Below are positions 1 to 64,000 of a stretch of DNA of 64,000 nucleotides, one piece after another. Position numbers and translations under genes: made by a program. Numbering within the stretch: position 1 is the first letter of the stretch; the number at the start of each line of letters is the position of its first letter. Under the pieces are notes generated by a model that ran no database searches, was not told where the DNA came from, and worked only from the letters and a program-made list of their open reading frames with translations. The stretch is from the human T2T-CHM13v2.0 reference genome, Homo sapiens, in assembly GCF_009914755.1 (NCBI RefSeq), contig NC_060931.1; one strand, given 5' to 3'.

Positions 1-560
1 CACCCACACTTCCACCCAGGGGCAGCTCAAGGCTCACCCCTTCAATAGAGCCTTTCCTTGCCACTCTGTCCTACATGAATCACACCTGCCTAGGGGTACA
101 AATAATAATGCAACAGAATGTTTTAGAATACCATTTTTCCATTTCCATCTAAGTGTGCCAAGTGTTGGCGGGGGGGTGTGGTGGGCAGAGTCCATTTTAT
201 AGCCCACAGCAATGAGGATCCTACCTTGAAATTATGCACAGTGATGATATCACAAATGCTGGCAATCTCAAGCAAGTATTCAGCCACCTTGGTTGGCAGC
301 CTGGGTGACTGGGAGGATGCTGGCCCCGGTTGGCCACTACTTGGACCTAGAAATATGTTAAGTCATCACCTCTTTGGAGTTGTTTGATCATCTCTATCAG
401 GACAGGATTAAACTGTTCTGATTTTTTTTTAATATCTTGTTTTAATGACTTTAACATCTTCAGTATCCCTCTCCTGACAGAGTCATAGAGGTGGGAATAT
501 TTGCATCACAAGGGAAATAGAAGGATGTCTCTGCTGAAGTGAATGGCACCTCCCTTCCTA

Positions 561-1014
<454 letters not shown>

Positions 1015-1096
1015 TCATCTTTATTCTTGTCTCCATTTTTCTCTATTTTATTCTGTGCCTCTGTGCCTTGGCAGTCAAAAATGTGACATAGCTGTA

Positions 1097-1433
1097 CAGT
1101 CAGCCCTCCTTATCCACAGGCTCCACATCGTAGCTTCAACCAACAATGGATCAAAAAATTCAGGAAAAAAAAATGGATGGTTGTGTCTGTACTGAAAATG
1201 TACAGACTTTTTTTCTTGTTATCGTTCCCTAAACAACACAGTATAACGACTATTTTCATAGGATTTACATTGTACTAGCTATTAATCTAGAGATGTCTTA
1301 AAGTGTACAGGAGGATGTGCATAGGTTATAGGCAAAGACTAAGCCATTTTATGTCAGAGACTTGAGCATCTGGGGATTTTGGTATCTGCAGGGGGTGGGA
1401 AGGGTCCTTGGAACCAATCCCCTAGGATGACTG
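1097..1433 (-). mobile_element. MER2 (TcMar-Tigger) DNA transposon
   Basis: CAGTCAGCCCTCC start; the reverse complement follows MER2 (ggattggttccaaggaccc…gataccaaaatcc…gatgctcaagtc). Confidence 0.8.
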
Positions 1434-2915
1434 GACATGGTGGATCACTCCTGCTCTCTTTTGCTACCATATCCTCTCCACTGCCACAGAGGTAAGGGCA
1501 GGGTAAGTGGAAGCCTAGGGCCACAGAGACAACAGGGTACTCTGGGCTCACCATCAAGAGTAGAGAAGGAAACCTGTTGTGCTGCTCTAGGAGTAGAGGA
1601 TGCCTTTTGGAAGATAAGTGGGATAACATGGATTAGGATGGAAAAGAATACTCATACCTAAGAACAATCACTGACTGGGGACTTTGACAGTGGATGGAAC
1701 ACCTCAAGAAATAGGCATCAAGGACATGAGACGAGGGATGAGGCCGAAGACTTTCTATCAGCAAAAAGGAAGGACAGAGTTAGGCTGAACTAAAGACATT
1801 TCTGTGTTCAAAATAAACAGCATGCTGTTATTGGGTTTGTCTTATATTATTATGTCTATCAGAAGAAGAGTACACAAAGATACAACTTACTTATACATAC
1901 TTATAACTTACACAACTTACTTATTATGTCTATCAGAATACACAAAGATACAATTTATTCTTTGAATAGCAGCAGATTTTAGTCTAAAACAGAAAAGATA
2001 CAAAAAAAAGTAATGTGTGTTTTCTAGCTTCTCCCAAATAGAAAAAAAATAAAATATATATGTATAAAATGATAACAAAAATATTTGGCTTTAAGCCCTC
2101 ATCACAGGAATTCTTGGAACCCTCTCTCTTCCGACAGATGTAAGAGGCAGTATAAACATCTTTGTATGTGTCAGTATGTATTTGTGTGTGTTGGGTTCTC
2201 ATCTGATACCAAAAAGACTACCATATTACTCATAAATATATAAACAGAGACATATACATTTAATAAATTCAAGATAGATTTTAAAATAGGGCAATAGAAA
2301 AATAAGAATAGAAGATATAAAAGTTCACAAAATATACTTCACTATAAAATGCATCTTTGAAAGGTAGGTTACAATTTTGCTATTCAATTCTATTCTCCAA
2401 TTCAGAAGGGAAATGTGAGCGGTATAAATTTTCCTCAGACTAGCCTTGCTTTCTCAGTTTCTTCTAGAACTTATGCTAATACAACTTGTTGTTCAGATGC
2501 AATTTTCATAACCTTCTAATTTGAGAAAATAGAAGCACCATCTTCAAGGATAAAAGTCAGTTGAAATTCAGTTCCCCACTCAAATTTACTTCCCACCAAT
2601 AATTACCTAATGTCCTACAATTCACTGGGTGTGGGAACTTCTACTCTCTCCCATCTCAGGGTTAGTTTGATGCCTACTTGCAGTTTTCTTTCAGAGGTTA
2701 AAGGGTAATGACTGCCTCCCTTGATTGAATAATCTTAACTTGTATGTTCTGGGGACTCATTTGTTTCTTATATAAAACCAAACCCCTGACAGATTACCTT
2801 GATATACAGTGAGCAGTGGAATTAGTGAGTCCCCAACTTTTGCAATGTATAGCACCCTCCAAATGCCAAAAAAAATTAGAGATGAAATAGAAAGGAGAAC
2901 AAAGAAGAGGGTGAT

Positions 2916-5265
2916 TGTATTAGTCCATTTTCACGCTGCTGATAAAGACATACCCAAAACTGAGGAGAAAAAGAGGTTTACTTGGACTTACAGTTGCACA
3001 TGGCTGGGGAGGCCTCAGAATCACAGTGGGAGGCAAAAGGTACTTCTTATATGGCAGCGGCAAGAGACAATGAGAGAGAAACAAAAGCAGAAACTCCTGA
3101 TAAACCCATCAGATCTCCTGAGACTTATTCACTATCACAAAAATAGCATGGGAAAGACCGGCCCCCATGATTCAATTACCTCCCCCTGGGTCCCTCCCAC
3201 AACACCTGGGAATTCTGGGAGATAACAATTCAAGTTGAGATTTGGGTGGGGGCACAGCCAAACCATATCATTCTGCCCCTGGCCCCTCCAAATCTCATGT
3301 TCTCACATTTCAAAACCAATCATGCCTTCCAAACAGTCCCCCAAAGTCTTAACTCATCTCAGCATTAATCCAAAAGTCCGTAGTCCAAAGTCTCATCTGA
3401 AACAAGGCAAGTCCCTTCTACCCATGATCCTGTAAAATCAAAAGCAAGCTAGTTACTTCCTACATACAATGGGGATACAGGTAATGGGTAAATACAGCCA
3501 TTCCAAATGGGAGAAACTGCCCACAACAAAGGCGTTACAAGCCCCATGCAAGTCCAAAATCCAGCGAGGCAGTCAAATTATAACGTTCCAAAATGATCTC
3601 CTCTGACTCCATGTCTCACATCCAGGTCACAATGATGCAAGAGGTAGGTTCCCTTAGTCTTGGGCAGCTCTGCCCCTGTGGCTTCACAGGGTATAGTCCC
3701 CACTCCTGGCTGCTTTCACGGGCTGGCGTTTAGGGTCTGTGGCTTTTCCAGGTGCACGGTACAAGCTGTCGGTGGATCTACCATTCTGGGGTCTGAAGGA
3801 CGGTGGCCTTCTTCGCACAGCTCCACTAGGTGGTGCCCCAGTAGGGATTCTGTGTGGGGGCTCCAACCCCACATTTCCCTTCACACTGCCCTAGCAGAGG
3901 TTCTCCATGAAGGCTCTGCCCCTGGAGCAAACTTTTGCCTGAGCATCCAGGTGATTCCATACATCTTCTGAAATCTAGATGGAGGTTCCCAAACCTCAAT
4001 TCTTGACTTCCATGCACCTGCAGGCTCAACACCACATGGAAGCTGCCAAGGTTTGGGGCTTGCACCCTCTGAAACCATGGGCAGAGCTGTATCTCGGCCC
4101 TTTTAGCAATGGCTGGAGCAGCTGGGATGCAGGGCACCAAGTCCCTAGGCTGCACACAGCATGGGGACCCTGGGCCTGGCCCACAAAACCATTTTTTCCT
4201 CCTAGTCTTCAGGGTCTGTGATGGGAGGGGCTGCCATGAAGACCTGTGACATGCCCTGGAGACATTTTCCCCATTGTTCTGGAGATTAACATTCAGCTCC
4301 CTGTAACTTATGCAAATTTCTGCAGCCAGCTTGAATTTCTCCTCAAAAAACAGGTTTCTCTCTTCTGCTGCATCAACTGGCTGCAAATTTTCCAAATTTT
4401 TATGCTGTTTCCCTTTTAAAATGAAATGCTTTTAACAGCACCCAAATCACCTCTTGAATGCTTTGCTGCTTAGAAATTTCTTCAGCCAGATACCCTAAAT
4501 CATCTCTCTCAAGATCAAAGTTCCACAAATCTCTGTGGTAGGGGCAAAATGCCACCAGTCTCTTTGCTAAAACATAACAACAGTCATCTTTGCTCCAGTT
4601 CCCTACAAGTTCCTCATCTCCATCTGAGACCACCTCAGCCTGGACCTTATTGTCCATAGCAGTATCCGCATTTTTGTCAAAGCCATTCAACAAGTCTTTA
4701 GGAAGCTCCAAACTTTCCCACATTTTCTTGTCTTCTTCTGAGCCCTCCAAACTGTTTCAACCTCTGCCTGTTACCCAGTTCCAAAGTCGCTTCCACATTT
4801 TCAGGTATCTTTTCAGCAGCGCCCCACTCCACTGGTACCAATTTACTGTATTAGTCAGTTTTCATACTGCTGATAAAGACATATCCAAGACTGGGAAGAA
4901 AAAGAGGTTTAACTGGACTTACAGTTGCACATGGCTGGGGAGGCCTCAGAATCATGGTGGGAGGCAAAAGGCACTTCTTACATGGCAGTGGCAAGAGAAA
5001 ACGAGAGAGAAGTAAAGGTGCAAACCCCTGATAAACCCATCAGATCTCGTGAGACTTAATTCACTATCATGAGAATAGCATGGGAATTCATCATTGAATC
5101 AATCATTGAAAAGAATTAGCAGAGGACTGATAAATAAGCATAGAAAGATAGGAAGAGCATTTCAGATTCAATTACCTCCCCGTGGGTCCCTCCCATAACA
5201 TGTGGGAATTCTGGGAGACACAATTCAAGTTGAGATTTGGGTGGGGACATAGCCAAACCATATCA
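2916..5265 (-). mobile_element. Full-length THE1A (MaLR): LTRs 2916-3270 and 4847-5265, internal region 3271-4846
   Basis: Two direct LTRs whose reverse complement begins TGATATGGTTTGGCT; the internal region carries the decayed MaLR ORF (EGSEED..MWESLELP..LLNGFD, 4400-4750). Confidence 0.92.
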
Positions 5266-5389
5266 AGGATAGTCATTTTTTCTCTGCTGTCATATTTATG
5301 GCAAGGTTCATTGTTCACTCATCTGGTCTCCATAGTTAAAACATTTCTTTGAAAATACTTTAACCAGATTCATAACATTTTATAAGATA

Positions 5390-5600
5390 TGTAATAAACT
5401 GAATGTTTGTGTTCTTTCCTCCACCCTCCCATTCACATAGGAAGCTCTAACCTCAATGCAATGGTATTGGGAGGTGGGGCATTTGGAAAATAATTGTGCT
5501 TAGATGAGGTCAGGAGGGTAGATCCCCCTTGATGGGATTAGTGCCCTTATAACTAGAGGAAGAGACACTAGACCTTTCTCTCTGCAGAATATGAGAAGGC
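5390..5600 (+). mobile_element. MLT1A-like MaLR LTR fragment
   Basis: ctgaatgtttgtg…ggtattgggaggtggggc…gatgggattagtgcccttataa. Confidence 0.7.
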
Positions 5601-5679
5601 ATATTAGTCTAAATTAGTCTAAAGAACATATAAGATGAGAAGAATAATTGGGGAGACAGTCTATACTTTTGGGAAGGGT

Positions 5680-7150
5680 GGTTTATTATCATAAAATCTC
5701 AATTCTCCCCCAAATTAACCTCAAGTAAGATTTCAGTTGGGTTTTCTGAGGATCTCTGAAAACCTCTATAATCTACATGGAAAAATAAAGGTCCACAAAT
5801 AACTAAATAAACGTTGAGAAAGAGGAGAAAAGTAGAAGTAGGGGAGGGAGTGTCCCAACCAAATCCATGGATGTACTACAAAGCCACTGTCATAGAAACA
5901 ATTTCGAGCAAGAACATTTAAATGGACAAGTAGAACAGAACAGAGAGCAAGCGTCAGAAACAGACTCATCTACTTATAAGAATGTAATACATAATAAAGT
6001 TGGTAGCATAAATCAAGAAAAGATGAACATTGGAGTTTAAAAACTGACATAATAGACTGACATAATTAAGTATCTACTCAATATCATTAGACTAAAAAAT
6101 AGACTCAGGATGGAAAATAAAGCTGTTAAGATAATATAGAAGAATTAATGTGTGGCAAAATTGTTACACATTTCTGTTCAGATTACTAGGAGACAATGTT
6201 TTCAATATCTAAAACTTACAGATAACTAACATTGAGATTATACAAGTGACAGGGCCAGATTTGCAACTCAAAAAGATCACCTAAGGGTGCAGCAAACTGT
6301 ATCTACTCTTTCTCTTCTTTTTCTTTTTCTTTTTGAGATAGGGTCTCATTCTGTCACCCAGGCTGGAGTACAGTGACATGATCCTGGCTCACAGCAGCCT
6401 CAACCTCCTTGGCTCAAGCCATCCTTCCACCTAGGCTTTTGCAAGGCAACAAGAAAGTTTTGCAAGGATACAAGAAAGTTTTGCAAGGCAACAGGAAAAT
6501 GAGAGTAACTCAACAGAAAAGTAGACAAAGGCATGATAGGCAATGTGAATAATCACATGACAACAAATTTACTGAGATCCTCAACCCACTAGTAACCAGA
6601 GAAATGAAAATTAAACAGCAGTGTAATACCGCTTTGAAGCTACTCAACTGATCAAAACATGCCCAGTGTTGTTGGGGACATGGGGCTACAAAGACTCTTG
6701 CACTGTGATGAACACACAGTCAGTGCAGCCATTCGAGGGAGCAACAGCCAGGATCTGGCTAAATAAGCACACCATCGCTTTCCAACCCCAGAATTCTGAT
6801 CTTGGATGTTCACATCCCACAGAAATTCTCACACAGGTCCGTAAAGGATGTATACAAGGCTGCTCATTACAGCATCGTTTGTGATACAGGGAAGGTGAAA
6901 GGATTTGGGTGGCCACCACTGAAAGTGAGAATAGGTAAAATATGATGAATTCAGACTGTGGAACAAAAGCACTGGTTAGAAGCAAAAGACTACAGATACA
7001 CAAAGGAAAATGAGTAGATGTTTAAAACTCGTCCTAATTTTAAAAAGTAAAAAGTGTAAAGTCGATAAAAGACAGCATTTATGTAAATTAAAAACACATA
7101 CAAACAGTGCAGAATTCGTTATAATAAGAAAGGAATAAGTACACTAAGGC
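5680..7150 (+). mobile_element. Ancient L1M (ORF2/3' end) fragments
   Basis: A-rich decayed L1 motifs (tactacaaagcc…atggacaagtagaacagaacagagagc; ctagtaaccagagaaatgaaaattaaa). Confidence 0.55.
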
Positions 7151-7298
7151 AGGAGCTTGAACAAACCAAAGAAACCAAATGATACCGTGCCATGAAGATT
7201 TCAAGGAATTCTATTTTCTGCAACTGTCCTCCCGCAATTTACCAAAATAGGTACACTGCAATAAAACCTACAAAGTGCCTTTATAGAGATTAGCTCTA

Positions 7299-7355
7299 GT
7301 GCTCGCTTCAGCAGCACGTATACCATATAAATTAAAAAATACATACATAAAATAC
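7299..7355 (+). pseudogene. 3'-truncated U6 snRNA retrocopy with A-rich tail
   Basis: GTGCTCGCTTCAGCAGCACGTATAC matches U6 nt 1-25 with 2 substitutions; TSD ATTAGCTCTA at 7289-7298 and 7356-7365. Confidence 0.8.
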
Positions 7356-7547
7356 ATTAGCTCTAAAAAGTGTGGATGTTTGGAGGAGAGAATAAGAAAA
7401 GGCTTCACCAAGAAGGTAACAACAGAGATGGATCTTGGAGGACTTGTAAGAGTTCATAGAAAGTAGGGAAAAAGGGAGTGTAATCTGAGGGCAACTGTAA
7501 AAGCAAAGGTTTCTAAATACAAGCAAAAGATAAGAAAGGAGAGAATA

Positions 7548-7835
<288 letters not shown>

Positions 7836-8388
7836 GAGAAAGAAGGGAAAGAATTGATACAACTTGCTGCACCTTTAAGTGATCTTTTTGAGATGAAAAT
7901 CTGGCCCTGTCACTCTCCCTTAGATCCTTCAATGGATTACCTTGCCCTCAAAATAAAGATCAAATTCCTTAACATGGTCTACTAGGCCCACGTGATCCCT
8001 GGTCTCTGCTCACATCTTCAGTTTCATCTTCTGCTATGGGATTTCCACCTCTGTCCTCCAGATCTGAAATTTTCTAGCTTTCCTTCAATGACACTCCTGC
8101 CTCCAAATTACAGATTTCTCAAACCCTCCAGAAGAGGTCATTCTCAGGTTTTATATATATATACTTTCAGAAATCAAAAACAAAATTCTGAGACCTCCCA
8201 ACCATCTGAAAGGACACCTCCTCTAGGCCAAAGGCATTCCAAAGTTAAGCTGAAAAACTGTTTCAGGCTGTGATGGAAGTGGGGGTCAGACATGCCTCAT
8301 TATGCCCTCCTCTTTTTTGGAATTCAGGAAGAGCCGACCGGCACTAACATCAACACAGACCTAAGGCCTGATAAGAAACATTTGCCAT

Positions 8389-9501
8389 ATCTTTCCTGTT
8401 CCTCACCCTGATCACGCTTGATTTATTGATGGCAGTTCCACCAGGCCTAATCGCCACACACCAGCAAAGGCAGGCTATGCTATAGTACAAGCCACTAGCC
8501 CGCCTTTCAGAACCTCTCATTTCCTTTCCATCATGGAAATCTATCCTCAAGGAAATAATTTCTCAGTGTTCCATCTGCTATTCTACTATTCCTCAGGGAT
8601 TATTCAGGCCCCCTTCCTTCCCTACACAGCAAGCTCGAGGATTTGCCCCCACCCAGGACTGGCAAATTAGCTTTACTCAACATGTCCAGAGTCAGGAAAC
8701 TAAAATCTTAATCTCTCCCAATCTAGGTTCCCACGCCGCCCCTAATCCCGCTTGAAGCAGCCCTGAGAAACATCGCCCATTCTCTCTCCATATCACCCCC
8801 CAAAAATTTTTGCCACCCCAACACTTCAACACTATTTTGTTTCATTTTTCTTATTAATATAAGAAGGCAGGAATGTCAGGCCTCTGAGCCCAAGCCAAGC
8901 CATCACATCCCCTGTGACTTGCAGGTATAGGCCCAGATGGCCTGAAGTAACTGAAGAATCACAAAAGAAGTGAATATGCCCTGCCCCACCTTAACTGATG
9001 ACATTCCACCACAAAAGAAGTGTAAATGGCCGGTCCTTGCCTTAACTGATGACATTACCTTGTGAAAGTCCTTTTCCTGGCTCATCCTGGCTCAAAAGCA
9101 CCCCCACTGAGCACCTTGCGACCCCCACTCCTGCCCACTGAGCACCTTGCGACCCCCACTCCTACCCACCAGAGAACAAACCCCCTTTGACTGTAATTTT
9201 CCTTTACCTACCCAAATCCTATAAAACGGTCCCACCCTTATCTCCCTTCACTGACTCTCTTTTCGGACTCAGCCCGCCTGCACCCAGGTGAAATAAACAG
9301 CCATGTTGCTCACACAAAGCCTGTTTGGTGGTCTCTTCACACGGACGCGCATGAAAATAATACCTACCTCATACATCTGTCATGTAACACTTTAGTGTTC
9401 TATATTTGCATAGCTGTATCCTTCCATTAGTTTGTATAGAGCTGACTTAGTATTTTTGGTTGAATAAATGTTGAATGACCTGGCAAAAAAAAAAAAAAAA
9501 A
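8389..9501 (+). mobile_element. HERV-H processed retrocopy: pol fragment + pre-LTR region + complete LTR7 + 3' transduction + poly(A)
   Basis: HERV-H internal sequence 8389-8873 ending in the PPT AAGAAGGCAGGAA; LTR 8874-9356; non-viral 9357-9484 with AATAAA at 9463; A17 tail; flanking repeats AAGAAACATTT(G/A)CCAT at 8373-8388 and 9500-9515. Confidence 0.88.
8874..9356 (+). mobile_element. LTR7 (HERV-H LTR), full U3-R-U5
   Basis: TGTCAGGCCTCTGAGCCCAAG...CACACGGACGCGCATGAAA; TATAAAA at 9220, AATAAA at 9292. Confidence 0.93.
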
Positions 9502-10055
9502 GAAACATTTACCATCTATTCTCTCTGAAACCTGCCACTTGGAAGCTTCATCTACATGATAAAACCTTGGTCTCCACAACCCCTTAACATATCCCAGACA
9601 TTCCTATTGATAATAATTATTTTGACCAGTTACAAATCAGAAAATTTATAAATCTACCTATGACCTGCAAGCCCTCCTACCCCCGCCCTCAAATTGTCCC
9701 ACCCTTCCAGATTGAACCAATGTAAATCTTACATGTATTGATTGATGTATTATGTCTCCCCAAAAATGTATAAAAGCAAGCTGTACCCTGACCACCTCGG
9801 GCACGTCATCGGAACCTCCTGAAACCCTGTCATGGGTATATCCTTAACTCTGGCAAAATAAACTTTCTAAACTTTCTTTGAGACTTGTCTCAGGTACTTT
9901 TGAGTTCACACTTTTTAGCATCCATCAAAATTATAGTAATTTATTATTAAGTAATCATTTGTTTAATGTTTATGCGGGCATAACCTAGGTCCTTGAGATC
10001 AAAGACCATGTGCACAACTATATCCCTAGCCCCTCATTCAACGCTTTGCACAATA

Positions 10056-10277
10056 TGGGTTGAGTATCCCTTATCTGAAATGCTTGGGACCAGAAGTGTT
10101 TTGGATTTTGGATTTCTTTGGATTTGGGAATATTTGCAGGTACTTAGCCAGTTGAGCGTCCCAAGTCCAAAAATCCCAAATGTCAAATGTTCCAATGAAC
10201 ACTTCCTTTGAGTATCATATTTCACAATTTGGAGCATTTTGGATTTGAGATTTGGGGATTAGGTCTGCTAAACCTAT
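10056..10277 (+). mobile_element. Tigger4a/MER46 (Zombi) MITE
   Basis: ggttgagtatcccttatctgaaatgcttgggaccagaagtgttttggatttt… with a degenerate inverted terminus. Confidence 0.75.
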
Positions 10278-10912
10278 ACATGTGTTGAATGACTGCATAA
10301 ATTAAGGAATGGAGTAGGAGTGCTTTGGTTGGGGTGGGAACCAGTGATTCTGTTTCAGACAGCTACCCGTGATAGTAGCAGCTAAATAAGAGTTGGGGTC
10401 AATTATGGAACCACTGGCCCTGTTCTTTCTCTCAATGTTCTACACAATGGGATCCTCAGTGTATCCACTGGGGGAACGAGATAAAAATATTAGAGCTTTC
10501 AATGACATTTATTTGTACCTCATTATTTTAAAACATCTGTGTTTGCATATCATACAGAAGTACACATATATAATTCATAAATAAATAAAACATGCATATA
10601 CTGGGGAAATGCCTGCTCAAAATTTTTTTATTGACAGGAGGTAGAATGAAAGATGTTTAAAAATCACTGCTGTGGGTCAGAGAGTTTCCACTATTATTAG
10701 GCATCCAAATCAGCAAGGAGCTATTTTCAAATAGTTCTGTTTGACCCCAAACCTACAGAATTAAAACTCCGTGGGTTTAGGGCAATGGCAAATTCAGAAT
10801 GCTGATCAGATGATTATGATGGAAGCCTCTGCTAAAGAACCACTGCTTTTCTATCAGGATTCCTAAACCTGGCTTCTCATCCTAATCATAATCATCTTAA
10901 AAACAAACAACA

Positions 10913-11199
10913 GTCAGGCCCAGTGGCTCATGCCTGTAACCTCTGCACCCAGGGAAGCCAAGGGAGGAGGATCCCTTGAGGCCAGGGGTTCAAAATCAGT
11001 CTGGGAAAATAGAGAGTAGTGAGACCCCATCTCTACAAACAAATTAAAAATTAGCTGTACATGGTGGTGTGTACCTGTAGTCCCAGCTACCAGGGAGGCT
11101 GAGGTGAGAGGATGGCTTGAGCCCAGGAGTTCAAGGCTGCAGTGAGCTATGATCACGCCACTGCACTCCAGCCTAAGCGACATAGCAAGACTCTGTCTC

Positions 11200-11245
<46 letters not shown>

Positions 11246-11262
11246 TGATTGATAGACAGATG
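10913..11262 (+). mobile_element. AluJ with (TAGA)n tetranucleotide microsatellite tail (11200-11262)
   Basis: Alu body followed by ~11 perfect TAGA units. Confidence 0.88.
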
Positions 11263-11307
11263 GATTTTAAGGAAATTTTGCTGATTTGCCAGGTTTGGGA
11301 GCCACTG

Positions 11308-11911
11308 TGTCAGAAGTGTTCAAACCACAGTGACTCCATCATAAATAGGGACTTGATAAAACAAAGCTGAGACCTATGGGGCTACATTCCCAGGAGGTTA
11401 GGCGTTCTTAGTCACAGGATGAGATAGGGGTCGGCACAAGATACAAGTCACAAGGACCTTGCTGATAAAACAGGATACAGTAAAGACACCAGCCAAAACC
11501 CACCAAATCCAAAACAGTGATGAAAGTGACCTCTCTGGTCATCCTTACTGCTCATTATATGCTACTCATAATTCATTAGCATGCGAAAAGACACTCCCAC
11601 CAGTGCCATGACAACTTAAAAATGCCAGGCAGTGTCTGAACTTTAGACCCTATAGGGTCTAAAGTGGAGAGGAACCCTCAGTTCTGGGAACTGCCTGTAC
11701 CTTTCTTGGAACACTCATGAGTAATCCACCCATTGTTTAGCATATAATGAAGAAATAACTGTAAGTATACTCAGTCGAACAGCCCATTCTTTTATTCCTT
11801 TGCTTTCTTAATAAACTTGCTTTCCCTTTACGGGCTTGCCCCAAATTCGTTCTTGTGCAAGGCCCGTGAACACTCCCTTGGGGTTGGGACCAGAACCTCT
11901 TTCTGGTAACA
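11308..11911 (+). mobile_element. MER41B-like solo LTR (ERV1)
   Basis: TGTCAGA…gactccatc…cattcccaggaggttagg…ggaaccctcagttctgggaa…aataaacttgctttc…tggtaACA. Confidence 0.85.
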
Positions 11912-11979
11912 AATACAGTAGAGCCAGAACTCCACTAAATGAACTTTACTGGTTATAGTCTCTTTAAGAACAGGAATTG

Positions 11980-12774
<795 letters not shown>

Positions 12775-13154
12775 TCACCATAGCTATACCCAGCCTCCAG
12801 GAGGACCTGGGCATTCTCAGACATTATGTACCAGACGTTTTGGAAATGTTCAACTGAATGAGATTTGGAAGTATACATATTTTTCTATGATATATGCACT
12901 CAAGTTAAAAATGTCTTTGTACAGGAGATTCGAAAAATATGAGCCTCTAGTCTAGAGACTTAGGAAGAGTGATGGTGTAACTGCTGACCTACAAGCATCA
13001 CACAGAGGCATCATCACTTTGGCATTGGTTTATAAACTCACCGACAAGATAATCTTTTCCTCCTCCAAACTCCCATGGCACCTCTAGCATAAAGTGCACT
13101 GCACTTCAACACTGTTGTTCATCTGTCACATCCATTACACTGTGAGCTCCTTGA

Positions 13155-13641
<487 letters not shown>

Positions 13642-14281
13642 TAATCAACTCTTTAAAATGATAGTCCATTTCAGAACTTGAACAAATATTTACTATACCA
13701 TTTATCGACCCCAAGTTGGGCTTTCCTCCTCTTAAAGAAGTTCAGTGAACTACAAGAATTTGTGGATTAAAAAAAAAAAAATTTAACCCAAAGACTCCTA
13801 GTGACCTTTGCTGGAGCTAACACAGCATCTCTTAATCCAGCTCTAAAGGATGTGAAGAGCTCCAGGCCTGAGGCACCATGCTGTGCAGCAATTTACTTCT
13901 TCATTGCACCAGGCTCATCCCTCATTGCCCACAGCATCCAGGGGTAAACTCGGAACAAAAGATTGCTTACACTTTCATAACTTCAAAAATTACATCACAC
14001 ATGCATGTCCAGTGTTAAACTACAACTGATTACATGTACTGTCTAACGAAATTGTTGAATACTTGCTCTGCTTTTCTCCCTGTTGGCCTTACAATCCCTG
14101 TTTCTAATTTCCTTCCATCCTCGGGTCATAAAACTTTATACCCAGTGGCCTGGCACAAAAGTTTCTTTTCTTGTTTCCCTAATATCCTTAAAGCAGGCAT
14201 TGCAGTCCACTGTACTTCTTCCTTCTATACAAGCTGGAACACCCTGAGTCCTAAGCTTTACTGTGCTTAAGAATGACCCGT

Positions 14282-14531
14282 GGGAGGCTGAGGTGTGTGG
14301 TTCACGAGGTCAGGAGTTCAAGACCAGCCTGGCCAGTATGGTGAAACCCCATCTCTACTAAAAATACAAAAACATTAGCCAGGCGTAGTGGCGGGCGCCT
14401 GCAACCCCAGCTACTTAGGAGGCTGAGGCAGAGAACTGCCTGAACCTGGGAGGCGGAGGTTGTAGTGAGCCAAGATCATGCCACTGCACTCCAGCCTGGG
14501 CAACAGAGTAAGACTCCATCTCAAAAAAAAA
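14282..14531 (+). mobile_element. 5'-truncated AluS
   Basis: Alu consensus; TSD aagaatgac. Confidence 0.85.
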
Positions 14532-15348
14532 GAATGACTCACAAAGCGAATTGGAGACTCCAATGCAGGTGTACCACAAACTACACTTTGATCTATGGTG
14601 TGGCAGATGTCACAGCTGGATCACCCGCACATCCACAAACTATACGTTGAGACCCTCCGCACACTTAGTTGTTATATACATTATTAATAATTCACAAGTG
14701 AACACAACTGTGAATTATTAAAAATTCACAATTCATTCATTCATTCAGGTCGAGGTGGTCTCTTTCACTTCTTAAACTCCCATCCTTTTCCTACACCCAT
14801 GACTTAATATCTCTGAGAATAAGTGAGTTTCTAAATGTCTGAGTTAATAGAAACATTCTTTTTACAAGCAAAACAGACCATTTCCTCAGTAACCCTTCCC
14901 AGAACCACCCATCTTACCACTCTTACCACTACTGATTAAAAAAAAGAAAAACAGGTAGTGCCGATCAAACCAGGCAAGCTGAAGCCCATGGCTCCTGGAC
15001 ACAAATGATGACAGCTGTGACTAAACTCCTAGGCAAGGCTCTTTGATGTGTCTATCTGGCCAATAGGCCTCTACATCTTGAAAGCAAAGTAGCAACATTG
15101 AGAAAAAAAAGGGCCAGGCTGTGAAATGCAAGTTCAAAGCAAGCAGCAAAGTATTAATAGTTGAGCTTCTTTCTGCAAATAAAACACAGAGCTCTAGAGG
15201 CAGCCCCTGCAAAATCAAGAGCAGAACTCCTCAAGGAGTCCTCTCACAAACAGAGAAGTACTCAGAGAGGACATCATTTTATTCACCTCCAACAGTCAAT
15301 TCTTCAAATCTGACTTGATCATTTTATCTTCAAAAAACAGTCAGCACA

Positions 15349-15685
<337 letters not shown>

Positions 15686-16078
15686 CTAAAATCCATTCCC
15701 TGTCTTATTTTCCCATTGCCCCTGCATTCGTTCAAGGTGTCTTCTTTTCTTACCTCCATGACTACAATATCCATCTAATTGCTACAACAGCTGATTGCCT
15801 TCCTTGCCCCTCCACTTCACTATCCACACCAGTCCATTCTCTCAACTGCCCCCAGAGCTTTTTTTTCTAAATCTAACCTTAGAATCTGATCTCATCATGA
15901 CCTTGCTTGAAACCCTTCCAAGGAGGCCTATCCCCAGAAGGATGAAGTCCAAACTCAGTAGCAGGAATGGCCTACAAGGCCTTTCATGATTTGGCTGCCC
16001 GACTACCCTTCCAACTTCATTCTCTGCCATTTCTTCACCACATCTCATGTTAAACCCACACTATTTGCACATCCCTGA

Positions 16079-17850
<1,772 letters not shown>

Positions 17851-19058
17851 GAAGAACTGAGTTCAAAATCAGTTCAAAAGGTTCAATGTTGGGTCACAGG
17901 ATCAGGCAAAAAGCAGAGGCAGAAAGGCCTTAGGAGTGTTCCAAGAACTAGCACTGGACCAGCTGAGAGTCAGAGAGAGTTCACCACTTGGGAACAATGC
18001 AGCCAGTCATGTGGGATGGTGGCACCATGACAGTATCTAGTCAGGACAATGACAGCCCTAGGGATAATGCTGATGAGTTCCTGCTTCAAAAAAGGTCATT
18101 GTCATTCCTTTAGTCCTGATACCTAGAACTATACAAGATTGTTCCCTGCCTCTCCCCAAGCCCCATAACTTGATCTTAAAGGCATTATTGTCAATTAAAG
18201 TAGTCCCAAGTTCTAGAAGCTATTTTTATTCAGCCTCGTCTAATAGGGCTTTCATTTTAAAATAGCTTTATTTTGAATCTATTTACTGTTCCCAGCCCCT
18301 ATCACTTTGTTCTTATAAATATATTCATTCCACATGCATCACTGACAGGCACTGCTAGGAAAGGAAACTAACCCATCTTGGCCACCTTTACACATCAGGT
18401 ACTTATACTAAGGTGATTTCTATATATTACAGTATTGAATCACCACAACAATCCAGTGACGTAGGTATCATTACATATTATTATCCCCAATTAAGACATT
18501 AGGGAAATGAAACGTAGGAAGATTCAGAGAAAGCACAGGAAGGTGAATATGCCCAAGATTTCACATTAAGTAAATGGAATGCAGGATTCAAATTTACCCC
18601 TGTCTGAATCTAAATCTCATTCTCTTTCCATGGCATCATTCTCTCTCCTCTCTAGGCCTTTATAGAGGAAATATAGGCCCAAATAAAATATCAAAATCTC
18701 AGGATGAGATGACAGGCTTGATTAAGAAACCCAGTCACCAAGACCACGCAGTAAGAAATGAAAAAGAAAAAAAATAATAAAATGCTGAGAACCATAGTCT
18801 GCAAAGTGAAAGGAAGAATACCTGGGAGAGCTAGAGTGACCTCCACATGCAAATACACCCTGCAGACAGGAACAGTCTTGATGGGAAGAGCAAACTCCCT
18901 AAATGGTCGGTTGTAACTTTCCTACTAGTTGAAAAGTCAGGAAAAGCCTTGTGTGCTAACTCTCTGGACAAGCGCACAAGAATCCAGGGTTGTGACTTCA
19001 AAAAAAAATATGCTGACAAGTCAGAGCTGGCAGAACAAGAGGAGGTCAAGTTGATGAG

Positions 19059-19060
<2 letters not shown>

Positions 19061-19089
<29 letters not shown>
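19061..19089. repeat. (GA)n microsatellite
   Basis: Seen directly. Confidence 0.9.
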
Positions 19090-19092
<3 letters not shown>

Positions 19093-19115
19093 TGTAATCA
19101 AGGAGAACCAACTGA

Positions 19116-19530
<415 letters not shown>

Positions 19531-20399
19531 CAGAGGTCAACAGCTTCTGCCCTAGATCAGAAGTTTACTCACTTTGCTCACTCGGTATAAATCAAGGACC
19601 CTCTCATACCTGGGAATGAGTTTTGTATTCCAGCCTAGAAGTAGAGCCAGTCCCAGTTTGAACTTTTTGCCTTTCTGTACTCCCAGTTCTTACCCTTTTG
19701 CTGAGCCTAGGACACATGCAAGGCCTGCCCTTCTTAATCCAGATTTTTGAGTCTTAATCCCAATTTTTCCTATAGTTTCCCATACACTCCATGGCAGCTT
19801 AGAGTAGGCTGAAAACTGCTGAACTGTTTAAGACTTAATCCTTCAGAGTAACATGGCAGAAGTAGCACACTTTTTTAACATAAAGCTGTTCAGGACTCTA
19901 TTACAGAAGAGGCTATACTTCCTTAATTACATTCTATTCTACAGCCACCTCAAAATAACTAGTGAACACGTTCAACCAGGATCATTGGCAACAGCCAATG
20001 GGCACAGTGATCTGGAAATGGTCTAGCCAAGCTGTTTGGGCTGTAGACCATGGCATTCCTAAGAGCAAAATAGGCAAGGAGTCCATTAATATTTCACTTG
20101 ACTTATGTCACCATGGAAACCCCTGGAGTAGTGAATGGCTTTGGGGAGTGGTCAGATTCAACCAAAAATAACAGAAATCTCTGTCCCCCAGGTAAAGGAT
20201 TCCTACTTTGTGTGTGTCTGTGTGTGCACACAGGCACACTCGAGAGACTTTTGGCATTCTTTGAAGTCACTGGAGGGGCACAGAGATAAACCCACTCAGC
20301 CTTGGCCTCCAAGACTAACAGAACACAACGTTTCCCTGAAAGAATAAAAAAAAAAATACAGGCATAAGAAAACACACAAACATGGGCTTAGAGATTTAA

Positions 20400-20401
<2 letters not shown>

Positions 20402-20442
<41 letters not shown>
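20402..20442. repeat. (CA)~20 microsatellite, ~1 kb upstream of the ARHGEF5 start
   Basis: Seen directly. Confidence 0.95.
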
Positions 20443-20444
<2 letters not shown>

Positions 20445-20721
20445 CCCTAGAAGGAACATACACCCTGAGATACGCACTCATTCTAAAATAAACTCGGGAA
20501 TACAGAAGGACACGGGCATGTCCTTTCAGAGAGGCACACTTCTAGGCCCTAAGTAGGAGAAGGAAGAGGGGAGAGGAAGAGGCAGGGAGAGGGACAGGGA
20601 GGGGGGAGGAGGGAGGGAGAGAGAGAGAGAAACGAAGAAGGGGGCGGAGGAGGAGATGGAGGAGACACTCTTTATTCTATAGGAGGAGACATCACGGAAG
20701 AGAAATCAACACTGAGGCCTT

Positions 20722-21009
20722 GGCCGGGCGCGGTGGCTCACGCCTGTAATCCCAGCACTTTGGGAGGCCGAGGCGGGTGCATCACCTGAGGTCAGGAGTT
20801 TCCAGACCAGCCTGGCCAACATGGCGAAACCCGGCCTCTACTAAAAAATACAAAAATTAGCCGGGCATGGTGGCGCGGACCTGTAATCCCAGCTACTCGG
20901 GAGGCTGAGGCAGGAGAATCTCTTGAACCCGGAGACGGAGGTTGCAGTGAGCCGAGATCGCGCCATTGCACTCCAGCCTGGGCAACAGGGCGAGACTCCG
21001 TCTCAGAAA

Positions 21010-21054
<45 letters not shown>
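20722..21054 (+). mobile_element. AluS with (CAA)n tail, adjoining the CpG island
   Basis: CpG-rich Alu body; ~14 CAA units at 21011-21054. Confidence 0.9.
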
Positions 21055-21149
21055 CGAACAAACCAAAAACCAATGAGGCCTGAAGATAAAGACACATGTA
21101 CAACCACGGATGTCAGACTTCCAGAGGCACGGCCAAGGCAAAAGACAAA

Positions 21150-22000
21150 CACATACAGACTGCAGCAGGCAGACAGGCCGGTTCCAGAGTCAGGCTCCGG
21201 TGAAGCTCCGAAGAAACAAACACGCAGGGAGATTTCGGAGGCGTCCGAGGACACCGTGGGGCCCGGCTGGCTCCCTCTGTCTCTGTGCGCGCCCCTTCCC
21301 CGGGTCACCCCGCCTGCGCCCGACCTGCGCCCGCGCACCGCGCCCTCGGGGCTCCCTGGGACAGCCCGCGGCCTGGCCCGTGCGCCCGGGCTCCCCTCCC
21401 CGCCGGCCCGGCACTTCCCAGCTCTGACGCGGGAGCTTCTTTCACACCAATGGGGCTCGCGCGCGGAGGGGCCCTGCCCCTCCTCCGGGAAGGTGTGTCC
21501 CTGTTTCCTCACCTGAAACTTCCTAGGAGAACCCGATCCCTCCCTCCCGTCGGGCGGCCAGGGGCGGGCCGCGGGTGGGGCGGCCGGGCCTGCGCTGGGG
21601 ACGGCTCTGGGGACTGCGGCCGGCGCCGGGACCTGGAGGGGACGCTGGGGCCGAAGCAGCATGTGACACCGACCAGGTGGGTGCCCTCCTCCCGTCTCGG
21701 CCCTGGGCTCCCGGCGGCTGTGGAGCCCGGCGGAGGTGGGGCAGGGACAGGAAGGAAGAGGAAGCCAGGCCTTTCCCAGGGATCAGCCCCCGCTGGGTCC
21801 GGGGCGCAGGCTCCGGAAATGGGGGGGCTGGGCCCGCAGGCAGGGCTCGGGGTGTGTGGCTGAGGACCCTGGTGGGGAAGAGGAGAGGAACTAGAGGAAA
21901 TGTTGTTGCCTACAAGTTTGCTTCCGGTCGGGTCCCGCCTAGGAAATGGGCACCCTGCCCCCAGACGTTCCCCGGGCCAATAATCAGGGCTCTTTCTTCA
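21150..22000. promoter_or_regulatory. CpG-island promoter of ARHGEF5, probably bidirectional
   Basis: Sharp GC/CpG enrichment; GC boxes GGGGCGG within 21561-21583; CCAAT at 21447 and 21977; ETS-like CTTCCGG at 21922; strong donors on both strands. Confidence 0.9.
21560..21676 (+). other. ARHGEF5: ARHGEF5 non-coding exon 1 (5' end approximate)
   Basis: Lies inside the CpG island; donor CAG|GTGGGT at 21676/21677. Exon 2 has only 12 nt of UTR before the ATG, so an upstream exon is needed. The TSS cannot be fixed from sequence. Confidence 0.65.
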
Positions 22001-24931
22001 AAGTAGGCGCCCTGGGGAAAGCTAAGCCATATCAGAAGGAATAACTGAGATTCCCTTTCTAGGCTGTTCCTTACCTGGAGAGGTTTTATCGGCTCCTTTT
22101 CCTTAACCAGGCCGGGGCCTTTCCTTATGTATCTCCATAGGTATTTGCATACTGTGTGAGTCTATGTGTAGCTTCTCTCCGTGTTAACCAAAGCTCCGTA
22201 ACCTGGAACAGTGAATCCTGCCCTGCCCCTCACCCCAGTTCCCTACATATGGGGAGCCTCCTAAAGCTTGATGTGAATCACAACGTTGCATTCTTAGCAA
22301 GGTGGAAAGAAGTTATTTAGAGTTGGGGGCTGAGGTAGGCGTTGGGGTGCTAGAATGCGGACGCAGAGCTCTAGAACCCCTGAGCATCTTTTGCAGTTGC
22401 CTTCCGGCAAGACTACCGGAGGAGAGCCAGTTGTGATACTACGTCATTTCCAGATCTCAGTCCCTTTCTTCCCTTCCTGGATCTTGGGTTCCAAAGACAG
22501 ATTTGCCCTCCTGTCTACCTAGAAGTGAACTCTGGCCAGGACTCTTGTCTGGTTGAGAGAGAAGGGTGTGTCAAACAGATGAGAGAGGGTGGTTTTCCTT
22601 TCGAGCTTCCTCCCTAGCTTGCTCCCCTACTGCACTCCACTGTCTGGCCTTGCATCTTGGGCCTAATCCAGAGGTCCCAGCTCCAGCTAAAAAGCTCTTG
22701 ATGTGGCCTCTGTCTCAGACGTCTTGTTTTATCCACATTTGGAGCATGAAGAAGTTCCTGGCATAGGCCTTAGCAAAATGGGTGTCATTTGTTAACCAAT
22801 CTGTGGGCCTAAAAGTGAAGCCATGGCTAGTGAAGGAGTCCTGGGGAGCTGGGAAGATGGGATGAGGGCGTGTCAGTTCTGGGTGAGACTGATATGCAGG
22901 AGGAATGTATGTCATGGTCCTAGTGGGGAGGAGAGAGAAATCAGGAGGAGTGCAAAGGAATCCCTCTCATCAACAGAATATAGTGATTCTCAATAGAGAG
23001 AAGAGTGTTCATATATTAGAGGTCCTGAGAGTGTATCAGTGCCCTTAACGCGGTCTGTCTGAGGTTCCGTGGCCACGTTACACGTGGTGTCTGTGGGATA
23101 GACAGGAATACGTCATTTGTGGTGTCTGGAGAGGTCAGTCGCTATGTGGTATGGACAGGAATGGAGTCACTCGTAGGGTCTTGGGTTCAACGGGAGCAGC
23201 ATTACTCAAGTGTCAGTGGTGTAGACAAACAGGTGACCAACAGCTCTAGTGTAGACAGGGGCTGGGTCACTCACAGTGTCTGTGGAGTAAGCAGGAGCCG
23301 ATCACTTATAGTGCCTGCAAGGTAGACTGGAACAAAGTCACCCTCAAGGTCTGTGTTAATACACAAACACGTCACTCACACTAATGTTATCTGTGTGGAT
23401 GCCACCAGGACCACAGATGAGATTGTAGAGTGTAAGTCAGCATTGACACTAATAATGTTCTTATATAAACTATCTGGTCTATAAGGCAGTTGGTGTGACA
23501 TTTTCAGACATTAGAGAATAGATAAATGTGTATTACAGCTTTCACTGGCATGGTGGGACTTTCCTGCAATGGATAGAACACACACTGTAGTAGTCAGTGG
23601 TCCAGAAAGCTACCCCTGTTTTGATATCTTTGTAGTATTGAGGGCAGTGATGTCAAACAGTGAATAAAGTTATATATCTATGTGGTGATCTTATTTTAAC
23701 CTCAATATTATTTTAGTGATTTGTAAGTCAGAATATTTGAAATCAACCTTGCTAGAAAATCCAGGAAGCATGGTCCTCAAAAATATATATATGGCACTGA
23801 GTCTCAGTTCAAAGATTTGGCAGTTTGATTGGGGAGGGGTTGTATCCTTGAAATACAGTGTTGTTTCTAGTGACTAGAAATAGACAAGAGCTAAGGTGTT
23901 GGGGGGGGCTCTAGGGAAGATAGTGAGCTCTGTCACACATTATGTTAAAGGGATGACTTGAAGCTTTGCCTCTCAAGAAGTCACACGTGGGTGAGGTTAT
24001 GTGGATGCAGAATGTCTGTGGTCTGAAGCAAGGCCGTATCCCCATAATCCCATGCCCTGGCTTTGCCTGTACACAGATAAACAGTGATTATTCACCCTCA
24101 GTGGAGAAGGAGATGAGGATGTTTGCACTCTAACGTAATGAGCATTGCAAAAAACTCTCTCCTGATGCCTTTACGTGAGTAAGACCATGATTTACAGATT
24201 TCCTTTCACTTTGTCACATTTTAGCTTTGTCATGCCTGATTGCAACGGGATCACTGAGATAGGATCAAGTATAGGGAACGTGGGGTATGTTCTCCCTTTG
24301 CGGTAACTGGTGGCTGAGCAGGTGACCACTGATATTTCCAAATGAAAAAAGACAGTTAGAAACGGTGTCAATGGGCTTGCAGAGGCAGGCATGCACTGTG
24401 CCACTAGATTGGAACAGAAAATGTCCAGGTAGCACATGGTATTTATAGATATACCCTAGATATGGCAGAAACACACTTTTATTTAGAGGCTACTTGTTTT
24501 GAAGACGTGATGGTGTATATGGAGGAGAGGGCCTGAACCATGCAGATGTAAGTGAGGAGAGACTACAGGTTTAGTCCCATGGTCTCCTTAGGCCAAGTTT
24601 CAGAAAGTGTCTTAAAGTAAGCAAGTATATTATTCGATGTGTGGTTGAGAGAACAGGGCCACATCACAGAATCACCCATAGGGATTATAGTATTTTGTAC
24701 TTAAGGGCTAGACATAGGGAGCCAATCGCATATGGTGTCAGTTAACTGGAAAAGGACATAAAAGTCCTTCTGCCTGTGTACAATTATGTCAGACATATCT
24801 CTTTGCCCCATATAGATGGTATCTCTGTCTCTGGGATGGCCAGAATCTTGTCACATACTACTCTGCAGTGTGCTAGGGACCTGCCTGTTTGGTTATGTCA
24901 GGCTCTATTGCAAGAGTTTGTAAGGATGGCT

Positions 24932-24933
<2 letters not shown>

Positions 24934-24983
<50 letters not shown>

Positions 24984-24990
24984 ACACACA
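24934..24990. repeat. (TG)~24 microsatellite followed by (CA)4
   Basis: Seen directly. Confidence 0.95.
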
Positions 24991-25599
24991 GTGGCTAAGC
25001 AGGACAGTATTCTGAGCAGGTGAGTTTTCAGTTTAAGCCTGGACCAGACAAGAAAGGTGCACGGTCAGGTGCAGCATTGGGTCCATAGAATTCTGGGGTC
25101 TTCTCTGGACTGATGGCCTGCCAGCTTTCTTTCAGTAGGACCTCTAAGTGCTTACAGGAGACTTAAGTCAAGCGACTTTGCTTCAGGTTTGCCCATACCA
25201 TTTGCTTAGGAGATTTGAGCAAGGGTCTAGGGTCTTTGACCTTTAGTTTCTTCATCTGTAAATTGAGCAGTTTCTGTGTGTCTCTGAAGGTCCTTCCGGC
25301 TTTATGAATCCTGTGTTTCTCTCTTACACTTATTCTCTGTCTCTCAGGTCAACAGTATTTACCACAGCCACCATTTCTATGACCCTTAAAGATAGCAGTG
25401 TACATTTTTATGTTACCTTATTTAATCTTTACTAGAACTGTGAAGGAATCCTTTTATCTCCTTTTTAAAGATAAGAAAATGGATGTTCAAATAAATTTAA
25501 TGGTTTCTACAATTGTCTTAAAACCAGCAAAGATACCAGAGAGGCACAACCAAACACTGATCCACACTCTTCTAACTCTATATTCTTCCGTCATTCATT

Positions 25600-26240
25600 C
25601 ATACGATACATCTTTGTTGAGGGCCAACTAGGCTTCAGGCAGAGGGGGTTATATGGCAGTGTTTGTCCCTTCATGGTGCTCATAATCTAGCCTGGAAAAT
25701 AGACATTAAATATGACATGACAAGTGCAAGGTGTGTTTGAGGAGAAGCAAAGGATTCTCTGTTGCAAAAGAGGATTCCAGGCAGAGGAGCAGTGTCTACA
25801 AAGGCCTACAGGTGAGAGACACAGAGAGAAGTGAGCTAAAGACACTGAAAGCCAGTGGGAGAGGGGGGGATGGGGGCAGGGACAGATGGTGACAGGTGAA
25901 TAGGCTGCTAGAGAAGAAGGCAGAGCCAGGTTGTGCAGGGAGTATAACCCATGCTGAAGATTTAGATTTCATCTCAAGAGCATTCAGAGGCTGCTGAAGA
26001 ATCTAAGCTAGAACTGGTGCTTTTGAAGCTCACTTAGGTGCTGTATGGAGAAAGGACTGGAATAGCGTGAAATGGGTGGAGGCCAGTGCCCAAGCTGTGG
26101 CCGGGTGCAGTGGCCCGGGCGAGACGGTAGCAGCATGCACCAGTGGAGAGGGATGGGATAGAAGTGGACAGTCTTAAGGGATATTTAGCAGACGAGGTCA
26201 ATAGCACATGGTGATTGATTAGATATGGGGAATCTGGGCC
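25600..26240 (-). mobile_element. L2 fragment (further L2/MIR fragments at ~7900, 15700-16130, 16820-17040, 18330-18630, 26900-28100, 34180-34870, 56370-56880)
   Basis: ttccaggcagaggagcagtgtctacaaaggcc…gctgtatggagaaaggactgga…ggtgattgattagatatgggg, typical L2 3' region. Confidence 0.6.
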
Positions 26241-26255
26241 AGGAGGGAAACAAGA

Positions 26256-27430
26256 ATTTTATTTTATTTTAATTAATTAATTTATTTATTTAGAGACAGA
26301 GTCTCACTCTGTCACCTAGGCTGGAGAGCAGTGATGTGATCTTGGCTCACTGCAGCCTCTGCCTCCTGGGCTCAAGGGATCCTCCCAGGATCCCTCTCCT
26401 GCCTCAGCCTCCCGAGTAGCTGGAACTACAGGCACGTGCCACCATGCTCCACTAATTTTTGTATTTTTTGTGGAGACAGGGTTTCACCAGGTTGTCCAGG
26501 CTGGTCTCAAACTCCTAGATTCAAGCAATCAACCTGCCTCAGCCTCCCAGAGTGTCAGGATTATATATATAAAGTGCATTGGGAAACTCAGTTTTTCATC
26601 TGTAAAATGGGCAGAATAATGGTACCCATCTTATACGATGACTCTTAGATGTATGGCACATACATATTTAAAGAAGCATTTCATTATTTTTAATGACATG
26701 TATGCAGGAAAACCTTAGTGTTTCAGAATGAAAAATAAGAAAAATTAATTTGTTGTGTATAGAGCTCTAAATGTTTAAAGTTCTGTGTAAACTGTTAATC
26801 ATGATTTTAGGAAAAGGTGGGCATATTCCATTGAAGTAAAAGGATCACATTTTATTCTGACCTGAATTTTATTCTTTATGTGAAAAATATTTATTAAACA
26901 CTGAGTATAGGCCACTATTAGGCTAAGTATGGATAATTCAGCAAGTCATAGTTCTTAATCTCATAAATTTTACTATCTATTGGTTGCAATAGAGGGTAAC
27001 TCAAAATACACACATCATTATATAATTATAATTGTATAAATGCTACAAAGGAAAAGTAAAGAGAATTATAGTTGGTAAGTGCTACAAAGAGGGGTACAAT
27101 TTAACCTAGTTAAAAGATCAGGGGAGGCCAGGTGTGGTGGCTTACGCCTATAATCACAACACTTCGGGAGGCCGAGGCGGGTGGATAACGAGGTCAGGAG
27201 ATTGAGACCATCCTGGCCAGAATGGTGAAACCCCGTCTCTACTAAAAGTACAAAAATTAGCTGGGTGTGGTGGCACACACCTATAGTCCCAGCTACTCGG
27301 GAGGCTGAGGCAGGAGAATGGCTTGAACCCGGAGATGGAGGTTGCAATGACCCAAGATTGCACCACGGCACTCCAGCCTGGGTGACAGAGCAAGACTCCA
27401 TCTCAAAAAAAAAAGAAAGAAAAAAAAAGA
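26256..27430. mobile_element. Intron 1 Alus: AluJ (-, 26256-26562) and AluS (+, 27126-27430)
   Basis: Alu consensus. Confidence 0.85.
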
Positions 27431-28825
27431 CTGGAGGAAACTGAAGGGGTAAAACCAGGAAAATGTAATACCACAAGTAACAAGAGAGTATTTCTAACCT
27501 CAGTACTGTCAAATACTGACAAGAACCACCCAAAATGAAGATCCATAAGGTCTTCTTTGGAATTAACAACATGTCGATTGTAGGGAATATTGGCAGAATG
27601 CCGCTATCAAAGCTCAGTTGGAGGCAGGTGGGATGTGAGAGTATGAAGACAGCAGATAAGAGCAACTCCTTCTAGTCATTTGAAAGATGAGAAGAATGTG
27701 GGAATGCTTCCATACCCCAGGGGTTGTTCAGCAGGGATGTTGAAGGTATGAGTGCACAGTGTTCCTGGGGAAGCAGGCAAGAAATGACAGAGCATGGAAA
27801 GGAGGGATACGTCTTTTCCTGACTGAGGGCGGAAGATAGAAAGAGTGGAAATACAGGTTGCTTTGGATCGCAAGAAATTGAGGTGAGAGAAACCCAGTTC
27901 CATCAGTTTCTATTTTCTTTGCAAAATAGGAGATGAGGTGTTCTGCTGGAAGTGAGAAGAAAGGCAGGAAGGTCGAAATCAAAAGACAGGAAGGTCAAAA
28001 GAATTAATGAGAAGAGTTCATATGGATACTGAGGCCAAGGGGAGAGTAAGGTGATGCAGAAAGCACCCTTCTGTGGTCTTCCTTCAAGGTGGTAATGTGT
28101 CTAGTTCAACACTAATCCAATAAGGCTGTTATCATCCCACTTTACAACAGCTGCCTCTAGAATTGGAAACAAAACTGTTAGTTACAATGCTGTAGTAGAC
28201 ACTATGGAAAACAGAAAGATGAGTAAACTCCAAACCCTCTGTAAAGAAGATGAAACCATAGCACCTCACACATTGGCTATCATAGCCTGGCCTATTTTAA
28301 CTGATGTCCACAGCTTAAGAGGAAGACCCTCTCCTGACACTGCTTCTCTGGCCTAATAGATCTGAGGTGTGTCCCTTGCTGTGTCTGGGGGTTATATGAG
28401 GATGAGTCACTCCTAGTGTCCGAAGAGTAGACAGGGAGAGACAGAAGATGACATAATGGAGTCTAGAGAGAACTGACAACTGGGAGCTTCTGGGCACTCT
28501 CTGACAATGGTCCTCTGCTATAATTTAATTGTTCATTATGACCTGTTTCCCTCACAAGACCACAGTCTCCATGACGACAAGATCTTTATCTCATTCACTA
28601 CTGAATGCCCCACACTTAACAGGGTCGCTAGGAAAATATTTATGAAATAAATACATCAATGACAAGTTTTTTAGAGGCTATTGCTTATTTTGTTGAGAAC
28701 CTGTTGTCTCAAAGAATGACCCTAAATGGAACCAAATAAATGCATCACTCTTCTTTTTTATGGTCTCTTCCTCTGATAGGTAAAAGCAGAGTTGTTAGAA
28801 ACATTTGTCTTTGATTCCTCCTTAG

Positions 28826-46223
<17,398 letters not shown>

Positions 46224-46774
46224 GTCTTCTCTGAGAGGAGTTTCGTGAGCTGAAGAACAAGCTGCTCATGGCAAGGGCTGGCCCCAGAACCCTGCAAGAG
46301 AGGCCTTCTGTGGATGGAGAACTAGGCCTTCTCAAAGCTCAAGGACAAAATCCAGCTAACCCAGTCCCTCGGCCCAGGCCTCCTTTCGTGCTTTGTGCTT
46401 GGTGGGGGGGATTTCGAGGGACTTTGCACTGGACTCTGGGAACCTTTCATCATTAAAAAAAGGGGGACCATTGGGGCCTGAGCCAAGGAACTTTCCTTCT
46501 ACTGCCTTATAGTGCTTAAACATTCTCCGCCTCCAGGGTGCAGATTCAGAGCTGGCCAGAGTTTCAGTGATAGCCGTATGTTAAACAGAATCTCACCTCA
46601 GTCTCCTGGAGGGAGATGTTTAAGAGGGGTTAACACATCAGATGGGAGGGTCAGCCCGGTGACCTCTAAGGTATCTTCTAACCTAGAAATTCACCATAAT
46701 TATGGTGCAAGGTCAGTGTGTCTCTGAGATCTATGTCTGTTGGTGGCAATGTGAGGGTGATACTCTCTCACTCT

Positions 46775-46780
46775 AATAAA
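46775..46780 (+). terminator. ARHGEF5 polyadenylation signal (3' UTR 46224 to ~46800)
   Basis: AATAAA followed ~20 nt later by a U-rich tract (tattttcttctc). A weaker ATTAAA lies at 46452. Confidence 0.8.
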
Positions 46781-47647
46781 CTTGGCACTTCTCCGAGTAT
46801 TTTCTTCTCAAACTCCTCAGCACTGAAAAAGGTTCAAAACATGGAATCCCGAGAGTTCCTGCCTGTTGGGTTTAGGTGTCATAAAAGTCTAAGGTGGTGC
46901 ATAGGTGATGGCAGTTCCTGACTCCTGCTTTCTGACCCCTGAGAGTTTGGACAGATTTTCTGCTTGTTACAGCTTCAAAGGTTGTAGAAAAAGTTAGAAG
47001 TAATTGATAGGTGATGAAAACCCCATCTTTGCTGTACCCATAAGGTATAGGTATAGACTAGTTTGGGTGGATTGGGCAAATCCGACTCGGACCATCCATG
47101 ATTTTATATTGTGACCTGAATTATTGTGAAAATATCTTCTCAGCTGCTTTAGCTTTCTTCTTTGTGAAAGGCAGAATGGAAAGAGGCCTGGGATCCAAGT
47201 CACAAGACCCAAACTGCAGGCCCCACACTGCCACAGTTCAACCCTTCTGTGTCTCTGTGCCCTGAAATGTAAAACATGGGCTTGAACCAAGTAACGTCCA
47301 AAGCCCTACTTAACTCTAACAAATGTGTTATTCTCTAGTTTCTTTCAGGTTGCCTGTCTCAGTTGAAGAATATGACTAAATTTTTTTCTCATTAGCATCC
47401 ATATATAACAATACCATAGTCATCTTTTATGCCATCTTTTCATCTATAATAGTCCTTCCTTTGATACTCTACTACTCTGTTTCATATTTAGGAGGCTCAA
47501 AAGTAGAATTGCATTGCAGCCTCGTACAGAGGTAAGAATGATGCTATAAAATTTGTCCTAGGCCCACTTAACAATGATGTGACATATTTGTCGTCCTTTT
47601 AATAACACACACTGTTTTCAATGTATCCTAACATGTTAGCTTGCTTA

Positions 47648-48178
<531 letters not shown>

Positions 48179-49457
48179 TTATCATAAACAAGATGACATT
48201 GCTAAAATATCCAAAACAGGATGGTTTTAGAGAAGTTCAATTGAGGTTTTTCACTCTTTTCAAAAAGCCAGATTTTTAAAGTAAATAACATATATTATTT
48301 GTATATGCTATAATTTGCATATACTAACATATAAAATAATAATTGATTCATATTGATTGCAATAACAATAATTATAATCCAAACTATTTGTACAAACCAG
48401 TATTTGAATACTGGCCATATGGCTCAAACAGTTCCATATCCAGCCCTATATTATTTTCAAGGCAAATTCTCCATTATTTTCTCAGAGAGGTACAATAGCA
48501 GCTTCTGAATGCAAATAATTTTTTTGAGTTGCATGGCTGCTGCTTTGCTTGAAGTTGTTAAGGCTTTCTCATCCTTTTGAACATAAGTTCTGTAAGACTT
48601 CTAACTAAAACTATTCTTTAGATTTTTAATATGTATTCATTTAATTGGGTTATACTCACCTAATCTGGGATATTAGAAAGCATTAGGCTTTACCTGTCTT
48701 TTAAGTCCTTGGTTAAAAAAAGAAAAAGAGAAATTTAGATATGAGTAATGTCTCTTCGGTTGAATTACTGAACTATACTTTAGGTTTAGAAAAATTGAAT
48801 ATAGGTTCACTCATTGTCCTCTCCGTCTTCAAATTTCCAGAATTGAACTCAACTTCTTCAGTGATTACTGGAACCATTACATGGCCATTTCTTAAAAGAG
48901 ATTATGAAAACAATCATTAACCAAGACTTTTTGGACAGAACTGCATTTGAAGCATGTATGATTATACAGTATTTTGTTGCTTTCTTAAGCAAAACAATGC
49001 ATTGAGTAGTGTCTTCAGGAGACAAAAATAGTTCTATTCATAGAACCTTTTCTGAATTGTAATATGCTTGGAGCTTAAAATCATATAGATGTGTGCTCAA
49101 TTATTTTATTTGTGCACTTGACCACACTGGACTTCTGTCATTTTTGCCTAAGCACACAGCTTAGAAAGCTATTTTTTTAAGTTTATTTTTACTACCAACT
49201 TTTACTTAAAGTTAACTATGACCTTTAGCTTTTAGCTGTGCACTACTTGCTCTGTCTTGGCCATTTATAGTGATTTTAATAAGACCAGCCTGCAAGTATC
49301 TGGAAGGCACACCGTTTAATATGTGTTTATTTTCCCTAATTTTGTTTTTTGTCTCAAATAACTTTTATATCCATGACAGATAAAATGAATCTGAGTTCTA
49401 TGACTGATTTTGTTTTAAATTAGCCTTTAGGATAGAAGTGGTTAAAAAGTCTTTTAA

Positions 49458-50160
<703 letters not shown>

Positions 50161-51841
50161 TGGTCTATTCTTGATAGTCTGTGTGCTTTTTAAGTATTTA
50201 GTGATGTTGCCCTTATCATAAACTCCTCTTGTTTATGGGGTCAAATGAGAATTCCAGTGTTTTGATATAGTGGCCCTTCACAGACAGTTATTCCCCACCC
50301 ATCCCCTCAAGACACACCACTGAGACTTGTGCAGGTTTATACTTGTTGATGTTTCAGACTTACACGTAAATATCTTTTGTGGTGGTAACTCTGCTCTATC
50401 GCTAACACAGTCCAGTGACCCCAGAGCCACACTGGCTGTAAACATGACTCAGAAGCTGTGTGATTACAGCAGTTCCAAGCCTGTAGTTGAGGGTAATCTT
50501 CTAACTCTGAAGTCAGGTGTGTGGAAGGGCCGAAGGTTATGAGTAAATGAGCTGAAGAGAGACAGATGCCAAACTCAGTCGTGATTCAAATGCACTTCTT
50601 GCTTAGATTTAGAAAACATTCTCTATGCTTAATAGTCTTTGACCCATTTTTTCCAACCCGCCCATTGTAAATGACAGTCATGGAGTGGAAATTTCCCTAG
50701 CTTCTTCCTTGGAAGAGCATCCATTCACCCTGCAGTTCCCAAGGAGCGTCGCAAAAACGAGGCTAAGGGCACAGACAAAACTCGGGCAGTGAAGGTGAGT
50801 GAGTGAGGTTGTTGATTCTGGGTGGCTGTGAGTGGGGCATCTGTGTAGGAAAGGAGCCGGGTTGGTGTGCGTTACAAACTTTTTCCGCGCTGCTGGGGTG
50901 GGGGTAGCTGGTGTCTGCTGCTCCATGAATGAGTCATGGGCTGAGGGTAGAACTTGCTCTAGGGAGGGGCTGCGTCTGGCTCACAGCATTCTCCAGGAGC
51001 ACCAAGGGGCAGATGAATATTTTCTGGCAGTTTACCTGAGCATTTCAGAGAGGCAACTAGCTCTGAACAATGCAGATGGAAACCCAGAAGGAGAGAGGGA
51101 GCCAGTCCACATGGTGTGCTGAGATGGGGGCTCTGCATTTGCTCAGACCAAGGGGCTCCTGAGCACCAGGGAGAACATTCAGACTGTTGGGGAAAGGGTG
51201 GGCAAGAGCAACAGACCGTGGGATATTGTGGGAGAGTCATAGCAGCTCAACAGGACAGACTGTAGGCTATCCCAGAAGCAGACAGTCTCAGGGAGAAAAG
51301 GGAAATGCAGAAAGCAAAGAAATGATGGGCCCTCAGTGGGACTCAGCCAGCCCGTTCTAAAGTACTTTCTTATTGAGATCAACGTGTGGTGCAAATGAGA
51401 AAATTATCCACTGCTGGATTTGAAAGAACCTTGAAAGTCTTTGTGTCTAACACCCTCACTGGTTACAGTGGAGCCTGGAGAGGGGAAGTGATTTACCTAA
51501 GGTCATACAGTCGGTTGCTTATAAAGGACAGATTTGTCCAGCTCTATGTCCACTGCTAGGATGTAAGCAAGTGACCTGCTGAGCTTGTGCTCATCACCCA
51601 AAGGGTGAAGGTGACCTGCCATACACTGCAAAGGTTGAGTGAACAGAAAATGCACAGGCAGAATATTTTTGAGAGAGCAGGAGGAGGTGGTGGTCAGACT
51701 TGTGGAATTGTTAATAAGCAGGTTTGGGTTATGGAATTGAGCTTAGTCAGGCAACATGATCCAGAAAACACGAATCAAGGTGGTGTTTTCAAAGCAGTTC
51801 ATTGTCCTTGCACAAGCAGGGCCTTAAAGAACTGAAGAGTC

Positions 51842-51844
<3 letters not shown>

Positions 51845-51891
<47 letters not shown>
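51845..51891. repeat. (TG)~23 microsatellite
   Basis: Seen directly. Confidence 0.95.
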
Positions 51892-51895
<4 letters not shown>

Positions 51896-52002
51896 GTGGC
51901 TGCTTAGATTCAAGGGAGGAGAGTACAAACAGATCTTTGGGAGAAATGGGATTTATGCAGTAAGACTGGGCTTCCTCCCCGAAATAAAATAATACTTGTG
52001 AT

Positions 52003-52801
<799 letters not shown>

Positions 52802-54424
52802 CTAAAATGAACAATCTGTTTTGTATGGGGCAATGAAGTGAAATAATGAAATAGTCAAATTGGAATGCTTGGAAACATTAAATGCTTGTTGTGGTTGGTA
52901 GCTCAGATGAAGGGGCTTTTGAGAAACAGAGGATTGTATCCCTGGCAGGCTAGATGAATATGGGTTGGGGTAAGGGTGCAGGAGCTTGAGAAGGGGCACT
53001 TTGGGTAGAATTATGTGGAAAGAATGACATAAAAACCAATAGAATGAAAGTGTACCAGAAAGCACTCTAGAATCTCTGTGGGTGGAAATTCCATTCTTAG
53101 ATAATGAAGCTGTGGCAGTAGGAATGTATGTGAGGCAACCTGCCAGGGTAATGAGATGAAGAAACAAATAAAATGTAAAGGCTACAGAATGAAGAAGCAA
53201 GTAAGGTGTAGATGCCACAACCCTGGGTCTGACACCAACTCCTCCCCTGGGCTTGTGTATTTTGCACATCTTACTCCCAGATGCCTGGGCTCTGAAACCC
53301 AGAGTCCGTTTGATATTCTCTCCTCCTCACTCATGCAGTCAACTCATTGATTTCTTCACAGCATTGATCACATTGACTGCTTTCCTATTTCCCTACTGCT
53401 GTTTTGGTCTCGGTCCCCTCATCTCTGGGTACTGGAATGACTTCCCCACTGGTCCATCTACTCTCAGTCTTTTCACCCACAATCTATCTGGAAGAGTGTT
53501 CCACAGTCTCAAATTTGACTTTATATTATTTACCCCTCTCGTTGTCTACCAGGTAATAATGCTGGGCCCAACCTAGCCATCCAGCGTCCATGAGCCCCCT
53601 CTGTTTCTCACACTGCTCCTTAGGTTACACGTTCACTAACCTCACTACCTGTTCTTCTCACACATCCCAACTCCCTTTCTAGTTTTGGAACATTCAGCTT
53701 CCTGCTCCCTTTGACGACTATTCTCTCTTGCCTCTTACATATCACAATAATGTGTCTATTTCTTTTTAAATCAAACTAAACAGTACTGAGTATTTAAGTT
53801 ATTTAAACACAGACCCAGGGCCTGTGGAAAGATTTGATTCTAGCTCAAATCTAGCTTATACCCACTCTTTTCTGACATGTCCCACCCAATCCCAGCTTTT
53901 GACCTTCTTTAACACCTCCTTCTAAAACTATCACTAGACATTGCTTATTGCAGTTGACACCTCATGAATGGGCTTAAATCATGTCCAGAATGTATTCCTT
54001 TTGCAACTTTGGGCAAATAACTTCAATCTCTCTGAGTCTCAGATTTTCAGTTGTCAAATAAAGAATACCTTATACGGTGGTTGTGAAATAAAATTACCTA
54101 GCAGAGAGCTAGATACATGATGAATGCCAAATAAATAGCTAGCATCATCATTAATATTTTGCCTAAGGACCAATTTCTGGATTAAGTAAGCTATTTCAGC
54201 TCCTGATGGTTTTGTAAAACATACAAGCACACAAAATTGGCTATCATTTATAGCCTTTTACTTGTTAAGGCTCTTTCAGTTTTTTCAAAGATATATTAGC
54301 ATTCCCAAAGCAAGACTCTTCTATCTGCACTTGCTGAAGTGGAGAATAAAAAACTAAAAGACTTCTATCTAGACTTGGTCAAGGCATTTATTTTAATTTC
54401 ATTTTCTTAAAAGATAATTGTAAG

Positions 54425-54572
54425 ATAATTTTTAAAATAGAGATGGGGGTTGGGAGGGGGGGGTGGTCTCGCTATATTGCCCAGGCTGGTCTTGAACTCC
54501 TGGACTCAAGTCATCCTCCCACCTCGGCCTCCTAAAGTGCTGGATTACAGGCATGAGCCACCACACCTGACC
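54425..54572 (-). mobile_element. FLAM monomer
   Basis: Left Alu monomer; TSD-like cttggt(c/t)aaggcattt on both sides. Confidence 0.8.
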
Positions 54573-55142
54573 TTGGTTAAGGCATTTTTAGGTAATCGTT
54601 TAAACCTGTTTCTTGCTCTGTGAATTTGGATAATTGCATTTATATTTTCACACCTGTTCAACCTCCCTCCCCAGGACCTATGGCCCTGTTTGGGCTTTTG
54701 ATCATTTCCCAATCCAGCACCTCTTGGAGCTCTTTCTACTTGTACTCTCAGGCTGTCCCTGACCCATTATCAATGCCACTTTTTCTTCTGCCCAGTGCTC
54801 CTTCACTATGTTGTTCTTTCCGTAGGAAACATAGTGAGCCTGCCTAAGACCAGTTTTCTTCCTGCTACGTGCTGTGCCTGCGTGACTTTCTCTTGACTTG
54901 AACTAGTGTTCTCTATGCTGAATAGGCCTAAGAGCTGCCTTTGGTCTTTTTAGTCCTTGTCTCTGTTACAGACCCTAGTTCTATATTTTTCTTACAACAA
55001 AGATCTGTAAGTTCTACCCTATGGGGGGAACTTACAGACCCTACTCTACCCAGATAACCACTTATCTAACCAGATAACTACAGAAATTTTATCCTCAACA
55101 TATATAAACGAACTCTCCTTTTCCCTAAATTTGCTTCATCTC

Positions 55143-55525
55143 TGATATGGTCTGGATGTTTGTCCCTTCCAAATCTTACGTTGAAATGTAATTCCCAATG
55201 TTGGAGGTGGGGCCTGGTAGAAGGTGTTTGGGTCATGGGGGAGGATCCCTCATGAATAGCTTGGTGCTGCCTTGCAATCATGACTGAGTTCTCGCTTTGA
55301 TTTCATGCCATATATGGTCATCTGGTTGTTTAAAGGAGTGTGGCACCCTCCTCCTCTTCCCTTGCTTGTTCCTGCTCTCCCTTTGCCTTCGCCATGACCC
55401 TGCACTTTCTGAGACCCTCACCAGGCAAATGCCGCCACCATGGTTCCTGTACAGCCTGCAGAACCGTGAGCCAGTTAAACTTCTTTTATTTACCCAGCCT
55501 AGCAATGCAAAAATGGCATAATACA
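55143..55525 (+). mobile_element. MSTA/MSTB MaLR solo LTR
   Basis: TGATATGGTCTGGATGTTTGTCCC…TAATACA, with a perfect 5-bp TSD ATCTC on both sides. Confidence 0.87.
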
Positions 55526-55633
55526 ATCTCCATTATTTTTTCTCAATTATAGCATTTCTTAGTTACCAAAGTCTTATTTTCTTTCAGTTAATTATCTACC
55601 ACATTATATTGATTCTGACTTAAATATTCGTCA

Positions 55634-56363
<730 letters not shown>

Positions 56364-57258
56364 TGTTCAACTTTCTAAAACACAAATGTGGGCGAGTCAT
56401 GCCCATGAGTTAAAACTGCCAGTGCCACTGTTTGCCCAAAGAATACATGCAAACACTCAGCATCGTGTGAGGCCTTTCCCAATCTCCCTGCCAGCCTCAT
56501 CTGCCACCCCAGCCCCTCCACTCAAACCCTACCACTCTGAGCATCTCTCTCATCCTCTTACCAATCTCAGTGGTCTTATACTGGCTATACTTTCTGCCTG
56601 AAATATCCTTCCTTCCTTCCTCTGCTTATCCAGATTCCACTGTTCCTTCACGAGCTAGCTTTAATGCCTTAGACTCTAGAGCTTTCTTACGTGGCTTTTC
56701 CTCCATTTGAGTTCCTGCCACTCTTTGTTCCCAGGCTGGCACCTCACAGCATTGGCCCCCTGTATTGTAACTGGTCATGTGATTGTCAGACTCCCCAGAG
56801 AGAGTGGCAGTTCCCTGAAAGCTGAGACGAGATTTTGTTTATCTTTGTGCTGACCCAGTACTGTCTGTGCCTGTAAACCCCCGTCACCTGATGGAATGGA
56901 TGTCTGCCCTATATCTCAGGGCTTTGTTATAAACTCAAATGAAAGGATATTTATGAAAGAACAGTATGAACTAAACTACAAACACAAGAACGCTGAATCT
57001 CCCGGACTGGCCCTCTGGACTCGAATATCAGCACTTGGGGGTGAATGAAGAAGGTGCATCATTTCCAGGGAAGCAGATTTGCTGTTGACTAATAAAGACC
57101 ATTTACTTGGAGTGGGGCCAACAAAAGCCTAATTGTCTTTTGTAGCCTGTTTCTGTTTTGTGTTCCATTTCCGCAAATAATATTTAAATAGACATTTAAA
57201 ATTAATTCTAATGGGCTATCTCATAAAATTATCTGAATAACTAATATAAAAGATTCAG

Positions 57259-57539
57259 GGCCAGGTGAAGTGGCTCAGGCCTGTAATCCCAGAACTTTGG
57301 GAAGCCAAGGCAGGAGGATCACTTGAGCTCAGTCTGGGTAACATAGTGAGACCCCAACTCTACAAAATATCAAAAATTTAGCCGGGCGTGGTGGTGCTTG
57401 CCTGTAGTCCTAGCTGCTCGGGAGGCTGAGGCGACAGGGTTGCTTGAGTTCAGGAGGTCAAGGCTGCAGTAAGCCATGATCATACCACTACACTCCAGCC
57501 TGGGTAACAGAGTGAGACTCTGTCTCAAAATTAAAAAAA
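57259..57539 (+). mobile_element. AluJ
   Basis: Alu consensus with a small deletion. Confidence 0.85.
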
Positions 57540-57813
57540 TATTCAGCCTACAGGAACAAAAAATAGAATGGGGATCAAACAGTTTTAGAACATGAAAGGA
57601 AATGATTTTTTTGGACAGTTGCAGAGCCTCTATGAGAGTCCTAATGGTGAGGGGTGGGGTGAGGAGTTACTAAAATGCCAGCAGTGAACCCAGGGCTGCC
57701 TAGGCGTCTGAACAGTAAGAAAGTTGGGTAAAACATGGAGGCCAACTTCAGGATTATCTGTTTGAACTGCAAAACTAACATGGATGTAGATGTCCTTAGC
57801 AAAGTGCTACAAC

Positions 57814-57973
57814 TAGGATTTGCCAGGTTTAGCAAAAAAAAAAAAAAAAAAAAAAATTAAAAATGCAAGATATCCAAATAGTGTGCAGGGAACAGGCTTA
57901 TGCTACAAAATTATTTGTTGTTTTTCTGAAATTCGAAGTTAACTGCACATCCTTTTTTTTATCTGGAAAACCA
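57814..57973. mobile_element. MER53 (hAT) MITE, internally deleted, with an expanded poly(A)
   Basis: tagg…tgccaggtttagcaaa … aaattatttgttgtttttctgaaattc…ttatctggaaaacc. Confidence 0.65.
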
Positions 57974-58132
57974 AGCTATAACCCAAATGACTTCAACAAC
58001 TTTGAGCCCGATATTATTGACAGGATGGGGCTCTGGGGCATTTTGGAGAAAGAATTGAGGAAGATTCGCGTGGACTCTTCTTGCTGTAAACAACCAGAGT
58101 AGTTTAGGGCCACAGTGAAACTGGTGGTAGAT

Positions 58133-58145
58133 TGCCATCTAGTGG
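58133..58145 (-). promoter_or_regulatory. CTCF core motif between ARHGEF5 and NOBOX
   Basis: Reverse complement CCACTAGATGGCA fits CCASYAGRKGGCR. Confidence 0.5.
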
Positions 58146-58926
58146 AAAGATATTAGTAGTGAAAGCTAAAATTGGAGGACTGGACAGATTTTTTGTTTTT
58201 TGTTTTTTGGTTTTTTTTCCGGAGTTTGCCAGGAAGGATTCCGCTCTGGCCAACTGCAAAGTCCTGAGGTTGCACTGTTAAACGAGGAGGACATGGGTGG
58301 GGGGAAGGGAGGGTAGGAAGCAGATGGAATAGGAGCAAGGCTGAAATGCGTTTACCTCGTGTTCTAAGCAGAGTGCCTGGACCATTGTTCCATTCCAGCA
58401 TGCAGAAACTTTGCTCCCTCTCCACGCAAAACCAGAGCAAAAGCTAGAGCTTCCTGTAAGAAGCGCAAGATTCTTCCACCTGAGGATGGCTCAAAGTGAT
58501 GTGGAACTATCAGAAACAAAATTGTAAAGATATAATCACTCATCGTTACAACCAGCGACAAAGGAAGTCATCCAAAAGGTGACAGTGTGGCTGGCTACAC
58601 AGGCAAGCTCAGATCTTGAAAAGGTTGAAAAAATGCAAAAGTTAAAAGAAAGCACACACTGGAATTCCAAAGACGGTATCTCAAAGTGAGAAGCCTGGAA
58701 GAAACTCCGCTCTGCAAGCATGCTGAAGACCAATACGAACAGTAACACTAGCAATGATAATAATAAAGCCAAACTTGGGACAGGAAGGAGAGAGAAAAGA
58801 GAAATGTACTCCTGCGGGCAGACATCATAATGTCAACATACAATACAAACACAGCAGATGCACTTGAGTTTTATTTCAGACTATCTTCCCAAAGAAATGA
58901 AAATATTCTAGAAATTAAAAGAGTTG

Positions 58927-59247
<321 letters not shown>

Positions 59248-59249
59248 CT

Positions 59250-60600
59250 AAGATGGACTTAAAAACCCAAATTGGAGCCTTATAACTTTTAAATCATCCT
59301 ATATGTTTTCTAGTATAGGACAAGAGAGGGTTTCTAAGACTTACTAGAGGCAAATATCCTAATTTCCAATGACATGATTTGTTGAAACTAAAGGACAATA
59401 AATTTAATGTAAAATCTTATGGAATTCTATGAGATTCTTGAAAAGTGGCTTATGAACACTTAGGTAAAAATTAGCCAGAAAAGACAACAGGTGTTCTAAA
59501 CTAATCTGTCTCATTTGTTATATATTTAGGTTTACAAGAATGTTATATTATCAGAGTGCTATACAGAGAATATGTTTTTGATTTTATTGAATCATAGAGG
59601 AGTTTTATTCCTAAATCCTTGAGGGAGATAGTAAAGGATGGTATGGGATGATAATACAGTTAAGGAAGATTTGTAGCTAGTTTAACCCTCTATACAAAAA
59701 AAGAAGTACCCATTAATGGAGTATTTTCAAAGAGGAGTACCAAAATGTCCTGTGCTGACCTATATTCTGTTTACTAATTTATTAATGATTTGATTATAAA
59801 ATGTGTAAAACATATTGATCAGATCTGCAGGCAGAACAAAACTGCAAAAAAATGGCTAATATTATATAAGAACTCCAGAGCATCTTAAGCTCAATATTGG
59901 GCTAAAATTAACAAAATGAAACTGAACAGGCCATATAAATCTCTGTATGTTTAGATTAGAAATGTTAATTCTCCAAGTGCAAAATGAGGAGGGTGAACTG
60001 CCTTTAAAACAGCTTCTATTTAAATGACCTAGAGGTCATAGTTTTGGACCAAGAATATGAACCAGCTGCACAAAAATGCTAATGTGTTTTAATAGAGACA
60101 CCATTTGTAGGGTATCCTATTTAATGGAGATGACAGCTGTACCAAAATGTTGACCAGACCACATTCAAAGTAGGCTTCATTTCTGACACCACTCCTAAAA
60201 GGAACATGGGCAAACTCACATTTATTTGAAAAGAGGCATACGGGGTGGCAAAGAGCCTGGAGCCCGAGCCCCATGAGGGCTAGCAGACAGAGCTCCCACC
60301 ATCACCTGTAGAAGGCAAAGCTTTTATAATAGGAATGATATACAGTCCTTAGATTTGTGATTTATTTTTTGTAGTACTTGGAAAACAAAACCCAGATCAA
60401 TCAAACAAGATATTGGTTTATTTCTAGTAGAAGAATTTTATAATAAAGCTCTTCAAAAATTCTGCAGGTTCTTGTGAAAGGGAGTTAGCCCCAAGCCTCG
60501 GGCCCTCCACTGGGAAAACAATACTGAATGATGCCCCATCAATGGTGGGTAGAAGAGATTCCTGCAAGTCAGGAGCTTGGATTTTTTCTTTCACCCCTAA
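59250..60600 (+). mobile_element. L3/CR1 LINE remnant
   Basis: 59750-59845 resembles the decayed CR1 RT motif VLGPxLFNIFINDL…KFADDTKL (ctgtttactaatttattaatgatttg…atctgcaggcagaacaaaactg). Confidence 0.55.
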
Positions 60601-61353
60601 GTTTCCATGCTTCTAAGAAGTTTTCACGATTTTCTCTTTGTTTAGTGTTTGTTTTTAATTCTCAATTCATTTTATTTTTAGTATACTATTAAATCAACAC
60701 TTTTTATCTAAGAGTTGCATGTAAGGACAGATGTCAAAGTTGATTTCCGTTCGATTCTTGGTGTTAGATGCTGTATTTGCTCCATACAAAGGTGCTGCTA
60801 ATCATTGAATAGCGGGAGCATGAACCAATTAAGATCTGGAGGAGAAAATATCCAGCCACCATGTAGGGCTTTGAAAGCAACAGAATGCTCTGGTGATTAA
60901 TAGAAAGAGCAGTTACAGTCTTCCATCTATTTTGCCCTATGTCTGTCTTTAGGCTGTTCATTTCATGAGCCTCATGAGACAGAATGTGAAAACAAAATGA
61001 GATATGTAAATATATACTTTTAAAAACTCAGTTGTTATGCATCATAAAACATTTCACAATTTAACAAATACATATCCTAATCCCTAAATTAAGGGTACTG
61101 AAACCTGGCTATTACAATCTCCATCACATATCCGCCAAGTCGACCTTCTGGTTTTCTCCTGACTTCTGCCCCTCTGGTGGATTTCTGCATTCTTTCAGAG
61201 ACATTTTCTCATTGGCTTGCACTTATCTATTGTTTTAATCACACCTCTCTAATCCCTAAACACTCCTCTTCTTTATCTATTAGGAGGACATTGATCTTTA
61301 TAACTATTTACTGACTCTCCCCCTTTTCATATTCATCTTCCTGTCCCTTCAGC

Positions 61354-61675
61354 TTTTTTTTTTTTTTTTTTTTGAGATGGAGTCTCGCTCTGTCTCCCAG
61401 GCTGAAGTGCAGTGGCGGGATCTCGGCTCACTGCAAGCCAAGCTCCACCTCCCAGGTTCACCCCATTCTCCTGCCTCAGCCTCCTGAGTAGCTGGGACTA
61501 CAGGCACCCGCCACCACACCTGGCTAATTTTTTTTTTTTTTTTTTTTTTTGGATTTTTAGTAGAGACGGGGTTTCACCATGTTAGCCAGGATGGTCTCGA
61601 TCTCCTGACCTCGTGATCCACCTGCCTCGGCCTCCCAAAGTGCTGGGATTACAGGCGTGAGCCACCGCGCCCGGC
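61354..61675 (-). mobile_element. AluY with expanded middle A-tract
   Basis: Reverse AluY consensus (aggatggtctcgatctcctgacctcgtgatcc). Confidence 0.88.
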
Positions 61676-63091
61676 CTTTCTCTGCTCGTTTTCCATTCCA
61701 CTTTCTGACTCCTGTGCCATCTCCTGTCTCTCCTGCCCCCTAGCCTCTTTCCTTTGTTCCCTTCCTGACCTGTTCTTTCCTACTTTAGTACCCCTCAGGT
61801 CCCTTTCCTCCAATCTCCAGATCTGTGCCTTACCTTTTCTTTTCTGTTTAGATGTATTTTAGGATAGATTTTTCTTCTGTGGTTATCTTTCTCTTTCATC
61901 ACCCAGTCAATGTTTTGCTGCTTCTTATACTACTGTCTTCACCCTTCATTCATCTTTCTGGTCCTTTTCAGTCCCATCTCGCCCTTCTCCCAGGCACCAC
62001 CCACTTCTCTTTTTATACAAATTGGTTGTTTACCCTCCTTCTCATGCTCCCTTTAGCCCTTAACATACTAAAGCAGGATCTCAAGCATAGAACCAATAAG
62101 GTCTAATTGATGTTTCTTCCTTCATTGCCTAATTTGTCATTTGCCTAATTTGGCTCACCACCAGAGGACGGAAGGAAGCTATTCAAGTTCAATGTGGATG
62201 CAGAATCACTCTGTGCAATGGAACAGGAGGGTGGTACATCCTCAGTCAGTGTCCATTCTTTCCTGAGCTCCTGACCCCTTGTGCAGACATCTAGGGAGCA
62301 TTCTCCATCTTTGGTTAAGTTCTCTCTTGTTCCCTCCTCTTCCTACATCTCAACCTATAACCAAACCTCCCGAGATTAGCACCCAACCTCAAACGGTAAC
62401 CATAAACAAATGGAGGAGGTAAAATTGCAGTCTATGGGTGAGAGTTAAGCATGAAATGGTTGGTGATCATTTTAGGGGGTGATCTCTCAAGGTGCTTAGC
62501 AAAGTGTCTTTTGGTGCCTCTGCAAGCTAGGGTGGGAGAGACAGAGAACATTCTGGACCCTTCGTCCTGGCCCAGTGAGGTCTGGGCCATTATAGTCTGG
62601 GGATGCTGTCACATCCTCCTGTGCGGGAGAGAACTGTCTACTTGCTATCCTCGGAGTGCTCCCCAGCCCCGCCCCCCATACACAAAAACAAGAGCTGTGG
62701 GAAAATAAGTCCTAGTTCACAATACTAGAGAAGTGACTTCAGATATTCTCAGGCTTCTCTTGTGATCCTGTCCCTATGGGGCCCAACTTCCAGAGAAAGG
62801 CCCAGACTCAGATTTGCTCAGAGTCAGTCATGGGTTTGGGAATAGAATATGGTTAAATGTCAGGACCGAAGGAAAAGCCCAAGATGCCCAGTTCCTTCTT
62901 TAGTGGGAGAGATGAGCCCAGGGAAGAGGCCCTCCATGTGGTCATGCCTGGTGGTGCCCACTTGAGAATGGCATCCAATGACTGCTCAGCCAAGTGGAAT
63001 AAAAGGACGAAAATGGAGCTCTTCATTAGTGTGAGTGTGGAGACACATAATGGAGACACATAACCACAGAGAAAACCGCAGGACGGACTAG

Positions 63092-63097
63092 TTTACT
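63092..63097 (-). terminator. Probable NOBOX polyadenylation signal (variant AGTAAA)
   Basis: No AATAAA seen on the - strand after the stop; AGTAAA is followed by the U/GU-rich ggttttctctgtggttatgtgt. Confidence 0.55.
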
Positions 63098-63410
63098 GCT
63101 TACGGTGGACACTCCAGCTCATTTGTCAAGCAAGGATAGGAAACAAACAAAAACACCTGATACAACATTCAGAAGTAACACAGGCCACCTGCTTCCTTCA
63201 GGACCCCCACACAGAGTGTGAAGAAAAGGGAAGCGCCAGCCCTCTTTCTTCCTTCTCATATCAACAAGACGAGCCTACACAGGGGAAACGTCTAACTCTC
63301 CCCTCAGTCTACAGAGTCCACACTCTTTCCCAAACCCCCAACCCCTGTCCTCTCAGCGAGCCCAATCCTATCCCACCCAAGCAGCCTCTTTTCACTCTTT
63401 GACCCCCCAA

Positions 63411-63758
<348 letters not shown>

Positions 63759-64000
63759 TCAACTATCATTAACAGTGTTCTACAACAGATCCCCCCGTGC
63801 CCCAACACACATAGACGCAGCTTAGGACCTCAGTGTAAGTCTGGGTCAAACTCTAGCCTCGGGGTCTGTCCTTAGGACCACACAGGCTCCAGCACTCAAG
63901 GTCCTGTGGTTTAGTAACATTGACACAAAGTGAACCATGGATCAGGCCAATGCTGTTTCGTACATGCAACAAGGAGACCAGGAACCACCTGATCTTTCCT

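What the first reader, a model, noticed from the sequence alone, without database searches (positions are those of the whole stretch)
8373..9515. L1-mobilised HERV-H read-through transcript with a 3' transduction, delivering a complete LTR7
Seen: a 5'-truncated HERV-H pol fragment, PPT and complete LTR7 including U5 (8874-9356), then ~128 bp of non-viral DNA with its own AATAAA (9463) 16 nt before an A17 tail. The whole unit is flanked by a 16-bp TSD (one mismatch) starting at an L1-endonuclease-like T|AAGAAA site, inside a MER4 LTR. Known: integrase-made proviruses have short TSDs and no poly(A), and ordinary ERV processed pseudogenes end at the R/U5 boundary. Inference: the source provirus read through its LTR poly(A) signal into flanking DNA and L1 copied that RNA in trans. 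This route spreads promoter-competent LTR7 without viral integrase, and the transduced tag barcodes the donor locus. A repeat annotator would probably show only separate HERVH-int/LTR7 pieces.
Basis: partly seen in the sequence, partly recalled or inferred. Interest (0 to 1): 0.8.

Follow-up and report, generated by a model that had tools for sequence, protein, structure and literature searches.

The report
L1-copied HERV-H read-through transcript, donor found
A piece of the endogenous retrovirus HERV-H, with a complete LTR7 and 128 bases of chromosome 4 DNA attached, was copied into chromosome 7 by the LINE-1 machinery rather than by viral integration, and its source on chromosome 4 can still be recognised.

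Summary
Window 8373-9515 is one unit:
- a 16-bp target-site duplication (15 of 16 identical);
- 484 bp of HERV-H internal sequence;
- a complete 483-bp LTR7;
- a 128-bp non-viral tag with its own AATAAA 16 nt before a poly(A) tail.

The tag has exactly one other match in this genome, G000 C4:87179832-87179962 (-). There it directly follows an LTR7 flanked by a 5-bp duplication ATAAT. That copy has no poly(A), and the chromosome 4 sequence continues past the tag.

In other copies of the host LTR family, the two halves flanking the insert are contiguous with a single copy of the duplicated 16-mer.

- The chromosome 4 donor is now a solo LTR, so the chromosome 7 copy holds internal sequence no longer present at the source.
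- No sibling copy shares the tag.
- The locus has no paralogue in this assembly.
- The middle exon of lncRNA OR2A1-AS1 lies wholly inside the tag on the opposite strand, and its acceptor tract is the complement of the poly(A) tail.
- 30 other loci carry HERV-H ending at the normal LTR7 poly(A) site plus an A-tail, so L1 copying of HERV-H RNA is recurrent.

Verdict: real and well supported, and a new variant of a known kind. L1 involvement and the RNA's promoter are inferred.

The parts
8171..8372 (+). 5' half of the older host LTR that received the insertion (family name not tested)
   Evidence: query 312-513 matches many dispersed copies at 80-84%; contiguous with the 3' half in other copies.
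8373..8388 (+). 5' copy of the 16-bp target-site duplication, AAGAAACATTTGCCAT
   Evidence: the family copies read A where this copy has G (8384), so the G arose after insertion. Both copies share a C (8385 and 9512) where the family copies shown mostly read A.
8390..8706 (+). HERV-H internal fragment (pol-region remnant with broken frames); 5' truncation point of the retrocopy
   Evidence: 96-97% identity to many HERV-H loci over query 2-318; frames are broken; no Pfam match.
8707..8873 (+). HERV-H sequence just upstream of the 3' LTR, joined to the previous piece by a roughly 864-bp deletion; holds a viral splice acceptor (AG at 8723-8724) and the purine tract before the LTR
   Evidence: the two pieces lie about 864 bp apart in L031 and L032; only 3 other loci match across the junction; the chromosome 22 copy is spliced exactly at 8724|8725.
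8874..9356 (+). Complete LTR7: U3 about 8874-9249, R about 9250-9314, U5 9315-9356; TATAAAA at 9220-9226; own AATAAA at 9292-9297, read through
   Evidence: 8 substitutions and 1 indel across 483 bp against the chromosome 4 LTR, with the same ends. The start of R is taken from the 5' end of the chromosome 22 copy. The end of R is taken from the 30 tailed loci that end in GCTCAC.
9357..9484 (+). Transduced non-viral tag from chromosome 4, with AATAAA at 9463-9468
   Evidence: the only other match is C4:87179832-87179962 (-), 98% identity; 0 substitutions and one 3-bp indel.
9485..9499 (+). Untemplated poly(A) tail of 15 A; the run continues 2 A into the duplicated 16-mer
   Evidence: chromosome 4 has no A-run here.
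9500..9515 (+). 3' copy of the target-site duplication, AAGAAACATTTACCAT
9516..9911 (+). 3' half of the host LTR
   Evidence: query 1-395 matches many copies at 79-83%..
9368..9479 (-). Middle exon of lncRNA OR2A1-AS1, lying entirely inside the tag. The acceptor AG (9481-9480) follows a T-run that is the complement of the poly(A) tail. The donor GT (9367-9366) lies in GAG|GTAGGT.
   Evidence: Exon coordinates come from the hub's RefSeq table. Splice signals were read on the minus strand.

Best explanation
This is a 5'-truncated retrocopy of a HERV-H read-through RNA, inserted by target-primed reverse transcription of the LINE-1 type.

Proposed sequence of events:
1. A HERV-H provirus sat at G000 C4:87.18 Mb on the minus strand. 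It had been integrated by the viral route, with a 5-bp duplication ATAAT.
2. An RNA crossing its 3' end ignored the LTR7 poly(A) site (window equivalent 9313/9314). It ran through U5 (42 nt) and 128 nt of flanking DNA.
3. That RNA was cleaved and polyadenylated 16 nt after a flanking AATAAA, at a CA.
4. L1 ORF2p nicked the bottom strand of an older LTR on chromosome 7 at TTCTT|AT. It primed on the poly(A) tail and copied the last 1,095 nt of the RNA (967 viral plus 128 tag). This left a 16-bp target-site duplication.
5. Later the chromosome 4 provirus collapsed to a solo LTR by LTR-LTR recombination.
6. On chromosome 7, the tag plus the T-run complementary to the tail came to be used as an exon of OR2A1-AS1.

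Shown: the anatomy, the donor locus, the direction of copying, the empty-site structure and the splice signals.

Inferred: that L1 was the enzyme, that the RNA started at the provirus's own 5' LTR, that chromosome 4 once held the internal part, and the age.
For: Hallmarks of an L1-type retrocopy:
- A 16-bp duplication, 15 of 16 identical, directly abuts the first viral base and the A-tail.
- 10 intact family copies shown read CTGAT, then one 16-mer, then (in most) CTATTCTC.
- In 12 of the 18 copies with both flanks, the flank overlap is exactly one 16-mer.

Donor:
- The tag has 2 genomic matches in all: itself and C4:87179832-87179962.
- At chromosome 4 the order is ...TTAATAAT|LTR7|ATAATACC..., followed by the tag and then unrelated sequence with no A-run.
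- The chromosome 7 and chromosome 4 LTRs differ by 8 substitutions and 1 indel in 483 bp. The tag differs by 0 substitutions and one 3-bp indel.
- Polarised against 5 related LTRs, 4 substitutions and the indel fall on the chromosome 7 lineage and 4 substitutions on the chromosome 4 lineage. This fits two copies diverging from one source.
- Of the LTRs compared, chromosome 4 is the nearest full-length LTR to chromosome 7: 8/483, against 13-20 for chromosomes 10, 15 and 19. The chromosome 22 tailed copy is about as near (7/445, no U5).

The viral part comes from one lineage:
- Three proviruses share the internal deletion junction, at 95-97% identity.
- Their 3' LTRs are also closer to this LTR (88-91% with gaps) than those of L031 and L032 (about 81%).

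Read-through:
- 30 other loci carry the same LTR7 R sequence ending in GCTC(AC) followed by A10 or more, against 0 hits for the reversed-pattern control.
- Most of them carry HERV-H internal sequence plus U3-R upstream.
- This fixes the normal cleavage site, which the chromosome 7 copy overruns by 170 nt.

HERV-H RNA as a retrocopy substrate:
- 7 of those 30 loci show a 13-22-nt flanking repeat within the 1.5 kb held, against 0 of 30 in a control shifted by 200 bp.
- The chromosome 22 copy starts at R, is spliced and has a flanking repeat.
Against: - The nick site TTCTT|AT is only L1-like, matching about 4 of 6 positions of the TTTT|AA consensus. The consensus is recalled, not tested.
- The tail is short (15 A).
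- Chromosome 4 holds no HERV-H internal sequence now. That the 484-bp internal piece came from chromosome 4 is therefore inferred from colinearity, not seen.
- The copy is 5'-truncated, so the RNA's start site is unknown.
- No ape genome or human population data could be consulted, so the true empty site and the age are untested.
- The 31-bp tandem duplication in the LTR is not a private marker of the donor and copy: the junction occurs at 45 sites at 2 or fewer mismatches.
- 23 of the 30 tailed HERV-H loci showed no flanking repeat within the 1.5 kb I held. The chromosome 22 locus is one of them: its repeat was found by eye in a longer stretch. The class is only partly characterised.
Confidence: 0.9

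Rival explanations
1. Same L1-type retrocopy, but the template was a host or long non-coding transcript that merely ran through the chromosome 4 provirus. For example, an intron-retaining or prematurely polyadenylated RNA of a gene on the same strand, rather than an RNA started at the provirus's own 5' LTR.
For: The copy is 5'-truncated about 4 kb short of where a 5' LTR would lie in the sibling provirus (it aligns to the last 937 bp of a 4,996-bp element). The start of the RNA is therefore invisible. I also saw an exon-like stretch with AG and GT borders about 1 kb downstream on the same strand at chromosome 4.
Against: That exon-like stretch matched nothing meaningful (best E 0.31, a chance hit). 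The gene content of the chromosome 4 locus could not be read with these tools. The LTR carries the 81%-identical tandem block (family D3) that Carter et al. [quoted passage not shown] This makes self-driven transcription plausible. 30 canonical tailed copies show that HERV-H RNAs are copied in their own right.
Confidence: 0.15
2. A chimeric retrocopy made by template switching. Reverse transcription began on a read-through RNA of an already solo chromosome 4 LTR, then jumped within the LTR to an unrelated HERV-H RNA.
For: Chromosome 4 is a solo LTR today. Template switching by L1 reverse transcriptase is known (recalled, not tested).
Against: The LTR-internal junction at 8873|8874 is the ordinary proviral junction, and alignment to the sibling proviruses runs across it without a break (8390-9356 in one alignment). 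The LTR and the internal part point to the same small lineage. The 9 differences between chromosome 7 and chromosome 4 are spread over both lineages and show no block pattern.
Confidence: 0.04
3. A DNA-level copy from chromosome 4 to chromosome 7 with no RNA step: a duplicative transposition, or capture of a fragment during double-strand-break repair.
For: Two loci share 611 bp at about 98% identity. The window lies near known duplicated genes, according to the hub table.
Against: The shared stretch ends exactly 16 nt after an AATAAA, at a CA. On chromosome 7 it is followed by 15 untemplated A that are absent at chromosome 4. The unit is bracketed by a 16-bp duplication of a site that is single in other family copies. 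No flanking chromosome 4 sequence beyond the cleavage site was copied.
Confidence: 0.01

Closest known systems
HERV-W processed pseudogenes made by LINE-1 (Pavlicek et al. 2002, cited but not readable here; Grandi et al. 2016, PMC5016936, passages seen; Grandi and Tramontano 2017, PMC5537654, abstract seen)
   Same: Retroviral RNA copied in trans. It shares the poly(A) tail, the long target-site duplication, the L1-like target and the 5' truncation.
   Different: The family is HERV-H, not HERV-W. The 3' end lies 170 nt beyond the R/U5 border, so the LTR is complete (U3-R-U5) and carries host DNA. The 2017 review abstract calls HERV-W the sole HERV group mobilised by L1. That does not fit the 30 tailed HERV-H loci.
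3' transduction by L1 and SVA elements
   Same: The element's own weak poly(A) site is bypassed and a downstream genomic site is used. The flanking tag travels with the copy and identifies the source locus.
   Different: The transducing element here is an endogenous retrovirus that does not encode the machinery that moved it. The source has since lost its interior.
Read-through of the retroviral 3' LTR poly(A) signal, as in models of oncogene capture (recalled; not read here)
   Same: Transcription continues through U5 of the 3' LTR into host DNA.
   Different: In those models the read-through RNA is packaged and copied by the viral enzyme. Here the product carries the marks of target-primed reverse transcription.
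Exonisation of antisense Alu elements, where the poly(A) tail supplies the polypyrimidine tract (recalled; not read here)
   Same: The complement of a retrocopy's A-tail sits directly before an AG acceptor of an annotated exon.
   Different: The exon body is a transduced fragment of chromosome 4 (MIR-like by recall), not an Alu.

Membership tests
L1-type (target-primed) retrocopy | Target-site duplication of about 7-20 bp flanking the whole insert | tested here: met
   16 bp, 15 of 16 identical. A single copy is present in intact family members.
L1-type (target-primed) retrocopy | 3' poly(A) tail not encoded at the source, 10-30 nt after a poly(A) signal | tested here: met
   15 untemplated A, 16 nt after AATAAA 9463-9468. 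Chromosome 4 has no A-run there.
L1-type (target-primed) retrocopy | Insertion at a TTTT|AA-like endonuclease site | tested here: inconclusive
   The bottom strand reads TTCTT|AT. This is similar but not exact, and the consensus is recalled.
L1-type (target-primed) retrocopy | Empty orthologous site in an outgroup species | not testable with these tools
   No primate genomes were available. Contiguity in other copies of the host repeat serves as a stand-in.
3' transduction | A source locus where the tag directly follows the element and continues into unique DNA | tested here: met
   C4:87179832-87179962 follows an LTR7 directly. It is the only other match.
Canonical ERV processed pseudogene (R-U5 ... 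U3-R-An) | 3' end at the R/U5 border | tested here: not met
   The copy continues 42 nt of U5 plus the 128-nt tag beyond the site used by the 30 tailed HERV-H loci.
Integrase-made HERV-H insertion | Short (5-bp) duplication directly at the LTR ends, with no poly(A) | tested here: not met
   Not met at chromosome 7. Met at the chromosome 4 donor: ATAAT on both sides.
LTR7up / LTR7u1 subfamilies (Carter et al. 2022) | Tandem block 2a/2b duplication, about 81% alike | tested here: met
   8960-8986 and 9010-9036, 81% identical (family D3). The paper's passage was seen. Other defining motifs were not tested, so membership is only suggested.
   No repeat library was available. It is a dispersed repeat of about 615 bp, with 1584 and 3268 first-look candidates.

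The most novel reading that the evidence does not exclude
HERV-H RNA is a recurrent substrate of LINE-1, not an exception. There are at least 30 tailed copies in one complete genome, including spliced and full-length ones. A read-through subclass moves complete LTR7 regulatory units together with host DNA. These copies act as dated, barcoded records of proviruses that have since collapsed. They would be miscounted as solo or partial LTR7 in family censuses, and they can seed new exons and regulatory elements. Here that means an OR2A1-AS1 exon and an annotated enhancer 12 kb upstream of ARHGEF5. If this class is unreported, the statement that HERV-W is the only L1-mobilised HERV group needs revising.
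Probability: 0.4. Interest if true: 0.6.

Novelty: new variant of a known kind. Interest (0 to 1): 0.5.

Why it matters
- **A second route of spread for LTR7.** LTR7 is a major early-embryo promoter and enhancer family. This locus shows it can spread with no viral integrase and with all three LTR parts intact.
- **A barcode for the source.** The tag names the source locus outright, which is rarely possible for retroviral copies.
- **A lost provirus interior.** Because the source is now a solo LTR, the copy holds 484 bp of a provirus interior no longer present at its own locus. It also gives a time bracket: the provirus was still intact when the copy was made.
- **Family censuses.** Counts of 'solo' versus 'proviral' LTR7 used in evolutionary studies would misfile such copies.
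- **New gene parts.** One retrocopy event supplied both the exon body and the splice-acceptor tract of an annotated lncRNA exon.

Tried and rejected
- **Rfam scan** of 7800-10200 at E up to 1: 0 matches.
- **Pfam** on three open stretches of the viral fragment: 0 families in 3 of 3. The 'pol' label rests on DNA homology only.
- **Paralogue or empty site within the 7q35 duplicons**: the unique left flank 7860-8170 matched only itself, so there is no in-genome empty site.
- **Solo LTR as a 5'/3' chimera.** I considered whether the clustering of all 8 substitutions in the first 390 bp of the LTR marks the chromosome 4 solo LTR as a 5'/3' recombinant. I dropped this: polarising the sites shows the changes split 4 and 4 between the two lineages.
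- **31-bp tandem duplication (9103-9164) as a private donor marker**: rejected. The junction occurs at 45 sites at 2 or fewer mismatches. A second variant 30-mer is exact at 7 sites.
- **Gene context of the chromosome 4 donor.** An exon-like stretch was translated and searched against solved structures. Only a chance hit at E 0.31 came back, so the context stays unknown.
- **Dimorphic HERV-H list** of Thomas et al. 2018 (passages). It lists one chromosome 4 solo LTR, a 362-bp interval at an hg38 position that by my recalled coordinate offset is about 7 Mb from the donor. I take it to be a different locus, not verified.
I used the 3-kb loci already held.
- **Pavlicek et al. 2002**: not held under DOI or PMC id. 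Whether it mentions HERV-H copies is unknown to me.
- **Literature.** Searches found no paper describing HERV-H processed pseudogenes or linking OR2A1-AS1 to HERV-H. Subscription journals and supplements were not covered.

Full report
**What is there**

Reading 7400-10200 and a repeat search confirm the unit.
- The 16-mer AAGAAACATTTGCCAT (8373-8388) recurs as AAGAAACATTTACCAT (9500-9515).
- Between the two copies lie, in order: HERV-H internal sequence from 8390; an LTR7 (8874-9356); 128 bp of non-viral DNA (9357-9484) with AATAAA at 9463-9468; and an A-run starting 16 nt later.
- The run is 17 A long. Its last two bases belong to the repeated 16-mer, so 15 A are untemplated.
- On the bottom strand the target reads TTCTT|AT. 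This resembles the L1 endonuclease consensus (recalled) without matching it exactly.

**The viral part**
- The 485-bp stretch 8389-8873 found 2111 first-look candidates in the genome.
- Most of the 40 scored matches cover only 8390-8706.
- Three loci match across the whole stretch at 95-97% identity: C4:23.7 Mb, C3:115.1 Mb and C5:148.4 Mb.
- In two ordinary HERV-H copies the two pieces lie about 864 bp apart. The source therefore belonged to a small deleted subgroup.
- Against one of the sibling proviruses, 4,996 bp from LTR to LTR, the chromosome 7 copy aligns to the last 937 bp. About 4 kb is missing at its 5' end.
- Reading frames are broken and Pfam finds nothing.

**The donor**
- The tag has exactly one other match in the 3.1-Gb assembly: C4:87179832-87179962 on the minus strand, at 98% identity.
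- There the sequence reads ...TTAATAAT, then the LTR7, then ATAATACC..., with the tag following directly.
- Past the tag's last base, chromosome 4 continues with unrelated sequence and no A-run.
- So chromosome 4 is the source and chromosome 7 the copy. The copy ends at a CA 16 nt after AATAAA, as expected for cleavage and polyadenylation.
- Upstream of the chromosome 4 LTR there is host DNA, not HERV-H interior. The donor is a solo LTR in this genome.
- I recognise the flank as an antisense MIR from memory only.

**How alike the two copies are**
- The LTRs differ by 8 substitutions and a 1-bp indel in 483 bp. The tag differs by a 3-bp indel only.
- Polarised against five related LTRs, 4 substitutions and the indel fall on the chromosome 7 lineage and 4 substitutions on the chromosome 4 lineage.
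- About half of the substitutions are CpG transitions, by my reading of that alignment.
- Among the LTRs compared, chromosome 4 is the nearest full-length LTR to chromosome 7: 8/483, against 13-20 differences for chromosomes 10, 15 and 19.
- With a recalled neutral rate, this suggests an age of a few to about 13 million years. The estimate is crude.

**The empty site**
- No paralogue of the unique flank exists, so other copies of the host LTR served as a stand-in.
- Of 22 copies examined, 18 carry both flanks.
- In 12 of these the left and right alignments overlap exactly as one 16-mer requires. One is off by a base and 5 carry other indels.
- Ten copies printed read CTGAT, then one 16-mer, then in most of them CTATTCTC.
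- The family copies read A where the 5' copy has G. The mismatch therefore arose after insertion.

**Context: the normal 3' end**
- A pattern for the LTR7 R region followed by ten or more A found 30 distinct loci, against 0 for the reversed control.
- Most carry HERV-H interior and U3-R upstream, with tails of 10-47 A.
- All end after GCTC(AC), equivalent to window 9313/9314. The chromosome 7 copy overruns this site by 42 nt of U5 plus the tag.
- Within the 1.5 kb of upstream sequence held, 7 of the 30 show a flanking repeat of 13-22 nt. A control shifted by 200 bp gave 0 of 30.
- The other 23 could not be resolved.

**The chromosome 22 copy**
- It starts at the first bases of R and runs R-U5 ... 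U3-R-A14.
- It is spliced from AAG|GTAAGC to an acceptor that corresponds to window 8724|8725.
- It is flanked by AAGAAAAATGG on both sides.
- Its LTR is 7/445 from chromosome 7 and 7/446 from chromosome 4. That is nearer than to the chromosome 10 or 19 relatives, so it may be a sibling from the same source. This is not proven.

**A consequence at chromosome 7**
- The hub table places the middle exon of OR2A1-AS1 at 9368-9479 on the minus strand, inside the tag.
- On that strand the exon is preceded by TTTCTTTTTTTTTTTTTTTTTTGCCAG| and followed by |GTAGGTATT.
- The pyrimidine tract is the complement of the poly(A) tail and of the first bases of the duplicated 16-mer.
- Chromosome 4 lacks that tract.
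- RefSeq also marks 8827-9748 as an enhancer. I did not look into the basis for that annotation.

**Literature**
- A 2017 review abstract calls HERV-W the sole HERV group mobilised by L1.
- Vargiu et al. 2016 state that processed pseudogenes were not separated from proviruses in their census.
- Thomas et al. 2018 excluded such copies for HERV-W only.
- Passages retrieved from two recent HERV-H papers say nothing on L1-made copies.
- Seven searches found no description of HERV-H processed pseudogenes.
- Pavlicek et al. 2002 could not be read, so priority cannot be settled here.
- Carter et al. 2022 describe an 81%-alike tandem block in the 7up/7u1 subfamilies. This LTR has such a block (family D3), which fits a highly transcribed source.

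**Verdict**

The mechanism is an expected combination of known processes, so surprise is moderate. The value lies in four things:
- the named donor;
- the retained fragment of a provirus interior no longer at its source locus;
- the exon built from the tag and tail;
- the evidence that HERV-H RNA is copied by this route repeatedly.

Noticed in passing
window 9368-9479 (-), with 9480-9501 and 9366-9367: The middle exon of lncRNA OR2A1-AS1 lies wholly inside the transduced tag. Its acceptor AG follows a T-run that is the complement of the retrocopy's poly(A) tail, and its donor sits in GAG|GTAGGT. The chromosome 4 source lacks the T-run.
   Followed up: partly
30 loci, L045-L074 (for example G000 C2:153987087, C6:81691188, C14:33487229): HERV-H copies that end at the normal LTR7 poly(A) site followed by tails of 10-47 A. 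7 of 30 have a 13-22-nt flanking repeat within 1.5 kb, against 0 of 30 in a shifted control. This does not fit the review statement that only HERV-W is mobilised by L1.
   Followed up: partly
L076 about 3624-6460 (G000 C22:28203623-28206459): A full-length, spliced HERV-H processed copy. It starts at R, has its intron removed between AAG|GTAAGC and the acceptor equal to window 8724|8725, ends in R plus A14, and is flanked by AAGAAAAATGG. Its LTR is 7/445 from the chromosome 7 copy and 7/446 from the chromosome 4 donor, so it may be a sibling from the same source.
   Followed up: partly
window 8706|8707; L028, L029, L030: The source belonged to a small HERV-H subgroup with a roughly 864-bp deletion before the 3' LTR. 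In this genome only three proviruses share it (C4:23.7 Mb, C3:115.1 Mb, C5:148.4 Mb).
   Followed up: partly
window 9103-9164: A 31-bp tandem duplication inside the LTR7 (97% between units). Its junction occurs at 45 genomic sites at 2 or fewer mismatches, so it marks an LTR7 variant rather than this locus.
   Followed up: yes
window 8827-9748: A RefSeq 'enhancer' feature covers the LTR7, the tag and part of the host LTR, about 12 kb upstream of ARHGEF5 on the same strand. I did not look into the basis of the annotation.
   Followed up: no
L058, L059, L060 (G000 C9:42.4, 47.6 and 77.3 Mb): Three of the tailed HERV-H loci share nearly the same 3' flank, so they look like one retrocopy later multiplied by segmental duplication on chromosome 9.
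   Followed up: no
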